NCBI GenBank assembly: GCA_004297215.1
Contig: SCUM01000001.1
Coordinates: 353,181 to 417,180 of the forward strand
DNA length: 64,000 nucleotides
Origin: Patescibacteria group bacterium
GTDB taxonomy: Bacteria; Patescibacteriota; Patescibacteriia; UBA9934; GWF2-40-263
Reading direction: 5' to 3'
This document shows positions 1 to 64,000 of the stretch, piece after piece. Each line of letters opens with the position of its first letter. Positions within the stretch are counted from its first letter, which is position 1. The notes under the pieces were generated by a model. That model was not told the DNA's origin. It did no database searches and worked only from the letters and a program-made list of their open reading frames with translations. The position numbers and the translations under genes were made by a program.

Positions 1-580
1 CTAAAGGAGAGGGGTGGCTCGGCAGCGCGGGGGCGAGCGGGGTCACGTCGACCCGGTCGTGGGGGATGCTATACGCCTCGCAAGCGGTGCGTTTCGCGTA
101 GGCGCTCACGGCGAGCAGGCGGACGGCGCGATGGACGACGGAATAGGTCTTGAACTCCAACGACATGCGCTGTCGTTCCTCATAGAGCTCGGGATGCAGG
201 CGGAACTCCACGTCGTGCACGACGCCTGCGAGCTTCGTCTTCCCCGAAAACGCCGGGAAGCCTTGGGCCGGGACGAACAGCACGTCCACAGACCCCCTAT
301 CGTCCCCCTTCCCAAGGGGGACACGCGACCGCATCAGTTCCCAACCCACGCGCAGCGGCATCCATCCCCTCCCCGGCAGCCACGACAGCACCTTTGACGA
401 CCAGCCGGCGGGAAGGTCGGCAAGCGCCCCTTCGAGCGGCGCGGGTGAAAACAAAACCACGCGCTCGTCGCCGCGCAGCGCGTGGTTCTTCATGGCTTCG
501 ATCAGGCGGAAGGCATACCACTCGACACCCGTCTTTGTGGGTTTGGCGGCAGAGGAAGCGTCGATGGCGATGAGGGGCAT
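1..580 (-). CDS. Glycosyltransferase family 4 (partial, runs off window start)
   Basis: Manual translation MPLIAIDASSAAKPTKTGVEWYAFRLIEAM...DVLFVPAQ...VVHDVEF...LLAVSAYAK, a typical GT4 N-terminal domain; absent from the ORF track because no stop lies in the window. Confidence 0.85.
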   Translation of the reverse strand, partial: MPLIAIDASSAAKPTKTGVEWYAFRLIEAMKNHALRGDERVVLFSPAPLEGALADLPAGWSSKVLSWLPGRGWMPLRVGWELMRSRVPLGKGDDRGSVDVLFVPAQGFPAFSGKTKLAGVVHDVEFRLHPELYEERQRMSLEFKTYSVVHRAVRLLAVSAYAKRTACEAYSIPHDRVDVTPLAPALPSHPSPL

Positions 581-584
581 AGCG

Positions 585-725
585 ATGAAAACTTGAAATC
601 TTGAAAACTTGAAGGACCAAAGGGGGACGGAAAGGTTGAAGGACGAAGGTTAAAATTTCATTCTTTCTCCATTCGACCTTTCCACGGACCTTTGGTCCTT
701 CAAGATTTGGTTCTTCAAGTTTTCA
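585..725. repeat. ~140-bp MITE-like inverted-repeat element (GAAAACTTGAA...TTCAAGTTTTC family), copy 1
   Basis: Terminal inverted repeats; related copies at ~28052, ~39229 and ~61486. Confidence 0.75.
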
Positions 726-1727
726 ACTCGTAAAGATGCTTCTCTTGTACGCCTCCAGATTCTCCAATGCCACCCCAGTCCCCTTAACGACACACTGCTG
801 CGGATCCTCGGCGACGAAGGTGGGGACGCCGGTCGCCTCGGCAAGCAGCGTGTCGAGGTTGCGAAGCTGGCTCGATCCCCCGGAGAGCACGATCCCCTTG
901 TCCATCACGTCGGCGGACAATTCCGGCGGCGTCTTGTGGAGCACCTCCTTCACGGTGGCGATGATCCCCTCGAGCTCGTTCTGGATGGCGGCCGTGACGT
1001 CGTCGCTTGAGATCTGCACGATCTTGGGCAGGCCCGACATCATGTCGCGGCCCTTCACGTCCATGGTGAGGCGCTCGGGCATGTACATGGCCGAGCCGAT
1101 GTTGATCTTGATGTCCTCGGCCGTGCGCTCCCCCACCGCCAGGCCGTACTTGCGGCGGACGTATTCCATGATGGCGGCGTCGAACTTCACCCCGCCGATG
1201 CGCACCGATTCGGACGCCACGATGCCGCCGAGCGAGATGACGGCCATTTCCGACGTGCCTCCGCCGATGTCGATGATCATGTGGCCGCTCGGGCTCCCGA
1301 TCGGGATGTTGGCGCCGATCGCGGCCACGATGGGCTCCTTGATGACGTACGCGGCCTTGGCGCCCGCCGCGATCGCGGCGTCGATCACCGCGCGCCGCTC
1401 AGTGCTCGTGATGCCGCCCGGCACCGCCACCATCACCTCGGGACGGAACAATCGCATGCCGCCCAGCGCCTTGTTGATGAAATAGCGCAGCATCGCCTCG
1501 GTAGTGCGGTAGTCGGCGATGACGCCGTCCTTGAGCGGACGGCGCGCGACGATGGTGTCCGGGGTGCGTCCGAGCATGTCCTTCGCCTCCTTTCCCACCG
1601 CGAGCACCTTGTTGTCGATCGAGGACACCGCGACGACCGAAGGCTCGTGGATGATGATGCCGCGCTTGGGCACGTACACCAGTACCGTGGTGGTGCCAAG
1701 GTCGATCCCGATCTTTTTTGCGAACAT
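723..1727 (-). CDS. mreB: Rod shape-determining protein MreB
   Basis: IGIDLGTT, IDIGGGT and LSGGSS motifs; start taken at MFAKKIG. Confidence 0.97.
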   Translation of the reverse strand: MFAKKIGIDLGTTTVLVYVPKRGIIIHEPSVVAVSSIDNKVLAVGKEAKDMLGRTPDTIVARRPLKDGVIADYRTTEAMLRYFINKALGGMRLFRPEVMVAVPGGITSTERRAVIDAAIAAGAKAAYVIKEPIVAAIGANIPIGSPSGHMIIDIGGGTSEMAVISLGGIVASESVRIGGVKFDAAIMEYVRRKYGLAVGERTAEDIKINIGSAMYMPERLTMDVKGRDMMSGLPKIVQISSDDVTAAIQNELEGIIATVKEVLHKTPPELSADVMDKGIVLSGGSSQLRNLDTLLAEATGVPTFVAEDPQQCVVKGTGVALENLEAYKRSIFTS

Positions 1728-1732
1728 AGATA

Positions 1733-1790
1733 AAGGCGTGAAGGCCTCAGGCGTTGAAGGCCTCAAGGCCTTGTCCGCCTGCGGGCCTAC
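1733..1790. repeat. AGGCCT/AGGCGT-periodic short repeat element
   Basis: aaggcgtgaaggcctcaggcgttgaaggcctcaaggcc; similar tracts at ~3800, ~24628, ~32806 and ~51835. Confidence 0.6.
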
Positions 1791-3793
1791 AAAGCCACTT
1801 CAAACACCCGGTCCTTATCCAAAACGGTCTCCAGCTCGTATACGTCATTTCCCCACTTGTCGCGGCCCTCCGGGACCGACGCGCTCGTGACGTTCTTATC
1901 AAAATCAAGGCGCAACGTCAAACCTCCCTCCTGCGCTCCGGCCTGCTTGAAGACCTTCAGGCGATAGGAGCCTGAGGCGATGGATTCGACCACCGACGGC
2001 GCGAGGAGATACTCGAAGACGAGGTCGCGCGAAGTCCCCGGTTCGATCGACGTGAACGCGCCGAACACCGTGAAGCCGAGCTCTTGCCCGACGTCGGCCC
2101 CTCCCGCGGCGCCGGAGGGCTCATGCAGGCGGTCGTCCTTGAGCGCGCCGGTGACGCGGATGAACTCGCTCCCCGCCGGCACGTACACGCGGGCGTAGGT
2201 GCGGTAGCGCGTGGTCTTCCAATCGAAGCGTCCCTCGTGGTCGTAATGGATGGTGACGCGACCCACGTATTGTCCGGAAGAATTCTTGAACGTCTCGTAT
2301 CGGAGCGTGCGCTTGACGGCCGGGTCGGTCTTGAGGCTCGCGAGGTTCGCGTCCACCGCCATGAGCGCGTCGCCCCAGGCCGGAGACGCGACGCGCCCGC
2401 CCCAACCCACGGCGTCGATCACCCGCTGCGACGACGGATCCTCGCTGTAGAGGAGGAGGGATTTCGCGACGAGCGCGCGCTCGGCCGCCTGCGCGATCTC
2501 GCCCCAACGCGACACGGGCATCGCCTCGAGCCGCGCCTTCATCCGTTCCACGAGCTCGGCGACGATCTCCTTGCGCTGGGCGAGCGGGATGCCCTGCCCC
2601 GCGTAGCCGACCTCCACCTGGTACTCCAGCTTGTCGTAGACGTTCTCCGAGGAGAAGGTCTGCCCGCCCGCCTCGATGGGGCCGGTAAGCCGCAACAGGT
2701 CGGCGGCGAACGCGGGGGTGAAGCCGATCACGCCGTCAAACGCCGTCGGGGTGCCGCCACCAAGCTCCTGTTCGGATCGGAACAGGCGCAACGCGTCGCG
2801 CGAGGACGCGGCGAAGTCCGGCGACCAGTTAGCGTCGCGGAAGAACCATTTCTGCGCGCCCAGCCAGCGGCGCAGCGGTTCGGGCGGCACCTGCGTGACC
2901 CGCGCCTCGGCCGGGCCGTCGAGCGCGTACGCGTCGTGGGTGTAGAGCGCCGCGATGTCGGCATCCTTCACCGTCAGCGCGCCGTAGGTCCCGATGAACC
3001 CGCCGCCCGGACGCAGCTCCGCGTCGTTCAAGAACAGGAGCAGCGACGTCTTTGACCCGTCGATGCCGGCGAACGCCGGGAGGACGCGCGCGGCACGTGA
3101 GAGCAGGCGCAGCGTTTCCTCCGCCTGCGCCAGCTTCCCTGCAAGCGGTACCAGCGCGGCGAACGTGCCGGAGGCGACTCCCTCGCGGTCGGCTTGCGCG
3201 AGCTCGGCGCGCGCGATCGCGATGCGCTCCGCGGTCTCATCGAGCTCGTCCGCGGACGCGACGAGTCGGCGCAGGAGCAGGCGCTTGGTGGCCGACGGCA
3301 GGTCTCCCAGGCTCGTGCCCGGCGAAGCGCCTTCCGAAAGGGCCTGGAGGTCGGCGGCGGAAAGCCCCGAGAGGCGCGCGAGGTCGGCGCCGAGGGTGGC
3401 CGCGATCTTGAGCGCCTCCACGGCGGAGCGGCCCGCGGCGGCGAGCGCGGAGGCCGCCCGAGCCTGCGGAGCGACCCACGGCAGGAACTCGAGCGGCAGG
3501 AGGGCGGCGGCGTTGCGGTCGGCGCGGGCGAACCGCTCGTCGGCGCGCTCGAGCTCGAAGAGCGCCGTGTCGAAATCCAGCGATTCCGCCGCGTCACGGG
3601 CGGCCTCGAGCGCGGCGCGGCCGTCGGAGGCGGCGGCGTACAGGGCGCCGAGCGCGACCGCGAGCCAGATGGCGTACCCGACGAGGACGGTCGCGACGAG
3701 CGTCGCGGCGATCACAAGGCCCCGCTTGATGCCGTGACGGCGATGAACGGGAGCGGGTTCCGCGCGATGGAGGAAATTAGCGCTGTGGGACAT
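1787..3793 (-). CDS. DUF4012 domain membrane-anchored protein
   Basis: N-terminal TM; LFLNDAELRPGGGFIG and FRDANWSPDF motifs. Confidence 0.85.
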   Translation of the reverse strand: MSHSANFLHRAEPAPVHRRHGIKRGLVIAATLVATVLVGYAIWLAVALGALYAAASDGRAALEAARDAAESLDFDTALFELERADERFARADRNAAALLPLEFLPWVAPQARAASALAAAGRSAVEALKIAATLGADLARLSGLSAADLQALSEGASPGTSLGDLPSATKRLLLRRLVASADELDETAERIAIARAELAQADREGVASGTFAALVPLAGKLAQAEETLRLLSRAARVLPAFAGIDGSKTSLLLFLNDAELRPGGGFIGTYGALTVKDADIAALYTHDAYALDGPAEARVTQVPPEPLRRWLGAQKWFFRDANWSPDFAASSRDALRLFRSEQELGGGTPTAFDGVIGFTPAFAADLLRLTGPIEAGGQTFSSENVYDKLEYQVEVGYAGQGIPLAQRKEIVAELVERMKARLEAMPVSRWGEIAQAAERALVAKSLLLYSEDPSSQRVIDAVGWGGRVASPAWGDALMAVDANLASLKTDPAVKRTLRYETFKNSSGQYVGRVTIHYDHEGRFDWKTTRYRTYARVYVPAGSEFIRVTGALKDDRLHEPSGAAGGADVGQELGFTVFGAFTSIEPGTSRDLVFEYLLAPSVVESIASGSYRLKVFKQAGAQEGGLTLRLDFDKNVTSASVPEGRDKWGNDVYELETVLDKDRVFEVAL

Positions 3794-3840
3794 GAGAGAA
3801 AGGCGTTAAGGCCTCAGGCGGACAAGGCCCACAGGACCTT

Positions 3841-4662
3841 TCACGCCTGCGGGCCTGAGGGCCTTAAGGATTTTCCTTTCCATTTCTTATAATAGTATAG
3901 CGCACTTCGGAGCTGGATCCTCGTGAGCGGGTTCATGAGCTGGCGCCAGAGGCTGCCCTCGGCCGTCTCGCGGCGATGATAATGGACGAGTTTCGCCCCT
4001 GGATGATAGGTGACCTTCCATCCGGCTTCCCAGAACCGACGGCACCAGTCCTGATCCTCGAAATACACGAAGAAGCCCGGGTCGAACCCGCCCACCTGCT
4101 CGTACGCCGTTCGCCGCACGCACAGGGCGGCCCCGAGCATGTAGTCCACGTCGCGGCTCTCCGTATGGTCCCACTCGGCCATGACATAGGCGTCGAGCGC
4201 CCGCCGCGCGCGCGGAAACAGCGGCGCGAGCCACGGCAGGCGCCGCCAGGCGATCACCTCCGGCGCCATGAAGCGGAAGCAGCTGTGCTGGACGGCGCCG
4301 TCCGGACGCAACAGCTGCGGCCCGCACATCCCCACCTCCGGGGAGGCGTCCATGAACCGCACGAGCTCCTCGAGCGCGCCTGAGAACACCGCGATGTCCG
4401 GATTGAACACCAACAAGTACCGCCCCGTGGCCTCCCCCATGGCGCGGTTCATCCCGCCGCCGAACCCGAGATGCCGGTCCGGGACGATCAGCCTGACCTC
4501 GGGAAATTCCCGGCGAACGGCCTCCGCCACGCGCATGGAAGGGTTGTTGTCCACCACGATCACCTCGTACGAGAGCTTGGGCGCCACGAGACGGATCCCC
4601 TTGAGCGTCTGCCGAAGCAGCCCGGGCGTGTTGTAATGGACGATGAGAATTGATAAATCCAT
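3841..4662 (-). CDS. Glycosyltransferase family 2 (WbbL-like)
   Basis: LSILIVHYN, VVDN, FNPD, FFVYFEDQDWC motifs. Confidence 0.92.
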   Translation of the reverse strand: MDLSILIVHYNTPGLLRQTLKGIRLVAPKLSYEVIVVDNNPSMRVAEAVRREFPEVRLIVPDRHLGFGGGMNRAMGEATGRYLLVFNPDIAVFSGALEELVRFMDASPEVGMCGPQLLRPDGAVQHSCFRFMAPEVIAWRRLPWLAPLFPRARRALDAYVMAEWDHTESRDVDYMLGAALCVRRTAYEQVGGFDPGFFVYFEDQDWCRRFWEAGWKVTYHPGAKLVHYHRRETAEGSLWRQLMNPLTRIQLRSALYYYKKWKGKSLRPSGPQA

Positions 4663-4665
4663 ACG

Positions 4666-4742
4666 AGGGGCAGATGGCAGTTGGCAGATGGTAGTCGGGG
4701 TCTTATGGCCCCCTAACTGCTAACTGCCCACTGCCAACTGCA
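4666..4742. repeat. Heptamer-periodic inverted repeat (CAGATGG / TAACTGC)
   Basis: 7-bp tandem units on each arm of an intergenic hairpin. Confidence 0.7.
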
Positions 4743-4745
4743 TTA

Positions 4746-5795
4746 CTACACGAACCACTTCCTCATCTCCTTCGCGCTTGCCTTGCGAGAGCGCATGATC
4801 TCGCGGCGCTTGCGCAGCATGCGCGGGAGCCGCGCGAGCGCTTGGACGAACGCGCCGAGGTTGCGCGTCTCGAACACGGCGACGTACGCCAGCTGCAGCG
4901 CCTCCCGGCACAGGATCCACGGCGAGGCGAGCAGGCCGTTCACGAACAGCTCGTCCTTCATGAGCATGTTCCAATGGTTGCGGGCGGAATAGCCGGAACG
5001 CGCCTGGGAACGCCCGAACCGTTCGCGCAGGCGCTTGAACGCTCCGGCCGACTCGCTCCCGCCCATGGCGCGATGGTGGTGCGCGCGCGCCTCCGGCACG
5101 AACAGGGCGGAGAACCCGGCGAGGCGCAGCCGCCAGGCAAGGTCGACGTCTTCCTTATACGCGAAGAAGTCCGCGTCGAAATATTCTTCGTCGACCTTCA
5201 CGTCCTCGAGCGCGGAGGCGCGATAGAGCGCGAGCGCGCCGGAAATCCCGAACACGTCGGTCAGGGCGTCGTACTGTCCGCGATCGAGCTCGCCCGCCCC
5301 GCGATCGGCCACCGTGCGAGCGCGCGTGCCCCGCAGCCCCGTGGAATCGATGACGTCGCTCTTCACCGTCTCGCGCAGGTCCTCGTCTTCCAGGCGCTCA
5401 CGCGAGGCGCGCAACAGCTTCCCTCCGAGGCTCCCGGCCTCGGGGTGCGCATCGGCGGCCGCGACGATCTTCTCCAGGAAGTCCGGCGCGAGGATGACGT
5501 CCGGGTTCACCACGAGCGCGTAACGGCGCGCGAGGTCGTCGGAGGGCCAATGCGAGAGGGCGTAGCGGATCCCCTGGTTGTGCGCGGCCGCGAACCCGAG
5601 GTTGCGCGCGTTGCGCAGGTACGCCACGCGAGGATGATGCGCGCGCACGTACGCCTCGCTCCCGTCCACGCTGCCGTTGTCGATGATGAACGCTTGGAAA
5701 TCCCGGAACGTCTGCGCTTCCACGGACGCAAGAAGCTCCGGCAGGTACCGGAGGCTGTTCCAAGCGACGATGGTGAGATGGACGCGGGGAGTCAT
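4746..5795 (-). CDS. Glycosyltransferase family 2
   Basis: IIDNGSVDG, NLGFAAAHN, VNPD, FFAYKEDVDL motifs; start at MTPRV. Confidence 0.92.
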   Translation of the reverse strand: MTPRVHLTIVAWNSLRYLPELLASVEAQTFRDFQAFIIDNGSVDGSEAYVRAHHPRVAYLRNARNLGFAAAHNQGIRYALSHWPSDDLARRYALVVNPDVILAPDFLEKIVAAADAHPEAGSLGGKLLRASRERLEDEDLRETVKSDVIDSTGLRGTRARTVADRGAGELDRGQYDALTDVFGISGALALYRASALEDVKVDEEYFDADFFAYKEDVDLAWRLRLAGFSALFVPEARAHHHRAMGGSESAGAFKRLRERFGRSQARSGYSARNHWNMLMKDELFVNGLLASPWILCREALQLAYVAVFETRNLGAFVQALARLPRMLRKRREIMRSRKASAKEMRKWFV

Positions 5796-5799
5796 GGCG

Positions 5800-5871
5800 G
5801 TAGGATGAAGGATGTAGACTGTAGGATGAAGGATGAAAAATATCCTACATCCTACATTCTTCATCCTACAT
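5800..5871. repeat. Heptamer-periodic inverted repeat (TAGGATG / TCCTACA)
   Basis: taggatg aaggatg tagactg taggatg ... tcctaca tcctaca ttcttca tcctaca. Confidence 0.75.
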
Positions 5872-5873
5872 AT

Positions 5874-7361
5874 TTATCTAAGCTTCTTCGTGACGTTGAA
5901 CCCGAGATAGGAGCCCAGCAGGAACCGCGTCTGCGCGTCGATCGCCGGCAGGGCGCCGAACAGGATGAAGGTGACGGGGAGCAGCAGCCACTGCGCCACC
6001 ATGAGCAGCCACGCCCATCCCTTCACCGATGCCGGGCGCGGCGGGAGCAGCGTGAGCGACAGGATCCCGGACACGAACACGCCGGCCATGGCGAGCTGCA
6101 TGATGTGCTGGAGCGTGAACGGGGCGGCCTGGATGAGCGCGTCCGGGTCGCGCACGAGCGCGAGCGGGAGCTGGCCGAACAGGAAGATGAGCAACGGCGC
6201 CGTGGCCCAGGTGTACATCCCTTCCAGGTGGTTGAACAGGTACCGCGCCTTCTTCATGAGCGGGATCCCTGGCGCGGCGCCAAACGCCGCGACCATCGCG
6301 GGAAGATGCTCCACCCCCCATGCCCAACGCCGCTGCTGCTTGTAGAGCGCCTTGAGCGCAGCCACGTACGTCTCCCCGGAAACGGCGTCCATGGACACGG
6401 GGAGGTACAGGGGCGTGACGCGATAGTCGCCGCGGTAATGCACGAACGCCTGCAGGAAGATGCGGCTGTCCTCCGAGACGATGTCCTTCTGCCAGAACCG
6501 GACGTCCTTGAGCATCTTCCACGGCATGGAGTGGCTGGAGAAGGTCCACAGCCGCTCGGGGCGCGCGAGCTCGCCCATGAGCCAGAAGGTGGTGCCGAAC
6601 GCGGCGATGCGCACCGGCGCCGGCGCGGTCCAGATGGTGTTGGAAAACAGCACTACCGGCTGGTAGCTGCAGCGCAGGGGGTCCTCGACGGTGAGATACG
6701 TGCGCGCGAGGTACGAGAAGTACTGCGGATGCACCACCGTGTCCACGTCGAACGCCGAAACGATCAGGTCCTCGTCCTTCAGGGTCGGGAACTCGGCGGT
6801 GAGGACCTCATCCGCGCGGTGTCCGGCCCAGTTGAGGTTGGATCCCTTCCCCGGGATCTCGTCCGGCAGCCCGGCGGGATGTTCCGTGACGATCAGCTTC
6901 TTGAAGCGGTGACCGAACTCGCGCTCGATCGCGGCGGCGTTCTTGCGGAACCGATGCGCGTCGCGCTCTTCGCCGGCAAGCACCACGATCATGCGCTCGT
7001 GCGGCACGTGGGCGGACAGGAGCGATCGCAGCGTGGCGCGGATGACCGACAGTTCTTCCTTGTACGTGGGGAGGAACACCAGGTGGTGGATGCGTTCATG
7101 CCCCGGGATCTCCCGCACCCGCGCGGCCCAGTCCACCTTCGAGGCGCGGCGCACTTCCACCCAGGCGATCACCAGGAAGATGATGAAATACGCCACGCGG
7201 AAGAACCAGTACAGGTCGAACACGATGATGAACACCACCACGTACACCGGGGCGAAGAACGACAAGGCGAGTCCAAGGATGAGCGTCCCCCACACGAGCG
7301 CCCCCGGAAGCATCTCCCAAAAGCGCATGCGGCCGTACTTATAGCCGTAAAAGCCGTCCAT
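5874..7361 (-). CDS. Membrane-integrated processive-type GT2 glycosyltransferase
   Basis: N- and C-terminal TMs; DVD, SED and QQRRW motifs. Confidence 0.88.
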   Translation of the reverse strand: MDGFYGYKYGRMRFWEMLPGALVWGTLILGLALSFFAPVYVVVFIIVFDLYWFFRVAYFIIFLVIAWVEVRRASKVDWAARVREIPGHERIHHLVFLPTYKEELSVIRATLRSLLSAHVPHERMIVVLAGEERDAHRFRKNAAAIEREFGHRFKKLIVTEHPAGLPDEIPGKGSNLNWAGHRADEVLTAEFPTLKDEDLIVSAFDVDTVVHPQYFSYLARTYLTVEDPLRCSYQPVVLFSNTIWTAPAPVRIAAFGTTFWLMGELARPERLWTFSSHSMPWKMLKDVRFWQKDIVSEDSRIFLQAFVHYRGDYRVTPLYLPVSMDAVSGETYVAALKALYKQQRRWAWGVEHLPAMVAAFGAAPGIPLMKKARYLFNHLEGMYTWATAPLLIFLFGQLPLALVRDPDALIQAAPFTLQHIMQLAMAGVFVSGILSLTLLPPRPASVKGWAWLLMVAQWLLLPVTFILFGALPAIDAQTRFLLGSYLGFNVTKKLR

Positions 7362-7379
7362 AATCGAAAGAATCCTAAC

Positions 7380-7410
7380 AAAAAACCGCCCTTGAGTCTA
7401 GGGCGGTCTT
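7380..7410 (-). terminator. Intrinsic terminator ACCGCCCT/AGGGCGGT
   Basis: 8-bp stem with an A-run on the left (U-tract on the minus strand). Confidence 0.7.
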
Positions 7411-7419
7411 CGCCATATC

Positions 7420-8310
7420 CTACTCTATTTCCTTCCATTCCTTCTCACGCTCCTTCATGCTTTTTTCCAACTTCTTACGGACATCCTGAATCGTCATCGG
7501 CGTATGCGCCTGCTTCCCCCGATAATCGACCCAGAGTTCCCCATTGCCGACATCGAGGTGCGAGCTTTCGACAAAATCCCTATACGTTCCACCAAGCTCA
7601 TTGATGCTCTCGACGTTTATAGACTTACCCATTGCCATAAGCGTCAGCCAGTCACTGAAATAATTGTGACTCACGGAAACTAGGTGGGTAGGTCTGTCCG
7701 GAAAGTGTTTTTTTGAAAGCTGATCCATGCGTTCAACATAATCCACAGCTAGGAAAGCGTATTCTTCCGGCGTTTGGATGAATTCGGCTGGATTAATCGT
7801 CGAAGGATCTATGTCTGGATGTGTACGTCTAAGTTCCTCCTTGAGCGCGGGGATTTCTTCCTTCCTTGCGGTCCAAATCTTTCCTACGATGGACTCATCT
7901 TTGTAGAGGCTGCGCCATTTTTGAAAAGCTGAGTCAGCCAGATCCTCCTTCCTGAGACTGTATCCGAGCATGGTTTGCGGAGCCGTCTCCGTGATGAGAA
8001 GTTTCTTGTCAGTTCTGGTTTTAGCTTCATCAATTTTCTCAGCATCCTTCACGGATACAGCTTCGAAGTCGCCATCTTGTGAAACCAGGTCGAGTAAACT
8101 TGATTCCAAGGTCCGCTTTGTATCAATTGCACGGCCGATGTTTGAAGAAAAAAGCACAATGACAGCAGGAGCAGGAATCTCCTTTAGACGTTCGTAAAGC
8201 TCATGCGCCTTTTTCTTGGCCTGTTCAATCCCCTGTTCGGATAATCCTTCCCCCTTCTTGTGTCCGTGACGCATGATCTCGAACTGTGTGCCCGACCGTC
8301 GTTCCGTCAT
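7420..8310 (-). CDS. Histidine phosphatase superfamily-like protein
   Basis: IMRHG near N-terminus, SSNIGRAIDT and VSVSH motifs; ATGA overlap with the upstream gene. Confidence 0.7.
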   Translation of the reverse strand: MTERRSGTQFEIMRHGHKKGEGLSEQGIEQAKKKAHELYERLKEIPAPAVIVLFSSNIGRAIDTKRTLESSLLDLVSQDGDFEAVSVKDAEKIDEAKTRTDKKLLITETAPQTMLGYSLRKEDLADSAFQKWRSLYKDESIVGKIWTARKEEIPALKEELRRTHPDIDPSTINPAEFIQTPEEYAFLAVDYVERMDQLSKKHFPDRPTHLVSVSHNYFSDWLTLMAMGKSINVESINELGGTYRDFVESSHLDVGNGELWVDYRGKQAHTPMTIQDVRKKLEKSMKEREKEWKEIE

Positions 8311-9428
8311 AGATGAGAGGTATATTTGGCAGCCCGTTTTAAGACCGTAATCTTGCCGTTGGTGGCATCGAGCTCGATCAGGTCCCCATCGCGGATGATA
8401 TCCGTCGCGTGATGGGTGGCTACGAGACACGGTACGCCAAGTTCACGAGACATGATGGCGGCATGCGAATTCAATCCGCCCTGGTTCGCGATGATTCCAC
8501 CGGCCTTTTTCATGAGCGGAACGAACTCGGGCGAAGTCGTCTCCGTGACCAGGATGGTTCCCTGCGGCATTTCCATCAGGTGTACGCTCTTTACGAAATC
8601 CTCATAACTCTTCCCGTATTCCGGCAAGATGACACGGGCGCGCGCTGTCACTTTTCCACGGTTCGCGATCGTCCCGCCGCATTCCGTCATGTTCGAATAA
8701 TCAGGTTCTGCGAAACGCCCGAGAACTAATTTCTTGTCGATACCATCCAATTCGTACCCGCGTCCGTTCTCGGAATAAATCAGGTACGAATGCTGACGTG
8801 CCCTGATGATGGTATCAGGCGCCAGAGTACCTTGTTCTAACAGGCGAATGAGCTGCTTAATGCTGTAAAATTTCACGTCTTCCACGTTCGTCCCATGTTG
8901 TGCGGCGGCCAAATCCGCATAATGGTAGAGGCAGGTGGTGAGCAATTCGACAAGTAAAGGGCGGCTCTTCATCTTGAGGTCGTCACCCAAGACCAACATG
9001 TTTTTCTCCAACAAGGCGTCGGTATTTTCGAAACAGCCATCTGTGAAGAAAAATTCGGTCTTTTCAAAGTAGTAATACAGCTTCTGGACAATCGCCTTGA
9101 GGTCGCAGACGTCATTGATGGTAACGACGGTCTTTTGACGGGACGTCTTGAGATAGGATTCGCTTTCAGCGATGACTTCTCGGAATCCTTTCTCAAAACG
9201 AACAAAATTTTCCTCTTGTGAAAAGATAGCCCGGCCGATCTTCATGGTCTCCGCCGCGATGGAACGTGGGATGTACGAGCGCAACAGGTCATTTTCATAC
9301 ATCCACAAGAAGCCCCGGTCGAAGTAATGCTGCGCGGAAAAATCTATAAGAAGATAACCCAACCCCTTGAAGTTAAAGGCACGGATATAGTCTTTCGGCG
9401 TAATTTTCTCCAATTGATACATAGGCAT
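8307..9428 (-). CDS. Unknown N-terminal domain + C-terminal PEP-utilising phospho-His swivel domain
   Basis: ILVTETTSPEF...GGLNSHAAIMSRELGVPC; start uncertain. Confidence 0.85.
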   Translation of the reverse strand: MPMYQLEKITPKDYIRAFNFKGLGYLLIDFSAQHYFDRGFLWMYENDLLRSYIPRSIAAETMKIGRAIFSQEENFVRFEKGFREVIAESESYLKTSRQKTVVTINDVCDLKAIVQKLYYYFEKTEFFFTDGCFENTDALLEKNMLVLGDDLKMKSRPLLVELLTTCLYHYADLAAAQHGTNVEDVKFYSIKQLIRLLEQGTLAPDTIIRARQHSYLIYSENGRGYELDGIDKKLVLGRFAEPDYSNMTECGGTIANRGKVTARARVILPEYGKSYEDFVKSVHLMEMPQGTILVTETTSPEFVPLMKKAGGIIANQGGLNSHAAIMSRELGVPCLVATHHATDIIRDGDLIELDATNGKITVLKRAAKYTSHL

Positions 9429-9539
9429 GATCATTAGCATGTAGCCTATCAAAAACATCGACACGAGGCTAGATTTTCCCTGAAAAATTAAGATGGGTTC
9501 TGTAACTACTGCAAAAACCATTTTTTCAAGGGTTTTCGG

Positions 9540-9568
9540 TTGACAAGGGCGTTAATTTCTGCTATCTT
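9540..9568 (+). promoter_or_regulatory. Sigma70-like promoter
   Basis: TTGACA-17 nt-TATCTT. Confidence 0.65.
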
Positions 9569-9722
9569 TCAACGTTGTTCGTTCCATCCAATCTACTGTT
9601 GAAAGCGGTATTTTGCAGCCGAAGTTCGGCGTCAAATAGCCGTTTTCAACAAAAGGAAAATCGTGGATCAATGGTTTGTTCCAAGATGTACCTACGGCAT
9701 ACGTGAAAGGCAGGGTAGTTAA

Positions 9723-10499
9723 GTGACCGACACGTCAAAACTCGAGACCAGCAAGCCGGCCTCTGACCTCATCCATGGCCTCTTCACCCCTCTCGCGCGC
9801 AAGCTCGAGATGGTGAGGAACTATCCCGGGGTGACCCAGGAGATGATCGCGGAGGCGCTCGATGAGGCGAATGTCTCTGGACTCCTCGGCCGCTACGAAG
9901 CCGAGAGCCCAGAATATCCGCGGCTCGACGTGGTCGTTACGGTGTACAGGGAGAGCGTCCTGGCAACGTTCCTGTACGCGCGCGATCGGATGCGCGAAGC
10001 CTTCGGTGAAGGATTCTCCCAGTGGGAACATGCCTATGGAGAGGGTGTGGATGAAAACCGCATCCGACTCCTCGAAGGCGTCCCAGATCATCGCAACTGT
10101 GTTCGTATCGAGGTGCTAGACCTCCGCGATTGTTGTGAACCCCAAAAGCGCACTCTGCCCGAAAGAGATGGGTATATGCCTAGCGCGTTCCGTGTGCCGA
10201 GATCGGCCACCTTCGCACCCATCTACGCCGGGGCTCAAAGCCCGAGGTGGGTACGTCAGATGAGCACCGCCGACGACGACGTTCCTTGGGTTATTTGTGG
10301 TGGAATTGAGCTCAATGATCCTTGCCTCGATAAACTGTGGGGAGCCTTGCCGGGTGTCAGGCTCTTTGAGGGGAAAGCTGAACTCTTCGCCATGAAGTGT
10401 GACTGCTGGGTCTATCCCAACTGTGCCATGCCTTCCCTCTGGACACGAGAAACCGTGGGGACCCATCACAGGTATCAGTTTATCTATGGGAAAGGTTGA
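9723..10499 (+). CDS. Hypothetical protein
   Basis: 258-aa ORF with its own promoter and a downstream terminator; no recognised motif. Confidence 0.6.
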   Translation: MTDTSKLETSKPASDLIHGLFTPLARKLEMVRNYPGVTQEMIAEALDEANVSGLLGRYEAESPEYPRLDVVVTVYRESVLATFLYARDRMREAFGEGFSQWEHAYGEGVDENRIRLLEGVPDHRNCVRIEVLDLRDCCEPQKRTLPERDGYMPSAFRVPRSATFAPIYAGAQSPRWVRQMSTADDDVPWVICGGIELNDPCLDKLWGALPGVRLFEGKAELFAMKCDCWVYPNCAMPSLWTRETVGTHHRYQFIYGKG

Positions 10500-10582
10500 T
10501 CTCTTCACCTACGAATGTGACCGCTGTCTCTATGACGGCCACGCTTTGCCTCCCCTCCGGGAGTGAGCGTTGGCACAGGGAT

Positions 10583-10640
10583 GCTCGGAACTCGAAATCC
10601 TCGGTCTTCGGACCTTAGATCTCAGTTCCGGGCTTTTTTA
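10583..10640 (+). terminator. Terminator hairpin with internal UUCG stem
   Basis: gctcggaact...agttccgggc followed by tttttt. Confidence 0.6.
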
Positions 10641-10645
10641 CATAC

Positions 10646-10921
10646 TCAAAGATATATTTCGCGCCGATGTCCGATCTTTACGATCTCGATGCGTTTCGCT
10701 GATGCGTTCACGATGCCGATGAGACGGTAATCCCCGACCCGGAACCTGACGTCACCCGCGGCCGGCTCGCGCAGGCGCTTCGCGAACGCGGACGGATTCG
10801 ACTGTTTCCCGAGCCAGACGAGCTTGTGCACGATGCGGCGCGCGACGGCGTGGTCGAGACTCCGCAGGTCCTTCTCGGCCTGCGTGGTCAGGACCAGCTT
10901 AAATGCCATAGGCCTTGGCAA
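10646..10921 (-). CDS. RelE/ParE family toxin
   Basis: AEKDLRSL, RFRVGDYRLI and IGHRREIY motifs; true start may be a few codons downstream. Confidence 0.9.
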   Translation of the reverse strand: MPRPMAFKLVLTTQAEKDLRSLDHAVARRIVHKLVWLGKQSNPSAFAKRLREPAAGDVRFRVGDYRLIGIVNASAKRIEIVKIGHRREIYL

Positions 10922-11177
10922 GATCGGCGATGGAAACGATCTCTCCCTTCTTCAATCCTTGTCGCGCCTTCTTCACGCGTGCTCGCAACGTGCGGCTCGA
11001 CGCGGCTTCCAGGTCTTCGAGCAGCTCGTCCATCTCCGCACTGGAGAAGAAGAATCCGAGCGTGGTGCTCCCGCGCATCACGCGCGTGACGTCCCGAAGG
11101 GTCTTGGAAGGATTCTTCTGGACATCGCGGATCGAGGCGACGTGTTCCTTTGCCAACAGCTGGTAGACCTTTGCCAT
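10899..11177 (-). CDS. Putative antitoxin (Phd/YefM-like)
   Basis: 92 aa, overlaps the toxin start; SIRDVQKNPS and acidic ELLEDLE segment. Confidence 0.7.
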   Translation of the reverse strand: MAKVYQLLAKEHVASIRDVQKNPSKTLRDVTRVMRGSTTLGFFFSSAEMDELLEDLEAASSRTLRARVKKARQGLKKGEIVSIADLAKAYGI

Positions 11178-11226
11178 ATCGTATGTAGATTATTACATAC
11201 TTTATATCGCGGCGCAGAACCGTCCG

Positions 11227-12243
11227 TCAAGCCCGTTTCAAGATCCTCACGACCCCCTTCTCCGCGTCCACTTCCACCTCATCGCCATCTTTCAGAACTT
11301 TCGTCGCGACCTTGGTGCCGATGATGCACGGCTTCTTGAGTTCACGCGATACGATGGCGGCGTGGCAGGTGATGCCGCCCTCATCGGTGACGAACGCGGC
11401 GGCACGGCGCATCGCTGGAAGGAAATCCGGGGTGGTCATCGTGGAAACGAGGATTTCCCCTTCTTGGACGGATGCTACTTGCTCACGCTTCTTCAAGACA
11501 CGGACCCTGCCGCTCACCTTCCCTTTCTGCGCGATCTGCCCTTTGAGCTCCCCGGCCATTTGCGCTTCCTTCGCAGGGTCGACCAAGACGATATCCGTAT
11601 GATCCTGCACGTACTCATGGAGGGAAATGGCCCCTTGCGGAATACCGTCGACGAACAGGTACTTCTCGCGCCGAGCGCGAAGGGTCGCCGGGTCGATACC
11701 AGCTGCAAGGTCTGCCATGGTGACGTACCAGGTGAGATCCTCGTTCCCCGGCAGCAAGGCCGCCAGCGTCTTTTGGATATAAATTTCAGCGTCCACGAAA
11801 AACGTGTCGCGGGCGCGCAACTCCAACGCCAGGTCACGAGCGGATTGGAGCGAATCCTCGCTGGTAATCACGTAAAACAGCGCGAGCCAATTTGCGAGAG
11901 CGACGCGCGTCTTTTGCAGCGTACCCTTGAATCCCGCGACGGTCGTCTCGGGTATTGCCCAAATCGACATCAGTTCGGACAATTGCCCTTGATACTCGGC
12001 GACCTTCGAGCGCACGAGTTCCAGGTCTTGTCCGTACGCGCGCCCCGCATTCGCGACGATCCAGGTATTCGCCTCCTTGCGTACCCAGATTTCAATGATG
12101 CCATCCGCGCAATCGATGAGCAGCGCCGGGCGCGGAACGGCCGTGTCCCCGAACTTCTCCGGGACATCCACCAAGAAAGTCTGCATCCAGACTTCCTGCA
12201 CGATTAAGGTTGATTGACGGCTATACAGCTTCTCGAAGGTCAT
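11227..12243 (-). CDS. Unknown N-terminal domain + PEP-utilising phospho-His swivel domain
   Basis: ILVSTMTTPDF...DEGGITCHAAIVSRELKKPC; start at MTFEK. Confidence 0.88.
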   Translation of the reverse strand: MTFEKLYSRQSTLIVQEVWMQTFLVDVPEKFGDTAVPRPALLIDCADGIIEIWVRKEANTWIVANAGRAYGQDLELVRSKVAEYQGQLSELMSIWAIPETTVAGFKGTLQKTRVALANWLALFYVITSEDSLQSARDLALELRARDTFFVDAEIYIQKTLAALLPGNEDLTWYVTMADLAAGIDPATLRARREKYLFVDGIPQGAISLHEYVQDHTDIVLVDPAKEAQMAGELKGQIAQKGKVSGRVRVLKKREQVASVQEGEILVSTMTTPDFLPAMRRAAAFVTDEGGITCHAAIVSRELKKPCIIGTKVATKVLKDGDEVEVDAEKGVVRILKRA

Positions 12244-12275
12244 AATTCTACGTCCCTTCAGGCACGCTTCAATCC

Positions 12276-13223
12276 TCACGACCCGCTTAGCGTCGTGATC
12301 GGCCGGCTTTGGACGATGTAAAACGTCCCGCCCTCCATGGCCCATTCGATGTCGCACGGGAAACCGTAATGTGCCTCGATGCGCTGGCAGATTCCGCCGA
12401 TGTCGCGGATCTGATCGGGAGAGATCTTTTGCGCGTTTTTCTTTTCCGCTGGCACGGGGATCTTCTCATTCCCGCCGGTCGAGCGCACCATCATGAGTTC
12501 CTGCTCGGACACGTTCACGTCGATGAGCGACTTGTCGGTCTTGTCGACGACGTACGAATCCGGCGTCACCTGCCCGCCCACGATCATCTCCCCCAGGCCC
12601 CAAGCCGCCTCGATGATCATCTGGTTGCGGTCCTCCGTCACGGGGTGGACCGTGAAGGTGATGCCGGACACCTCGGACTGCACCATCTTCTGCACCACGA
12701 CGGCCACCGACACGTGCGTGTCCACCATCCCCTTTTCGTTGCGGTACACGATGGCGCGTGGGGTGAACAATGATGCCCAGCAGCGCTTCACGTTCACGAG
12801 CAGCGTCTCGTGCGTCGTGTTGAGGTAGCTCTCCAGCTCCCCGGCCCAGCTGGCGACGGAAGAGTCTTCGGCTGTGGCGGACGAACGGACCGCGACGAAC
12901 TCGGCACCGAGCGCGGCGAACGACGCCTCGATTTCTTTCCCGAGGTCCTCGGGAAACTTCGCGTCATGAATGAGGTCATGCAGCACGCGCGACGCACGGT
13001 CTACGGAAGCCACGTCCTCGTAGTTCACCTTGGCGAGCTGCGCCTTCACTTCCTGGGTCAGGTCCGTCTCCTCAAGAAACCGATCGAACGATTCCGCGAC
13101 GACGACAAATCCCGGCGGCACCGGGATGCCGGCTTTCGTCATCTCCCCAAGCGACGCCCCCTTGCCTCCCGCTTCGCCGACATTTTCCTTTCCGAGCTGT
13201 TCGAACGGTTTCACGAAAGGCAT
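12276..13223 (-). CDS. Standalone PEP/pyruvate-binding (PPDK_N, ATP-grasp) domain protein
   Basis: GGKGASLGEM, VPPGF, AVRSSATAED, DIEWA and QSRPIT motifs; protein ends after this domain. Confidence 0.93.
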   Translation of the reverse strand: MPFVKPFEQLGKENVGEAGGKGASLGEMTKAGIPVPPGFVVVAESFDRFLEETDLTQEVKAQLAKVNYEDVASVDRASRVLHDLIHDAKFPEDLGKEIEASFAALGAEFVAVRSSATAEDSSVASWAGELESYLNTTHETLLVNVKRCWASLFTPRAIVYRNEKGMVDTHVSVAVVVQKMVQSEVSGITFTVHPVTEDRNQMIIEAAWGLGEMIVGGQVTPDSYVVDKTDKSLIDVNVSEQELMMVRSTGGNEKIPVPAEKKNAQKISPDQIRDIGGICQRIEAHYGFPCDIEWAMEGGTFYIVQSRPITTLSGS

Positions 13224-13227
13224 ATGA

Positions 13228-14670
13228 TCAGGCTCGTTTCAAGATTGTCACGATTCCCTTCTCCGCGTCCACCTCTACCTCATCGCCGTCCTTGAGCACC
13301 TTGGTCGCGATCTTCGTGCCGATGATGCAGGGTATTTTCAACTCCCGCGATAAGATTGCCGCATGGCAGGTGATGCCGCCTTCGTTGGTGACGATAGCGA
13401 CGCACTTACGGAGAAACTGCATGAAATCCGGCGAGGTCATGGAGATTGCCAGGACGAACGGCTCATCGGGTACTGCCTCCTTCGGATGCGCAACGACCCG
13501 CACGATTCCCCTTGCCTTCCCCCTGAACGCGACCTGTCCACGCACTTGATCATGTTTTCCCTCATCGGTTCTAACAGCATCGAAAATTTTTTTTGCGTTT
13601 TCACCGACCACGTAACTGCCCTTTTTCCCGTTTTCCCAATACACGAGCAAGCCACCGTCTCGCCTTGCACCAAGCAGGTCCTTGTACGTCTTGTCCTGCA
13701 GTTTCGCCAGCGTCAGTTCGCCAGCATACGAATATTTCAACGCGTCGTGGCTGACATCAAATTTTTCCGCCAACCCGCCTAGCGCCCAGTCGATTAACGC
13801 GAACAGCCGCTGTTCGTAAGCCATGCGCTCGTCGCGGTTGTACTGACAATACCCAAAGAGCGAGAAAATGTTCCGTTCCTGCGTGTTTGCGCCGAGCTTT
13901 TTCAAGATGGCCTGTTTGGCCTTCGCCAATACCTTCTGTTCCTTCGGGTTGAATTTCTGTGCAGCTTCGGCATCCCTCAGCACGTCCTCAGCCGAGTACT
14001 CGACGTACCCGTTGAAATTCGACTTGGCATACGCGAACGCGCGTGCCAACCGCTCGGCGGCCTTCCTTTTGTTGACGGCCCGGCGTATTTTTTTCGAAAT
14101 AACGATTTGCCGTTTTACCGTTTCGGAAATTTCCGAACTATGGAAAAGGGTTGAAAAATGTGCCTGCCGTTGATCCAGCGGGACACGCTTCTGCTCCAAC
14201 CACCAGTTCGTCCAGTCGGTCGCCATGTCCCCGATCATGGCTGCCAATGGCGAAACCGCCCAAATGTCTTCCAACACCCGCTGGCACTCGTGAACCAATT
14301 CGACCAATTGCTCTCCAGACAGCATGGAGAAGGCTTTGCCGCCGTATCGATGCCACAAGCGATCGGATTGCGCTTTGACCTTGTCCCAACGCCGAAGATA
14401 CATTCTGAAGTTTTTTCCCGACAAGAAATAATCCAGTACGGAATATCCGAACATGCGGACGTTCAGTTTGATGAAGGATGTCTCTCCCTGGTATAGCCAA
14501 TATCCATCCGCGAACAGGAGGGAAAAGCGGTAGTAACGCTCGATGTGCTGATCGGCCCATACCTTCATGTAAGGATCCAGAAACGCTGGCGTCCCCGGCC
14601 TCTGAGCGACGAGCCATGTCTTGGATTCGGGCAAAGGCGGATGCGGATAGGAAAATCGTACGGGATTCAT
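13228..14670 (-). CDS. Unknown helical N-terminal domain + PEP-utilising phospho-His swivel domain
   Basis: MTSPDF...NEGGITCHAAILSRELKIPC. Confidence 0.88.
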   Translation of the reverse strand: MNPVRFSYPHPPLPESKTWLVAQRPGTPAFLDPYMKVWADQHIERYYRFSLLFADGYWLYQGETSFIKLNVRMFGYSVLDYFLSGKNFRMYLRRWDKVKAQSDRLWHRYGGKAFSMLSGEQLVELVHECQRVLEDIWAVSPLAAMIGDMATDWTNWWLEQKRVPLDQRQAHFSTLFHSSEISETVKRQIVISKKIRRAVNKRKAAERLARAFAYAKSNFNGYVEYSAEDVLRDAEAAQKFNPKEQKVLAKAKQAILKKLGANTQERNIFSLFGYCQYNRDERMAYEQRLFALIDWALGGLAEKFDVSHDALKYSYAGELTLAKLQDKTYKDLLGARRDGGLLVYWENGKKGSYVVGENAKKIFDAVRTDEGKHDQVRGQVAFRGKARGIVRVVAHPKEAVPDEPFVLAISMTSPDFMQFLRKCVAIVTNEGGITCHAAILSRELKIPCIIGTKIATKVLKDGDEVEVDAEKGIVTILKRA

Positions 14671-15443
14671 ACACGCATATTCGCCTCTACGAGAGAGAGC
14701 GGGGCCGGTATTTCGTCCTCTCTGTCGTAATGCGTGCGGCCATTGAGCGCCACATCAAGCGCAACTAAGCTCGACATGTGGCCTACGCCGTAAAAGAAGA
14801 TGGGGAGTCCCTCATTCGCGTGCACGACCTCTTTTAATTTCAGCACCTCCTCACGCAACTGCGCTGCCCTCTTCTTCAAGATTGAGTCCTCACGAGCAAG
14901 ATCCTGATTGACCGCAGTAAAAAATAATTCCATCTCCCGTGCATGGCCTTTTCCTCCTCCCGCACTCGAGATATATTGGCTCAACTCCTTATCGTCTTCC
15001 TGGTCTTGCTGCGCGATCCGCTGCATGAGTTGCAACATGCCTGGAGCTTCTTTGGGCATGTCGGACGTTCCCGTCGTCCGGATTCCCATATCCGTCGTCG
15101 ACTCCCCTATCGTGTCCGTATAAATCTGCTTGGTCCCGCTTTCACGGATATGGTCTTCCAATGATTCTAGGATATATTCCGCTGTGAAACGCGTACGCGG
15201 ATAGTTCGTGGTCGAAAAAATCACGAGCGCGCGTTCGGGAAGCGATGAAAAAATATCTTGTGCAAGTGTTTCCATCTTCTCGAGACTGCGATAGGTAACC
15301 TCTGGATCAGAAATGTGCAGACGCTCGCAGATTTCCTTCCATCTCGCCTGCTGTTTGCCTGTTAAGCCGGACGCCTCAACGGTTGACCGTTCCTCCCCGG
15401 CTTTCATCTTTTCCCCGTGCCTGATAAGTGAGAATCTTTCCAT
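14667..15443 (-). CDS. Histidine phosphatase superfamily-like protein
   Basis: LIRHGEK at N-terminus, STTNYPRTRFTA and GVGH motifs; ATGA overlap with the next gene. Confidence 0.7.
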   Translation of the reverse strand: MERFSLIRHGEKMKAGEERSTVEASGLTGKQQARWKEICERLHISDPEVTYRSLEKMETLAQDIFSSLPERALVIFSTTNYPRTRFTAEYILESLEDHIRESGTKQIYTDTIGESTTDMGIRTTGTSDMPKEAPGMLQLMQRIAQQDQEDDKELSQYISSAGGGKGHAREMELFFTAVNQDLAREDSILKKRAAQLREEVLKLKEVVHANEGLPIFFYGVGHMSSLVALDVALNGRTHYDREDEIPAPLSLVEANMRV

Positions 15444-15462
15444 ATAATCAAGGATGTTATCG

Positions 15463-15491
15463 AAAAACCGCCCTATTTACAAGGGCGGTTT
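15463..15491 (-). terminator. Intrinsic terminator ACCGCCCT/AGGGCGGT
   Basis: Same stem as the 7380-7410 hairpin. Confidence 0.7.
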
Positions 15492-15507
15492 GGCCGTTGC
15501 GAGTATC

Positions 15508-16188
15508 TTACTTCTCGCTCGTGAGGTCCTTGCGGAGCTGCTCGAGCACGCGGTGCGCATGCTCCTTGCCGCCCAGGCCGAACGCGAGGCCGCCGGCGAG
15601 CGCGAGCATGGCCACCAGGCCCGTGAACAGCGTGTTGATGATGGCCGTCGCGATCTGCAGCTGCACCAGGGCGGCCATGAAGCTGAACACCACGATCGCC
15701 CACTTGGCGAGGCCGGCGAGGAAATCCGCCGAGGCGAGCTGGGCCGCTTCCACGGCGCTTTTCACCACCGAGCGGACGAAGTTGCCGAGCAGGATTCCGG
15801 CCAAGAGGATGACCACGGCGATGATGACGTTCGGGATGTAGATCACCACCTGCTTCAAGTAATCCGTGATCTGCTCCCAGCCGAGGATGTCGGTGGCCGC
15901 GATGAGGGACACGATGATGAAGAACCAGCGCACGATCCAGGCGAGCAGGCGGCCCACGTGCAGGCGCAGCCCGACGCGTTCGAGCGCGGCCTTGAGCTCA
16001 AGCTTGGACACGAGTTCGTCGAGCCGCAGCAGCTCCACCGCCTTAAGCACCACATGGCTTAGGATGGCGGCCACCACGAGGCCGGCCACGAACACGACCG
16101 CGGCCGCCAGGACGTTTGGCAACGCCAGGGTGATGTTCGTCCACACGCTTAGGAGGGTTTCTTGGAACACGTTGACCGTCGGGTTCAT
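15508..16188 (-). CDS. TM-helix-repeat membrane protein (MscS/CmpX-like)
   Basis: LPNVLAA and YIPNVIIA repeats; GLAFGLGGK. Confidence 0.85.
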   Translation of the reverse strand: MNPTVNVFQETLLSVWTNITLALPNVLAAAVVFVAGLVVAAILSHVVLKAVELLRLDELVSKLELKAALERVGLRLHVGRLLAWIVRWFFIIVSLIAATDILGWEQITDYLKQVVIYIPNVIIAVVILLAGILLGNFVRSVVKSAVEAAQLASADFLAGLAKWAIVVFSFMAALVQLQIATAIINTLFTGLVAMLALAGGLAFGLGGKEHAHRVLEQLRKDLTSEK

Positions 16189-16204
16189 ACGTTGGGCTTA
16201 GGGA

Positions 16205-16636
16205 TTAGGAGTTTGATATATAGGGTATAACGTTTGAGGATTTGGGCAAGGTGATGTTGGGGGGTCGGTCATACACAGGGCTTACGAATCCAACACCCGG
16301 TGTTGGACGGTTGAACGCCCCTGAACCCATCAATTGTTCAAGGCTCTTTTTTTCCTCATTCGCGATGCCGAACACGGGAATGTTCCGCGCAAACGCGATC
16401 GCGTTCGCGATCGTCACGGACATGCGGCTTGCCGTGAAGGCCCCCGGACCCGTCACGACGCACACGCGGCCCGCATCCGCGAGATCGCACCCCCAGGAGG
16501 CCAGCGTCTCGTCGATGGCCGCGAGATACCGCTCCGGTTCGGCTTCCACTTCGGTCGTCCGTGCGAGCTTCCCGTCCTCCATCCATCCGATCGAAATGCG
16601 ACGGATATCCTGAGCAGAAATCACCAAAGACGTCAT
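16205..16636 (-). CDS. tsaB: tRNA threonylcarbamoyladenosine biosynthesis protein TsaB (short form)
   Basis: VVTGPGAFTASR motif; C-terminal PVYDRPPNIT. Confidence 0.8.
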   Translation of the reverse strand: MTSLVISAQDIRRISIGWMEDGKLARTTEVEAEPERYLAAIDETLASWGCDLADAGRVCVVTGPGAFTASRMSVTIANAIAFARNIPVFGIANEEKKSLEQLMGSGAFNRPTPGVGFVSPVYDRPPNITLPKSSNVIPYISNS

Positions 16637-17241
16637 ACGCCGAGCGTATTCACCATCACGATTTTCTCCCCGCCCAAGATGGACATGAGGAACCGGTCGG
16701 CGATCTGCCGGCGGTACAGGAACTCTTCCTTCGGGAGCAGCGTATAGTTCACTTCGTGGCCCAAATCCGCCTCGAACTGGCCGACGACGCGCTGGAGCTC
16801 GGAGGGATCGATGCCGCCGACGATGACGATGTCCGTGGGGACGTCGCTGCGGTCCACGAACCGCCCGGTGAGCGCGAAATACTCGATGCTCCCCTTCTTC
16901 TCCAACTCCTTCACGAGGATCTTCTTCAGGAGCACCTGCATCTTCTTGAACATCCCCCGCAGGTCCTCGAACAGGAGGAAGTCGGCGTTCACGATGTAGT
17001 ACTTCTTCTTCTCGGCGAGCGAGGCTCCCGGCTTGGGGATGGCGCCGACCTTCTCGACCACCAGGCCGAGCTCCACGAGGTTCTTGAGCTCCCGGCGCAC
17101 GGAATTGAGCTGGGCGTCGATCTTCCTGGTAAGCTCGCGGACGAAATAAGAGGTTTCCGGATTCATCAAGAACAGCCCGAGCAGGCGGGCGCGGGTCTTT
17201 GAGCCAAACAGCTGTTCAAGCTTGAACTCGTGCGAAGGCAC
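16633..17241 (-). CDS. Winged-HTH + degenerate nucleotidyltransferase-like protein
   Basis: LFGSKTRARLL...VRELTR...VRRELKNL; GTG start inferred. Confidence 0.75.
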   Translation of the reverse strand: MPSHEFKLEQLFGSKTRARLLGLFLMNPETSYFVRELTRKIDAQLNSVRRELKNLVELGLVVEKVGAIPKPGASLAEKKKYYIVNADFLLFEDLRGMFKKMQVLLKKILVKELEKKGSIEYFALTGRFVDRSDVPTDIVIVGGIDPSELQRVVGQFEADLGHEVNYTLLPKEEFLYRRQIADRFLMSILGGEKIVMVNTLGV

Positions 17242-17318
17242 AGGGAGGACGTTCGTTGCATTGCGACAAGCTCCTTCTCGGGTATAATCCTTGCACACCG
17301 CCTTGAATCGGGCAACCC

Positions 17319-19463
17319 ATGGCTCCCAAGGAATCTTACCTGAAAGCCGGCACGTACGCGGATCCGAGCCCGAGCCCGTCCGCCCCGCGCCTCACCCTTA
17401 CCCCGCTGCACGGACGAGACGGGTTCGCTTTCGCGTTGTGCGTGACCGCGACCAAGCGGCCGTCTCCGGACGCCAACCTCGCGTGCCGCCTGGTGGAGGA
17501 GCATCTGGACCGCCTGGCCGCCTCCTTCGGCATGGGCGACCACCCCCAGCACAGCTTCGAGGCGTTCCTTGGCGCGATGAACGCCGCCATTTCCGAGCTG
17601 GTGCGCACCACCGAGTGGACCCTTCCCATCCGCGACTTCCGGGCGCTCGTGGGGATCGCCTGCGGGTCGGAGATGTACCTCTCCGGCACCGGCGACCTCA
17701 CGGCGATGTTCCTGCACCGCACGCAGGACAACCGTTACCAGGCGTTCAACCTCACCCGCAGCATCCAGACGGAGCAGGCGCTCCCCACCTGGGAAAAGCC
17801 GTTCGCCGTGGTGCTTGACGGGGAGCTGCGCCCCGGCGACGTATTCTGCCTGTCGAGCAAGGAGCTCGCTCCCGCCATCGGCAACGACGAGCTGTGCGGG
17901 GTGCTCTCCTCGCTCCCGCCCATCGGGGCAGCCGCGAGGATCCGCCAGTATTTTGCCTTCAACGACGTGCTTTCCATCCTGGTGCTGCGCGCGCAGGCCG
18001 AAGAGGCGGCGCCGGCCGTGGAGCAGGCCAAGCCCCGCTCCGAGGTGTCGCTCGACCGGCTGGTGGAATCGCGCGAGCGGACCGACCGCCTCATCGAGGA
18101 CCAGGCGCCGCGCGGAAGCGCGCTGTTCGCCCTGGCCCGCCGTCTCCTGCGCCCCCGCGCCCCGGAAGAGCCCGGCATGCCGCGCCCGGCGGGATGGCTG
18201 CGACGCGCCGCGCGCTCCGCCTCCCGCGCCGCCCTCTCCCTCGTCGGACACACGGCCGCAAACGCGCCGCGCGGGGACGCCCGGGCGCGCATCGTGCGCG
18301 AGCCTAAGGAGCGGATGGGCGAACGGGTGAGCGGACTCGTCCTGCGCCTGCGAGACCTGCCCAGGACGAGCCGGAGGCTCGCGATCGCGGCCTTCTGCGT
18401 GCTCGCGGCGCTTAGCATCAGCCTCGCGGCGCTGTCGCGAACGCAGGCGAGACGCGAGGTCCAGGAGGCGTTTAACGAGCGTATGCGCGCCGTGGAAGAG
18501 CTGCGCGACCAGGCGGCAGCCGCGGCGATCTATCGCGACGAGGACCGCGCCCGGCTCCTCTACGGCGAGGCGCTTGCGGACCTTCGCGAACTCGCGCTCG
18601 ACACGCCGGAGCGGCGGGAGGCCGGACGGCGCATCGAGCAGGACGTGACGGCGGCGCTCGACCGGCTGCGCCGCGTGGTGCGCCTGCCGGATCCTCCCCG
18701 GATCGCTTCGGCCCTGGACGCCCGGGCGGTCGTCGGCGACGGGACGCATCTCTACCTGTTTGGCGCCGACAAGGGCATCCTGCGGGTGAATCCATCCTCC
18801 GGCGCCGCGGAACCCCTGCCCGTTCCCGCCTCGGCCGTGGGCGTCGCCTTGAAGGCGTCCGTCGAGGACGCAACCGTGGCGTTCCTCGACGACCGTCCGG
18901 GCGTGTCAGAGCTCGTCCTGTCCGACGCCCAGATGAAGGTCACCTCCCTTGCCCCGGCCGCGGACGCCGCCTGGAAGGACCTCACGGCATACGGCGGACG
19001 CCTCTACGTCCTTTCCGTGTCGCTCGGCGACGCGCAGGTGCTGAAGTTCCCGAGCACCACGTCGGGATTCGGGCAGCCGAGCGGATGGATCCGCTCCAAG
19101 ACCTCTTCGCTCGCCGACGCGCGCGGCCTTGCCGTGGACGGATACGTGTACGTGCTCACGGGGAGCGACCTCCTGCGCTTCGTGAACGGAGGGGAATCCG
19201 GCTGGGACCTGCGGGGGGCGGAGCCCGCCATGGCCGACGCGCAGGACGTCTGGACCTCGTTCGAAAGCGAGCGGCTGTACGTGCTCGAGCCTTCGCAGCG
19301 CCGCGTCCTCGTGTTCGCCAAGGAAGACGGGACGCTCCTCGCCCAATACGTCGCTGACGCGTTCGCGCAATCACGCGACCTGTTCGTGGACGAGAAGGAA
19401 GGCACCATCTATGTGCTCACGGGCGATGCGCTCTACGGCTTCCGCCCCACGGCGCAGCCATAA
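17319..19463 (+). CDS. Membrane protein: PP2C-like N-terminal domain, TM, beta-propeller-like C-terminus
   Basis: GELRPGDVFCLSS, central hydrophobic helix, repeated LYVL/VYVL strands; domain calls are inference. Confidence 0.7.
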   Translation: MAPKESYLKAGTYADPSPSPSAPRLTLTPLHGRDGFAFALCVTATKRPSPDANLACRLVEEHLDRLAASFGMGDHPQHSFEAFLGAMNAAISELVRTTEWTLPIRDFRALVGIACGSEMYLSGTGDLTAMFLHRTQDNRYQAFNLTRSIQTEQALPTWEKPFAVVLDGELRPGDVFCLSSKELAPAIGNDELCGVLSSLPPIGAAARIRQYFAFNDVLSILVLRAQAEEAAPAVEQAKPRSEVSLDRLVESRERTDRLIEDQAPRGSALFALARRLLRPRAPEEPGMPRPAGWLRRAARSASRAALSLVGHTAANAPRGDARARIVREPKERMGERVSGLVLRLRDLPRTSRRLAIAAFCVLAALSISLAALSRTQARREVQEAFNERMRAVEELRDQAAAAAIYRDEDRARLLYGEALADLRELALDTPERREAGRRIEQDVTAALDRLRRVVRLPDPPRIASALDARAVVGDGTHLYLFGADKGILRVNPSSGAAEPLPVPASAVGVALKASVEDATVAFLDDRPGVSELVLSDAQMKVTSLAPAADAAWKDLTAYGGRLYVLSVSLGDAQVLKFPSTTSGFGQPSGWIRSKTSSLADARGLAVDGYVYVLTGSDLLRFVNGGESGWDLRGAEPAMADAQDVWTSFESERLYVLEPSQRRVLVFAKEDGTLLAQYVADAFAQSRDLFVDEKEGTIYVLTGDALYGFRPTAQP

Positions 19464-19546
19464 GCAAAACCGACCCGCGGGGGGCGGCGTTGCGCAACGG
19501 ACATCATGTAAAAAAGATCCCGCTTCTTGGTCGAGGCGGGGTCGCG

Positions 19547-20158
19547 TCAATCGAAGACGAGCGCGGCGCGTTGCACGCACACGTCGAGGGATCCGAAGTG
19601 CACGTGCTGACAGAGGAACGCGACGGCGGCATCCACCTGTTCATTCGTGGATTTCTTCGCCTCCATCGCCTCCTTCAGCGGCCCTTTCGCGTGGTAGGAG
19701 GTGAAGAGGATCCACTGCTCGATGTACCGCCCGCTCCCCTCCTCGCGCTGCGACCTCATGCACTCGAACCCGTAGGATCGGAGCTTCGAGGCGTTGCGCT
19801 CGTAGCTTTTCGGCTCCCGATCGCCCGCGCCGACGTACTCGACGGTGATTTTCGGGAGGCAGCTGGCCTTCATCCTCTGCTCATCGAACATCTCGATCTG
19901 AATCGAGCCTTTGCCCGAAATGAACGGCTGCCAGAACGGACGCATCCGCTCGTCCTCGATCGGGTCCGGGGCCGGGAGGTGCGCTTCGGAGAACTGCAGT
20001 TGGCCGTCCTCCCCTTTTCGGACCCAGCAGGTGCCGACGGTCATGGCGGCATCCAGCTTCGCGATCTCCTCCGGCGTCAGGCCGGCGACCGTGACGGACT
20101 CGTGCCCGCGCGACTGGACGTACGCCCGTGCCTTCTCCTTCTCTGATGAACCGAACAT
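19547..20158 (-). CDS. Hypothetical protein
   Basis: 203-aa ORF with GAGGAGG RBS and TTGACA-17-TATTGA promoter (20214-20186). Confidence 0.7.
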   Translation of the reverse strand: MFGSSEKEKARAYVQSRGHESVTVAGLTPEEIAKLDAAMTVGTCWVRKGEDGQLQFSEAHLPAPDPIEDERMRPFWQPFISGKGSIQIEMFDEQRMKASCLPKITVEYVGAGDREPKSYERNASKLRSYGFECMRSQREEGSGRYIEQWILFTSYHAKGPLKEAMEAKKSTNEQVDAAVAFLCQHVHFGSLDVCVQRAALVFD

Positions 20159-20244
20159 GTGTCCTCCTCGTTCAAGTGCCCACGTTCAATACGCCCAACC
20201 GCAATCCATGTCAAACGAAAAACCGCCCTGCAGGGGGCGGTTCT

Positions 20245-20280
20245 CGAGATCCTTCGGCCTCGAGGTGGCCTCAGGATGAC
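20245..20280. repeat. REP-like element (GTCATCCTGAG...GAAGGATCTC family)
   Basis: gagatccttcggcc...ggcctcaggatgac; related sequences at ~21379 and ~32798. Confidence 0.55.
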
Positions 20281-20298
20281 TTTGAAGTAACAGGATTG

Positions 20299-20694
20299 TT
20301 ACTTCAAAGTCACCTGCGCGCCGGCTTCCTCGAGCTTCTTCTTCATTTCCTCGGCCTCGGCCTTCGCGACGCCGGCCTTCACCACTTTGGGGGCGGCATC
20401 CACGATCCCCTTGGCCTCGGCAAGGCCCAGGCCCGTGATTTCGCGCACGGCCTTGATGACGGCGATCTTGCTGGCACCGGCGCCGGTGAGCTCCACGTCG
20501 AAGGAGGACTTCTCTTCCGCGGCGGCAGCGCCGGCGCCGGCGGCGGCCATCACCATGGCCGGGGCGGCGGACACGCCGAACTTCGCTTCCAGGCACTTCA
20601 CGAGCTCGGCGAGGTCGAGCACGGAGAGCTTCTCGATCTCGCTCACGAGGGAGGCGAACTTCGCCGGGACCTCGACTTTCACTTCGTCTGACAT
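20299..20694 (-). CDS. rplL: 50S ribosomal protein L7/L12
   Basis: [11 protein letters not shown] and [20 protein letters not shown]. Confidence 0.98.
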
Positions 20695-20699
20695 AACGA

Positions 20700-20778
20700 T
20701 AGGGGGTAGGTAGTAGGGGGTAGGGGGTAGTATGGAGGATTTTTGTCCTACCACCTACCAACTACCACCTACGCACTT
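20700..20778. repeat. Heptamer-periodic inverted repeat (TAGGGGG / CTACCAC)
   Basis: Related hairpins at 50876-50950 and 59851-59920. Confidence 0.75.
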
Positions 20779-20781
20779 TAG

Positions 20782-21279
20782 TTAAGCCGCCTGCTTCACA
20801 CGGATCGCTTCCAGCACGCGGACGAAGGCGGACACGGGAGCGAACATGGTGCCCACGACGCGGCCGCGCTGCGCCTGCTTGCTCTCGAGCTTCGCGAGCG
20901 CCTTCATGGCGTCCGCGCCGACGAACTTCCCTTCCAGGATGCCGCCGACGATTTGGATCCCTTCCTTATCCTTGCCTTTCGCGAGGTCCGCGACGAGCTT
21001 GGCCGGAGCCACTTCGTCCTCCATGCCGAAGGTGGCGAGGATGGAACCGGAGAGCGCCCCCTTTTCGACCTTGAGGCCCGACTGTTCGAGCGCCTTCTGA
21101 AGAAGCGTCTTCTTCGCCACGGTGAGCTCGACGCCGGTCTCGCGCCCCTTTGCGCGCAGCGCGTCGGCGTCGCCCATGGTGTACCCCGCGATCGAGGTGA
21201 ACACCGCCGCCTTCATGCGGCCGAGCTTGTCGACGAGCCCGGAAAGGGCCTCTTCCTTTTGAGCCCTGGTTTTGGCCAT
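20782..21279 (-). CDS. rplJ: 50S ribosomal protein L10
   Basis: VAKKTLL and IVGGILEG; lies upstream of rplL. Confidence 0.96.
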   Translation of the reverse strand: MAKTRAQKEEALSGLVDKLGRMKAAVFTSIAGYTMGDADALRAKGRETGVELTVAKKTLLQKALEQSGLKVEKGALSGSILATFGMEDEVAPAKLVADLAKGKDKEGIQIVGGILEGKFVGADAMKALAKLESKQAQRGRVVGTMFAPVSAFVRVLEAIRVKQAA

Positions 21280-21309
21280 AGGTATCGACCTTTAGGTGTA
21301 TTAAAGAAA

Positions 21310-21425
21310 ATTCTGCGAACGAATCGCAGAAGACACGCGCCAAACGGCGGGGAGGCTGGCCTCGACGGGACTTATCTCGGATCCTTCGCTTTCGCTCAGG
21401 ACCTTCGGCCCGTTGTCTTTGGCGA
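21310..21425 (-). promoter_or_regulatory. L10 leader RNA
   Basis: Minus strand AAGACAACGGG...ATAAGTCCCGTCGAGG resembles the L10-leader kink-turn consensus; directly upstream of rplJ. Confidence 0.7.
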
Positions 21426-21465
21426 TCCAATTGCCCCGGCACTATACCCAAGGGCCGGGAGGGCG

Positions 21466-22161
21466 TCAACCCCCGACCATGGTCCCCGTGAACCGATGCC
21501 CGGAGAGGAGCGCGTCGAGATTCTTGAGGTCCGTGCCGTTCACGATGGCCACTTTCATCCTGGACGCGGAGGCGAGCTTCGCGGCCACCGGGTCGAACGG
21601 GACGTTCATGCCCGGGTCCCACTCCTCTCCCACCATCTTGCGGAACTCCTTCCAGCCGATCCGCATGACGGGCTCGGCATCCTTGTGCTTGCCCGGATCC
21701 TTGTCGTACAAGTAGTCGATGTTGGACAGGTTCACGATGAAATCCGTGCCTAGGCGCTTGGCAAGGCGCACGGCCACGTAGTCGGTGCTCCACCCAGGCT
21801 TCCATCCGGCGCCGATCATGACCGGCTTCGCCCAGCGCGTGGGCGCGCGCGTGGGATCCTTGATGACGGCCGGGTGCGCCACGTCGCGGAAGAGGGTGCG
21901 CAGCAGGTGGCCGTTCATGCGCGTGGCGTGGATGCCCAGCCAGTCGAGGTCATCGCGGGTGAGGTTGCCCATCTTGCGCGCCGCGTCCTGGTACGCGCGC
22001 GCCGTCGCCCCTCCGCCGACGACGATGAGGAACCGCCATCCCCGCGAGACGTGGCGCAGGATGAGCTCGCGGAACCCCTTGAGGAACTCGGTGTCCATGC
22101 CGCCCTTGGGCGCCACGATGGATCCGCCGAGGGACAGGACGAAGGTGGGCTTACCGGTCAT
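21466..22161 (-). CDS. pyrH: UMP kinase (archaeal-like type)
   Basis: VLSLGGS, VVGGGATARAY, PGWSTD and PFDPVA motifs. Confidence 0.92.
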   Translation of the reverse strand: MTGKPTFVLSLGGSIVAPKGGMDTEFLKGFRELILRHVSRGWRFLIVVGGGATARAYQDAARKMGNLTRDDLDWLGIHATRMNGHLLRTLFRDVAHPAVIKDPTRAPTRWAKPVMIGAGWKPGWSTDYVAVRLAKRLGTDFIVNLSNIDYLYDKDPGKHKDAEPVMRIGWKEFRKMVGEEWDPGMNVPFDPVAAKLASASRMKVAIVNGTDLKNLDALLSGHRFTGTMVGG

Positions 22162-22508
22162 GTTTCTTTTGCGTGCTTGATAAGCCAGTTGGTGCCCATG
22201 CTCACGACCCAGAGCAGGAACGCGGCCATGAACGCGGGAAGGAACCCGGAAACGTGGAACCCTTTCACGATGGTGCTCGTGAGCCAAATCATGAGCGCGT
22301 TGATCACGAACGCGAACGCTCCGAGCGTGAGGACGGTCACCGGCAACGTGAGGATGAACAGGAGGGGCCGGATGAGCGCGTTCACGAGGCCGAGCACGAG
22401 CGCCGCGACGAGCGCCGCATAGAACCCGTCCACGCCGAATCCTGGGACGACGTTTGCGATGACGATGAGCGCGAGCGCATTGAGGATCCAGCGGAGAATG
22501 AGGGACAT
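22158..22508 (-). CDS. Phage-holin-4/YvlD family membrane protein
   Basis: LGLVNALIRPLL...LTLPVTVLTLG...NALM. Confidence 0.88.
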   Translation of the reverse strand: MSLILRWILNALALIVIANVVPGFGVDGFYAALVAALVLGLVNALIRPLLFILTLPVTVLTLGAFAFVINALMIWLTSTIVKGFHVSGFLPAFMAAFLLWVVSMGTNWLIKHAKET

Positions 22509-22512
22509 AGGG

Positions 22513-22716
22513 TCAGACGGATTCGTATTTGGCCTTGATCTCGCGCACCTTGTTCTCCACCTCTGAAAGCTTTTCCTTGCAGGCGGCGGCGAGCTCGAGC
22601 CCGCGCTCGAACTTCTTGAGCCCCTCGTCGAGGTCGGCTTCGTCGCGCTCGAACCACTCGGTAATGGCTTCCAGCTCCTGGAAGGCTTTGGCGAAATTGA
22701 CGGCTTTCTTTGCCAT
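22513..22716 (-). CDS. xseB: Exodeoxyribonuclease VII small subunit
   Basis: FQELEAI...DLDEGLKKFERGLEL. Confidence 0.93.
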   Translation of the reverse strand: MAKKAVNFAKAFQELEAITEWFERDEADLDEGLKKFERGLELAAACKEKLSEVENKVREIKAKYESV

Positions 22717-22838
22717 AGTTTGTTGGTACTGCGTGTTGGTGCGCTGCGGCGCGTTTGGGCCTGATGGCGTCGGCGACGAACGCAGCCGCAGGCTGCACCG
22801 ACGACCCGTCAGGGCCACTCACGCCGAAGGCGCTGACA

Positions 22839-24047
22839 TCATATCAACCTCTGCTTCCCCTTCCCGTTAATCCGCGTCACGTCGGCGTCAAAGCGCCCGC
22901 GCGCCAATCGTACCTCGACTTCGGCTCCCACCTCAAGGGCGGACGCGTCGCGGGCCACGTGGCCGCCCACGCTCACGATCCCGTACCCGCGCGCGAGCAC
23001 GCGCGTGGGGTCGACGTTCTTCAGCAGCCGTTCGCCCCCGAACACGCGCTCGCGCAAGCGCGGGATCCAACGTCCGGCCGCGCCGTCGAAGGCGGAGACG
23101 GTCGCGTAGAGCCGCTCGCGCTCCCGAGACACGAACGCTCCGGCGGCTGATGCCACGTGGCCGACCGTCCGTCGATGCGCGTCGAGCTTCTCGCGCAGGC
23201 GCGTCTCGACGTGGCGCGCCATACTTTCGACCTCATAGCGCACCTCCTCGCGGCTCGGACAGACGCGCTCGGCCGCGTTGCTCGGCGTGGACGCCCGGAC
23301 GTCCGCCACGTAGTCGCACAGCGACTCGTCGCGCTCATGGCCGATCCCGACGACGACGGGAATCCGACACGAGAACACGGCGCGGGCCACGGACTCGTCG
23401 TTGAACGCGTGCAGGTCCTCCAGCCCGCCGCCGCCGCGCGTGAGCACGAGCACGTCGGGACGCTCCGCCTCGGGGAGCGCGTTGAAATGGGCGAACGCGG
23501 CAAGGATCTCGGGCACGGCGCTTGCGCCCTGCACGTGCACGCTCGAAAACAGCACATCCACCCCGCCCCAGCGGTTGCCGAGCACGCGCAGGAAATCGCC
23601 GTACGCCGCGGCCTCGCGCGAGGTGATGAGCCCGACGCGCTCGGGAAACCGCGGGAGCGGCCGCTTGCGCGCGCCGTCGAACAGCCCTTCTTCCTGGAGT
23701 TTCGCCTTGAGCGCGAGGTACGCCCGCTTGAGCGCCCCTTCGCCGACGAGCTCGACCGCCCGCACGTCCATCTGGAACTTGCCGAACTTGGGGCTCACCT
23801 TGGCTCCCCCGGTCACGCGCACGCGCATCCCGTCCTCAAGCGGCACGGACAGCTGCCACACGGTCATGAAGCACTTGAGCACCGCTCCGGCTTCGGCGTC
23901 CTTCAGGTCGAAGCTCACCCACTTGCCGTGGCTTACGCGCAAATCCGACACCTCCCCTTCCACGCCCACGTCCGAAGGCACCTCGCGCAGCCGGTCGTTC
24001 ACCAGGTCGAGGTATTGGGCGACGGAGATGGCGGCGGGGACGGACAT
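22839..24047 (-). CDS. xseA: Exodeoxyribonuclease VII large subunit
   Basis: VEGEVS, RGGG, GIGHERD and TPSNAAE motifs. Confidence 0.96.
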   Translation of the reverse strand: MSVPAAISVAQYLDLVNDRLREVPSDVGVEGEVSDLRVSHGKWVSFDLKDAEAGAVLKCFMTVWQLSVPLEDGMRVRVTGGAKVSPKFGKFQMDVRAVELVGEGALKRAYLALKAKLQEEGLFDGARKRPLPRFPERVGLITSREAAAYGDFLRVLGNRWGGVDVLFSSVHVQGASAVPEILAAFAHFNALPEAERPDVLVLTRGGGGLEDLHAFNDESVARAVFSCRIPVVVGIGHERDESLCDYVADVRASTPSNAAERVCPSREEVRYEVESMARHVETRLREKLDAHRRTVGHVASAAGAFVSRERERLYATVSAFDGAAGRWIPRLRERVFGGERLLKNVDPTRVLARGYGIVSVGGHVARDASALEVGAEVEVRLARGRFDADVTRINGKGKQRLI

Positions 24048-24048
24048 G

Positions 24049-24888
24049 TCAGGAATTCGGCTCGATCACCAGCACGCGCTTCGCTCCCGAAAGGCCGCCC
24101 TCTTCCGCGTCCCAGTCGTCCATGGCATCCATGATCGTCTCGAACGGATACACGTATCCCTCCCCGCGTCGCGTCCCTGGATCGTTCGTGATGAACCCCT
24201 CCTCCGTCCAGCCGCGGATCACGATCATGTGGTAGAGAGGGCCCGGCTGCTTGAAGTACGGATTATGCAATTCCCTGCCCGCGGCCGGCATGATGACCGG
24301 GTGCCCGGCGCGCACTTCGCGCTTGATGTCCTCGACCGTCGGCGCCTTGACGACCTCGGCCGTCTCGTACCCGAAGAATTTCCTGGCGATGACCCCCGTC
24401 TCCGCCGCGGTCGTGTCCTCGAAGTACCCGAACTGCTTGTTCTCGAAATCGACGATGGCAAGGAGCTCCTTGTCCGCCCCGTCGGGGTCGAAAGAGGTCC
24501 GGCCGTCGTAGAACGCGTCCACCATGAGCAGGCTCGCCTCCTCGCAGGTTTCCTCATGCACCTCGTCCCAGATCGCGAGCGGCGCCTGGGAGGTGAACGG
24601 GACGGCGAGGTTGAAGGAGGTTGGGAGAGGCGTTAAGGCCTCAGGCATTGAAGGCTTCAGGGGAGATTTCGCCGGTTTGACTTCCGATGCCGGCACGGCT
24701 GCTGGGGCCTTGTCTGCCTGAGGCCTTACCGCCTCTTGAACGGTCACATCCTCGAAGCTCACCGCAGGCGGAAGCTCCGGTTGCATGGCCGAACGGAAAT
24801 AGTCCGCGATGACCACGCGGTTCACGACGGCCGCCGCGAGGGCGGCGACGGAGAGCGGGACGATGATGAGCATCGGTCGTAAACGCAT
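24049..24888 (-). CDS. C39-like peptidase family secreted protein
   Basis: VPFTSQAP, CEEAS, YHMIVIRG and FITNDPGT motifs. Confidence 0.85.
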   Translation of the reverse strand: MRLRPMLIIVPLSVAALAAAVVNRVVIADYFRSAMQPELPPAVSFEDVTVQEAVRPQADKAPAAVPASEVKPAKSPLKPSMPEALTPLPTSFNLAVPFTSQAPLAIWDEVHEETCEEASLLMVDAFYDGRTSFDPDGADKELLAIVDFENKQFGYFEDTTAAETGVIARKFFGYETAEVVKAPTVEDIKREVRAGHPVIMPAAGRELHNPYFKQPGPLYHMIVIRGWTEEGFITNDPGTRRGEGYVYPFETIMDAMDDWDAEEGGLSGAKRVLVIEPNS

Positions 24889-24889
24889 A

Positions 24890-25333
24890 TCAACGGTACA
24901 TCGGGACGGCCTTGATCGGCTTGCCGGGACTCGTCTGGAGGCAGCGCTTCTCCCCCTTGGACGGCCCTTCGCACTCGTAGCCGGACGGACATTGGTCGTC
25001 CGTGGCGCACACGCAATACGACGCACGCGCTTCGCGGCAGGTGGCGCCGCTCCCGTCGGTAAAGCAGATCACGCCGGGAAACGAACAGGCGTCGTGCACG
25101 TCGGGCGTATCGAAGCACTCGCTCACGCGCTCGTACCTCACCGTGCCTCCCGCCGCCTCGCACGCCTCGGTCGCCGGGCGGTTGAACGGTTCTTGCGTGG
25201 CGAGCGGCAGCTCCATGAGCGCCACGGTTTCGGGCGCCTTGGCCGTGCGGATCGCGAAGGTCGCCGCGGCGGCGATGACCGCGAGCGCCGCGACGAACAG
25301 GAGGAGCAGCCGGCGTTCGGAAATCTCGGCCAT
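24890..25333 (-). CDS. Cys-rich membrane-anchored hypothetical protein
   Basis: N-terminal hydrophobic helix and many cysteines; tightly packed in the operon. Confidence 0.65.
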   Translation of the reverse strand: MAEISERRLLLLFVAALAVIAAAATFAIRTAKAPETVALMELPLATQEPFNRPATEACEAAGGTVRYERVSECFDTPDVHDACSFPGVICFTDGSGATCREARASYCVCATDDQCPSGYECEGPSKGEKRCLQTSPGKPIKAVPMYR

Positions 25334-25336
25334 AGG

Positions 25337-25519
25337 CTATTCCTTCGGGACAGGTCGCGCGAACTCCGGAGCGGGCATGGGCTTGTACGGGTCGATGCCC
25401 GTCTGGGAACGGACATCCGGGGCGCGGCGCGAAGCCATCACTCCGATAACCGAGATGACGAGCAGCACGGCTCCGACCGTGAACGCGATGGCGAGTTCGT
25501 GTTTGATCACCTGTTTCAT
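25337..25519 (-). CDS. Small membrane protein
   Basis: 60 aa, one TM, fills the gap between neighbours. Confidence 0.55.
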   Translation of the reverse strand: MKQVIKHELAIAFTVGAVLLVISVIGVMASRRAPDVRSQTGIDPYKPMPAPEFARPVPKE

Positions 25520-25520
25520 A

Positions 25521-26918
25521 TTATCGGCAGTTTTCTTGTAACCATTCCTTCAGCTTCCACGTCGCGCGTACGTCATCCTCGTTGTAGTCCAGGATCTTCT
25601 GCTTGAGCGCGTCGTCCTTGGTGCCCAGCCATTTCTCGAACCAGATCACGGAGTTGGCTCCCGAGGCGTCTTCCGCGCGCCAGGTGAAGCCGAGATAACT
25701 CGCGATGTCCTTCAGGCTGTAGAAGGTGAGCGGGAAGATCACCGCGGGGCGCAGCGCCATGTTGACGTCGATGAGGTTGCGTTCCATGGCCTCGCGCGCG
25801 ATGGCGCTCGTGCCGTAGCGCGCCGCGAACCGGCGGAGCACGTCGGCCTCGAACGTGCCGTAATGGTACACCGGCGTGTCGAACTCGCTCTCGAGGAACC
25901 CGGTGAAGTCGCGCCACATGCGCTCCTGGTCCTCCGGGCTCGACGCGAAGAAGGACCGGTATTCGCTCTGGTTCCCATCGACGACGAGGACGCCGAACAG
26001 GTAGTCGAGGTCGCGCAGCGGGTCGCTCTCGATATCGAAGTACACGGCGCGCTTCCCGACCGGGAAATCCACCATGCCCGTGATGAGATGCGTCCCCTTC
26101 TTGAGCGCCACGGCCTGGTCGCGCATGCGCTCGATGCGCTCGTGCCGCACGCCAGGCGCGCGATGCGACAAGGTCTCGACGGACGAGGCGGCCAGCTCGT
26201 CGATCGTCTTCACGCCGGCCGCGGAAAGCGCCGCCACCTCTTCCCGCCACACGCGATTCAAGAGCGACAGGTCGTTGCAAGATTCCGAGATCCCCTTGCA
26301 CTTCGGAAACCACGGCGACTGCTTGCACCCGCTCGTCACGAAGTGCGCCGGCTTCTCCCCGGAGACGATGCGCTCGATCTCGTCGAGGGTCAGCGCGTAC
26401 TCGCCCTCGAACGCGCCGATGTCGTATGGCAGCACCGTCTTGTCGGGCGTGATGACGTACCCGCGCTGCGGCTTCACCCCTTGGACGCGTTCGAGCAGCT
26501 CCGCGTAGAAGCAGCCCTGGAACGCGAAATCGTCGCGCATCTCCCGCGCGCCCTTGAAATCCGCCGCCACGTAATACCAGTCGCCCAGGCGCGAACGCCC
26601 TTCCACTTTTTCGAGCACGTCGGGGGTGCCGATCCAATGCTTATCGATGAGCACGGCGCGATAGATGGTGGCTCTTCCCTCCTTCATGAACGCCAGGGTC
26701 TGCATGAATCCGTCCTCGGGATCCTCGTACATGACCTCGGCCACGTCCGGACGGCCCTCAAGCAGTTCACGCTGCTTCTCATGGATGAGCCCCTGGGTGG
26801 TGAGCAGTTCGAGGAGCGGCTCATGCGGCGCCAGCTCGTCCGCATGCGCGTTGAAATACACCCAATTGGGGCATTTGAGGTACTGGTAGAACGACTTCTC
26901 CGTGATGAGGCGGGGCAT
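25521..26918 (-). CDS. TM0106 family RecB-like nuclease with RNase_H_2 domain
   Basis: GTPDVL, YFDIESDP, YSLKDIA and YNEDDVRAT motifs. Confidence 0.88.
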   Translation of the reverse strand: MPRLITEKSFYQYLKCPNWVYFNAHADELAPHEPLLELLTTQGLIHEKQRELLEGRPDVAEVMYEDPEDGFMQTLAFMKEGRATIYRAVLIDKHWIGTPDVLEKVEGRSRLGDWYYVAADFKGAREMRDDFAFQGCFYAELLERVQGVKPQRGYVITPDKTVLPYDIGAFEGEYALTLDEIERIVSGEKPAHFVTSGCKQSPWFPKCKGISESCNDLSLLNRVWREEVAALSAAGVKTIDELAASSVETLSHRAPGVRHERIERMRDQAVALKKGTHLITGMVDFPVGKRAVYFDIESDPLRDLDYLFGVLVVDGNQSEYRSFFASSPEDQERMWRDFTGFLESEFDTPVYHYGTFEADVLRRFAARYGTSAIAREAMERNLIDVNMALRPAVIFPLTFYSLKDIASYLGFTWRAEDASGANSVIWFEKWLGTKDDALKQKILDYNEDDVRATWKLKEWLQENCR

Positions 26919-26930
26919 GGACGGATTATA

Positions 26931-28034
26931 TCATTCCTCGAGGTAATCGGCGGGTTCATACACGTTCCGCGCGTTCCAGATCATCCAACCAGACGCGCCG
27001 GCGTCGCGGGCGGCCTTGATCTGCGCTTCGATGCGCGCCGCGGTGTAGGTGGCGCCGATGTCGAAGTCCTGGATCCATGGACGCAACTTTCGCGCATACG
27101 CCTCGGGCGGGATGCCGAGCGCTTCGAGCATCGCCTTGCCAGAGTCGAACGAATGCTTGGGAACCTCGTACGGGTAGAGCGCCGGATTCTTGTATCCCTG
27201 GAATCCGACGGCGTAGTGCGACGGGTAGGTCATGGGCGAGACGAAATCGACGTACGGGAACGCGTCCACCAGCCGCTGGCCGATGTTGAAATCGTCGACG
27301 CTCTCGAAGGTCATCCCGAACAGGTCGAACGACACGGGAATTCCATCGGTTTTCAATCCTTCCCCGAGCGTCTTGAAGAATCCCTGCATCACCTCCACCT
27401 TGGTCTGTTTCCCGTCGTACACCGGATAACGGATGGCCGAGAGCGCGCCGTCGGAGGCGAAGCGCACGTAGTCGTACTGGATCTCGTCGAACCCGCGCGC
27501 GTACGCCTCGCGAGCGAGCGCGAGCGCATACGTCGCGACGCCCGGATCGGCCGGGTCCACCCAGGCCGCGCCGGTGTTGTCGCGCCAGAGGGAGCCGCGC
27601 GGATAGCGGAACGCGACCTCGGGATGAGCCGCGGCATACGCGCTATCGCGCATCACGGCCACGCGCGCGATGCGGTAGATGCCGGCGTCTTTCAGCCGAC
27701 CGAGAAGCGCCTCAAGGTCGGGGATGGCCGGCTCTTCCTGCGCGTACGGCGCAAGCGACAGGTCAAGCGGCGCGAAGGCGAGCTCCCCGTCGTCCATCTT
27801 GAGGTCGATGACCACGGCGTTGATCCCGCTTCCCTTCATGTATCCGAGCAGCTCGTCGGCGCGCTTCGTGCCCGCGGTCTGGGCGGTCCAATACAACCCG
27901 CGCACTTCATCGGGAATCGGGACGTGGATGGAAGGCGGCGCCGCGTCGGCCACGGTGGGCGGGGGCTCCGGGACGCGGATGCATCCGGCGCCGGCAAGCG
28001 CCAGGGCGGCGGAAAGCAAAAGGAGGCGTTTCAT
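26931..28034 (-). CDS. Putative glycoside hydrolase (DUF4015) lipoprotein
   Basis: Lipobox GAGC; NAVVIDLK, GFDEIQYDYVRF, PMTYPSHY and RPWIQDF motifs. Confidence 0.88.
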   Translation of the reverse strand: MKRLLLLSAALALAGAGCIRVPEPPPTVADAAPPSIHVPIPDEVRGLYWTAQTAGTKRADELLGYMKGSGINAVVIDLKMDDGELAFAPLDLSLAPYAQEEPAIPDLEALLGRLKDAGIYRIARVAVMRDSAYAAAHPEVAFRYPRGSLWRDNTGAAWVDPADPGVATYALALAREAYARGFDEIQYDYVRFASDGALSAIRYPVYDGKQTKVEVMQGFFKTLGEGLKTDGIPVSFDLFGMTFESVDDFNIGQRLVDAFPYVDFVSPMTYPSHYAVGFQGYKNPALYPYEVPKHSFDSGKAMLEALGIPPEAYARKLRPWIQDFDIGATYTAARIEAQIKAARDAGASGWMIWNARNVYEPADYLEE

Positions 28035-28051
28035 GTGTCTGCAGCATAGCG

Positions 28052-28200
28052 GGAAAGGACCAAGGCCGGAAGAACCAAGGACCAAAGGAAACGAAAAAGG
28101 ACGAAAAAAAGAAAGATGAAGGTTTAAGCCTTCATCTTTCAGCCTTGAGTCCTTTCACGTGTCCTTTGGTCCTTTAAAAACCTTGATTCCTTGGTCCTTA
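28052..28200. repeat. MITE-like inverted-repeat element (AAGGACCAA.../...TTGGTCCTT), divergent copy
   Basis: Inverted arms sharing AAGGACCAAAG with the 585 and 61486 elements. Confidence 0.6.
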
Positions 28201-28875
28201 CTTCTTGTCTTCCACCGTTACCTTCACCATCTTGTCGCCCACCTTGATCTTGTCCACCACGTCCATGCCGGAAAGGACCTTGCCGAAGATGGTGTAGTTC
28301 TTGGGGAGCGGGTAATCCGCGAGCATGATGAAGAATTGGGAGCCGTTGGTATTCGTGCCGGAGTTGGCCATGGCCACGATCCCGCGATCGTACCGGAAGT
28401 CGTCCTTGAGCTCATCCGCGAACCGGTAGCCGGGGCCGCCCGTGCCGATGCGCGGGTCGCCCGGCGGAAGCGTGCGCGAGTACGGGTCGCCGCCTTGGAT
28501 TACGAACCCTTCCACGCGGCGGTGGAACGTGACCCCGTCGTAAAAGCCGAGGCCGGCGAGATACGCCATGTTTGAGACGGCGAGCGGCGCGGACTTGGGG
28601 TACAGCTCGAACGTGATGTCGCCCTTTTCCGTGTGGATGCGGACGACCTTTCCGGTGATCTCGGCGTCCGGCAGCACGCCGGGAGCCGTAAGGGTGGCTG
28701 GTTGTTCGGTCACAACGGGGGTTGGTTCGGGTTGGGTCGGGACGGAGGCCGGAGGGAGGGTGATCTCGACGGCATCGCTCCCGGAGAGCCCGGCGGGCGA
28801 TCCCACTGGCGCACATCCTGCCCCGAGGAGCAGCAATCCGGCAAGGCCAAGGGAGAGACGACGGGACGACGTCAT
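28198..28875 (-). CDS. Cyclophilin-type peptidyl-prolyl isomerase lipoprotein
   Basis: FHRRVEGFVIQGGDP and MANSGTNTNGSQFFI. Confidence 0.95.
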   Translation of the reverse strand: MTSSRRLSLGLAGLLLLGAGCAPVGSPAGLSGSDAVEITLPPASVPTQPEPTPVVTEQPATLTAPGVLPDAEITGKVVRIHTEKGDITFELYPKSAPLAVSNMAYLAGLGFYDGVTFHRRVEGFVIQGGDPYSRTLPPGDPRIGTGGPGYRFADELKDDFRYDRGIVAMANSGTNTNGSQFFIMLADYPLPKNYTIFGKVLSGMDVVDKIKVGDKMVKVTVEDKK

Positions 28876-28876
28876 A

Positions 28877-29188
28877 CTAGCGGGCCGAAACGGCCTGACC
28901 GTTGAAGGCGTTCACCTGGCTCGAGAGCGACGCGATGTCCATGCTCGAGACCAACACGGCTCCCGAGAGCACGAGCATGACCGCGGCCATGGCAAGGAAC
29001 AGGCGGTTGGGGCCCAGCGGGAGATGGTGGCAGTCGCTGCAACCATAGGCTAGCTGCGGACCCGGCGGCGGTTCGATCGTAGGTTCGTCGGGGCCCTGCA
29101 GGAGCGACATGGGCCCGCCTTCGTCAAGGCTGCGGCGGGCATGCGTGCGGCGGCGCGCGCTGGTCGTGCTGATTCTTCGGGTGGCCAT
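28877..29188 (-). CDS. Hypothetical membrane protein
   Basis: C-terminal part of the 28877-30136 ORF from MATRR; CSDCHH then one TM. Confidence 0.5.
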   Translation of the reverse strand: MATRRISTTSARRRTHARRSLDEGGPMSLLQGPDEPTIEPPPGPQLAYGCSDCHHLPLGPNRLFLAMAAVMLVLSGAVLVSSMDIASLSSQVNAFNGQAVSAR

Positions 29189-29247
29189 AGGGATGTGGTG
29201 GGGTGATGTGATTGTGGAAAAGTATAGCACATCCGCCTGACGCGATG

Positions 29248-29973
29248 CTACGGCGAAGGCGCGAGCGGGGCGTCGGGAGGACATCCGGTCCCTCCCTGGA
29301 ACCGCACCGCCACGCGCGTGATCCCGGTCGGCTCGGCGACCTCCTTCGTGGCGACGATCTCGCGTCCGCGAACGAACGCGCCACCACACCCGCCACGCGA
29401 GAGCGGCTCCGCGACCAGGAAAAAGTCCTCGCTGCCCGGCTCCGCGACCGCGGAAAACGCCTCGTACCCGACGGTGCCGGAAGGCGGGAACGAAAGGAGG
29501 GCGTCGAGGAGCGCGGGCGAGACCGTCGAAGCGGGGCCTGGATCGGCCGGGGCCGCGGTCCAGTCCGACAGGCCGGCGGCCGCGTCCGCCATGAGACGTC
29601 CGTCGGCGCGGTCGTCCTGCGACGCGGCGCGACGCCACGCCCCCGCGGCCGGATCGTACCCCCACAAGGCGAGGGCGGCTCCGGGGAACCGCTTCGCGGC
29701 CCAGTCCGGGTCGTACGCCAACGCGACCTCGTATGGACGCATGGGCGCCGCCTCGTCGACCGTCACCCGATACGCGGGCGCGACGCCGGCGCTTGCGACG
29801 CGATCGGAGATTCGCTCCACGCGGATGGAGGAGAACGGACCCGCGGCCGTAAAGCGCCCGTCGTCGGAGCGGCCTTTGGCGCGATCGGGATCGGGCAAGG
29901 CGAACAGGGCCGTAGAGCCGAGGACGACGGCAAAGGCGAGGATGAGAGCGTGGACGGGCAGGCGGTCGTTCAT
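29248..29973 (-). CDS. Hypothetical secreted protein
   Basis: Signal-like N-terminus from MNDRLP; ATGA overlap with the upstream ORF. Confidence 0.6.
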   Translation of the reverse strand: MNDRLPVHALILAFAVVLGSTALFALPDPDRAKGRSDDGRFTAAGPFSSIRVERISDRVASAGVAPAYRVTVDEAAPMRPYEVALAYDPDWAAKRFPGAALALWGYDPAAGAWRRAASQDDRADGRLMADAAAGLSDWTAAPADPGPASTVSPALLDALLSFPPSGTVGYEAFSAVAEPGSEDFFLVAEPLSRGGCGGAFVRGREIVATKEVAEPTGITRVAVRFQGGTGCPPDAPLAPSP

Positions 29974-30209
29974 GAAACGCGTTTCCTCGCCTTGTGCGCG
30001 CGCACGCGCTCGCCGGCCTTCGCGTGCGAGTCGCGGCAGGGCGGATCGACGTCGCACCGCGCGAGCGCGATGGCGTCCTGCTGCTCCCCGATGCGGTCCT
30101 CATAGGCCAGCTCCTCGTCGTGCTTTTGCTCGGCATCCTGCGCGAACACCGCCACCGCGGCGCCGGCGAGCGTGAGGAGCATGGCGATCACGAGCCAGGT
30201 GAAAATCAT
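29970..30209 (-). CDS. Small hypothetical membrane protein
   Basis: 79 aa with N-terminal TM. Confidence 0.55.
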   Translation of the reverse strand: MIFTWLVIAMLLTLAGAAVAVFAQDAEQKHDEELAYEDRIGEQQDAIALARCDVDPPCRDSHAKAGERVRAHKARKRVS

Positions 30210-30247
30210 AATGACGCAGGGGGCATTCCTGCGTCATTCTACCATAG

Positions 30248-31303
30248 TCACGCCGCGTTCATGGCGGCGTCTTCCCAGGGCGTGCCCGGGCGTCCGAACG
30301 CGCCATAGACGGACAGGTCGCGGTACATCGGCCTCTCAAGGCTTAGCCTTTCCACGATGGCCTCGGGCCGGAAATCGAATGCCCGTTTCGCCGCGGCCGT
30401 GAGGTCCATCTTCGCGCCTTGGGCCTTTTCCCCGACCCCCCGCACCTCGATCGCAACGGGTTCGGCGCGTCCGAGCGCATAGGCGACCGTGACGGTGGCC
30501 GCATCGCATAGGCCCTGGTCAACGAACGATCGGGCGCACGTGCGGGCGAGATATGCGCCGCACCGGGACGCCTTGTACGGATCCTTTCCGGCCATGGGGG
30601 TATCGAATCCTGGCACCAGGCCGCCGTACGTGTCGGATGCCGCCTTGCGCCCGCTCATCCCCGAGTCGGCCCGGAACCCGTGCGCGGTGAACGGCCCGAT
30701 GGGATTCACGGACATCTGCGGCGGCTCCACGCCGAACACGGGCACGATGAGGCGTTCGATGAGCGCGCCCTGCACGTCACGCGGCGCCATGTTGCGGGCG
30801 TGGGAGGCGAGCACGGTGACACCCGCCACGCGCGCGCCGTCTAGCGTCACCTGCACCTTGCCGTCGGGCCGCAGCCAGGAGAACGCCGGGTCGAGCCGTC
30901 GTAGGTCATCAAGGCGGCGTGACAGCTCGTGCGCGTAGACGACCGCGCGCGGCAGCCGCTCGCGCGTCTCGCGCGTGGCGTACCCGCGCACCACCACCAG
31001 GTCGGACGCGCCGCGCGGCGCCTTGCGCATCTCGTCGGACGGCTTTTCCACGTTCACGAACACTTCGATCTCGTCCGTGTAGCCGATCTCCGCATACGTC
31101 TTCTTCGCAAGCGCGGACAGGTCGAAATCCGCCGCGGAATCCAGTTCCCCGGCCACCATCATCATCCCGTGGGACCCCATCACGCACAGGTCCACTGATG
31201 CCTTCGGATCGCGACGCAAACACTCGTCCACGATGGCCTCGGCCACCTGGTCGCACACCTTGTCCGGATTCCCCGCGCACGCGCTTTCGACCACTTTCAA
31301 CAT
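30248..31303 (-). CDS. metK: Divergent S-adenosylmethionine synthetase (MetK)-like protein
   Basis: GNPDK, GYATRET, RPDGKVQV, SGRK..DTYGG and GKDPYK; several catalytic residues altered. Confidence 0.8.
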   Translation of the reverse strand: MLKVVESACAGNPDKVCDQVAEAIVDECLRRDPKASVDLCVMGSHGMMMVAGELDSAADFDLSALAKKTYAEIGYTDEIEVFVNVEKPSDEMRKAPRGASDLVVVRGYATRETRERLPRAVVYAHELSRRLDDLRRLDPAFSWLRPDGKVQVTLDGARVAGVTVLASHARNMAPRDVQGALIERLIVPVFGVEPPQMSVNPIGPFTAHGFRADSGMSGRKAASDTYGGLVPGFDTPMAGKDPYKASRCGAYLARTCARSFVDQGLCDAATVTVAYALGRAEPVAIEVRGVGEKAQGAKMDLTAAAKRAFDFRPEAIVERLSLERPMYRDLSVYGAFGRPGTPWEDAAMNAA

Positions 31304-31440
31304 ATGGAGTGGGTGAAGGGTAGCCGTCCGAGCGCGGAAATTCAAGGGACGAACAGGGGAAACAATCGGGATAACAAAGAGCGCACCTACGGGGCATTGA
31401 GCAGATGGCTCTTTGCCGCGCGGGTGCGCGAGTCGACGGT

Positions 31441-31815
31441 CTATCGACCGTACTTCGTCTTGAGGTCTTCGAGGACGCGCTGCGTCCCCATCCGCTCGTA
31501 AGCATCGAGCACGTGCGGCGGCGGGGGCTCGACCCCGATGGTGCCCTCGCGGGTGTCCGTGCGGAACCACCCCTTGTGGTAGGTTCCATCCTCGGACTGG
31601 CCACGGAAGCACCAGCTCTGACCCGACCCGTCCTTGATACCGACCTCCGTGATGTGGAGCGTCAGCTTCTTGTTCTCCACCCACCAGTTCGACTTGTCGG
31701 TCGACTTGAGGATGAAGGTGACGGGACGGAGATTGTTCATGCTGCGCTCGAACAGCGCGAGCATGAGGTCGTACTTGCTGGGGCCGCTCTTGATACCGAC
31801 GGTGACAGATGCCAT
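31441..31815 (-). CDS. Hypothetical protein
   Basis: MASVTVG start with AGGAGG RBS; TTGACA-17-TATTTT promoter at ~31966-31938. Confidence 0.65.
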   Translation of the reverse strand: MASVTVGIKSGPSKYDLMLALFERSMNNLRPVTFILKSTDKSNWWVENKKLTLHITEVGIKDGSGQSWCFRGQSEDGTYHKGWFRTDTREGTIGVEPPPPHVLDAYERMGTQRVLEDLKTKYGR

Positions 31816-32035
31816 TCGGCACCTCCTGACTTGCTGAATACCTCCTTGGATGGTGTGGAGGCGAGCACCGTTACGCACCCTTGCGGATGCGCCACCTGCC
31901 CATACGGGTAGGAATTGCGTCGTGTTTACGACTGATAAAAATACCACAAAAACGCCCTTTTGTCAATAGTTGGTGGCTAAGGTTGACCTAAATCGAAAAC
32001 CCTCGGCGCGAACCGAGGGTTTTCGCATCCCGGGC

Positions 32036-32332
32036 CTAGGCGGTTGCGAACACGGACACGTCCCGCTCGATCCGTTTCGCGACGGCATCCTGCACGCAAT
32101 CAAGGTCATAGTGCATTTGCAGGTTCAGCCAGAACTGCGGGGTGGTGCCGAAATAACGCGCGAGACGCAGGGCGGTGTCGGAAGAAACGGACCGTGTCCC
32201 GTGAATGATCTCGTTAATCCGCCGTGCGGGAACCGCGATGTCCTTTGCAAGCCGGTACTGGGTCAGCTTATGCGGACGCAGGAACTCATGGTCCAAAATC
32301 TCGCCTGGATGAACGGGTTTTTGTTTTGCCAT
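32036..32332 (-). CDS. higA: HigA family antitoxin
   Basis: HPGEIL, RINEIIHG, ALRLARYFGTTPQFWLNLQ. Confidence 0.95.
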   Translation of the reverse strand: MAKQKPVHPGEILDHEFLRPHKLTQYRLAKDIAVPARRINEIIHGTRSVSSDTALRLARYFGTTPQFWLNLQMHYDLDCVQDAVAKRIERDVSVFATA

Positions 32333-32333
32333 A

Positions 32334-32615
32334 TCAGTGATAATCGATAATTTCTACGTCATGCGCGTATCCGTCCTGCCACCGAAAGCATATGCGCCAC
32401 TGGTCATTTATCCGGATGCTGTAACGATGCAACCGATCATGAAGGAGTTTCTCAAGACGATTCCCAGGCGGCACGACAAGGTCGGCTAATGCGCGTGCCG
32501 CATGGATCATCCTAAGTTTATAGAGAGCCGTCCGCTGAATGTCCGAAGGGATTTTTCTGGACCATTCTCTCTGGAACAGACGCGCGGTCTCCTTATCGGC
32601 GAAGCTCAGAATCAT
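32334..32615 (-). CDS. higB: HigB (RelE-like) toxin
   Basis: PPGNRLEKL, SIRINDQWRICF, EIIDYH. Confidence 0.95.
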   Translation of the reverse strand: MILSFADKETARLFQREWSRKIPSDIQRTALYKLRMIHAARALADLVVPPGNRLEKLLHDRLHRYSIRINDQWRICFRWQDGYAHDVEIIDYH

Positions 32616-32634
32616 AATAACGCGTCACGTTATT
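32615..32634. promoter_or_regulatory. Palindromic operator, probably bound by HigA
   Basis: TAATAACG-N5-CGTTATTA-like inverted repeat directly upstream of the higB ATG. Confidence 0.6.
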
Positions 32635-32916
32635 AAATGTCAATGGGTTCGTGGAGTACAAAAAAACTCCCCAATGGCCCATTTAAGCCGGAAGGGAGTC
32701 CTCTGTCGTCACCCCGATGACCGGTGGAGGTCTCACGAAGATGAGAAGATTTAATCATGTTTTTTTCGTTTTGTCAAAGGCGAGACAAAGCGCCTAGAGA
32801 TCCTTCAGGCCTGATGGCCTTCAGCCTGCCTGCCGGCAGGCAGGGATGCCACCGGCCTCTGCGGCCGGTGGCACTTATCCACAGTCCCCTCTTTTTCTGC
32901 CAATCTACGACCCTTG

Positions 32917-32960
32917 TGTTCGGTTTTTGTTCGGTCTACAATACGAACATAAAGCGAACA
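32917..32960 (+). promoter_or_regulatory. Candidate LexA boxes
   Basis: GTTC-N7-GTTC followed by GAAC-N7-GAAC immediately upstream of lexA. Confidence 0.65.
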
Positions 32961-33000
32961 GGAGATTGCTTCGTCGGCTGAAGCCTCCTCGCAATGACAG
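32961..33000. repeat. REP/RPE-like element (GAGATTGCTTCGTCG...CCTCGCAATGAC)
   Basis: Matches the widespread GTCATTGCGAG...GAAGCAATCT palindromic family. Confidence 0.65.
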
Positions 33001-33006
33001 ACTCCT

Positions 33007-33624
33007 ATGCCACCTCTCACGAAAAAACAGGCAGAAATCCTTGCTCACATCCGATCCCATATCGCGGAGCACGGGTACGCTCCAAGCTACCGCGAGATCG
33101 CCGAGAACTTTGGCCTCTCCTCCCCTGCCACGGTGCACCAGCATGTGAAGTCGCTCGCCGAGAAAGGGATGATCGAGGTGGGAGATGAGGGCGAAGCGCG
33201 CTCCATCGAACTCGTCGACACCGGCGAGAGCGCCTTGCTCGCGCTCGAGCTCCCGCTGGTCGGCCTCATCACCGCCGGGTCTCCCATCGAGGCGATAGAA
33301 GAGCGCGAAACCATGGCCGTGCCCGCGCAGTTCGTCCTCGACGGCGCAAACTCGTACGTGCTCAAGGTGAAAGGACGGTCGATGATCGACGACGGCATCC
33401 ACGACGGGGACTTCGTCGTGATCGAACGCAATCCAAGTCCAAGAAACGGCGAGGTCGTCGTCGCCCTCCTCGACAACGCGTATGCGACGCTCAAACGGTT
33501 TTATCGCGAGACCAACCGCATCCGCCTCCAACCCGCGAACAGCACCATGGATCCCATCTACGTCAAAGACTGCATCATCCAAGGCGTCGTGCGCGCCGTG
33601 ATCCGCAAGTTCCAGCCGGCGTAG
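33007..33624 (+). CDS. lexA: SOS repressor LexA
   Basis: PSYREIA HTH, ITAG cleavage site, GRSM and TLKR catalytic dyad. Confidence 0.97.
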   Translation: MPPLTKKQAEILAHIRSHIAEHGYAPSYREIAENFGLSSPATVHQHVKSLAEKGMIEVGDEGEARSIELVDTGESALLALELPLVGLITAGSPIEAIEERETMAVPAQFVLDGANSYVLKVKGRSMIDDGIHDGDFVVIERNPSPRNGEVVVALLDNAYATLKRFYRETNRIRLQPANSTMDPIYVKDCIIQGVVRAVIRKFQPA

Positions 33625-33723
33625 CACCTCCGCCCGCCGAAGCCTTGGCGAAGGCGGGTCCCCTTCCCTCACGAATCATTTCATTCCCTAGCCGCTGAGC
33701 CGTTCAGGCTCCGCCCATGCTTT

Positions 33724-33894
33724 ATGTCGTCCGCCACGCTCAAGTACTACGACGTCTCCATGGGATTCGTCCCGTTCCGCAAGGAACGCGAACTCGAACG
33801 GTCGATGAACCACCTGCGGCTGCGCGTGTCGCGCCGGCGCTTCAAGCGGGCCGTGCGGCAGATGCTGTCGCGCCTGGACTCGGTCGAGGAATAG
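33724..33894 (+). CDS. Small basic hypothetical protein (56 aa)
   Basis: MSSATLKYYDVSMGF...SRLDSVEE; its TAG overlaps the GTG start of dinB. Confidence 0.55.
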   Translation: MSSATLKYYDVSMGFVPFRKERELERSMNHLRLRVSRRRFKRAVRQMLSRLDSVEE

Positions 33895-35210
33895 TGGAAC
33901 GTATCACCATCCACGCGGACCCACCTTCGCCAAAGGCTTCGGCGGGTCGACATGCATGGCAACGGATCATCATGCATGTCGACATGAACAGCTACTTCGC
34001 CTCGGTGGAGCAGCAGTTCAATCCCGCCCTGCGCGGGAAACCGATCGGCGTGACCGGAAAACGTACCGAACGATCGGTCGTCGCGGCCGCCAGTCGCGAG
34101 GCCAAGCTTCTTGGCGTGAAAACCGCCATGTCCACCTGGGAGGCGAGGCGCATCTGCCCCTCCCTCATCATCGTGCACGGCGACCCGCGCAAGTACGCCA
34201 TGATCACCGAACGCTTCAACGCCATCTTCAACGACCATGCGGACAAGGTGGAGCGCTTCAGCGTGGACGAAAGCTTCCTCGACGTCACCATCGCCGCGCG
34301 GGACTACCTGGGCGCGATCGCCATCGCGCAGTCGATCAAGCACCATCTTCGTCGCGAGTGCGGGGAATGCATCACGGCCTCCGTGGGCATCGCTCCTAAC
34401 AAGCTGCTCGCGAAGGCCGCATCGGAACGCATGAAGCCCGACGGACTTACGGTGGTGAAACCAGGTGAGGAAATCGCGTTCCTGGACACGCTCGCTCTCG
34501 AGGACGTCTGCGGCATCGGGCCGCGCATCGCGAGGCGCCTGGGACAGCTCGGCATCACCACGATCCCCCAGCTGCGCGCCGCGCCGCTGGGACTCCTCGT
34601 GAACGAATTCAAATCCTATGGATGCTGGCTGTTGAACGCCGCGCGCGGCATCGATCCGGATGACGTGGTGCACGACCCTTCGACAGGCTCAGGGCGGCGA
34701 GCGGTCGCCCCGAAATCCGTCGGGCATTCCTACACACTCCCCCGCGACGCCTGCGCGCCTACCACGATCCGTCGCTACCTGCTCGGGCTGTGCGACAAGG
34801 TCGCCTGGCGGCTGCGACGCGACGGGTACGCGGCCCGAAGCGTGAGCGCCTACGTCCGCTTCGGCGACTTCTCCGGCGCCGGACGACAACGACGATTCGA
34901 TGAGCCCGTGAACGACGGGCTTTCCCTCTACCGCATCGCCTGGTCCTTGCTCACAGACCCCCTCATGCTCCCCCTTTCCAAGGGGGAGATAGCTCGTCCG
35001 GTCCGCCTCATCGGCCTGTCGGCTGGCAGGCTCGCGCCTGTCTCCGGACAACCCTCGCTGTTCGCCGCCGACCGCAAGCGCGAGCGCGTGAACGCCGCGC
35101 TCGATCGCGCCCAGCGCCGATTCGGCAGCGGCGCCTGGACCCGCGCATCGCTTCTCAATACGTCCATCCTGGAACGGACCAGCGGGTTCGCGTACGACCA
35201 CGAACTCTAG
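33894..35210 (+). CDS. dinB: DNA polymerase IV (Y-family)
   Basis: MHVDMNSYFASVE, SVDESFLD, GIAPNKLLAK; GTG start inferred. Confidence 0.95.
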   Translation: MERITIHADPPSPKASAGRHAWQRIIMHVDMNSYFASVEQQFNPALRGKPIGVTGKRTERSVVAAASREAKLLGVKTAMSTWEARRICPSLIIVHGDPRKYAMITERFNAIFNDHADKVERFSVDESFLDVTIAARDYLGAIAIAQSIKHHLRRECGECITASVGIAPNKLLAKAASERMKPDGLTVVKPGEEIAFLDTLALEDVCGIGPRIARRLGQLGITTIPQLRAAPLGLLVNEFKSYGCWLLNAARGIDPDDVVHDPSTGSGRRAVAPKSVGHSYTLPRDACAPTTIRRYLLGLCDKVAWRLRRDGYAARSVSAYVRFGDFSGAGRQRRFDEPVNDGLSLYRIAWSLLTDPLMLPLSKGEIARPVRLIGLSAGRLAPVSGQPSLFAADRKRERVNAALDRAQRRFGSGAWTRASLLNTSILERTSGFAYDHEL

Positions 35211-35770
35211 TCCGCGCCGAAGGTCCCCTTGATCACCTGTTCGCCCGGGTCAGGATTCCCGTCCTTTTTCTCAAGCGTCACGACCACGCGCGTGTAATCG
35301 TCGACCGTCCCGTCTTTCCCCCCTTCCCAACGCACCACGAATTCCCCGAGGTCGTTCGTGACCATTTCCCCGAGGGAGAAGAACTCGTAGGGCACCTGAC
35401 GGAGGAGCCACGCCTCGTACGCCTGGCTTTCGCGGTCGATCGCCAGTGGGGACATCACGAGCTCCACATAGGGTTTCCCGTCCTCTTGCCCGCGTCGGGC
35501 TACGCCGACCCTCACGCTCGAACGCACGTCAACGAGCGCCGCTTCTCGGTCTTGCCGGGCGGATTCAGGAATGGACGGGGTGATGGAAGTCGGCGTGGCG
35601 ATCGGGGCCGTCGAGGCGATGGAGATCGCCTGGGGTTCTGGCGTGCGGGCGCGGAAGGCTTTCACGCTCACGGCAAAGACGCCCGCGAGCACCGTCACCA
35701 AGAACCCGGTCACCAACACGGGACCAAGTCGGAAGAACCGTCGAGATGAGCGGACATGAGCGTGTCTCAC
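35207..35770 (-). CDS. Membrane-anchored hypothetical protein (anti-sigma RskA C-terminal-like)
   Basis: One TM; YEAWL...SLGEM...VVVTLEKKDGNPDPG; GTGA overlap with uvrD. Confidence 0.6.
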   Translation of the reverse strand: MRHAHVRSSRRFFRLGPVLVTGFLVTVLAGVFAVSVKAFRARTPEPQAISIASTAPIATPTSITPSIPESARQDREAALVDVRSSVRVGVARRGQEDGKPYVELVMSPLAIDRESQAYEAWLLRQVPYEFFSLGEMVTNDLGEFVVRWEGGKDGTVDDYTRVVVTLEKKDGNPDPGEQVIKGTFGAD

Positions 35771-37854
35771 AGGTCGTCTACGTTCCTTAGCAGCCCTCGA
35801 TACGGGACATCGGTCTTCTTCTCGCCGAGCGCGTCCAGCACGATCATCGGTTCCTCGTCGGTCCCCCACCGGGAACGGGAAGGCGGCGCCGTGCGCGGGG
35901 CATGCCGCAATCGTACCTCCTCGGCGAGCCCTTGAGGAAGCTCGGTCACCAGGGGCGACGGCGCGCCAATCGAGAACGCGTCGGTCATGGAGGCAATGGG
36001 ATAGGTGAGGAACAGCCGGCGGCGCGCGCGGGTGATTGCCACATACAAGAGGCGGCGCTCCTCCTCAAGCCCGTCTTGCTCCTCGAGCGCGCGCGGATTC
36101 GGGAACTTGCCGTCGGCGAGCCCCATCACGAACACGGCGTCCCACTCAAGCCCCTTCGCCTGATGGATCGTCGTGAGCACCATCTTTTCTTCGTCCTGTG
36201 CCTCGCCGCTCCCGCCGCGCGCCGCCCCGTACTGGTCGGTGAGCGACACCTCATCGAGGAACGACGTGAGCGACTCGTAGCCGTCGGCGAACAGGGCGAA
36301 CTGCTCCAGGTCGTCCAGCCGGTCGCGGAAATCCGGGTACTCGGCCTCGAGGTAATCGCGATAGCCGCTTCCCGCGACTTCGCGGATCATGCCGGATGGG
36401 CCGCCGGCGGCCGCCGCCTTGCGAAGCACGTCACGCGCCGCCTCCCAGCCGCGGGCCGCTTTTCCTGACACGGGACACCGCGCGAGCACGGCCTCAAGCC
36501 CCTCCGCCCCGCGCAGGCCGTCGACGATCTTCCCGGCCGTCACGAGCCCGATGCCGCCCTGGAGCGAGAGCACGCGCATCCAGGCAGCTTCGTCCTTCGG
36601 ATTCGCGATCAGCCGCAGATGCGCCACGAGGTCCTTCACGTGCGCGCGCTCGAAAAACTTCATCCCGCCGCGGTACTCGTACGGGATGTCGCGCTTCATG
36701 AGCTCGAATTCGAGCGACTGCGAATGGAAGCTGGCACGGAACAGCACCGCGATCTCGCAGAGCGGCGTCCCCTCGTCGCGGAGCTGGAGCGCCTGCTCGG
36801 CGATATACCGCGCTTCCTCGGCATCCGTCCCGGCCGGCACCAGGCTCGGCTTTTCCTCGTGCGGACGCACGGCCCGGAGCTCCTTCTTGAACTGGTCCCG
36901 GTTATGCGCGATGACCCCGTTGGCGAGCGCCAGGATGTCGGGGGTCGAACGGTAGTTGGTGAGCAGCCGGAAGGTGGTCGCCCCCGGGAACAGCTCCGGG
37001 AACGCCAGGATGTTGCGGATGTCCGCGGCGCGGAACGAGTAGATGCTCTGCGCGTCGTCGCCCACCACGAGCAGGTTGCGGTGCACGAGCGAGAGCTCGC
37101 GCACGATGTGCGCCTGCAGCGCGTTCGTGTCCTGGTACTCGTCCACGAGCACGTAACGGAAGCGGTCCGCGAGCCGGTCGCGCACGTCGGGCCTCTCGCG
37201 CAGGAGCTTGAGGAGCAGCACGAGCAGGTCGTCGAAATCCACGGCGTCGGACGCCGCCTTGCGCGCCTCATAGAGCTCCGCGATGCGCTCGACGACGGGC
37301 GCCAGGTCGGAAAAATGCGGATGCTTGATCGTGAGCGCGTCGCGCACCGGGATCGTAGCATTGCGCGCGTAGCTCGCGATCCCCTTAAGCACGGCCGGCG
37401 ACGGGAAGCGGCGGGCCGTCGTATCCACATCGGCCTCCTTCACGCACAGTTTGATGAGGTCGCGCGCGTCTTCCTCGTCGAGGATCGTGAACGACGGCGT
37501 GCGGCTGACGAGCGGCGCGTACTGGCGCAACAGCCGGTTCGCGACGGAATGGAACGTGCCGCCCCAGATGCCGGTGGCTCCCGCGCCGAGCAGCCCTTCG
37601 ACGCGGTCGAGCATCTCCTTGGCCGCCTTATTCGTGAACGTGAGCAGGAGGATCTCGTCGGGTCGGACGCCGCCTTCCAGCAGATACGCCACCCGATACG
37701 TGACCGTACGCGTCTTGCCCGAACCAGCGCCGGCGAGCACCAGGCACGGCCCGTCCCCGCCCTCGACCACGGCCAACTGCTCCGGGTTCAGTTCCCCGGC
37801 ATAGTCGATCTTGCGCGCTCCCGCCGGAGCGTCCTTGAGGACGAATTCCTTCAT
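35767..37854 (-). CDS. UvrD/PcrA family ATP-dependent helicase
   Basis: AGAGSGKT, VDEYQDTN, GDDAQSIY, TIHQAKGLEW and EERRLLYVAITRAR motifs. Confidence 0.96.
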   Translation of the reverse strand: MKEFVLKDAPAGARKIDYAGELNPEQLAVVEGGDGPCLVLAGAGSGKTRTVTYRVAYLLEGGVRPDEILLLTFTNKAAKEMLDRVEGLLGAGATGIWGGTFHSVANRLLRQYAPLVSRTPSFTILDEEDARDLIKLCVKEADVDTTARRFPSPAVLKGIASYARNATIPVRDALTIKHPHFSDLAPVVERIAELYEARKAASDAVDFDDLLVLLLKLLRERPDVRDRLADRFRYVLVDEYQDTNALQAHIVRELSLVHRNLLVVGDDAQSIYSFRAADIRNILAFPELFPGATTFRLLTNYRSTPDILALANGVIAHNRDQFKKELRAVRPHEEKPSLVPAGTDAEEARYIAEQALQLRDEGTPLCEIAVLFRASFHSQSLEFELMKRDIPYEYRGGMKFFERAHVKDLVAHLRLIANPKDEAAWMRVLSLQGGIGLVTAGKIVDGLRGAEGLEAVLARCPVSGKAARGWEAARDVLRKAAAAGGPSGMIREVAGSGYRDYLEAEYPDFRDRLDDLEQFALFADGYESLTSFLDEVSLTDQYGAARGGSGEAQDEEKMVLTTIHQAKGLEWDAVFVMGLADGKFPNPRALEEQDGLEEERRLLYVAITRARRRLFLTYPIASMTDAFSIGAPSPLVTELPQGLAEEVRLRHAPRTAPPSRSRWGTDEEPMIVLDALGEKKTDVPYRGLLRNVDDL

Positions 37855-37923
37855 GTCCGCGCACTGTATCAGATTAAAAAGCGACCCGACAGATGTCGAG
37901 TCGCGTGCGTCGCAGGGCGGCGA

Positions 37924-39156
37924 TCAGAGGAACTTGTGCAGGTCGTAGCCGATCTCGTACGCCTGATCGTAGTTCGGTCCGTTCTTGTGATTCAGGCATT
38001 CGATCATGGCTTGGATTCCGACCGTGAACCGCGCGATGGCGTTCGCCGAGGCGTACTCGGGCGTCGCTGGTGGCTGTGCCGCGGCGATGCTGTTCAGCAC
38101 GGTGAGAAACAGTTCGAGTTGCTCCACCGTCGGCACGAACTTCCCTTTGGCCGCGAGCGAAAGCGGGATCATCACGAGGTGGTAGCGGCGACCGCCGTGA
38201 AGGTGGCGAACAAGATTCCGCCCCTTCTCGAACAGTGCCTTCGCGCCGACGAGGTTTCCCTCACGCAGCGCCGCGGCCATCGCGGGAAAGTCCTTCTTGC
38301 ACTGGTAGCCGAAGAACCGGCAGAACGGGCTGATGATCATGCCGATCATGCGCTTCGCATGCGCGTCGATGCGGTCGGCCGTCTGGTGCCGCCTCTCCGG
38401 CGTCCACCAGTCGTCCGGCTTCGCCGCGGCTTCCGTGCATTGCTCGTCGAACGCATCGATGGCGTCGTAGACCCGGCCGACGAGGCGGGTGACGACGAAG
38501 ACGCGGGTGTCGAGGTAGACGGGGACCGTCTCTTCCTCCTCGATACGGGCGTCATTCTCCTCGATGGCGAGGTTCAGCATGTACGTGACGACGGACGGAT
38601 TGTTCCGGCCGCGCGAGTCCGCGAGAACCCGGCCGCGGGCAAGTCGCTTCTGCGCTTTCACCTTGTGCTCGTTGCGCGGTTTGCCGAACCGGTCCGGGGT
38701 AGCGTTCGCCTGTTCCCGGAACCCCTCGACGGCGGCGATGCCTCCGTGACCGACGAACTTCGCCTGCTGACGCAGGAGCCGCAGCTCGCGCGCGGCCTCT
38801 TTCAGGTTCGGCACGCTCACGAGATACTCGCCGACAGCCTGGTCGATGCCGCGGACGAACTCCTGCGGCTGACGGAACACCTGGCAGGGTTCGAACGGGC
38901 TGTTCTCGGGAAGAGCCAGGCGCTTGCCGAGCTCGACGTGACGATTGAGAAGGTCGCCTTCCCAGACGATCTGTTCGTCCTGATCCGTGTCGTTTGCCGA
39001 CTCGGTCGCGACGTACACCCCGTCCATGATTTCGCCGACTTCCGCGCGCATCTGAACGCGGCCTTTGAGCGCGATGGCATGCGGCTTGCGCGGCAGGTTG
39101 AACGGGTCGGGATCGGGGAGGTTGGCGATGTCGATGAGCTCGCGCCTTTGAACCAC
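37924..39156 (-). CDS. Hypothetical protein
   Basis: 410-aa ORF with AGAGGT RBS and TTGACA promoter at 39223. Confidence 0.65.
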   Translation of the reverse strand: MVQRRELIDIANLPDPDPFNLPRKPHAIALKGRVQMRAEVGEIMDGVYVATESANDTDQDEQIVWEGDLLNRHVELGKRLALPENSPFEPCQVFRQPQEFVRGIDQAVGEYLVSVPNLKEAARELRLLRQQAKFVGHGGIAAVEGFREQANATPDRFGKPRNEHKVKAQKRLARGRVLADSRGRNNPSVVTYMLNLAIEENDARIEEEETVPVYLDTRVFVVTRLVGRVYDAIDAFDEQCTEAAAKPDDWWTPERRHQTADRIDAHAKRMIGMIISPFCRFFGYQCKKDFPAMAAALREGNLVGAKALFEKGRNLVRHLHGGRRYHLVMIPLSLAAKGKFVPTVEQLELFLTVLNSIAAAQPPATPEYASANAIARFTVGIQAMIECLNHKNGPNYDQAYEIGYDLHKFL

Positions 39157-39228
39157 GGGACACCTCTTTGTTTGGTTGCCAGTCTGGCTTGCCGACCCTA
39201 CGACAAAAACGGACCCGTGTCAATGGAT

Positions 39229-39374
39229 AAAACTTGAAATAGGAAAACTTGAAGTACCAACGGACACGTGAAAGGACGAAAAAGCGAAACGTTTCAAACC
39301 GTTTCGCCTTTTCGTTCTTCAAACGTTTTTCCACCCTCGTTCAAGATTTCAAGTTTTCCTGTTTCAAGTTTTCG
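39229..39374. repeat. MITE-like inverted-repeat element (AAAACTTGAA...TTCAAGTTTT)
   Basis: Same terminal repeats as 585-725. Confidence 0.7.
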
Positions 39375-39375
39375 T

Positions 39376-41037
39376 TCACCAGCTCCCTCCGCCTCCGCCG
39401 CCAAACCCTCCCCCTGACGAACCGCCTCCGCCGCTTCCGCCAGAACTCGCCGGCGCCGACGCGGCATTAAGCGACGAGATGAAGCTATCCATGCTGTTTC
39501 CGAATGACGATGCATCCCAGGCCGACCCGGCGGGACCCGCGTACCACGCAGGCGACGCCGTTTGCTTTTCCGCGAGCGCGGAAGCCCACTTGTCGGCCAC
39601 CCCGAAGACGATGGCGTAGGGCAACAGCTTCTCGAAGATCCCCTGCTCCTCCTGCCAGCGCGACCGGTACTTTTCCGCTACCGACAGGTACTCCTTGAGC
39701 CCGAGCCCGCGGTCGGCCACGATGGCTCCCTTCTCGGTCTTCTTCGGCATGAACGGGGCGAACAGGAGGAAGAACCCGCCGGTCGTGATGAGCGAAATCA
39801 TGGCGATGGGCCGCCCGGTGATGGCCGCCGCCTGCGCGCCGAGCAGGATGCCCACGGCGAGCACCAGGATCCCGATGACCGCATGCGCGAACCGTTCCGT
39901 GCGCGGGTTCTTCACGTAATAGCCGTCGTCGGCCATGTGCCGGTACAGGGCGTCTTCCAAGGCACGGCGCGCCTTCGCCGTCGCCGCGTCGGAGCCGGAC
40001 AATCCCACTTCGGTCCTCCCCTCGAACAGGAGGTCGAGGAACGCGCGTTCATGCGGCTTGAGGTCGCCGTCCGGCCTCTTGAGCGTCAACGCGTAGTCCT
40101 TGTCCTTTTGCTCGATCGTGAGGAACCCGCGCACGGCCAGGTCCACCACCGTCGCCGCGAAGGCGCGCTGCACGCGGGCGGAAACGAGCGTCCCGAGCTC
40201 GGCCGGACGCAGCCCGGCGGGCGGCTCGTACTCCGCGACGATCGGCCTTTTCCCTTTCGGATCCTCTCCGTGATGCCGCCAACGATGGAACAGGACGAGG
40301 AACGCGAACAACGGGACGATCGGGAAAAACAGGTCCCAGTTGTCCGAAAGCCACCAGGCAAGCCGCGCTTGCGTGCCCGGCTCATGCGCCAGGTTCTTCG
40401 GGAACCGCACCGAGACGGTCATCGGTCCGGTGGCGGACATCCGGATCCCGTCCTTCACGAGCGTGAGCTCGCAGGAGGAGCCGGAAGAGGGGAAACACTC
40501 GTTGCGCAGGTCGCCCGCCGCGGCCCCGGCCACCTTCACGGTCGCCCGCACGGAAGGGAGCGGCGCGTCCCACGCGTCGCCGGTGACGTTCCAATACAGC
40601 TCATCCTCCAAGTCGCGGAACAGCAACGCGTTTTCCACGTGGTACGCAAGGTCGTAGCGGAAGTCGCCCGCGAAGGTGGCGTCCGGTTCGCCGATCTTGA
40701 TCACCTGGTACGCGCCGGAGCGGTAGCTCTCGAACGGCGCGCGCTCCCCGTCGCGCCGGACCGAGTCGACCCGCAGGCGGATGCGGTGCGTGGACCCGTC
40801 GGGACGCTCGTATGCGACCGGGATGAACCGGAACAATCCGTGGCGCGGTTCTTCGAACGAGCCCGTGATCTCCTCGGCCACGTCGAAGGATCCGTCCGAT
40901 CGCACCTCGATGTCCGAGCCAAACGACGTGAACGTGACGCCGCCCTGTCCTTGTGCGGACGCGGAGGCCGCGAAACAGAGAAGGCTAGCGAAGGAAGCGG
41001 CGACGGTTGTCCAGATGCTCCTCGAACGTGCGCGCAT
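39376..41037 (-). CDS. DUF2207 membrane protein
   Basis: ELYWNVTG, VDLAVRG, EKLLPYAIVFG and Gly-rich tail ending GGGGGSW. Confidence 0.92.
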   Translation of the reverse strand: MRARSRSIWTTVAASFASLLCFAASASAQGQGGVTFTSFGSDIEVRSDGSFDVAEEITGSFEEPRHGLFRFIPVAYERPDGSTHRIRLRVDSVRRDGERAPFESYRSGAYQVIKIGEPDATFAGDFRYDLAYHVENALLFRDLEDELYWNVTGDAWDAPLPSVRATVKVAGAAAGDLRNECFPSSGSSCELTLVKDGIRMSATGPMTVSVRFPKNLAHEPGTQARLAWWLSDNWDLFFPIVPLFAFLVLFHRWRHHGEDPKGKRPIVAEYEPPAGLRPAELGTLVSARVQRAFAATVVDLAVRGFLTIEQKDKDYALTLKRPDGDLKPHERAFLDLLFEGRTEVGLSGSDAATAKARRALEDALYRHMADDGYYVKNPRTERFAHAVIGILVLAVGILLGAQAAAITGRPIAMISLITTGGFFLLFAPFMPKKTEKGAIVADRGLGLKEYLSVAEKYRSRWQEEQGIFEKLLPYAIVFGVADKWASALAEKQTASPAWYAGPAGSAWDASSFGNSMDSFISSLNAASAPASSGGSGGGGSSGGGFGGGGGGSW

Positions 41038-41932
41038 ATTTCACTTCCCCTTCGGGAGTGGTGAGGAAATAGTAATAGGGGTTCTTCGTCGGATGCTCCG
41101 CCGCCTGGATGGCATCGATCCCCGGGTTGCCGATCGGTCCCGGCGGAAGGCCGGGATACCGGTACGTATTATACGGCGAATCCACTTGCAGGTCTTCATA
41201 GGTGACGCTCGGGCGGTTCCCGCCGGTCGCATAATTCACCGTGGAGTCCGCCTGCAGGGCCATCCCGATCTCCAGGCGCTTGCGGAAGATGTCGGAAACC
41301 TGCGCCATATCCTCTGCCCCCCGTACCTCGCGCTCGAGGATGGAGGCGAGGGTAAGCGTCTTCACGAAGTCCTCCCCTTGGACGATTCCGTTTTCCGCGA
41401 GTCGCAGGCCAAACGTGGCGCGGAGCTTCCCGACCACGTCTTCACTCGTCGCGTCCGTGTGGAACCGATAGGTGTCCGGGAACAGGTACCCTTCGAGCCC
41501 CGCGGTTGCCGCATCCCACTCCTCTTTCGTGATATGCGGCAAAGCAGCACGCGTCACCTCGCCGATCTGTCTCACCGTGTACCCTTCCGGAATGGTAATC
41601 TCCACCTCCTCTCCCGCGGTCGACAGGCTCAAGATGGAAAGCAGGGCCACGTAGCTCATCCCCTCCTTCAACGTGAACGTGCCGGCCTTAAGGCGCGGCG
41701 CCGCGCCGGTCAGCCGTGCGAACGCCCTGAACGCGAACGGGCTCTCGATGATCCCGGCCTCCTGCAGCTGTCCGGCCACCGTCCGCGCCGTCGCGCCGGA
41801 AGGGACCGTCAACGAGATTTCTTCCGCTCCCGGTCCTGGAGCGATGAGGATGGCGTCGTACGCCACGGAACCTGCCCAGGCGACGAATGCAAGAGAGCAA
41901 GAAATGGCGAAGAGAAGGAAGAATCGGCTCAT
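40985..41932 (-). CDS. mltG: Endolytic transglycosylase MltG
   Basis: TIPEG, EGYLFPDTY, ASILERE and SPYNTY..GLPPGPI motifs. Confidence 0.95.
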   Translation of the reverse strand: MSRFFLLFAISCSLAFVAWAGSVAYDAILIAPGPGAEEISLTVPSGATARTVAGQLQEAGIIESPFAFRAFARLTGAAPRLKAGTFTLKEGMSYVALLSILSLSTAGEEVEITIPEGYTVRQIGEVTRAALPHITKEEWDAATAGLEGYLFPDTYRFHTDATSEDVVGKLRATFGLRLAENGIVQGEDFVKTLTLASILEREVRGAEDMAQVSDIFRKRLEIGMALQADSTVNYATGGNRPSVTYEDLQVDSPYNTYRYPGLPPGPIGNPGIDAIQAAEHPTKNPYYYFLTTPEGEVKYARTFEEHLDNRRRFLR

Positions 41933-42927
41933 ACCACGTGAGGATAGCGTCCCTTGAGCTTCTCGACCACCTCCTTCACGCGCTGCGCGTCGGATTTCTT
42001 GCACACCAGGAGCGCTTCGGGCGTGTCCACCACGACGACGTCATCCAGCCCGAGCACGGCCACGGGCTTGTTCCCGTACGCATACACGAGCGACCCGCGC
42101 GTGTCGACGAGCACCGAGTCGCCGCGCTCCACATTCGCTCCTTCCTCCGCGAGCTGCGCATGCAGCGCGTCCCAGCTCCCCACGTCGCTCCAGGGGAACG
42201 TGCCCTGGATCACCGTCATGGCCGACGCGGGCATGCGTTCGGTGACGACGCGATCGAACGAGGCGCGCGCGCCCGAGAGGATTTCCGGCGCGTACCGGTC
42301 GCAGGCCTCGACGAACATCCGCGGGGTGGCCATGTAATAGTTCGCGTGCCAGAGATACGACCCGTCCTCGAGATACGACTTGGCCGTCTCGTAGTCCGGC
42401 TTCTCGGCGTGGCCCAGGAACTCGAACGCGTCCACCGCGCCGTCGCATGCCACCATCGTCCCGATGCGCGTATAGCCGAGGCCGGTGCTCGGGAACGTCG
42501 GCGCGATGCCGATGTCCGCGAACGTGCCGCGTTGCTTCACGATAAGCTCTCCGGCGGACAAGCAACGCAAGAACGCTTCATCATCGCCGATGAAGTGGTC
42601 GGACGGGACAAACACCAAGGGTTCGTCCGGCGCAACGTCCATAAGCGCCGCGGCGGCGAACCGCATGGCTGGCCCCGTGTCGCGTCGTTCAGGTTCGACA
42701 AGGATGCGCCCGACGAGCTCCGGGAGTTCCATCGCGACCAGCTCCGCCACCTCGGGAGCGACGCACGCGTAGATCTTTTCCGACGGGATCGACCGCAGCA
42801 GCCGCCGGTACGTGTCACGCAACAACGACTCCTCGGTGAGGAGTGCGGCGAACTGCTTTGGCTTGGCCGTGCGGGAAAGCGGCCACAACCGCACCCCTCC
42901 CCCGCCGCAGAGGATGATGGCGCGCAT
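41929..42927 (-). CDS. manC: Mannose-1-phosphate guanylyltransferase
   Basis: GGGGVRLWPLSR..PKQF, PSDH, EKPD and WSDVGSW motifs. Confidence 0.92.
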   Translation of the reverse strand: MRAIILCGGGGVRLWPLSRTAKPKQFAALLTEESLLRDTYRRLLRSIPSEKIYACVAPEVAELVAMELPELVGRILVEPERRDTGPAMRFAAAALMDVAPDEPLVFVPSDHFIGDDEAFLRCLSAGELIVKQRGTFADIGIAPTFPSTGLGYTRIGTMVACDGAVDAFEFLGHAEKPDYETAKSYLEDGSYLWHANYYMATPRMFVEACDRYAPEILSGARASFDRVVTERMPASAMTVIQGTFPWSDVGSWDALHAQLAEEGANVERGDSVLVDTRGSLVYAYGNKPVAVLGLDDVVVVDTPEALLVCKKSDAQRVKEVVEKLKGRYPHVV

Positions 42928-42930
42928 AGC

Positions 42931-43404
42931 TCAGTCAATGATACCGGTTGAAAGGAGGATCCATACCGCTGCGTATACGGCCAGGAATCCGACGAGGGCG
43001 CCCACCAACGTATCGGTCGGATAATGAACGCGGACGCGGACGCGCGACCAGGCCATGAGAACGGCCGACAGGACGAACAGCGGGGCGAACGGCTCGCCGT
43101 CAAACAGATAGACGTAGGCGATCGCTGATGCGATTGCCGTGTGCGCAGACGGGAATGAAGGGGTCTCCCACAACATCTTGATGAGAGCCTTCTCTCCGTT
43201 TTGGAACGGACGGCGTCGATGGAATGCCAGCTGGAGAAGGAATGCGAACAGCCAGGCGAGGAATACGGGAAGGATCAGGAGCAACAACCCCGTATATCTC
43301 GACAGCAGGAGCCCAAGACACAGGATGACGAAAATCAAATACGTCGCGCACCAAATGGCGACGCGGTCCAAAATGTTTTTCGGCTGGGCCAGTTCGGTGG
43401 TCAT
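42931..43404 (-). CDS. PAP2 family phosphatase
   Basis: RRRPF, SFPSAH and SRVRVRVHYPTD motifs. Confidence 0.9.
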   Translation of the reverse strand: MTTELAQPKNILDRVAIWCATYLIFVILCLGLLLSRYTGLLLLILPVFLAWLFAFLLQLAFHRRRPFQNGEKALIKMLWETPSFPSAHTAIASAIAYVYLFDGEPFAPLFVLSAVLMAWSRVRVRVHYPTDTLVGALVGFLAVYAAVWILLSTGIID

Positions 43405-43407
43405 ACG

Positions 43408-44997
43408 TTACAACAGCGCCGTCCCCGTCATCTCCGGCGGCTGCGGGATTCCCAAGACGGACAGGACCGTGGGCGCCACGTCGGCGAGCATGCCGACCGG
43501 CTGCATGAGCGAGAGGTCGCCATCGGGTACTTCCCCGGCAGGCGACGGCACCCCCTTGAACCGGTTCCCGACGATGACGAACGGCACGGGGTTCGTGGCA
43601 TGTTCCTTGTCGATCTCGCCGGTGCGCACGTTGAGCACCTCCTCGCCGTTGCCATGGTCGGCCGTGAGGAACAGGACGCCGTCCTTCTCAAGCACGGCGT
43701 CCACCACCTTCCCGAGGAACCCGTCCACCGCCTCCATCGCCTTCATGGTCGCCGGAAGGTTACCGGTATGCCCCACCATGTCGGGGTTGGCGTAATTCAT
43801 GATGATGAGGTCGTCCTCCCCTTTGCCGATCGCCTCGATCACGCGGTCGGTGAGGTCCGCGCCGCTCATCGCGGGCGCCTCGTCATAGGAGGCCACGCGG
43901 GGGCTTGGCACCAGGATGCGCCGCTCGCCCTTGAACGGCTCCTCTCGCGTGCCATTCACGAAGAAGGTGACGTGCGCGTATTTCTCGGTCTCGGCGATGT
44001 GCAGCTGCGTGAGTCCGGCATCGGAGACGGTCTCGGCCAGCGTCTTGGAAACGGCGACCGGGGGATAGGCGACTTCCACCGGGAGTCCGGACTGGTATTC
44101 CACCATGGTGACGGGAAGCAGGTCCTTGATCGTGGCGCGCGGGAACCGCGTGAAGTCCGGGATGACGAACGCCTTCACGAGCTCGCGCATGCGGTCCGGG
44201 CGGAAGTTGAAGAAGATGACCGCGTCGCCGTCCTTGACCGTCGCGACCGGCTTGTCCGCGTCCGTCATCACGGTCGGGACGAATTGCTCGTCATACACCT
44301 CGCGCGCGTAGCTCTCCCTGATGGCCATGATCGGGTCGCTCGCGGTCTCGCCGACCCCCGCCGCCATCGCGTCATACGCCTTCTGGACCCGATCCCATCG
44401 GTTGTCCCGGTCCATGGAATAATAGCGGCCGCTCATGCTCGCGAGCTTCCCGACCTTCAGCTTCTTCATCGTCGCGAGGAGCTTCCCGACGAAGTCGATG
44501 CCGGCGTTGTAGAGCGTGTCGCGCCCGTCGAGGATAGCGTGCACGAACACCTTCTCGGCTTTCTGCTTCTTGCACAGCTCAAGCAGCGCGAAGCAATGCT
44601 CATCCATGGAATGCACGCGCCCGGCGCTCACGAGCCCGATGAGATGGATCGCGCTCCCGTTCTTCTTCGCATGCCCGATCGCCTTCCGGAACGCCTCGTT
44701 CTCGAAAAAATCGCCGCTGACGATGTCGCGGTTGATGCGCGGGAAGGTCTGGTAGTACACGCGCCCGGCGCCGATGGCGAGATGCCCCACCTCCGAGTTG
44801 CCCATTTCGCCCCACGAGAGCCCCACCTCCTCGCCGGAAGCGCGCAGCGTCATGGTGGGATAGTCGCGGATGAGCGACCGGAACACCGGCATCTTGGCAC
44901 GCGTGACCGCATTCCCCGGCCCATCCGGCGCCACGCCAAACCCATCAAGCACCATGAGCACCGCGGGTTTGGGGCGTTTATTCGAGGCATCTGCCAT
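43408..44997 (-). CDS. gpmI: 2,3-BPG-independent phosphoglycerate mutase
   Basis: LDGFG, GNSEVGH, ETEKYAHVT, DMVGHTG and TADHGN motifs. Confidence 0.97.
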   Translation of the reverse strand: MADASNKRPKPAVLMVLDGFGVAPDGPGNAVTRAKMPVFRSLIRDYPTMTLRASGEEVGLSWGEMGNSEVGHLAIGAGRVYYQTFPRINRDIVSGDFFENEAFRKAIGHAKKNGSAIHLIGLVSAGRVHSMDEHCFALLELCKKQKAEKVFVHAILDGRDTLYNAGIDFVGKLLATMKKLKVGKLASMSGRYYSMDRDNRWDRVQKAYDAMAAGVGETASDPIMAIRESYAREVYDEQFVPTVMTDADKPVATVKDGDAVIFFNFRPDRMRELVKAFVIPDFTRFPRATIKDLLPVTMVEYQSGLPVEVAYPPVAVSKTLAETVSDAGLTQLHIAETEKYAHVTFFVNGTREEPFKGERRILVPSPRVASYDEAPAMSGADLTDRVIEAIGKGEDDLIIMNYANPDMVGHTGNLPATMKAMEAVDGFLGKVVDAVLEKDGVLFLTADHGNGEEVLNVRTGEIDKEHATNPVPFVIVGNRFKGVPSPAGEVPDGDLSLMQPVGMLADVAPTVLSVLGIPQPPEMTGTALL

Positions 44998-45066
44998 AGG
45001 TGGGGACATTGTAGCAGAAACCAAACCCCGTCCTCTTAGAGAGGCGGGGTGGTTGGTCCCGAGCCA

Positions 45067-45143
45067 TGGTGGAGCCGACGGGATTCGAACCCGTAATGCC
45101 AGGTGTCAACCCTAGTGAGGTTGCCAATTACCTCCACGGCCCC
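45067..45143 (-). tRNA. Atypical tRNA: Ala-type acceptor stem (G3:U70, A73) with anticodon loop GUUGACA (reads UGA; GAC in a shifted register)
   Basis: 77-nt cloverleaf GGGGCCG/CGGCTCC-ACCA, D stem GAGG/CCTC, anticodon stem CTAGG/CCTGG, T arm ACGGG-TTCGAAT-CCCGT. Confidence 0.8.
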
Positions 45144-45176
45144 GGCAACGTTTCCGTTGCGGCCCGGGATGTGAAC

Positions 45177-45211
45177 AAAAAAGACCCCCTCAAATTGAGA
45201 GGGTCGTTTTT
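45177..45211. terminator. Bidirectional intrinsic terminator between the promoter and the atypical tRNA
   Basis: AAAAAA-gaccccctcaa/ttgagagggtc-GTTTTT. Confidence 0.7.
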
Positions 45212-45252
45212 GTGACACCTGGATGGAGGAAATGCCTCACTAGGATATTAGG

Positions 45253-45281
45253 AGCGTATCAGTTTCCCGCGAAAATGTCAA
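45253..45281 (-). promoter_or_regulatory. Sigma70-like promoter
   Basis: TTGACA-17 nt-TACGCT on the minus strand. Confidence 0.65.
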
Positions 45282-45349
45282 TCTTCACCTGTGGATTGTT
45301 TAATCGCCGAACTCTTCTGAACAGCCATTGCCTGGCGGTCAGATTCATA

Positions 45350-46609
45350 TCAGGCCGTTTCCTCCTCAATCTCCATCAGCCGGTTGTATTTGGCGAGGCG
45401 TTCGGAACGCGATAACGAACCGGTCTTGATGTACTCGGCGTTCACGGCGACGGCAAGGTCCGCGATCGTCGTGTCTTCCGTTTCCCCTGAACGATGCGAC
45501 ACGGAAACCTTGTAGCCGCTCTTTTGCGCGAGGAGGATCGCATCGACGGCTTCGGACAATGATCCGATCTGGTTCACCTTGATGAGGATGGCGTTGGCGC
45601 ACCCATGCGCCACGCCCTGTTCCAGCCGCGCGACGTTGGTGACGAAGAAGTCGTCGCCTACGAGCGCGAGCTTCGCGCCCAGCGTCTCGGTGAGCTTTTC
45701 CCAGCCGTCCCAGTCGTCTTCCGCGAGGCCGTCCTCAAGCGAGACGATCGGATATCTCTTGGCGAGCGCCTTCCAATACGCGATCATCTGGTCGCTCGTG
45801 AACGTCTTCCCGTCGGCTTTCAACACGTAGCGCTTGCGCTTCGCGTCATAGAACTCGCTCGCGGCAGGGTCCATGGCGAGCATCACGTCCTTTCCCGCCT
45901 TGTACCCGGCGGCCGCGATCGCTTTCATGATGGCTTTGAGCGCATCCTCGTTTTTCTTGAACGGCACCGCATAGCCGCCCTCGTCGCCCTTCAGCGTGGA
46001 GTATCCCTGCTTCTTGAGAAGGTCGCCCAGCGCATGGAAGATCTCCGCGCCGCAACGGACGCGTTCGGCAAACTTCTTCTGCATCGGCGCCACCATGAAC
46101 TCCTGGAAATCGATCGCCCAGCCGGCGTGCACGCCGCCGTTCAGGATGTTCATCGTTGGGGTGGGGAGTCGGTAGGGGGTAGGGGGTAGGTGGTAGGCGC
46201 GGCGGAGGTAGGCGTAGAGCGGCATCTTCTTCGCGTTCGCGGCGGCGTGCGCCACGGCGAGCGACACGCCGAGGATGGCGTTGGCCCCGAGCTTTCCCTT
46301 GTTGAGCGTCCCGTCGAGCGCGCACATCCGCGCGTCCACGTCGCGCTGCTTCGTGGCGTCCATGCCGATCACGGCCTTGGCAATCGGGCCGTTCACGTTC
46401 TTCACGGCCTTGAGGACGCCTTTGCCGAAGTAGCGCAACGGATCGCCGTCGCGAAGCTCGAGCGCCTCGTGGCTCCCGGTGGATGCGCCGCTCGGGACGG
46501 AAGCCGTTCCAACCGCGCCGCCCTCAAGCATCACCGTCGCCTGGACCGTCGGGTTGCCTCGGCTGTCGAGGATCTCATGCGCGTGGACGGAGGAGATTTT
46601 GGTGGACAT
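45350..46609 (-). CDS. eno: Enolase
   Basis: [27 protein letters not shown] and KYNRL motifs. Confidence 0.98.
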
Positions 46610-46612
46610 ATG

Positions 46613-46705
46613 AAAGGGTTGTAAGGGTTTAAAGGGTTGTAAAGGTGTTGGAATTCTTTTTTGTAAAAAGGCTCCTTCACCTTTATCACTTTTACAACCT
46701 TTTCC
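46613..46705. repeat. Nonamer-periodic inverted repeat (AAAGGGTTG / CAACCTTTT)
   Basis: 9-bp tandem units on both arms between pgk and eno. Confidence 0.6.
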
Positions 46706-46708
46706 ACC

Positions 46709-47887
46709 TCATGTTTCTAACGCCTCGATCCCCGGCATCTTCTTATCCGCGAGGAAATCGAGCATGGCGCCGCCGCCGGTGGAGATGAGGGTGAACCGAT
46801 CGGCGAGGCCGGCCTCCTCGAGGAGCGGGACCGTGTCGCCGCCGCCCACGATCGTCACGGCCTTGTCGCCCCGTGCCGCGATCTCGCGGGCGAGCTCAAG
46901 CGTGGCGGCCCGGAACGGTTCCTTCTCCACCCACCCGAACGGTCCGTTCCACACGATCGTCCTCGCCTCCTGGATCTCGCGCGCCATGAGCCGCATGCTC
47001 TGCGGCCCGATGTCCACGATGCGGTCACGCGCGCCGACCTCGGCGACGCCCACCGTCCGCGGCTTCCCCCGCGTCCCTGCCATGACGATCACGTCGAGGG
47101 GAAGGAGGAATTTCCCGCGGGATTTCTTGAGAAGGGCGCCGGCGACCTTCACCCCTTCCTCATCATACACCGAGCCGCCGACGTTCAGCCCTTCGGCCTT
47201 GAGGAACGCGGTCGCGAGCGCGCCGCCAACGAGGACGCGGTCCGCGTGCGGGAGCAGGTTCTCCATCACGGGGATCTTGTCCGCGGCCTTGAGCCCGCCC
47301 ATCACGAGCGTGAACGGCCGGCGCGGATGCTTCATCGCCCGCCCGAGCACGGACACTTCCTGCGCGAGAAGCGGCCCGGCATAACTCGGGAGCTCGGCCG
47401 TGATCGCCTCCACGGACGCATGCGCGCGGTGACTCACGGCAAAGGCGTCGTTCACGTACAGGTCGGCGAGGAGCGCGAGCTGCTGCGAGAACGCCGGGCT
47501 GTTGCGCTCCTCGCGCGGGTCGAAGCGGACGTTCTCAAGCAGCACCACCTCGCCGTCCTGCATCTTCCCGACCAGCCGCTCCGCCGACGCGCCGACCACG
47601 TCGCGGGAGACCTTCACGGGCACGCCGAGCAGTTCCGACAGGCGCCGGCCCACCGGTGCCACGGAATACGCGCTCATGCGCCTGCCTTCCGGCCGGCCGA
47701 GATGGGTGGCGACGACGATGCGCGCGCCGCGCTGGCGCAGCCAATCAAGCCCCACGGCTGCGCGGGCGATCTTGCCGTGCGGGCCGTCCACGGCATGCCC
47801 CTTCACGACCGGCACGTTCCCGTCGATGCGCACCAGCACGCGCTTGCCGCGCAAATCCGCCCCGTTCTTGAGCGTCCGAAGGGCCAT
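46709..47887 (-). CDS. pgk: Phosphoglycerate kinase
   Basis: RIDGNVP, HLGRP, LENVRF, WNGP and STGGGA motifs. Confidence 0.96.
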   Translation of the reverse strand: MALRTLKNGADLRGKRVLVRIDGNVPVVKGHAVDGPHGKIARAAVGLDWLRQRGARIVVATHLGRPEGRRMSAYSVAPVGRRLSELLGVPVKVSRDVVGASAERLVGKMQDGEVVLLENVRFDPREERNSPAFSQQLALLADLYVNDAFAVSHRAHASVEAITAELPSYAGPLLAQEVSVLGRAMKHPRRPFTLVMGGLKAADKIPVMENLLPHADRVLVGGALATAFLKAEGLNVGGSVYDEEGVKVAGALLKKSRGKFLLPLDVIVMAGTRGKPRTVGVAEVGARDRIVDIGPQSMRLMAREIQEARTIVWNGPFGWVEKEPFRAATLELAREIAARGDKAVTIVGGGDTVPLLEEAGLADRFTLISTGGGAMLDFLADKKMPGIEALET

Positions 47888-47891
47888 AGGG

Positions 47892-49169
47892 TCAATCGTT
47901 CTTCGAGTAGGCCCTGGTCCCGCGCACCCACACGTGGATGGCCCGGCGCAACGGGAGGATGGAGGAGAAATACAGGAAGTCCGCGACCTTGCGCGCGAGG
48001 TAGCCGAGGCCGTCCGAGAGCACCACGCGGCCGAGGTCGGCGATCGCGTAGCGGCCGCCAAGGGGGGTGACGGTCATCCAATGTTCGGGCGGGATCCAGG
48101 TGAGCGGCAGGCGGCGCTCCAGCCCCCGCGTGACGTTCTCCGCGACGATCGCCGCCTCGCGCGTGGCCGCCTGCGCGAGCGCGGGCACGCGTCCGCCGGT
48201 CTTCGGATGCAGGAACGACGTCGCGTCGCCAAGCGCCCAGACATGCTCCTTGCCTTTCACGGCGAAGGTCGGCGTGACGGCGATCCATCCCTTCGCGTCC
48301 GTGGGCAGGCGCAGCGCCTTCACGGACTCGGGCGGACGGATCCCGCCGGCCCACACCACCACGTCGGCCTCGCGCACGCATTCCTCCCCGTCCCCCTCGA
48401 TCGCGAGACAGGCCCGGCCCGACTCGACGGAAACCACCTTCGTGCCGGTCATGATTTCGACGCCCAGGCGGTCGAGGCGCGCGCCCGCGCGGGCGCGGAC
48501 CTTCTCCGGATGGTTCGGAAGCACGGAAGGCCCGGCTTCCACGATGCGCACGTGCCAGGCGTCGCGCGGGAGCTTCCCGGCATAGGTGAGGCGGTGCAGG
48601 AAATTGGCGAGCTCCGCGGCGAACTCCACGCCGGTCGGGCCGCCGCCGGCCACCAGCACGCACACGCGCTTCTCCTTGCCCTTGCGCTGCGCCTCGAGGA
48701 ACGTGGCGATGCGTTCGCGGATGCGGATCGCGTCAGGCAGCCACTTGAGGAAATAGGCGTGTTCCGCCACGCCGGGCGTGCTAAACGTGTTCGGTACGGC
48801 GCCCAGCGCGATCACGAAGTCGTCGTAGCCAAGCCGGCGGCCGTCACGCAGCAGGATCTCGCGCGCTTCCTCGTCGATGCCCGAAAGGTCGCCGCGGACG
48901 AACCGCAGCGCGCTTTTCTTGACGCGCCTCTCGAAATCGGAAAACGGCACGGCGACCCCCGCGCGCAGCTCGCGCGCCGACGCGCCGCCGTCGCCAAGCC
49001 CGCCGGTGCACACCTCGTACAGGAGCGGGTTGTACACGTGGCTCGTCTCGCGGTCCACGAGCACCACCTCGAACGCCTTCAACCTGGCCCGGCGCTTCAC
49101 GAGCTCGAGCGCGGTGCGGACGCCCGCGAATCCCCCGCCGACGATGACGATGCGATGCGCGCCCTTCAC
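47892..49169 (-). CDS. ndh: Type II NADH dehydrogenase family FAD oxidoreductase
   Basis: VGGGFAG, GGGPTGVEFAAE, ALGD and PALAQAA motifs; GTGA overlap with gap. Confidence 0.88.
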   Translation of the reverse strand: MKGAHRIVIVGGGFAGVRTALELVKRRARLKAFEVVLVDRETSHVYNPLLYEVCTGGLGDGGASARELRAGVAVPFSDFERRVKKSALRFVRGDLSGIDEEAREILLRDGRRLGYDDFVIALGAVPNTFSTPGVAEHAYFLKWLPDAIRIRERIATFLEAQRKGKEKRVCVLVAGGGPTGVEFAAELANFLHRLTYAGKLPRDAWHVRIVEAGPSVLPNHPEKVRARAGARLDRLGVEIMTGTKVVSVESGRACLAIEGDGEECVREADVVVWAGGIRPPESVKALRLPTDAKGWIAVTPTFAVKGKEHVWALGDATSFLHPKTGGRVPALAQAATREAAIVAENVTRGLERRLPLTWIPPEHWMTVTPLGGRYAIADLGRVVLSDGLGYLARKVADFLYFSSILPLRRAIHVWVRGTRAYSKND

Positions 49170-50173
49170 AGCTTGCCCACGTATTCCACCATGTCGATGA
49201 GCCGCATCGAGTACCCCCACTCGTTGTCGTACCAGGCGAGCACCTTCACGAGGTCTCCGCCGACCACGCGCGTCATCTCGAGGTCCACCACGCTTCCGTA
49301 CGTGCTGCCGATGAAATCGGACGAGACGAGGGGCACGTCGCTCACCCCGAGGATCCCTTTCCAGCGCGGCGACTTCGACGCGTGTACGAACGCCTCGTTC
49401 ACCTGCTCGGGGGTGACGCGCTTCTTCAAAACGAAGGTGAAGTCCGAGAGCGACACGTCAAGGGTGGGCACGCGCACCGCGATGCCGTCGAACAGCCCGT
49501 CGATCGCGGGAATGGCCTTGGAAAGCGCCTTGGCCGCCCCCGTGGAGGTGGGCACCATGTTCACGAGCGCGCTTCTCGCGCGGCGCAAATCCGGGTGCCG
49601 CGCGGGGGGGAGGCTGTCTACCAAGTTCTGCTCGGCCGTCACCGAATGGATGGTGGTCATCATCGCCTTCTTGATACCGAACGTCTCCTCCATGATCGCC
49701 ACCACCGGGCCGATGGAGTTGGTGGTGCACGAAGCGTTATTCACCACCGTGTCGGTCTTTTTCGCGCCCTTGTGGTTCACGCCCATCAGGAACGTGGGCG
49801 TCTCCTTCGCCGGGGCGGAAATGACCACCTTTTTCGCGCCGGCCGTGAGGTGCGCCTGCGCGCTCTGGCGATCCGTAAACCGGCCCGTGCACTCCATCAC
49901 TACCTGAACCTTGTGCGCCTTCCACGGGAGCTTCGTGGGCTCCTTCTCGGCCACGACCGGAATGGCGTGACCGTCGACGATGATGTGCTTCTCGTCGGAA
50001 TCCACCTCGTGCGGCCAGGTGCGGAAGGTGGAATCGTACTTAAGGAGGTGCGCCAGGATCTTGGGCTCCGTGAGGTCGTTGATGGCCACGAACCGCAGGT
50101 CCTTGCGGCCCCAGCCTGCCTTGAACGCCGTGCGCCCGATGCGCCCGAACCCGTTGATGGCGACGCGAAGCAT
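49166..50173 (-). CDS. gap: Glyceraldehyde-3-phosphate dehydrogenase
   Basis: INGFGRIGR, NASCTTN and WYDNEWGYS motifs. Confidence 0.98.
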   Translation of the reverse strand: MLRVAINGFGRIGRTAFKAGWGRKDLRFVAINDLTEPKILAHLLKYDSTFRTWPHEVDSDEKHIIVDGHAIPVVAEKEPTKLPWKAHKVQVVMECTGRFTDRQSAQAHLTAGAKKVVISAPAKETPTFLMGVNHKGAKKTDTVVNNASCTTNSIGPVVAIMEETFGIKKAMMTTIHSVTAEQNLVDSLPPARHPDLRRARSALVNMVPTSTGAAKALSKAIPAIDGLFDGIAVRVPTLDVSLSDFTFVLKKRVTPEQVNEAFVHASKSPRWKGILGVSDVPLVSSDFIGSTYGSVVDLEMTRVVGGDLVKVLAWYDNEWGYSMRLIDMVEYVGKL

Positions 50174-50278
50174 AATGGGAGTTGGTATTTGGGAGTTGGG
50201 AGTGGGTAGGAACGGAACGGGGGGAATTGTACCATCCGGCGACAGCAAACGAAAATCGGCCCCGGAGGGCCGATTTTC

Positions 50279-50869
50279 TTATCCGATCTGGAACCGAGCG
50301 AAGCGGCGGATCTGCATGTTCTCGCCCAAGAGGGCGATCTTCTCTTTCAGCAGGTCCTCGACGGTCTTGTCCTCGTCCTTCACGAAGGGCTGCTCGAGCA
50401 GCACGGTCTCCTGGTACCACTTGGAGAGGCGGCCTTCGACCATCTTCTCGAGGATCTCGGGACTCTTCGCGTTCGGGGCGGATTCCTCGCGGATCATCGC
50501 CTTCTGTTTCTCGACGAGCTCCACCGGCACGGCGTCACGTGAGACGTACAGCGGATCCGACGCGCTCACGTGGAGCGCGAGGTCGTTGCACAGTTCCAGG
50601 AACGCCTCGTTGCGCGCCACGAAATCGGTCTCGCACAGCACTTCCACGAGCACGCCGAGCTTGCCCGTGCCGTGCACATAGGCGTGCACGCGGCCTTCGT
50701 TCGTGAGGCGGTCGGCCTTCTTCACGGCCTTGGCGATCCCCTTCTTGCGCAGGTTCTCCGCGGCCGCGTCCAGGTCGCCGTTCGTCTCTTCCAACGCCTT
50801 CTTCGCGTCCATCATCCCGGCGTTGGTCATCTCGCGCAGCTGCGCGACCGTCTTCGCGTCGATTGCCAT
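50279..50869 (-). CDS. tsf: Elongation factor Ts (short form)
   Basis: LREMTNAGMMDAKKAL and CETDFVA motifs. Confidence 0.97.
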   Translation of the reverse strand: MAIDAKTVAQLREMTNAGMMDAKKALEETNGDLDAAAENLRKKGIAKAVKKADRLTNEGRVHAYVHGTGKLGVLVEVLCETDFVARNEAFLELCNDLALHVSASDPLYVSRDAVPVELVEKQKAMIREESAPNAKSPEILEKMVEGRLSKWYQETVLLEQPFVKDEDKTVEDLLKEKIALLGENMQIRRFARFQIG

Positions 50870-50875
50870 AGTGAT

Positions 50876-50950
50876 AGTGCGTAGTGCGTAGTTGGTAGTA
50901 CGTAGGGCGAGACCTGTTGCCTACGCACTACCCCCTACCGACTACGCACT
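50876..50950. repeat. Heptamer-periodic inverted repeat (TAGTGCG / CTACGCA)
   Basis: Same family as the 20700 and 59851 elements. Confidence 0.75.
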
Positions 50951-50962
50951 TCCTCCTTAAAA

Positions 50963-51688
50963 TTAATCTTTCTTCTCCACGACCGGAACCGCCGCCTTGA
51001 GCGCCTCGGCGCGCCCTTCCTTCACGGCATCGGCGACGAGACGGGACACGAGCGCGATCGTCTTCCCCGCATCGTCGTTGCCCGGGATCACCTGGGCCAC
51101 GTTCGTGGGGTTCACGTTCGTGTCGCACAACGCCACTACCTTCGTCCCGACCACGGCCGCTTCGGTGAGCGCGGTCTTCTCGGTCTTCACGTCGATGATG
51201 AAGATGGCGTCCGGCAGCTTCTCCACGTCCTGGATGCCGCCCATCTTGAACTCCATCTCCGAAATCTCGCGGTCGATCATGAGCTGCTCCTTCTTGGTGT
51301 ACTTCTTGAGCTCGCCCTTCTCGCGCTGGTCCTTGAGCGTCTTCAGGCGCTTGAGCGTCTTCTTGATCTGCGGGAAGTTGGTGAGCGTGCCGCCCAGCCA
51401 GCGCTCGGTGACGTGCGGCATGCCGCAACGGATCGCCTCCGCCTTCACGGCCTCCTTGGCCTGTGGCTTGGTGCCAACGAACAGCACCGTACCGCCACGG
51501 CTGGCAATCCCCTTCACGAAATCCAACGCCTGCTCGAGCTGACGCTGCGACGCCTCGAGGTCGATGATGTGCACGCCGGCCTTCGCGCCGAAGATGTACG
51601 GCTCCATCTTGGGGTGCCAGCGGCTGGTGCGGTGGCCGAAGTGCATGCCGGCTTGCAGCATGTCGGCCAAAGCGGGGATCTTTGGCAT
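50963..51688 (-). CDS. rpsB: 30S ribosomal protein S2
   Basis: AGMHFGH, WHPKM, RWLGGTLTN and PGNDD motifs. Confidence 0.98.
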   Translation of the reverse strand: MPKIPALADMLQAGMHFGHRTSRWHPKMEPYIFGAKAGVHIIDLEASQRQLEQALDFVKGIASRGGTVLFVGTKPQAKEAVKAEAIRCGMPHVTERWLGGTLTNFPQIKKTLKRLKTLKDQREKGELKKYTKKEQLMIDREISEMEFKMGGIQDVEKLPDAIFIIDVKTEKTALTEAAVVGTKVVALCDTNVNPTNVAQVIPGNDDAGKTIALVSRLVADAVKEGRAEALKAAVPVVEKKD

Positions 51689-51803
51689 ATCTCTATCCTT
51701 TTATACGACGACGGGGCGCGCCGGGCCCCTCCTTCGCTCCGTTTGGAGCTTCGGCGGGGAGGATCCGGTCGGCCTTGGCCCGTCTGTTTGATTTAGTGCG
51801 GGA

Positions 51804-51832
51804 AGGATACGTAAAACGGTAAAAACCGTCAA
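51804..51832 (-). promoter_or_regulatory. rpsB promoter followed by a structured leader
   Basis: TTGACG-17-TATCCT; GC-rich hairpins between 51700 and 51800. Confidence 0.55.
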
Positions 51833-51868
51833 TCCTTAGGCCTAAAGCCTGATAAGGCAGGGAATTTT

Positions 51869-52114
51869 TTAGAGATACTGCTTGATCTGATTCCAGGTGA
51901 TGCCTGATGTCGTCTCGAGTTCCTTCAATATATAGTACAAGACATCCTTCCGAAGATCCGCGATAACAGTCACGGACTTCTGCGTGGCCGGCCAGGTCAC
52001 TTTCACGTGATCGCCCTTGCCGCCGACGGCATTGGCCTCGAAACCGAGACGTCGGAGCGCGTTCAGGAATTTCTTTCGTGAGAGATCTCCTGGCAGCTCG
52101 CTACGCGAAGGCAT
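51869..52114 (-). CDS. HicA-like toxin
   Basis: ALRRLGF..GKGDHVKV motif; 81 aa. Confidence 0.75.
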   Translation of the reverse strand: MPSRSELPGDLSRKKFLNALRRLGFEANAVGGKGDHVKVTWPATQKSVTVIADLRKDVLYYILKELETTSGITWNQIKQYL

Positions 52115-52424
52115 ATTCCTTCTCGCCCACACGGTGGACGCCTGCCTCCTTCGCGTACGAAGACGGCACCTCGAAGGCGGTGAGGATGGCATCCTTCACC
52201 TTCTCATCAAGCTCGTCTGCCCGATCGGCATGCGTGATGATGCTCCCGTACCGAAAATCTTCGCTGATGGCGACGACCGAACCGTCTTCCTGCTTCTCGT
52301 GTCGGAAATTGATGCGCCCGTAAAGACGGAAGTAATGGTTCAATTCAACCAATCCGCGCGGAGCGACCCCGCTTCCGAGGACGAATTTCACGAGGTGGTC
52401 TTTTGCCTGCTTATAGATGCCCAT
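52101..52424 (-). CDS. HicB-like antitoxin
   Basis: IITHADRADELDEKVKDAI; overlaps the hicA-like gene. Confidence 0.65.
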   Translation of the reverse strand: MGIYKQAKDHLVKFVLGSGVAPRGLVELNHYFRLYGRINFRHEKQEDGSVVAISEDFRYGSIITHADRADELDEKVKDAILTAFEVPSSYAKEAGVHRVGEKEYAFA

Positions 52425-52468
52425 ATTGCTCAAAACGTATCAGAAATCTTCGGAATATTCAATCGTTC

Positions 52469-53509
52469 TCACCGGATAAACATCGCGTCCCCGAACGAAT
52501 AGAACCGATATCCCTTCTCGATCGCCTCTTGATAGGCGGCGAGAACATGCTCGCGACCGGCAAAGGCGCTGACGAGGACGAGGAGCGTGGATTTCGGGAG
52601 ATGGAAGTTGGTGATGAGGGCGTCGATGACCTTGAAGTCGAAGCCGGGGGTGATGAAGAGGTTGATGTCGCCGGAGAATCCCCCGCCAGGAACGCCGCTT
52701 CCTTCGAGTGCACGGACCGTCGTCGTCCCGACGGCGATCACCCGACGACCTTCGGCTTTCGCCTTGTCGATCGCCCGCGAGGTTTCAGGAGAGATCGAGA
52801 CCCACTCGCCGTGCATGACATGCTCCTCGAGCGTCTCGGTCTTCACCGGCCGGAAGGTGCCCAGTCCCACGTGCAGCGTGACGAATGCGAATTCCACCCC
52901 CTTTCCCTTCAGCTTTTCGATAAGCTCCGGCGTGAAGTGGAAGCCGGCCGTCGGGGCGGCGACGGACCCCTTCTCTTTCGCGTAGACGGTCTGGTACTTC
53001 GACGCGTCGTCCGGCGCCTTTTCGACGTAGGGAGGCACGGGCACTTCGCCGAACTCGTCGCAAAACGCGAACACTTCGTCGTCGGAAATGTTGAACGCGA
53101 GCGTCACCGACCCGTCCTCGTGCTTCTCGACGACCGTCGGCTTCAATCCCCCGATCTCGATGGCGTTCCCGACGTGCACGCGCTTGCCCGGGCGCACGAG
53201 CGCGTGCCACAGCGACGCGCCCTCGAGCGCGTCCGGGAGCGGACGCAGCAAGAACACCTCGAACTCCTTGTCGAACCGCTTCCCCCGCAGGCGGGCCTTG
53301 AAGACGCGCGAGTCGTTCATCACGAGCAGGTCGCCGGCCTTGAGCTCGCCGATGATGTCGCGAAACGCCTTATGCGCGGTCTTTCCCGTAAAACGGTCCA
53401 TGACAAGCAACCGCGACGAATCGCGCGGCTCGGCCGGCACCTGGGCGATGCGCTCGGCCGGCAGCTGGTAGTCGTAAAGGGAGACAGGGGTTGACATGGG
53501 AGCGACCAT
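52469..53509 (-). CDS. queA: S-adenosylmethionine:tRNA ribosyltransferase-isomerase
   Basis: YQTVYA, AAPTAGFHF, LHVGLGTF and YRFYSFGDAM motifs. Confidence 0.97.
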   Translation of the reverse strand: MVAPMSTPVSLYDYQLPAERIAQVPAEPRDSSRLLVMDRFTGKTAHKAFRDIIGELKAGDLLVMNDSRVFKARLRGKRFDKEFEVFLLRPLPDALEGASLWHALVRPGKRVHVGNAIEIGGLKPTVVEKHEDGSVTLAFNISDDEVFAFCDEFGEVPVPPYVEKAPDDASKYQTVYAKEKGSVAAPTAGFHFTPELIEKLKGKGVEFAFVTLHVGLGTFRPVKTETLEEHVMHGEWVSISPETSRAIDKAKAEGRRVIAVGTTTVRALEGSGVPGGGFSGDINLFITPGFDFKVIDALITNFHLPKSTLLVLVSAFAGREHVLAAYQEAIEKGYRFYSFGDAMFIR

Positions 53510-53595
53510 ACGCGATTTCCCTTGACTTTTCAAGGATCCGACCCTAGACTGCGACACCCTTCACGTCGAAGGGCTCTCACACGCGGAGGCGGAAG

Positions 53596-54267
53596 ATGGC
53601 GACATTGAAGGCGCGGGTGTCGGACGTTCACTCGCTTGGGCGTCTCAAGCCCGGAGCCGACCCTGGCACGCCCATGGTCAAGCACGGGGTCATCGGATAC
53701 GTCTGGCATGACCATCGGTCAGCGGACAAGGCGCATCCGGACGACGGGCGGCGTACGGCACATGTCGAATGCGGCGGCACGGACTACGGGCCGCACCTCG
53801 CCATGGAGCTCCATGACATTACGAGGAACAGGCTCCCGATTTACACGTTCCTCGAGAAGCCGGGCGTGCACGGCGCGGCGGTCGGCGACCGCCGGTGTCC
53901 CGTCCCGTTCGACAAGCTCCGTGAGGATTCGATCGACGCGGACGACGAGGGGAACCTCGTGGCCGTCTCGGTCCACGCCCTGACCAACGAGGTTTCGGCG
54001 ATCCACGGCGGATGGGAAAGCCGCCGGTTCCGAGTCATCGGCGCGCTGCTGATCATCGGCAACGCGGTCGTGTTCCCGGCCGATGACGGCGAGGGGTACG
54101 CCTTGTACGCGCGGGAGACGCCCGCGACGGAGCGTCACAAGCTCCTCTGGATCGAGTCGGTGCACGGCAACGCCATCACCCTCGCCGGGTGCCGCATGGA
54201 CGGGGAATTCGTCCAATTCACCCTCACCCTGGACGCCGGAGCCCAGGACCAGGCCGACGCGGCCTAG
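53596..54267 (+). CDS. Hypothetical protein
   Basis: 223-aa ORF; GGAGG RBS, TTGACT-17-TAGACT promoter (53522), downstream terminator ~54291-54320. Confidence 0.65.
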   Translation: MATLKARVSDVHSLGRLKPGADPGTPMVKHGVIGYVWHDHRSADKAHPDDGRRTAHVECGGTDYGPHLAMELHDITRNRLPIYTFLEKPGVHGAAVGDRRCPVPFDKLREDSIDADDEGNLVAVSVHALTNEVSAIHGGWESRRFRVIGALLIIGNAVVFPADDGEGYALYARETPATERHKLLWIESVHGNAITLAGCRMDGEFVQFTLTLDAGAQDQADAA

Positions 54268-54453
54268 ACCTCTGCCCGGAAACGGGCCTTGCGGGACGCC
54301 TTGCGTGTCCCGTTTTTTCTTTATCCTCGGCGAAGGACCCCGACGTTCCGGTTCGTGCCGGAAGTCGGGGCTCCGACCCCTTGAATGGGCAGGGCGTCGG
54401 AGTTGACAATTCCGACCCTTCCTTATAGACTTTCCGCAATTCCGAACCCCTTT

Positions 54454-54744
54454 ATGAAGCAAGAAATCCATCCTGAATACCACCCCAAGGCCAAGATCGC
54501 CTGCGCGTGCGGCGCCAGCTACGCGGTTGGCAGCACCCTGCCGGAAATCGGGGTCGAGTTGTGCGCGGCCTGCCACCCCTTCTACACGGGCAAGCAGAAG
54601 ATCCTCGACACGGCCCGCCGCGTGGAAAAGTTCACCACGCGCACGTCCAAGAAGGCCACCGTCGCCACCGGCACCAAGGTGAAGCGCGCCAAGCGCGCCG
54701 CGGCCAAGGCCGTGAAGACCGAAGAGAAGGCCAAGAAGGCGTAG
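54454..54744 (+). CDS. rpmE: 50S ribosomal protein L31
   Basis: [13 protein letters not shown] and [10 protein letters not shown] motifs. Confidence 0.97.
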
Positions 54745-54799
54745 CCGCGGGAAGGCGTCCGAGCGGACGCTTTTTCCTTTTGCTGATATTCTCCCCTGT

Positions 54800-55885
54800 A
54801 TGGACCTCCTCAAGGAGCTCGACCAGGTGAAAAAACGCGTGGCGGACCTCGAAACCCGATTGGCCGATCCGGGCGTGCTTTCCGATCCCAAGAAACTCCG
54901 CGAGGCCGGCATCGAGTACCAGGAAGCGAAAGACCTGCTTGAGATCGGGGAACGCTATGCGCAGGCCGCCTCGGGGCTCGCGTCCGCAAAGGACATGCTT
55001 CGCGACTCGACCGACCCGGAGATGCGCGCCTTGGCCCAAACGGAAATCGAGGAACTTGCGGGAAAACTCCCGAAGCTCGAGGAGGCGTTCACCCTCGCCC
55101 TGCTCCCTCCCGATCCGCTCGATAAGAAAAACAGCATCGTGGAAATCCGCGCTGGCACGGGCGGCGACGAGGCCGCGATCTTCGCGGGCGAACTGTTGCG
55201 CGCCTATTCGCTGTTCGCCGAACGCCAGGGCTGGAAGGTGTCGCCGGTCACCATGAGCCGCGGCGAGGCGGGCGGGTTCAAGGAAGCGATCGTGGAGATC
55301 GAGGGGAAGAACGTCTACAGCAAGCTCAAGTTCGAATCCGGCGTGCATCGCGTGCAGCGCGTGCCGGAGACGGAAAAGGCCGGACGCGTGCACACCTCGA
55401 CCGCGACGGTGGCGGTCATGCCCGAAGCCGAGGAGATCGACGTACGCCTCGACCCGAAGGACCTGAAAATCGAAGCGAGCACCAGCCAAGGCGCGGGCGG
55501 CCAGAGCGTGAACACCACCTACTCCGCCATCCGCATCGTGCATCTTCCCACGGGCATCGTCGTGCAATGCCAGGACGAACGCAGCCAGGCGCAAAACCGC
55601 TTGCGAGCCATGCAGATCCTGCGCGCCCGCGTGTTCGCGCACGAGCAGGAAAAGGCGGCCAAGGAACGCTCCGCCGCGCGCAAGTCGCAGATCGGCTCCG
55701 GCGACCGCTCGGAAAAGATCCGCACGTACAATTTTCCCCAGGACCGCGTCACCGACCACCGCATCGGGGAAAACTTCCACGACATCCCCGGCATCATGAA
55801 CGGCAATCTCGCCCCGATCTTGGACGCGTTGAACGCGGCGGAATTGAAGGAGAGATTCGAGGCGTTAGCAGAGAAAGAAGCTTGA
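54800..55885 (+). CDS. prfA: Peptide chain release factor 1
   Basis: VPET, GGQ and RTYNFPQ motifs. Confidence 0.97.
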
Positions 55886-55914
55886 AAAGCGAAAGGAGTG
55901 CGTAAGAAAGAGGG

Positions 55915-55971
55915 TTATCCACAGAAATGTGGGTAACGCCCCTTGACGCGTCGTTTAGGGAACGATAAGCT
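55915..55971 (+). promoter_or_regulatory. Inverted DnaA-box-like pair plus sigma70 promoter
   Basis: TTATCCACA (55915) and TGTGGGTAA (55928); TTGACG-17-TAAGCT (55943-55971). Confidence 0.65.
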
Positions 55972-55978
55972 GCTTCTC

Positions 55979-56890
55979 ACGTTGATGAGGCAGAAACGAA
56001 CCGACGACGTCCGTCAGGACGACCGAACGGGCGAAAAGCCTACGCAGCGTGCAAAGTGAGATGACGTCGCTCGAATCGAATGAAGGCCCCGCGAGGGAGA
56101 CCGACAGGAGAAAAGAGCGAGGATCAGGAATCTTCTGAATCATTGATGGGAATCTCTGGTGGTCCTCCGTGACTTACTGGAACCCTCCCATCAGTGCCAT
56201 CAGCCTCCCCGCCGTGAAACAGCGGAATAACCTGGCGCATGTGCATGCGTCTGGTCCAGGAGGAGCGCCGGCTCATCGAGTCGGAACCGGTCCCATTCCG
56301 GAAGGTGGAAAGCAGAAGAAGGTTTGCGGGGTAGCTGGGGAGGAGAAAGACCTCCATGCGAGCCGCAATTCAAGTCGTCGGACATGGAAGCCCGCAATTG
56401 CGCGGTTTCACCTAGAGGACGCTAATAACGTCCGCATAGGTCGCGAATGTCGGAGGGTCGCAAGACCCTAGGGATCAAGAGGCGATTCATCGCTACTTCC
56501 CTTCACTGATGACGCTCGGTGCAGCGATCCTGCACGACAAGTCATGTTTGACACCCTGCCATGGATCGCAAGATCACCAACATGGCTAGGTCCGAACGTC
56601 TTTGAACATGCCGATCCGGAGCCGAACGAGAGTAACATCTCCAGTAGGAAGGTGAGGTGGCTGGTGCTCTCGGGTGCCAGGAAAGACGTCGGGAACGTTC
56701 CCGATCGATATCGAACCGGCGCGTCAGGCATCTGGCGCGTGACATTCGACACGGTGGGTCCCGTTGGGATGTAGGAAGTAGGAAGAGCGCGTGCGCTCGG
56801 ACGAAACTACGTCTCGCGGGCCACCCGTGAAGGATTGCGAGTTGGTCAACTCCAGCGAGCACCTGAGGCCCTAGCGAAAGCGAAGGCCTC
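55979..56890 (+). ncRNA. Large structured ncRNA of unrecognised family
   Basis: No credible ORF; many nested helices, GNRA tetraloops, G-U pairs on the + strand, upstream promoter and terminal hairpin. Confidence 0.75.
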
Positions 56891-56935
56891 TTGAATTTTC
56901 ATTTCCGAACGTTCGCGCTAGGGTACCATGCGCCT

Positions 56936-57862
56936 ATGACGGTATTCGAGGCCCTGCAATGGGCCAGCGGCAAACTCAAGCCCCATGCGGAATCGGCCAT
57001 GCTCGACGCTGAGGTGCTGCTTGGGCATGCCTTAGGGCTTCCAAAGGCATGGGTGTTCTCGCATTTCGAGTACGAGCTGAAGCCGTACGAGGCCGACAGG
57101 TTCGCATCGTCCGTCGCGCGGCGCATGAAGCGCGAGCCGGTGGCGCACATCATCGGCCAAAAGGAATTCTACGGCCGCAAGTTCCGCGTCACTCCCGCGA
57201 CCCTTATCCCTCGACCAGAAACGGAGCTGCTCGTCGAGCACGCGCTCAGGGCGAGCTACCCCTCTCCTTTAGAAGGAGAGGGCATGGGTGAGGTCTCGCG
57301 AGACAAGGACATGGGTGACGTGCTCTTCGCCGACATCGGGACCGGCAGCGGCGCCATTGCCATTTCCCTTGCCGCCGAATCCGGATTTCCGGCCGTCGCA
57401 ACGGACGTGAGTCGCGAAGCCCTGGCTGTCGCGAAGAGCAATGCCGAAGCGCTCGGCGTTTCCGACAAGGTGGATTTCCGGCTCGGAAATCTCCTGGAAC
57501 CGGTCACGGCCATCTTCAAGAAACTCGGAGACGCGTCGCCGGTAACGCACCTTGTCATCTGTGCCAACCTGCCGTACCTCACCGCGGAACAGGTCGCCTG
57601 CACGGACGCCGACGTAAAAGACTTCGAGCCGCATTCCGCCCTCGTCGCGGGCGAAGACGGCCTGTCCTGTTACTGGCAATTGTTCCGTCAGCTAAAGCAG
57701 AACCGCGGCCTGTTCCCCGCCCGCGTCACGGCCCTCATCGAGATCGACCCGTCGCAGCGCGACAAGGCCGTCGCCCTCATCACGCACGACTTCCCCGCCG
57801 CCAAGCCTGAAGTCCTGAAAGACCTTGCCGGCCTCGATCGGGTCATCTTCGCCGACCTATGA
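56936..57862 (+). CDS. prmC: Release factor glutamine methyltransferase PrmC/HemK
   Basis: LIPRPETE, DIGTGSG and ANLPY motifs. Confidence 0.95.
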   Translation: MTVFEALQWASGKLKPHAESAMLDAEVLLGHALGLPKAWVFSHFEYELKPYEADRFASSVARRMKREPVAHIIGQKEFYGRKFRVTPATLIPRPETELLVEHALRASYPSPLEGEGMGEVSRDKDMGDVLFADIGTGSGAIAISLAAESGFPAVATDVSREALAVAKSNAEALGVSDKVDFRLGNLLEPVTAIFKKLGDASPVTHLVICANLPYLTAEQVACTDADVKDFEPHSALVAGEDGLSCYWQLFRQLKQNRGLFPARVTALIEIDPSQRDKAVALITHDFPAAKPEVLKDLAGLDRVIFADL

Positions 57863-57889
57863 AAATACCAGGACCCGGTCCTGGTATTT
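57863..57889. repeat. 27-bp palindrome between convergent genes
   Basis: aaataccaggacc-c-ggtcctggtattt. Confidence 0.6.
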
Positions 57890-57901
57890 CCGCGCGAACG
57901 C

Positions 57902-58999
57902 TTAAAAACTTGGTGCCTCTGCCGGCTCGTGGATGGATACCATTTCGGCGTCCGGGACCACTTCGATCCACGTAAGGCCGGCATTCATCTCCATCTCGGC
58001 GCCATTTTCGTCGAAGAAGCGGATGCGCTCCGTGGCGCTGGGCTTTTTCCAGGTGCCTTTCACCGCCTTGCCGTCCTGGAGCACCATCGCGCTCCCCTCC
58101 CCGACCGTCTTCACCTCGCGACGACCGACCGCGTCGACGACCTTCATCTGGGTGATCACGATGGCGACGTTCGCCGCGGCGACCGGAGAACCGTCCTGCA
58201 TCTGATACGGGAGCCCGCCCTGGCGGCGCGCATACGTGCCCGTCTTCGGATCATACGTCCAGTCCGCCTTGTAACTCGTGGCGCCGAAGTCGACGGTGGC
58301 GCCCGCGCCCTCTGGCTCAGGCTCGATGTCCTTGAACGCCCAGGTGCCATACAGGAGCGTAGGCGCCTTGCCGAGGTCCTCCGCCTTCTTCGCCGCGGCG
58401 GCAAGCCGTTCGGACGAGGTGTACGCGTTGTGCGGGGCGAACCGGTCCGCAGAGCGCCAGTACGCGGCGCCGTTTCCGAACTCGTTGAGGTCGAAAACGC
58501 CCGTGCGGCCGATGAGCTCGAGCGCGGCGTCGGAACCGCCCACATGCGCGTACAGCGCGTCGAGCTCCTGCGCCCAGTCCACGAAATAGGGGCGGGCGGA
58601 GCGCACCGGACCGATCTTTCCCACGTCCGTCCCGGCGGCGAAGAACGCCTCGAGCCGCGGGATGCCGGCCTCCACCGGCGCTTCGATCACCAGGAACGCC
58701 TTGTTGACCCCGCTTTGGGGCCAGGCATCCACGCTGTGGTCCACCATGACGGCATACGCCAAGGGATAATCCTCCATCGGCTCCAGGCGACGCTCGCCCG
58801 TGAGCGGATGGCGGAAGGCGAGCACCTCCTCCCGCGCCTCGTCCGGGGCATCCGGACGGTCAGGCCAGATCACGCCGCGGAACGCGTACAGCCCCAGGAC
58901 AAGCGCAAATGCAAGCGCGATGGCCATCGCGCTTGCATATCCCTCCTTGGTCTTGAGCTTCTGGAACCAGCGTTCCAATTCCTGTCGGTAGTTCGTCAT
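57902..58999 (-). CDS. DUF3048 domain protein
   Basis: VEAGIPR, GPVRSARPY, HVGGS and APHNAY motifs. Confidence 0.9.
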   Translation of the reverse strand: MTNYRQELERWFQKLKTKEGYASAMAIALAFALVLGLYAFRGVIWPDRPDAPDEAREEVLAFRHPLTGERRLEPMEDYPLAYAVMVDHSVDAWPQSGVNKAFLVIEAPVEAGIPRLEAFFAAGTDVGKIGPVRSARPYFVDWAQELDALYAHVGGSDAALELIGRTGVFDLNEFGNGAAYWRSADRFAPHNAYTSSERLAAAAKKAEDLGKAPTLLYGTWAFKDIEPEPEGAGATVDFGATSYKADWTYDPKTGTYARRQGGLPYQMQDGSPVAAANVAIVITQMKVVDAVGRREVKTVGEGSAMVLQDGKAVKGTWKKPSATERIRFFDENGAEMEMNAGLTWIEVVPDAEMVSIHEPAEAPSF

Positions 59000-59052
59000 G
59001 TGGGGATCCTTCGTGCCTGATGGTCCTCAGGATAAATTCGACTAAGTCGAAT

Positions 59053-59772
59053 TTACTTCTTGGCCTTAGGTTCTTCCTTCTTCGCTTCCGGTTTCCCTTC
59101 CGCCCCTTCGGCCGCTTCGGCCCCTTCCTCCTCTTCCTTGCCCTTCTTCTCCACCTCGACCTTGGTGACGTCCGCTTCCGCGACCGTGTCGAGCGCGGCG
59201 ATCTCTTCCTCGGAACGCGGCGCTTCCACGGAGGCGACGGCGCCCTGCGCGTCATCGAGGATGGTGACGCCCGCGGGGACCGCGATGTCGGAAACGCGGA
59301 TGATGTCGTCGAAGGTGACGAGCGTGCTGATGTCAATCACGATCTCGCCCGGCAGGTCCTTCGGCAACGCGCGCACGGTGACCTCTTCCACCGAGTGGGT
59401 GAAGGTGCCGCCGAGGTTCTTGACGGCGTTGGACTCGCCCGTGAACACGAGCTTCACATGGGTCTCGATGGGCTTGGTCATGTCCAGCGCGCGGAAGTCG
59501 GCGTGGATCACCTCGTCGCGCAGCGGGTCGGTCTGGATGTCGTGGATGAGCACGTTCACCATCCCCTTGCCGTCGATCGTAAGCTCGACCACGCCGGATT
59601 CCCCGGCCGCCTTGTACAGGCGCACGAACGCCGGGCGGTCGACCTGGATGGCCGTGGGGGCGTCGATGCCGGCGCCGTATACGATGGCCGGGACCACCTC
59701 CTCGTTGCGCAGCAGGTAGTTCTTGCGCCCCTTGGTGGTGCGGACGTTCGCGTTCAGCTGGTAGGTCTGCAT
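59053..59772 (-). CDS. rplY: 50S ribosomal protein L25/CTC
   Basis: VPAIVYG and IHADF motifs; acidic tail. Confidence 0.95.
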   Translation of the reverse strand: MQTYQLNANVRTTKGRKNYLLRNEEVVPAIVYGAGIDAPTAIQVDRPAFVRLYKAAGESGVVELTIDGKGMVNVLIHDIQTDPLRDEVIHADFRALDMTKPIETHVKLVFTGESNAVKNLGGTFTHSVEEVTVRALPKDLPGEIVIDISTLVTFDDIIRVSDIAVPAGVTILDDAQGAVASVEAPRSEEEIAALDTVAEADVTKVEVEKKGKEEEEGAEAAEGAEGKPEAKKEEPKAKK

Positions 59773-59850
59773 AGGGTGGTTCCTGGACGGGAAAAGCCCC
59801 GTCGAATGGGCCAAGTATGCAAAAACGGCTGTGATTTGTCAATGCCGAAG

Positions 59851-59920
59851 CGCGTAATGCGTAGGTGGCAGGTGGTAGGACAAAAAATCCTACGCACTAC
59901 GTACTACCCCCTACGTACTC
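59851..59920. repeat. Heptamer-periodic inverted repeat
   Basis: taggtgg caggtgg taggac ... ctacgca ctacgta ctacccc. Confidence 0.7.
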
Positions 59921-59921
59921 A

Positions 59922-60332
59922 TCAGGAGCGGTTCGATCGGGTTTTCGAGGAGAATCGGACCCGCTTTTTCCCTAAGGTGACGGACCTGGCCAATGCGGCG
60001 AGACCGGGGCCGTCCACGAAGGCATGCAGCTCGATCACGTCATCCACGGTGATGGCGCCTGGGCGCTGGAACCGCAGGGCGTCGTCGGCGGACAGGTCCG
60101 TGAGGAGCGCGACCGAGGTCGCGGCTTCCCCCCGGCGCATCACCAGGGAAAGGGTGGCGCAGCCGCATCGCTCACAGGCGGCGTGGATCAGGCTCGTGTC
60201 ATCCCGGGAGCCGAGCACGCGGCTTACGAGGTCCGTGCGGCGTTCGTCGCATGCGGCGCACGAGACGAGCTTCAGCGGCTCATTCCAGGCGTTGTTGGAA
60301 GGCATAGGGGTAAGCGTGGGGGTCACCTCCAT
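59922..60332 (-). CDS. Zinc-ribbon hypothetical protein
   Basis: CAAC...CERC and ITVDDVIELH. Confidence 0.7.
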   Translation of the reverse strand: MEVTPTLTPMPSNNAWNEPLKLVSCAACDERRTDLVSRVLGSRDDTSLIHAACERCGCATLSLVMRRGEAATSVALLTDLSADDALRFQRPGAITVDDVIELHAFVDGPGLAALARSVTLGKKRVRFSSKTRSNRS

Positions 60333-60362
60333 ACGATAACACGGGCAAGGAAGAAAGGAAGG

Positions 60363-61469
60363 TTAGGCCCCGTCGCGGCGGGAATGTACCGCGACGCTCT
60401 GCGCCACCCCGAGCATGAGCAGGGTGAACAAGAGCGAGCTCCCGCCGTAGCTTACGAGCGGCAGGGTGACGCCGGTCACGGGCATGAGGCCCAGGTTCGC
60501 CCCGACGTTCACGGTGAGCTGCACGAGGATCATGGCGCCGAACCCGATGAGCAAGTGGCTGGTGAAGTCGTCCCGGCTCGCGGCGGCGAGCTGGAGCAGG
60601 CGGACGAACAGGACGGCGAACGCGGACAGGACGATGACGACCCCGAAGAACCCGAGCTCCTCGGCGATGACCGCGAAGATGAAGTCGGTCTGGGACTCCG
60701 GGAGGAACTTGAGCTGGCTCTGCGACCCGAACCCCAATCCGCTGCCGAACAGGCCGCCGCTGCCGACCGCGATGATGGCCTGCGCGACGTTGTATCCTTC
60801 CCCGAGCGGGTCCAAGGACGGGTCGATGAACGAGAGGATGCGCGCTTTCTGATACGGGGCGAGCAACCCCTGCCAGGCCACGACCCCTACGAGCGCCGCG
60901 ATCGCGAGGATGGGGACGAGGTGGCGCGCTCGCATGCCGGCGAACAGGCAGACGGCACCCCAAAGCCCCATGAGCAGGAGCGCCGAGCCGAGGTCGGGCT
61001 GGAGCATCACGAGGACGGCCGGCACGGCGGCGATCAGCCCGCTTTCCACCAGCTCGCGCACCGCGAACCGGGGGCGCGCACGGGAAGAGAAATACGCGGC
61101 GAGCGCCACCGCGAGCGCGAACTTCATGTACTCGACCGGCTGGAAGCGGAACGTCCCGAGGTCGAACCATCCGGTCGTGCCGCGCACGTCCTCGCCAAAG
61201 AGCAGCACGGCCCCGAGCATGAGGACGCCCGCGGCGTACGCGACGACGCTCCAGTTGCGCAACAGCCGGTAATTGCCGCGCGCGGCGAACAGGAACGCCG
61301 CGAGACCGACGCCCGCGGCCAGCAGCTGTTTCTTCACGTTCAGGAAATCCGACTCGGGACGGGACAGGGCCACGGAATAGATGGCGGCGAGGCCGAAGGC
61401 GAGCAACGCGAACACCGCGAAGGCGAGCGGCCAGTCCATGCGTCGCAGGCGGGCGAGGTCGAGGAGCAT
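60363..61469 (-). CDS. rodA: Rod shape-determining protein RodA (SEDS family)
   Basis: QPVE, QPDLG, LPESQTDFIF and LPLVSYGGSS motifs. Confidence 0.93.
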   Translation of the reverse strand: MLLDLARLRRMDWPLAFAVFALLAFGLAAIYSVALSRPESDFLNVKKQLLAAGVGLAAFLFAARGNYRLLRNWSVVAYAAGVLMLGAVLLFGEDVRGTTGWFDLGTFRFQPVEYMKFALAVALAAYFSSRARPRFAVRELVESGLIAAVPAVLVMLQPDLGSALLLMGLWGAVCLFAGMRARHLVPILAIAALVGVVAWQGLLAPYQKARILSFIDPSLDPLGEGYNVAQAIIAVGSGGLFGSGLGFGSQSQLKFLPESQTDFIFAVIAEELGFFGVVIVLSAFAVLFVRLLQLAAASRDDFTSHLLIGFGAMILVQLTVNVGANLGLMPVTGVTLPLVSYGGSSLLFTLLMLGVAQSVAVHSRRDGA

Positions 61470-61485
61470 GGGGGGAGGGTAGACG

Positions 61486-61621
61486 AAAACTTGAAACATG
61501 AAAACTTGAAGGACCAAAGACCCATGAAAAGGTCGATGGATAAAAGGATGAAATTTCAAACTTCATCCTTCAACCTTTCCGTCACCCATTGGTCCTTCAA
61601 GTTTTGGTTCTTCAAGTTTTT
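61486..61621. repeat. MITE-like inverted-repeat element (GAAAACTTGAA...TTCAAGTTTT)
   Basis: Close relative of 585-725, with the core in opposite orientation. Confidence 0.75.
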
Positions 61622-61625
61622 TATC

Positions 61626-64000
<2,375 letters not shown>

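What the first reader, a model, noticed from the sequence alone, without database searches (positions are those of the whole stretch)
45067..45143. tRNA with alanine identity elements but a non-alanine, irregular anticodon loop
Seen: complete 77-nt cloverleaf with encoded CCA, G1-C72, G2-C71, G3:U70, G4-C69 and A73. Established: G3:U70 is the main AlaRS determinant and AlaRS does not read the anticodon. Seen: the 7-nt loop is GUUGACA, giving anticodon UGA (Ser) with atypical G32 and C37; shifted by one base it resembles a Val(GAC) loop, but the stem then fails. The variable region is 4 nt, so the long Ser arm is absent. Inference: a mistranslating tRNA (Ala at Ser or Val codons), a non-ribosomal Ala donor, or a tRNA-mimic regulatory RNA.
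Basis: partly seen in the sequence, partly recalled or inferred. Interest (0 to 1): 0.8.

Follow-up and report, generated by a model that had tools for sequence, protein, structure and literature searches.

The report
Alanine tRNA with private antisense silencer
The odd tRNA is one copy of a scattered, multi-copy family in candidate-phyla-radiation bacteria in which nearly every alanine-marked tRNA gene sits beside a small gene complementary to that tRNA's own anticodon arm, which likely makes it an undescribed RNA-only toxin-antitoxin pair whose toxin would be a misreading tRNA.

Summary
Observation confirmed (minus strand; no variant in the covering contigs). It is not a one-off. The genome has four intact and three disrupted copies besides a full normal tRNA set. 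Profile matches occur in 80 of 132 genomes of the order (1-9 each), and divergent forms elsewhere in Patescibacteria. G3:U70 and A73 are kept in 47 of 47 copies found by a pattern blind to them, while the nominal anticodon takes 14 forms. They co-vary copy by copy; the cognate partner was best in 29 of 29 copies within five genomes. In other lineages the partner lies downstream or on the opposite strand, mostly behind its own promoter-like site, so it is a separate gene, not just a leader. Copies sit at about 97 different sites, with no protein partner and none found in phages. Best reading (0.5, untested): a selfish RNA-RNA toxin-antitoxin module whose alanyl-tRNA misreads Val/Gly/Asp codons. 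No description found in the papers searched.

The parts
45290..45298 (-). DnaA-box-like 9-mer 8 nt upstream of the -35 element (2 mismatches to the recalled consensus TTATCCACA in this copy)
   Evidence: 42 of 107 cassettes have the box with <=1 mismatch, 39 of them at a gap of 8-9 nt; 7 of 10 genome-wide box+TTGAC hits are cassette promoters; DnaA binding is inferred
45276..45281 (-). -35 element TTGACA of the predicted promoter
   Evidence: sequence; <=1 mismatch in 105 of 107 cassettes, start of segment A mostly 34-36 nt later
45253..45261 (-). extended -10 element (TG-n-TACGCT), 17 nt from the -35
   Evidence: TG in 85 of 109 copies, hexamer T-D-D-A-A-T; this copy matches TATAAT in only 3 of 6 and the strict scan did not call it
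45174..45246 (-). predicted antisense small RNA, about 73 nt: segment A, linker hairpin, segment B, terminator
   Evidence: mean length 78 nt in 104 copies; expression not shown
45235..45246 (-). segment A at the predicted +1; complementary to the D-stem 3' strand and anticodon-stem 5' strand of the tRNA
   Evidence: -20.5 kcal/mol in this copy; compensatory pair types across 97 copies
45223..45234 (-). linker between A and B, folds as a small hairpin with the 3' end of A
   Evidence: folds
45213..45222 (-). segment B; complementary to the anticodon loop and anticodon-stem 3' strand
   Evidence: -18.4 kcal/mol in this copy
45174..45212 (-). intrinsic terminator between the small RNA and the tRNA (stem 45183-45205, U-run)
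   Evidence: >=7 pairs with p>0.9 in 104 of 109 copies
45161..45169 (-). 5' strand of an outer stem that encloses the tRNA in the precursor
   Evidence: by eye (CCCGGG motif on both sides); energy test only weakly discriminating
45067..45143 (-). tRNA-shaped RNA with alanine identity (G3:U70, A73, CCA), 5-bp D-stem, 4-nt variable region
45104..45110 (-). anticodon loop GUUGACA: UGA in the nominal register, GAC in the +1 register
45057..45065 (-). 3' strand of the outer stem
45018..45056 (-). second GC-rich hairpin closing the cassette (terminator-like, seen by eye; not called by the scan)
   Evidence: not listed
45350..46609 (-). flank, not part of the cassette: enolase
43408..44997 (-). flank, not part of the cassette: cofactor-independent phosphoglycerate mutase
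   Evidence: the eno-gpmI gap holds no cassette in 5 of 5 relatives read

Best explanation
The gene encodes a tRNA-shaped RNA with conserved alanine identity marks, and a small neighbouring gene carries sequence complementary to that RNA's own anticodon arm; together they likely form a selfish RNA-only toxin-antitoxin module in which the tRNA, predicted to be charged with alanine, would misread non-alanine codons unless the antisense RNA masks its anticodon. Shown: the cassette anatomy, the copy-specific complementarity, its co-variation, the scatter over many sites, and the four gene arrangements. Inferred: a strong promoter and terminator make the short RNA in excess and the tRNA only by read-through; RNase P and AlaRS mature and charge the tRNA; the short RNA decays faster, so loss of the cassette or a stop in transcription frees the tRNA; the loop is read in the +1 register (mostly GAC, GUC, GCC, so Ala at Val, Asp and Gly codons), or the odd arm stalls the ribosome; new copies persist only with a new specificity, which drives the divergence.
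For: Ala marks kept in 47 of 47 copies found by a pattern that contains neither acceptor stem nor loop, and all 47 have the A-then-B partner. Cognate pairing -38.7 against -22.9 kcal/mol for swapped partners; cognate ranks first in 51 of 65 and in the top three in 63 of 65; best in 29 of 29 copies within five multi-copy genomes. 1863 of 2134 positions are Watson-Crick, with several pair types at most positions, and G:U outnumbers A:C 107 to 37 (377 to 370 in the swap control), as expected for RNA pairing from the same strand. Outside the order the partner is upstream, downstream on the same strand, or on the opposite strand, so it cannot be only an attenuator. For each of the four intact RNAs the best two-part site in the 984-kb genome is its own partner, the rest at background. 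The loss is one-sided: three cassettes in this genome keep promoter and partner but have the tRNA arm replaced by a palindromic element, whereas all 110 copies with enough upstream DNA keep at least segment B. 105 copies fall into 97 site clusters, and the nearest cassette lies in the same genome in 33 of 62 cases against 2.3 expected. In the +1 register the loop has the usual signature (U, Y, triplet, purine), and the Ala anticodon GGC is absent from 113 copies although it is one transition from the commonest triplet GAC (57 of 113) and G35-G36 occurs 9 times, always as GGU or GGA; the single GGC seen is in a copy with a broken acceptor pair whose partner still matches GAC (L233). T-stem pairs are mostly C50-G64 and G51-C63, the tight EF-Tu-binding type (recalled). 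Mistranslating allo-tRNAs killed E. coli (PMC5389517, passages).
Against: No expression, charging, binding or toxicity data. Two intact-looking RNAs outside the order have no partner found within 1.4 kb: L237 and L239. Three copies have AGC in the +1 register, which would read an Ala codon, and 13 of 113 have an Ala anticodon in the nominal register, so neither register is clean. Position 31:39 can pair in 48 of 113 copies, leaving a 7-nt loop in which the +1 register needs an unusual stack. The GGC count rests on related sequences, not independent events. On the opposite strand a partner is a direct repeat at DNA level, and only 3 of 7 such cases had a -35 within one mismatch. One of the three orphan partners is partly covered by another copy's RNA (-34.3 kcal/mol). 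How the cassette moves is unexplained.
Confidence: 0.5

Rival explanations
1. C4/CI-like switch: the tRNA-shaped RNA is the antisense regulator and the A-hairpin-B leader is its target, giving autoregulation or immunity against mobile elements with matching leaders.
For: A-hairpin-B has the same layout as the a1-hairpin-b1 target of C4 RNA (PMC2864571 supplement alignment and figure text). P4 CI RNA is processed from a leader transcript and causes termination by pairing with seqA and seqC (PMC4825925 passage).
Against: The terminator is predicted to form in the free leader in 104 of 109 copies; no Rho over cut-off; no second target downstream or elsewhere in the genome; the partner is a separate gene in other lineages; no member seen in the viral scans or in phage and plasmid records; invariant G3:U70 is not needed for antisense action; no Rfam C4 or CI match in 10 loci.
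Confidence: 0.15
2. A harmless, switchable alanine carrier: the charged RNA feeds a non-ribosomal user (Fem-type wall ligase, lipid or peptide alanylation) or mild adaptive misreading, and the small RNA sets when it is available.
For: Ala identity is invariant; pyrimidine 37 and variable 32 argue against normal decoding in the nominal register; the genome has one FemAB-like gene.
Against: No Fem or other user recurs among 102 downstream and 108 upstream ORFs (one LPG-synthase TM hit); no NFACT_N/RqcH match in the genome; masking the anticodon arm leaves the acceptor end free, so it would not switch off such a donor (inference); patchy 0-9 copies with private specificities do not fit a housekeeping role.
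Confidence: 0.15
3. Still a toxin-antitoxin pair, but the tRNA harms without decoding: its loop (U-N-N-C-A) shows a codon flanked by bases complementary to positions 33 and 37 of host G34 tRNAs and traps them, or it blocks synthetases or EF-Tu.
For: 95 of 113 triplets end in C and the flanking U and A are kept, which would give five pairs with loops such as host Asp(GUC) or Val(GAC) (sequence); the same one-sided loss and orthogonality apply.
Against: GGC, the natural match for tRNA-Gly(GCC), is missing; a five-pair kiss is weak, and alanylation would have no clear role (inference).
Confidence: 0.12
4. Two-piece mini-tmRNA: tRNA plus partner form a ribosome-rescue particle with an alanyl end and a short message.
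For: Best Rfam match is tmRNA, 35.7 bits; binding of A and B would open the D-stem and leave a tmRNA-like acceptor/T domain (inference).
Against: Below the 47-bit threshold and limited to the acceptor and T arm; the genome has a full tmRNA, 113 bits; I saw no conserved reading frame in the partners (by eye); private specificities are not needed for rescue.
Confidence: 0.05
5. Assembly error or decayed tRNA pseudogene.
For: Rfam does not reach the tRNA threshold for this copy.
Against: Contigs agree; 113 distinct homologues keep the fold, and the partner co-varies.
Confidence: 0.01

Closest known systems
Type VIII toxin-antitoxin systems: CreTA and SdsR-RyeA (TADB 3.0, PMC10767807, passages)
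   Same: Would work like them: both partners are RNAs, adjacent, on the same or opposite strands; specificity diverges between modules.
   Different: No CRISPR repeat or Cas link seen; CreA represses toxin transcription through Cascade and CreT sequesters tRNA (abstract starts), whereas here the proposed toxin is itself a tRNA masked by direct pairing; the genes do not overlap as SdsR-RyeA do. Toxicity is untested.
C4 antisense RNA of phages P1/P7 with the c4-a1b1 motif (PMC2864571), and CI RNA of P4 (PMC4825925 passage)
   Same: A cloverleaf RNA of about 77 nt (size recalled) lies downstream of a two-part complementary site split by a hairpin, and pairs with it in crossing order.
   Different: True tRNA with G3:U70, T-loop and CCA; no downstream second target or controlled gene; not found in phages; no Rfam C4 match; partner can be a separate gene.
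Allo-tRNAs (8/4, 9/3) of Mukai et al. 2017 (PMC5389517, abstract and passages; PMC7609411, passages)
   Same: Ser or Ala identity with non-cognate, diverse anticodons; toxic missense suppression in E. coli; reported near toxin-antitoxin genes.
   Different: Here the acceptor/T branch is the ordinary 7/5, the variable region is short, the host is Patescibacteria, and each gene has a cognate antisense RNA; 'antisense' does not occur in that paper's main text (its supplement was not read).
tmRNA and tag-less mini-tmRNA
   Same: G3:U70, A73, CCA and T arm.
   Different: Paired D-stem and closed anticodon arm, no tag frame, several copies beside a normal tmRNA.
Non-proteinogenic tRNA-Gly of staphylococci (recalled)
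   Same: Extra tRNA genes with one amino-acid identity and odd features.
   Different: Those have weak EF-Tu determinants and serve Fem ligases (recalled); here G18-G19, T-loop and G51-C63 are kept and there is no Fem linkage.
Type III toxin-antitoxin layout, e.g. ToxIN (layout recalled)
   Same: Promoter, short RNA, terminator, then the toxin gene.
   Different: The downstream gene is a tRNA, not a protein nuclease, and the short RNA is a single antisense unit, not repeats.

Membership tests
tRNA-Ser(UGA) | long variable arm | tested here: not met
   4-nt variable region; the genome's normal Ser tRNAs are 88-95 nt
canonical tRNA-Ala | A73, G2-C71, G3:U70 acceptor identity (PMC9976931 table) | tested here: met
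canonical tRNA-Ala | NGC anticodon in a Y32-U33...R37 loop, 4-bp D-stem | tested here: not met
   14 nominal anticodons, pyrimidine 37 in 106 of 113, 5-bp D-stem in 98 of 113
canonical tRNA-Ala | charged by AlaRS | not testable with these tools
   needs aminoacylation assay
type VIII toxin-antitoxin | two adjacent RNA genes, no protein component | tested here: met
   cassette anatomy; no recurring protein neighbour; transcription itself is predicted
type VIII toxin-antitoxin | specific cognate antitoxin-toxin recognition | tested here: met
   in silico only:
type VIII toxin-antitoxin | one RNA inhibits growth and the other neutralises it | not testable with these tools
   indirect only: orphan partners tolerated, two unpartnered RNAs against
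CreTA | CRISPR-repeat-derived antitoxin beside cas genes | tested here: not met
   no Cas domain among 210 flanking ORFs scanned; no CRISPR family in Rfam scans
C4 / CI antisense RNAs | two-part upstream site split by a hairpin | tested here: met
C4 / CI antisense RNAs | match to the Rfam family | tested here: not met
C4 / CI antisense RNAs | second target in front of a controlled phage gene | tested here: not met
   no member in viral, phage or plasmid searches
allo-tRNA | 8/4 or 9/3 acceptor/T branch and long variable arm | tested here: not met
   7/5 branch, 4-nt variable region
tmRNA | Rfam RF00023 threshold, tag reading frame, unpaired D region | tested here: not met
   35.7 < 47 bits; paired D-stem; separate full tmRNA present
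tmRNA | SmpB binding | not testable with these tools
   needs binding assay
non-proteinogenic tRNA for Fem ligases | weak EF-Tu determinants and Fem use | tested here: inconclusive
   T-stem pairs look tight-binding (rule recalled); one FemAB-like gene, unlinked; use not testable

The most novel reading that the evidence does not exclude
Patescibacteria carry a library of mutually orthogonal, protein-free addiction modules about 300 bases long whose toxin is a mistranslating alanyl-tRNA with a re-registered anticodon loop and whose antitoxin is an anti-anticodon RNA made from a DnaA-boxed promoter, so that a halt in transcription or replication (phage attack, loss of the host cell) releases a codon-misreading tRNA and puts the cell into arrest.
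Probability: 0.33. Interest if true: 0.95.

Novelty: categorically new. Interest (0 to 1): 0.86.

Why it matters
If the reading holds, a tRNA is itself the toxin of a toxin-antitoxin system, and the genetic code can be corrupted on demand by removing one small RNA. It would be among the smallest selfish genetic modules known, would give a testable mechanism for dormancy or phage defence in host-dependent bacteria with tiny genomes, and would explain extra tRNA calls (Ser, Thr, Pro, Leu, SeC and others) in their annotations. Even if the RNA is not toxic, more than a hundred natural, mutually orthogonal tRNA/anti-anticodon pairs are a new regulatory layout and a ready parts list for switchable tRNAs. 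The cassette is short enough to be tested whole in laboratory E. coli.

Tried and rejected
Trans targets: none above background in the own genome; 30 foreign RNAs reached -40.7 kcal/mol by chance or on an orphan partner. Phage origin: two strict patterns gave 0 in viral contigs; looser ones gave 38 and 4 stretches that read as ordinary tRNA-Ser/Tyr, tmRNA ends or chance hits; phage and plasmid records gave no match. Antiterminator: my first test (identical fold with A and B blocked, 36 of 104) was too sensitive to end effects; the pair-probability test replaced it; 15 of 104 leaders had more than 3 expected pairs between A/B and the terminator region, so a minor effect is not excluded. Outer stem as a special feature: family -19.4, ordinary tRNA flanks -15.2, swapped flanks -16.0 kcal/mol, so it rests mainly on the shared motif. 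RqcH-type alanine tailing: no NFACT_N match. Expression: no RNA holder listed, no evidence either way. The loop read as an internal -35 element: I saw no -10 at the right distance, by eye. Model R1 outside the order: of six borderline class hits only L106 and L107 were members; the others and the one phylum hit were ordinary tRNAs. Literature: nine searches showed no paper describing this family or a tRNA with its own anti-anticodon RNA; the library lacks most subscription papers.

Full report
OBSERVATION. The 77-nt cloverleaf is at 45067-45143 on the minus strand, between enolase and phosphoglycerate mutase. All listed features are present; in addition the D-stem has five pairs. The cloverleaf is the minimum-energy fold. 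Rfam gives no hit at threshold in the window; the best sub-threshold hit is tmRNA, 35.7 of 47 bits, over the acceptor and T arm only. Contigs of run X1 agree with the loop (X1 may be the source). The window lies in a 984-kb, two-contig genome; relatives found by pattern are titled Candidatus Uhrbacteria or Patescibacteria group, and many carry a 'Gammaproteobacteria' title that I treat as unreliable because identical cassettes came from genomes of the same order.

A FAMILY. ARAGORN finds 50 tRNA genes: a full ordinary set plus four RNAs of this kind, called Ser(UGA) twice and Ala(UGC) twice. A covariance model from 27 copies scores the four at 85-99 bits and ordinary tRNAs at 55 or less. It matches 80 of 132 genomes of the order, 1-9 matches each, in all seven families (36 candidates scored per genome; I read only part of these matches). 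In 113 distinct copies (profile score 38 or more, duplicates removed, two from other orders) G3:U70, A73 and U8 are in 113, G1-C72 and G2-C71 in 111, CCA in 99, a 5-bp D-stem in 98; the anticodon stem has five pairs in only 17 and four in 77; position 32 is G 51, U 35, A 14, C 13; position 37 is C in 95; the nominal anticodon has 14 forms. That set is biased by the profile. The pattern scan contains neither acceptor stem nor loop, and there G3:U70 and A73 are in 47 of 47, CCA in 39. A73, G2-C71 and G3:U70 are the bacterial Ala identity set (PMC9976931, table passage).

THE PARTNER. Upstream of each of the four copies lies the same cassette: TTGACA, 17 nt, an extended -10, then segment A, a hairpin, segment B, an intrinsic terminator, a short outer stem around the tRNA, and a second hairpin. 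A is complementary to the D-stem 3' strand and anticodon-stem 5' strand, B to the loop and 3' strand. In 65 copies the cognate pairing averages -38.7 kcal/mol against -22.9 for swapped partners, ranks first in 51 and in the top three in 63, and A precedes B in all 65; the one apparent miss has its partner further upstream behind an inserted hairpin. Of 110 copies with enough upstream DNA, 107 passed the test, that one was recovered, and two (L110, L128) keep only B. In 97 copies (76-77 nt, L059 left out) 1863 of 2134 positions are Watson-Crick, most positions show several pair types, and G:U exceeds A:C 107 to 37, against 377 to 370 in the control. Within five genomes the own partner is best in 29 of 29 copies. 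A -35 with at most one mismatch is found in 105 of 107, mostly 34-36 nt before A, so A starts at the predicted +1; the -10 consensus over 109 copies is TG-n-T-D-D-A-A-T. This window's -10 is weak and the strict scan missed it. The terminator is predicted with at least seven firm pairs in 104 of 109. A DnaA-box-like 9-mer (consensus recalled) sits 8-9 nt before the -35 in 39 of 107.

OTHER ARRANGEMENTS. A looser pattern (loop, fixed spacing, T arm, U70-C71-C72-A73) matched 31 of 401 class genomes and 11 of 401 phylum genomes, with no match for the reversed control. The pattern fixes the loop motif, so these copies say nothing about loop conservation. Of 34 loci read, 28 had a full acceptor with G3:U70; 25 of them had 10 or more contiguous complementary bases within 260 nt, 20 with a -35-like site in range (swap control 36 of 200). 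One of the 25 (L237) looks like chance, two of the remaining three (L168, L170) do have partners, and L239 has none, so 26 of 28 are partnered. In metagenomes 80 of 95 stretches were fetched, 71 were distinct, and 45 passed the acceptor filter; the 26 left out include tmRNA-like ends, chance hits and some members with an acceptor mismatch or miscalled start. All 45 had a partner of 10 or more bases: 35 upstream on the same strand, 2 downstream, 4 downstream on the opposite strand, 4 upstream on the opposite strand; 37 had an exact TTGAC in range (control 18 of 150). Many of the divergent RNAs are 70-73 nt, with a small D hairpin and an 8-9-bp anticodon stem. A partner that has its own promoter and terminator and no gene behind it has no output except binding the tRNA; I infer that it is the regulator and the tRNA the effector.

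BEHAVES LIKE A SELFISH MODULE. Flanking ORFs (102 downstream, 108 upstream, nearest long frame, some probably wrong-strand) are unrelated housekeeping genes or unmatched; no integrase, phage, Cas or Fem family recurs. 105 copies with both flanks form 97 clusters, and four of the eight pairs are tandem copies in one locus. The eno-gpmI gap holds no cassette in five of five relatives. The most similar cassette lies in the same genome in 33 of 62 cases, 2.3 expected (sampling of close relatives is thin). Three more cassettes in this genome keep promoter, partner and terminators, but the stretch from D-loop to T-stem is replaced by a palindromic element, with a GIY-YIG frame in two (one confirmed by Pfam). 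Two of these orphan partners have no good match among the intact RNAs, one is partly covered. So the partner alone is tolerated, while intact unpartnered RNAs are rare (L237, L239).

HOW THE tRNA MIGHT HARM. Read one base further 3', the loop has the ordinary pattern U, Y, triplet, purine, and the triplets are GAC 57, GUC 13, GCC 13, GGU 6, GAU 5, AAC 4, GGA 3, AGC 3, CAC 2, ACC 2, AUC 1, plus four loops out of frame in my count. GGC, the Ala anticodon, is absent from these and from the 46 loop-blind copies, although it needs one transition from GAC and no change in the partner. Pair 31:39 is open in 65 of 113, giving a 9-nt loop with extra bases on the 5' side, and the fifth D-stem pair would restore the usual arm length (inference). 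A tRNA with an enlarged 8-nt loop does decode in yeast mitochondria (PMC3113583, abstract). Against: three AGC copies, 13 copies with an Ala anticodon in the nominal register, 48 copies in which 31:39 can pair, and non-independent counts. I therefore rate Ala at Val, Asp and Gly codons as the likeliest route, with stalling, the Ser register and tRNA trapping as alternatives.

COMPARISON. It works like a type VIII pair if toxic (PMC10767807, passages) but shares no defining feature of CreTA or SdsR-RyeA beyond two RNAs. The Uhrbacteria form copies the layout of c4-a1b1 and P4 CI but lacks a controlled gene, a phage setting and an Rfam match. Allo-tRNAs are the nearest toxic tRNAs but differ in fold and have no partner reported in the main text. 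Papers seen: PMC2864571 passages and supplement excerpts (its Additional File 1 text on c4-a1b1 was not read and may bear on the C4 rival); PMC4825925, PMC5389517, PMC9976931, PMC7609411, PMC10767807 and PMC7954030 passages (one search gave no EF-Tu rule, which stays recalled); PMC3113583 abstract; all others search listings only. The supplement of PMC5389517 was not read, and bioRxiv supplements are closed. Nine searches found no description of this family.

EARLIER NOTES OF THIS SCAN. A note on the sibling copy called it an alanine helper RNA, and the text shown does not mention the partner. Another note reports a tRNA-like RNA with its own antisense RNA in soil Thermoleophilia; I did not test it, and it is a lead, not support.

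VERDICT. Real, conserved, and apparently undescribed. The paired anatomy is firmly shown by sequence; toxicity and the decoding register are inferred. Interest 0.86.

Noticed in passing
L347 (G000:C1:83094-83794, minus), L348 (G000:C2 about 92180-92875, minus), L349 (G000:C1:800535-800860, plus): Three cassettes whose tRNA middle is replaced by the same palindromic REP-like element; two hold a GIY-YIG frame (one confirmed by Pfam). The T-stem is mispaired, so they look knocked out; the same replacement three times suggests targeting or gene conversion.
   Followed up: partly
L346:484-1014 minus (G000:C2 near 44986) and L350 (G000:C1 from 626255, plus): The same boxed promoter and terminator, without segments A and B, stand in front of protein genes: an ORF6N-domain protein (Pfam) and an unscanned exported-looking protein next to tRNA-Leu(UAG).
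   Followed up: partly
L103, L104, L105 (about 1501-1574): Short 74-nt tRNA-Ala(UGC) genes with a 4-nt variable region in other ABY1 genomes; possible ancestors of the family scaffold.
   Followed up: no
L233:1472-1543: Only copy seen with a GGC loop; it has a broken acceptor pair and its downstream partner still matches GAC, like a defused copy.
   Followed up: partly
L237:1472-1543 and L239 (minus, 74 nt): G3:U70 RNAs with no partner found within 1.4 kb; L237 has stem mismatches and a downstream partial duplicate of its 3' end; L239 may be a plain tRNA-Ala(CGC) with U37.
   Followed up: partly
L110 and L128, upstream of the tRNA: Partners reduced to segment B alone, directly at the predicted +1.
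   Followed up: partly
L003 (two copies), L025, L052, L066, L142: Two cassettes within 0.4-1.6 kb of each other, divergent or in tandem, each with its own specificity; in L003 a REP-like hairpin sits inside the first terminator.
   Followed up: partly
G000:C1:568893-568969: A tRNA-Ile with anticodon UAU and only two CAU tRNAs in the genome: AUA may be read without lysidine.
   Followed up: no
L156 and L158, eno-gpmI gap: The gap that holds the cassette in this genome holds a REP-like hairpin in two relatives and unrelated genes in three: a volatile site.
   Followed up: partly
L251, L252, L265, L271, L280, L288, L301, L303, L314, L316, L317, L330: A recurring non-family metagenome hit: an AT-rich stretch followed by a T-arm and CCA end, perhaps a tmRNA or integration-site remnant.
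   Followed up: no
L192, upstream of position 1456 to the tRNA end: A same-order copy with a different D arm and a downstream promoter followed by a partial complement and an ORF; arrangement not resolved.
   Followed up: no

Follow-up and report, generated by a model that had tools for sequence, protein, structure and literature searches.

Among type VIII toxin–antitoxin pairs, SdsR/RyeA works through direct antisense pairing. In the P4 CI and P1 C4 systems a processed, structured RNA pairs in separate blocks with the leader of its own transcript, and T-box leaders are marked by a specifier stem, a T-box bulge and an antiterminator that pairs with the NCCA end of a tRNA. Here we describe a cassette on the minus strand of a 64,000-nt stretch of a Patescibacteria genome (contig SCUM01000001.1 of assembly GCA_004297215.1; the whole stretch is called the window), in which a promoter, an antisense leader, a terminator, an alanine-identity tRNA and a closing terminator follow one another over about 300 nt of inserted DNA. 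It belongs to a real, conserved tRNA/anti-tRNA system that is apparently undescribed: in a literature coverage lying mostly outside subscription journals, we found no description of the family, of any small RNA whose natural role is to neutralise a tRNA, or of a tRNA as the toxin of an addiction module. No mention of Patescibacteria was found in PMC13092985, and PMC11915505 is also among the comparison literature.

The family resembles above all a type VIII pair, with the layout of type III. Formal typing would place it in type VIII, but neither partner resembles those described. As in CreTA (PMC11610964, PMC8501985), both partners are RNA and translation is the likely target; however, CreT sequesters a host tRNA and CreA needs Cas proteins, whereas the toxin candidate of the window is itself a tRNA with an aminoacylation identity, and there is no homology. 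The CreTA antitoxin guides neighbouring Cas effectors in the manner of a CRISPR RNA; here no cas family was found among 170 ORFs flanking other copies, and the antisense pairs with the tRNA and not with its promoter. Two marks of type VIII are present, namely a cognate RNA, the putative antitoxin, predicted to act by base pairing (seen at the sequence level as covariation, wobble bias and cognate specificity) and the lack of any protein component. With type III toxIN (PMC8860590) the cassette shares the succession of promoter, (putative) antitoxin RNA, short terminator and (putative) toxin gene, and in toxIN transcription shutoff liberates the toxin; the shared layout holds in the taxonomic order of the window genome, and relatives have other layouts. 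The toxIN toxin is an endoribonuclease with a tandem-repeat pseudoknot antitoxin, whereas here the toxin candidate is RNA and neutralisation would be by base pairing.

In this order only, the structured RNA is complementary in blocks to the leader of its own transcript, as in P4 CI/seqA–seqC and P1/P7 C4/a1b1 (PMC4825925, PMC2864571). It differs in being a true cloverleaf with alanine identity and CCA, in lacking prophage context, regulated downstream genes and an antiterminator, and in that the antisense is often a separate convergent gene. The Rfam C4 family models did not match the cassette, and neither a second target site nor regulated downstream phage genes were found by the genome-wide target scan, among the housekeeping neighbours or in viral scans. 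As in tRNAProX of Streptomyces and Kitasatospora (PMC11415595), acceptor and anticodon identities differ, and A15 with a Y48-type partner and A34 anticodons occur; here, however, the identity is Ala and not Pro, there is no dedicated synthetase, and the tRNA is multi-copy, dispersed and accompanied by a cognate antisense RNA. Like a T-box (RF00230), the leader pairs with a tRNA anticodon loop 5′ of a terminator, but ~20 nt would pair, two stems would be unfolded, the partner is the leader's own downstream tRNA, and specifier stem, T-box bulge and antiterminator are missing. Neither an RF00230 match nor antiterminator pairing with the NCCA end was found. The TLD-only mini-tmRNA of phage DS6A (PMC4131195) is similarly short, with an Ala-type acceptor and T arm and inhibitory potential; our tRNA differs in its D stem and anticodon-like loop, an intact host tmRNA and an antisense partner. 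Membership of the tmRNA family was rejected, since tag reading frame and stemless D loop are absent and the score is 35.7 bits against a cut-off of 47, and a two-piece or sole tmRNA is ruled out because the genome has a normal ssrA and smpB at other loci.

The cassette between eno and gpmI

Table 1. Features of the cassette and its flanks, in window positions.
Feature	Position	Strand	Description and basis
CCACA-containing motif	45289..45297	−	~8 nt 5′ of the −35 box; sequence
Predicted sigma70-type promoter	45253..45281	−	TTGACA −35 at 45281–45276; sequence and conservation in homologues
Extended −10	45261–45253	−	TG-A-TACGCT at 45258–45253 after a 17-nt spacer
Predicted transcription start	near 45246	−	Predicted
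Predicted ~73-nt antisense RNA (leader and terminator), putative antitoxin	45174..45246	−	Sequence and family architecture
Block b′	45235..45244	−	Exact 10-nt complement of tRNA nt 22–31
Block a′	45224..45229	−	Exact 6-nt complement of tRNA nt 8–13; optional
Block c′	45213..45222	−	Exact 10-nt complement of tRNA nt 34–43
Intrinsic terminator	45174..45212	−	5′ A-tract, 3′ U-tract; abuts c′; core called 45205–45183
5′ arm of stem enclosing the tRNA in the read-through precursor	45161..45168	−	Predicted fold
GNRA-tetraloop hairpin in 5′ spacer	45145..45160	−	Not conserved across the family
tRNA of alanine identity, putative toxin	45067..45143	−	G1-C72, G2-C71, G3-U70, A73, encoded CCA
Odd anticodon loop of the tRNA	45111–45103	−	Ser (UGA, nt 34–36) or Val (GAC, nt 35–37) by register
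3′ arm of stem enclosing the tRNA	45058..45065	−	Predicted fold
Terminator-like hairpin closing the cassette	45018..45057	−	z −5.0
eno (enolase), upstream flank, outside the module	45350..46609	−	ORF
gpmI-like phosphoglycerate mutase ORF, downstream flank, outside the module	43408..45024	−	Named from its own sequence, no library match

The preliminary description had placed a minus-strand promoter (TTGACA-17-TACGCT) ahead of three leader blocks that are exact complements of tRNA segments in permuted order, followed by a terminator and then the tRNA. The blocks and their positions were confirmed. When the upstream 147 nt were shuffled 10,000 times with dinucleotides kept, two perfect 10-mers never occurred, and a single one did in 75 shuffles. 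The promoter sequence is present and its motifs, TTGAC and a TG..T..AAT box, are conserved in homologues, but a consensus promoter scanner did not call it (0 found). The scanner missed it because the −10 box is weak; the assignment rests on conservation. Block b′ starts 35–38 nt after the start of the −35 box in 91/101 copies, and CCACA or ACACA lies ≤30 nt 5′ of that box in 52/101; in the window this motif resembles a DnaA box.

Within the leader, the pairing of b′ reaches 12 bp when the first transcribed nucleotides are included, a′ doubles as the closing part of the leader's own hairpin, and the 3′ end of c′ is predicted to stay single-stranded, as a toehold for the anticodon loop. The fold of the tRNA is a cloverleaf; G3-U70, A73 and an encoded CCA are present, yet the loop carries G32 and C37. 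A stem encloses 4/4 family tRNAs as compared to 0/46 ordinary tRNAs of the same genome. An Rfam scan of the window returned nothing at gathering score. No ORF or repeat array lies within the window cassette, no conserved ORF was found inside or beside it when the 170 ORFs flanking other copies were scanned, and these flanking ORFs include only housekeeping genes, with no shared partner gene. The gpmI-like ORF has a −10-like motif of its own at 45016–45008.

Elsewhere in the genome, the RNase P RNA gene (G000:C1:584565-585050) shows at its ends the CCCGGG...CCCGGGAC stem and the type of terminator found around the cassette tRNAs, whereas none of the 46 ordinary tRNAs is bounded in this way. The stem may be a processing signal common to both, or no more than an extended P1.

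The eno–gpmI gap is ≤200 nt in 20/29 relatives, leaving no room for a cassette. As the two genes are near-adjacent in these relatives, the cassette is an insert. The window genome (0.98 Mb) has 46 ordinary tRNAs, AlaRS, RNase P RNA, tmRNA and SmpB, so the family tRNAs are supernumerary.

Complementarity of the leader with its own tRNA

Co-variation of leader and tRNA in homologous loci had been set beforehand as the check on the pairing, and the changes proved compensatory in over 100 copies. Before counting, 9/128 pattern matches were dropped as non-family, and 13 copies of non-standard length and 3 unanchored copies were left out of the pairing count; all family counts given here include kin, which are not independent. 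Blocks b′ and c′ formed on average 18.2/20 Watson–Crick pairs with the cognate tRNA, compared to 13.4 with other tRNAs (106 standard-length copies). The cognate leader was best in 93/106 with ties allowed and strictly best in 66, and b′ preceded c′ in 104/106. Columns 27, 29, 31, 36, 41 and 43 each show all four Watson–Crick pair types. Core positions that are not Watson–Crick comprise 112 G-U, 23 A-C and 46 others, and this preference for G-U over A-C argues for pairing between transcripts of the promoter strand, that is, at the RNA level. Block a′, which had been counted among the pairing blocks, is an exact 6-nt match in the window but is optional in the family. It was fully paired in 57/100 copies, as compared to a mean of 18 and a maximum of 31 for shuffled linkers, and is missing from short-linker copies. 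The block is dispensable.

The free leader is predicted to fold as a mirror hairpin in which the partners of nt 33 and 35–37 are open (unpaired probabilities 0.92, 0.84 and 0.68 for the partners of nt 35–37). Strand exchange into two ~10-bp helices was predicted to be favourable in 96/101 copies, with a median of −8.9 kcal/mol (a rough value from which the linker penalty is excluded), and required both b′ and c′. We infer that the permuted order follows from geometry, with b′ and c′ taking the halves of nt 22–44 that flank the U-turn, and that the 6–21-nt linker spans the short distance separating nt 22 from nt 44 in a tRNA.

Pairing is specific among paralogues: the cognate leader outdid all paralogue leaders in 49/50 within-genome comparisons. 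There was no extra orthogonality within genomes, the median being −15.3 kcal/mol for same-genome paralogues and −14.2 kcal/mol between genomes, and hence no sign of selection for it. Genome-wide, the best two-block site is each copy's own leader, and the scan found no other chromosomal target better than it. Two copies pair in other ways: in L413 the pairing is one contiguous 15-bp block, and the antisense of L485 (downstream of its tRNA, G579:C11) has a second block complementary to a paralogous tRNA, L484, elsewhere in the genome.

Identity, distribution and decay of the family

All 185 distinct leader-bearing tRNAs have G3-U70, the Ala determinant (PMC11415595), and 184/185 have A73, counts in which G3-U70 is search-biased as the loci were largely found with G3-U70-bearing queries. 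The remaining alanine-acceptor marks (G1-C72, G2-C71 and CCA) are also present, with the same bias in the 185-copy set. Two exceptions with A3-U70, L427 and L437, keep a complementary antisense.

The anticodon can be read in two registers. At nt 35–37 the loop has Y32 in 184/185, U33 in 164/185 and R37 in 182/185, and the triplets are GAC (96), GUC (30), GCC (22), AAC (10) and GGU (8), with Ala in 4/185. Given G35, G36 is followed by C in 1/12 compared to 148/155 otherwise. At nt 34–36, the canonical position by distance from the T arm, the triplets are UGA (94), UGU (24) and UGC (20), with Ala in 24/185 and R37 in only 6; this register would make those 24 copies harmless Ala tRNAs (UGC/CGC). 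The window copy is non-Ala in either register. Some Ala-triplet copies (L008, L020, L194, L471 and L544) have kept a strong antisense. In this order, the codon may be read from nt 35–37 of the 9-nt loop.

Pattern scans of the phylum and of the class of G327, with patterns that impose G3-U70, gave 55 shorter (67–71 nt) Ala-acceptor relatives in other Patescibacteria. In five, an Ala acceptor is combined with an entirely canonical loop and an Arg or Ile anticodon, and each of the five has a cognate antisense. Among 20 predicted 7-nt loops, 14 favour the nt 34–36 register, with a pyrimidine or G at 37, and the triplet is central in only 5. Avoidance of Ala is not seen in these relatives (5/55 triplets; antisense kept in 2/5 compared to 39/49, p 0.08), and U8/A14-type features are missing. 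The short relatives may not decode at all.

A covariance model of the family matched in about 90/151 genomes of the order, with 1–9 matches each and 10 in G044; at least one weak match is an ordinary tRNA-Ala. The other 61/151 are without a cassette, some of them scored as 100% complete. Antisense-bearing copies also occur in at least 7 genomes from other families of the class. Pattern-scan matches fell in 80 titled records (28 Uhrbacteria, 21 other Patescibacteria, 23 'uncultured Gammaproteobacteria', 6 'bacterium' and 2 others, titles as deposited). Outside the class, the phylum-level R1 scan gave ordinary tRNA-Ala only. Some insertion sites (uvrB–uvrA, leuS–ugd, dnaE and polA) are common across genera, the leuS–ugd site holding an intact tRNA in both G001 and G036. 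No phage origin was seen, as viral pattern scans gave 0, 6 and 0 matches, the 6 being ordinary tRNA-Ala(UGC) without a leader. Dispersed copies at unrelated sites, without a partner gene, fit a selfish pattern. At one copy, L176, the eno match (G006:C8:22544-23797) has three internal stops (1 TGA, 2 TAA) and is a broken or interrupted gene.

Decay is lopsided: the tRNA goes first, and intact copies without a leader were essentially unseen in the order. In 23 cassettes the tRNA is lost or broken and the leader kept. The window genome has 4 intact cassettes, 3 in which the middle of the tRNA is replaced by a GIY-YIG/hairpin element, 1 in which it is replaced by higB–higA, and 2 reduced to promoter and terminator. 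In 40 other genomes, 26 leader matches had no listed tRNA; on inspection 10 tRNAs were deleted, 9 broken, 5 D-arm-degenerate and 2 intact. The sole leaderless tRNA seen in the order, L244, is itself damaged in its acceptor and lies behind a truncated promoter, and 13/13 family members checked among weak model matches keep at least c′.

The replaced copies have features of their own. The same tRNA segment, from after nt 13 to the T stem, is replaced by a hairpin element at G000:C1:83050-83660, C1:800698-800822 and C2:92210-92720, two of which carry a 98-aa GIY-YIG gene. This repetition suggests homing or gene conversion into the tRNA family. GIY-YIG hairpin elements may prefer tRNA genes generally, in which case the count of tRNAs broken first would be inflated. 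At G000:C1:385150-385960 a higB–higA type II toxin–antitoxin operon with its own promoter takes the tRNA's place between an intact leader–terminator and the trailer, and at G000:C2:44930-44990 and C1:626254-626320 the cassette promoter and terminator remain, without leader or tRNA, 5′ of protein genes.

Variants were also seen. In the D-stem-less L188, L404, L408, L419, L413 and L427 the acceptor and T arm are intact and the leaders still match; a GGYAYGGUU motif common to three of them argues for a subfamily and not random decay. In L416, L423, L424, L425 and L407, from four genomes, the family tRNA is intact apart from a short palindromic insert in its T loop or T arm. The odd loop shape recurs (GUUGGCG) in an Ala-acceptor tRNA of a Bacteroidetes-titled record (L084:2350-2580) and of two metagenome contigs (L320 and L349). 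There the tRNA lies after a terminator and another, variable tRNA with a seeming mismatch between body and anticodon; an IS1595-like transposase (named from sequence) flanks the pair on one side and an HTH gene on the other. These three loci gave no antisense, and BLAST of the L084 tRNA against phage gave no match; they are possibly a separate mobile miscoding-tRNA system.

A proposed mechanism and its alternatives

It is fairly probable, from comparison of sequences, that the locus is a toxin–antitoxin of some form, and we lean, with less assurance, towards an all-RNA one in which a miscoding Ala-tRNA is the putative toxin and the antisense RNA the putative antitoxin. We favour a toxin because Ala identity and a non-Ala anticodon disagree, decay is one-sided, the pairs are private and the layout equals toxI–terminator–toxN. 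The promoter would yield an excess of the leader RNA and, by rare read-through of the terminator as in that layout, a tRNA precursor; RNase P and 3′ trimming, aided by the enclosing stem, would free the tRNA, and AlaRS would charge it via G3-U70. A kissing contact between the unpaired ends of the leader and the anticodon loop would be followed by invasion of the anticodon and D stems on both strands, and the two ~10-bp helices would leave only the acceptor/T half folded, so that the tRNA could not decode. If the cassette were lost or transcription stopped, the antisense RNA would decay first and the tRNA would be freed. The free window tRNA would insert Ala at Val GUC/GUU (nt 35–37) or Ser UCA/UCG (nt 34–36), or slip frame. 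Each copy would thereby be addictive, and possibly an abortive-infection switch.

What would be different if the tRNA did harm without decoding? The pair would still be a toxin–antitoxin, with an Ala-charged mimic that titrates SmpB and blocks tmRNA rescue, or ties up AlaRS, EF-Tu or RNase P, and a loop signature that serves only fast kissing. We consider this unlikely. The best Rfam match of the window tRNA is, below cut-off, tmRNA, and TLD-only RNA strongly inhibits tmRNA, perhaps through SmpB titration (PMC4131195), but the tmRNA D-loop and GAC connector (six host tmRNAs) are not kept in the family. Similarly, L188, L404, L408 and L419 keep acceptor, T arm and antisense without a D stem, whereas most copies keep the D stem and anticodon arm, where SmpB binds tmRNA. 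The ambiguous reading register would suit a non-decoding toxin; the variation of the loop triplet between constant flanks, and the five relatives with textbook Arg/Ile loops, would not.

It is similarly improbable that the tRNA-like RNA is non-toxic, useful to the host and not addictive, its activity set by the antisense, either as a regulated mistranslator in stress or phage defence or as a non-decoding alanine carrier. Natural dual-identity tRNAs do exist, as tRNAProX shows (PMC11415595), and insertion sites that recur across genera indicate that copies persist for long. However, a host benefit fits poorly with the 61 genomes that do without a cassette, including 100%-complete ones, with the presence of as many as 10 mutually orthogonal copies in a genome of ~1 Mb, and with the order of decay, in which the tRNA goes before the leader and virtually no intact leaderless copy was seen. 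There is also no partner gene, and RqcH was not found; a role as RqcH substrate was ruled out, NFACT_N not being found in the window genome.

The preliminary description had proposed either an anti-tRNA small RNA, as in an all-RNA toxin–antitoxin, or a tRNA-sensing attenuator. Covariation, wobble bias, toehold, paralogue-specific pairing, lopsided decay and independent antisense genes all support the first, and the attenuator found no support. In a feedback attenuator of the P4 CI/P1 C4 type, the mature tRNA-like RNA would bind the nascent leader and promote termination, holding its own level constant. The layout of promoter, target sites, terminator and processed structured RNA is indeed that of seqA/CI (PMC4825925), and c′ abuts the terminator stem, but no cognate antiterminator was found in 101 copies, foreign leaders pairing with the 5′ arm of a terminator as well as its own leader does (0.506). 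The terminator is predicted to form with the leader free (median pair probability 0.96), and no second target or regulated gene was found. The short relatives argue more decisively against attenuation. A cognate antisense (≥13/18 Watson–Crick pairs, ≤300 nt from the tRNA) was present in 41/55, compared to 4.4% of 2,966 non-cognate tests, with none above threshold within that distance in the other 14. It was a convergent gene downstream of the tRNA in 36 relatives; two others had it downstream on the tRNA strand, two had it divergent and one had it upstream, so that it is a separate downstream or divergent gene in 40/41; a promoter-like motif precedes it in 33/41, and it is also convergent in G188. 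An antisense downstream on the opposite strand with its own promoter cannot attenuate the tRNA and must therefore act in trans. We regard the attenuator as quite improbable.

Inverted repeats at the DNA level, belonging to a small mobile element or a duplication scar and without RNA function, would suit a dispersed insert and a core TGTCA/TGACA that also ends GIY-YIG-associated hairpins, but are very hard to reconcile with the G-U to A-C ratio of 112:23 on the promoter strand, a block that begins at the predicted transcription start, covarying cloverleaf stems, and a match that in convergent relatives is a direct repeat behind an opposite-strand promoter.

The toxin–antitoxin reading can be widened to a phylum-wide, selfish, protein-free addiction or abortive-infection family, in which a miscoding Ala tRNA would be the toxin and an anti-tRNA small RNA would invade its anticodon and D stems, with four or more gene layouts, as many as ten orthogonal pairs in one genome and a codon perhaps read from nt 35–37 of the 9-nt loop in this order; on this wider claim we are evenly divided. 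The natural tRNA/anti-tRNA pairs, >200 in number and mutually orthogonal, offer a ready set of tools for turning off engineered tRNAs. If our reading is true, many 'tRNA-Ser/Ala/Pro' annotations in Patescibacteria are wrong, mistranslation is usable as a switchable toxin, and streamlined 1-Mb genomes carry RNA-only selfish elements.

Follow-up and report, generated by a model that had tools for sequence, protein, structure and literature searches.

A predicted large structured RNA gene between prfA and prmC in one family of Patescibacteria

Introduction

To our knowledge, bacteria have few large structured RNAs other than rRNA and introns, and each class that has been solved showed a new architecture. 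OLE RNA is conserved in sequence and lies beside its partner gene oapA. GOLLD and ROOL are described in PMC12286853 as RNA-only cages formed via A-minor and kissing contacts, and the same source assigns GOLLD a conserved 3' part and a variable 5' part. For ROOL, only 10 highly conserved nucleotides are stated in PMC5737381. DnaA is presented as both a positive and a negative regulator at promoters (PMC11317965; PMC5835720), and the E. coli protein prefers, in the account of PMC11317965, box pairs spaced 2-3 bp.

The window, that is the whole stretch of 64,000 nucleotides that was analyzed, belongs to a tiny groundwater bacterium with a genome of 0.98 Mb. In an earlier note on this DNA the interval between prfA and prmC was read as a stand-alone, multi-domain non-coding RNA of GOLLD, ROOL or OLE size, possibly a new family or a ribozyme. 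The stand-alone reading is supported by synteny in 50 genomes and builds further on strand-biased tetraloops, compensated helices, frame-breaking indels and an own promoter and terminator. The ribozyme option proved poorly supported, because there was neither a family-wide sequence core nor a match to a ribozyme model. We describe the stretch as a predicted stand-alone RNA gene (probability roughly 0.9) and as a member of a new, real family of large RNAs. No description of this RNA was found in the open-access literature covered; the supplements of PMC5737381 could list a related motif.

Results

The interval between prfA and prmC

The interval and its borders carry the following features, given in window coordinates.

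54800..55885, + strand: prfA (release factor 1), upstream neighbour, with Pfam PCRF and RF-1 domains
55915..55923, + strand: DnaA box with perfect consensus by sequence, 28 nt ahead of the -35 hexamer
55928..55936, - strand: second, inverted DnaA box with one mismatch, 15 nt ahead of the -35 hexamer
55943..55971, + strand: sigma-70-type promoter, TTGACG (55943-55948), 17 nt, TAAGCT (55966-55971)
55979..56897, + strand: predicted large non-coding RNA of ~920 nt, fold z -5.15, start by consensus, no Rfam match
56865..56899, + strand: intrinsic terminator, GAGGCC/GGCCUC stem with short U-rich tail, pairing probability 0.95-0.98
56919..56924, + strand: candidate -10 element (TANNNT pattern) of a separate, near-leaderless prmC promoter
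56936..57862, + strand: prmC (release-factor methylase), downstream neighbour, with Pfam PrmC_N and methyltransferase domains

The interval measures 1,050 nt, has a G+C content of 57% as compared to 63% in the flanks and is present as a single copy in the host genome. It is covered without differences by one contig of run X1 (55500-57283), which is possibly the source and therefore not independent. The start of the RNA at 55979 was inferred as the A of an AC dinucleotide that lies 7-9 nt past the -10 element in nearly all loci of the family described below. The promoter and terminator claimed earlier were not called by the generic scanner; the promoter fits the genome's own CTTGAC-17/18-TANNNT pattern (40 sites), in a layout common to 48 loci, and the terminator stem is paired with a probability of 0.95-0.98. 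The terminator also closely resembles that of the relative G012.

Comparison with known RNAs and proteins

In the window, no Rfam family reached its gathering score, and within the region three matches at chance level were obtained at E<=10. As the earlier note had held, the stretch is neither RNase P nor tmRNA; full-length RNase P, tmRNA and 23S rRNA were located elsewhere (C1:584581, C2:7938 and C1:620594). Models of GOLLD, ROOL, OLE and raiA gave no match at gathering score or, within the region, at E<=10, and 20 relatives yielded none at E<=1. A reading as 6S RNA was rejected, as no model match was obtained anywhere in the genome (the control was recovered in just 7 of 14 cases) and the 5' helix closes locally rather than forming a 5'/3' rod. 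SRP RNA was likewise rejected: there was no match to the small SRP RNA and no Ffh M domain in the genome. No phage match was found at the locus, and sixty viral matches all fell on one 16-nt hairpin. Elsewhere in the window, ARAGORN called a tRNA-Ser(TGA) at 45067-45143 (- strand), one of three such calls in the genome, which also scored 35.7 bits against the tmRNA model.

The stretch might instead encode small unannotated proteins or be neutral, hairpin-rich filler, and a 100-codon + strand ORF is indeed present in the window copy. Against this, none of the eight short ORFs tested matched Pfam, in line with the earlier statement that the stretch holds no credible gene, and the longest ORF varies between 19 and 211 codons across loci. 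A protein-coding signal did not appear in the coding check either, since merely 92 of 576 pairwise indels (16%) are in frame, and long-range helices are compensated. Both readings are largely refuted and very improbable.

Fold of the window copy

Folding of the + strand yielded -383.7 kcal/mol (z -5.15; 0 of 20 shuffles equaled it), as compared to z -2.34 for the - strand of the same stretch. The predicted fold contains the following parts.

55978..56051, + strand: 5' domain closed by CACGUUG/CAGCGUG, pairing probability 0.99
56141..56196, + strand: 11-bp helix CAUUGAUGGGA/UCCCAUCAGUG with an arm, probability 0.95-1.0
56444..56748, + strand: domain of several hairpins enclosed by CGAAUGUC/GACAUUCG, taken tentatively as H3 of the 3' junction, probability ~0.79
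56750..56829, + strand: long arm CACGG...CCGUG with irregular pairing, taken tentatively as H4 of that junction, probability 0.83-0.99

The local 5' helix begins at an equivalent place in most relatives. The 3' strand of the CGAAUGUC/GACAUUCG domain aligns with the H3 strand of G024. The arm at 56750..56829 aligns both with H4 of G024 and with the arm at the 3' side of G012, but was missed by the covariance model R1 described below.

All four helices that had been named earlier (56001/56374, 56444/56741, 56592/56682 and 56141/56186) were found where they had been placed. Three of them have pairing probabilities of 0.5-1.0 over most pairs, whereas CCGACGAC/GTCGTCGG is unpopulated (probability 0.00; forcing it costs 4.2 kcal/mol). 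The named GNRA hairpins are present as well, with loops at 56091, 56460 and 56568 and another at 56148; the GC-GAAA-GC element is a 2-bp stem within the terminator. Two further statements did not hold. Nearly the whole stretch had been said to pair, while the MFE fold pairs 65% of the bases, and G-U pairs, which had been said to favour the + strand, occur in equal number on both (23 of 300 pairs vs 23 of 286). The strands are told apart by fold energies and by tetraloop asymmetry, not by G-U counts. With 4 GNRA and 0 UNCG hairpins the window copy is at the low end of the family for tetraloops, and it was not among the top windows in a genome-wide scan of tetraloop density.

Distribution of the family

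A BLAST search over 61 genomes matched only 38 nt of the promoter, in one genome of the same genus, and neighbour genes were therefore taken as anchors. The region before prmC was extracted from 59 family genomes and one f7 genome, and further regions were reached via coordinates and prfA loci. A unit of the same build (promoter, AC start, terminator) precedes prmC in 50 of 73 family genomes, of which 48 were fully analyzed and two (G022 and G061) lie at contig breaks. Of the others, 16 are without the unit, four have shorter atypical units without a DnaA box and three could not be judged. In sister families the unit was detected in none of 61 regions examined, and in 57 of 60 such regions the gap is at most 362 nt (one stops where its contig does).

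The 48 units stem from 19 genera and range from 518 to 1718 nt (median 728), a 3.3-fold span. A TTGAC-type promoter precedes each of them, and an AC start is present in nearly all. A hairpin followed by a U-tract was found by script at the end of 46 of 49 loci scanned, the window copy not being among them. The window copy fits the family build in position, DnaA box, promoter, AC start, terminator and + strand fold. Its sequence is not alignable with that of the same-genus copy, and a structure-aware score between the two is weak (z 2.2), so that its assignment to the family is based on where it lies, on the build of its promoter and on a weak alignment of the 3' part, the core model having missed it.

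The promoter-plus-TTACCG pattern occurred in 17 of the 73 family genomes, with one copy each and always at this locus, and a looser pattern over 301 genomes of the class yielded 13 matches outside the family as compared to 13 control matches. A metagenome scan with PrmC returned one distant locus. From a PrfA scan of 185,579 genomes few close relatives emerged, one of which was added as a tree row. Candidatus Uhrbacteria, Komeilibacteria and Falkowbacteria are among the named PrfA relatives, and the labels on the closest rows seem to be wrong. With the RNA of G086 as query nothing was found in five same-genus genomes without the insert, in a search that had no positive control.

In the PrfA tree (49 rows; G012 left out) the well-supported branches require at least four gains or losses of the unit: the non-carrier G073 is nested among carriers, and the carrier G086 among non-carriers. 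In G087 and G088 (L143, L150), which are very close to G086 (L162), the whole unit is absent and an upstream nucleotidyl-transferase-like gene abuts prmC. Such clean presence or absence hints that alleles are exchanged when the conserved flanks recombine. The shorter units of G006, G017, G014 and G030 (L117, L133, L135, L163) occupy the same site, are 450-600 nt long and folded (z -2.7 to -14), and have a TTGAC promoter and no DnaA box. In G002, G004, G015 and G047 the site before prmC holds other promoter-gene-terminator cassettes.

Close relatives differ by entire hairpin modules, which were duplicated or dropped. A four-hairpin module is present as a tandem duplicate inside the RNA of G003 and G074 (L124, L137), which gives a direct view of growth.

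These patterns bear on the possibility that the RNA is a ribozyme or the relic of a mobile element, such as an ORF-less group II or group I intron, a HYER, a retron or another template of a reverse transcriptase (RT). Its size and multi-domain fold would suit such an origin, as would the clean presence or absence in close relatives and the site itself, an insertion hotspot at which the RNA-less G036 carries a 305-aa RT gene (L145:1262-2179). However, models of group I and group II introns, HYER and small self-cleaving ribozymes gave no match here or in 20 relatives, the RNA is a single copy with its own promoter and without a phage match, and it has no invariant sequence of catalytic type. In addition, RVT_1 is absent from the host genome, and across the family RT and the unit do not co-occur: 15 of the 50 carriers lack an RT and 10 of the 16 non-carriers have one. 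We regard such an origin as improbable. RTs occur in 51 of the 73 family genomes, many with several and some split in two frames.

Position relative to prmC

In most loci the unit is directly upstream of prmC, even where genes are inserted after prfA, which would agree with a leader or attenuator that acts in cis, either to control prmC or as a sensor of termination. However, the terminator is followed by a candidate prmC promoter, that is a TANNNT 4-20 nt ahead of the prmC start, in 32 of 48 loci, a count made without background control. Moreover, 620-790 nt of other units separate the RNA from prmC in four g8 genomes, and prmC is kept without the unit in 16 family genomes. The leaders known to us are all far smaller than this RNA, which also counts against this reading, and we give it little probability. 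In one of these g8 genomes, G076, the separating DNA contains two tRNA genes (L139:1468-1617); among 20 relatives scanned this is the only one in which tRNAs adjoin the unit.

RNA signatures and covariation

Tetraloop hairpins with at least three Watson-Crick pairs were counted in the 48 loci (40.5 kb). GNRA hairpins numbered 159 on the + strand as compared to 23 on the reverse complement, and UNCG hairpins 94 as compared to 14; in a prfA control of 30.9 kb the tetraloop hairpins were balanced (29 vs 26). In a loop census of the family, GGUGCAAA was seen 10 times (0.75 expected) and CCUNAAAA 20 times (3.2 expected). Eight units that were folded gave z values of -1.9 to -8.6.

Covariation was checked in within-genus alignments of relatives and did not refute the RNA: compensated helices were present. 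In genus g3 (five sequences) both partners differ in 25 of 132 pairs, as compared to 11.8 in shuffled alignments (0 of 500 reached this) and 4-5 when slid, and a long-range helix of 20 pairs holds six of the 25; the counts were 20 of 149 pairs in g5 and 17 of 305 in g7, and all these figures lean high because the sets are small (3-5), related and themselves the source of the structure. The consensus folds of four genera beat column shuffles with z -9 to -14 (eight shuffles each). No conserved pseudoknot or kissing pair of at least 5 bp was found in four small alignments.

A predicted four-way junction near the 3' end

Sampling, which was run on 38 of the 48 loci, recovered a near-perfect four-way junction near the 3' end in g3, g7, g8, g16, g20, g23, g27 and g29. 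The g5 consensus has the same junction strands, which makes about nine genera altogether; none was recovered by sampling in g25, g11, g12 and g1. The two strands of the closing stem change together (GUCC/GGAC, CUCC/GGAG, UUCC/GGAA, CCUU/AAGG). An AA internal loop is frequent in the third arm, and the fourth arm is long and irregular. Over the first five pairs of H4 in 15 sequences from seven genera, 15 two-sided cells were counted as compared to 4.3, and 0-3 when slid, with hand-chosen anchors. In 5 of 22 additional loci, a leave-genus-out profile found the same motif with a score that at most 1 in 25 shuffles reached. The covariance model R1 of the junction matched one of 41 other loci and failed on g1, g3, g8 and g25; its matches over 151 genomes were 14 genomes of the training set, G061 and a marginal one in f4. 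A descriptor search for four-way junctions was too permissive and is not counted as evidence.

The window copy was not matched by R1 at E<=10, and two placements of the junction conflict. In placement 1, H4 would lie at 56694-56765 at a cost of 13.5 kcal/mol, and the profile score, in a nearby register, was reached by 3 of 200 shuffles. In placement 2, which consists of helices 56444/56748 and 56750/56829, the junction would close at +1.9 kcal/mol with extra hairpins in it; this placement can be aligned to H3-H4 of G024 as well as to G012 at its 3' end and terminator. We tentatively favour placement 2.

Promoter and DnaA boxes

The stretch delimited earlier begins at 55915, which is a DnaA box that had gone unmentioned. 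The inverted pair formed by the two boxes is the only one in the genome by the pattern used. A box with at most one mismatch from TTATCCACA lies within ~100 nt of the -35 element in 46 of 48 loci; among the other CTTGAC promoters of the host genome, 4 of 39 have one. The distances of reverse boxes from the -35 element fall into clusters at 15-17, 25-26, 36, 46-48 and 57-58 nt. With one value per genus and distance, their phasing amounts to r 0.70 at a period of 10.5 (n 27) vs 0.21 at a period of 13, kin not being independent, and that of forward boxes to r 0.47 (n 18). The genome encodes a DnaA with the RDHTT motif, which reads the DnaA box.

Forward boxes at 11 other promoters of the genome share the phase (r 0.66), while five reverse ones do not. 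DnaA boxes precede 15 other promoters here, and the proposed control is therefore not specific to this RNA. By eye, we take these promoters to include those of mraZ (-264110), greA (+194495), recQ (C2 -78386) and the 23S region (-624215), and presumably also those of a tRNA-like gene (+273474) and of a 487-nt leader before a DksA-like gene (-721123), all but recQ on G000 C1. A DnaA regulon for growth and stable RNA is possible in the host.

Two conserved DnaA boxes could also mark an element that acts as DNA, either a DnaA sink of the datA/DARS kind or a secondary origin primed by its own transcript. Yet there are merely one or two boxes, all upstream of the -35 element and phased to it, and UNCG and GNRA loops and G-U-tolerant changes are signatures of RNA. 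The locus at 409 kb of contig C1 is distant from the GC-skew flips at ~180 and 790 kb and is therefore not an origin. A role as a DNA element appears quite improbable.

Discussion

We propose that the RNA works as a DnaA-gated, self-folding scaffold with the 3' junction as its recognised part, a reading that we place just short of an even chance. A sigma-70 polymerase would transcribe from 55979 to the terminator, independently of prmC. DnaA bound on one helix face upstream of the -35 element may tie the RNA level, in either direction, to the replication or growth state. Packing of the RNA into a compact particle, whether monomeric or oligomeric, would be brought about by its GNRA, UNCG and T-loop-like loops together with A-rich internal loops. 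The junction, with its closing YCC/GGR stem, the arm with the AA internal loop and the long arm, may be recognised by a partner protein or by another copy of the RNA and so would serve as a docking handle while the arms grow and shrink freely. The RNA would be accessory rather than housekeeping. A scaffold fits better than a catalyst or sensor because structure is kept without sequence, growth is modular and the RNA is dispensable.

The nearest rival to the scaffold is a bulk RNA, for which any large nuclease-resistant fold would serve: a stable decoy or sponge that absorbs a nuclease, toxin or RNA-binding protein, or a store of nucleotides for a scavenging cell. Extreme sequence turnover with folding kept, the 3.3-fold length range, extra-stable tetraloops and repeated loss would all be expected of it, but the 3' junction, whose stems covary, is a specific feature that persists from genus to genus, and the loop census contains no repeated single-stranded motif of the CsrA-sponge type. 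We consider such a bulk function unlikely.

If the scaffold reading is extended, the family might form a class of its own among giant bacterial RNAs, with lengths of up to 1.7 kb. It would resemble eukaryotic scaffold lncRNAs in having a small conserved junction on a modular, freely evolving body, and transcription under DnaA would let ultra-small cells make the particle in step with the cell cycle; this wider view we find somewhat doubtful. About 0.1% of a streamlined 1-Mb genome is given to this one RNA. Its sequence changes faster than the neighbour proteins while the fold is kept, and alignment-based screens would therefore miss the family. The fifty natural variants, of 518-1718 nt, are a ready series for the minimal core of a giant RNA, and the phased DnaA boxes provide a first opportunity, in Patescibacteria, to test whether a large RNA is linked to the control of replication.

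By comparison with described systems, the RNA would work most like GOLLD and ROOL, being a member of neither, nor of OLE or raiA. With GOLLD, as described in PMC12286853, it shares a length of >800 nt, a multi-junction fold and a conserved 3' and a variable 5' part. GOLLD is set in prophages or tRNA islands, whereas this RNA is chromosomal and vertically kept at one locus, gives no model match, has a far wider length range and a DnaA-box promoter, and yielded no pseudoknot of at least 5 bp. ROOL averages 581 nt and is credited with three pseudoknots and three phyla (PMC5737381, PMC12286853), whereas the present RNA is confined to one family and gives no model match to it.

Like OLE RNA (RF01071), it is a stand-alone, large chromosomal RNA at a fixed locus with a scaffold role, here a proposed one; it differs in adjoining prfA and prmC instead of oapA and in its fast sequence turnover. 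The raiA motif, in the account of PMC5737381, is likewise an orphan structured RNA in a conserved gene neighbourhood and probably not cis-regulatory, but it is much shorter, highly conserved and found in Firmicutes and Actinobacteria, and its model gave no match. Finally, the DnaA-regulated promoters of nrdA, mioC and polA, as presented in PMC11317965, resemble the one described here in having consensus boxes upstream of a sigma-70 promoter, whereas in this family the target is a non-coding RNA and the boxes are mostly single or form an inverted pair.
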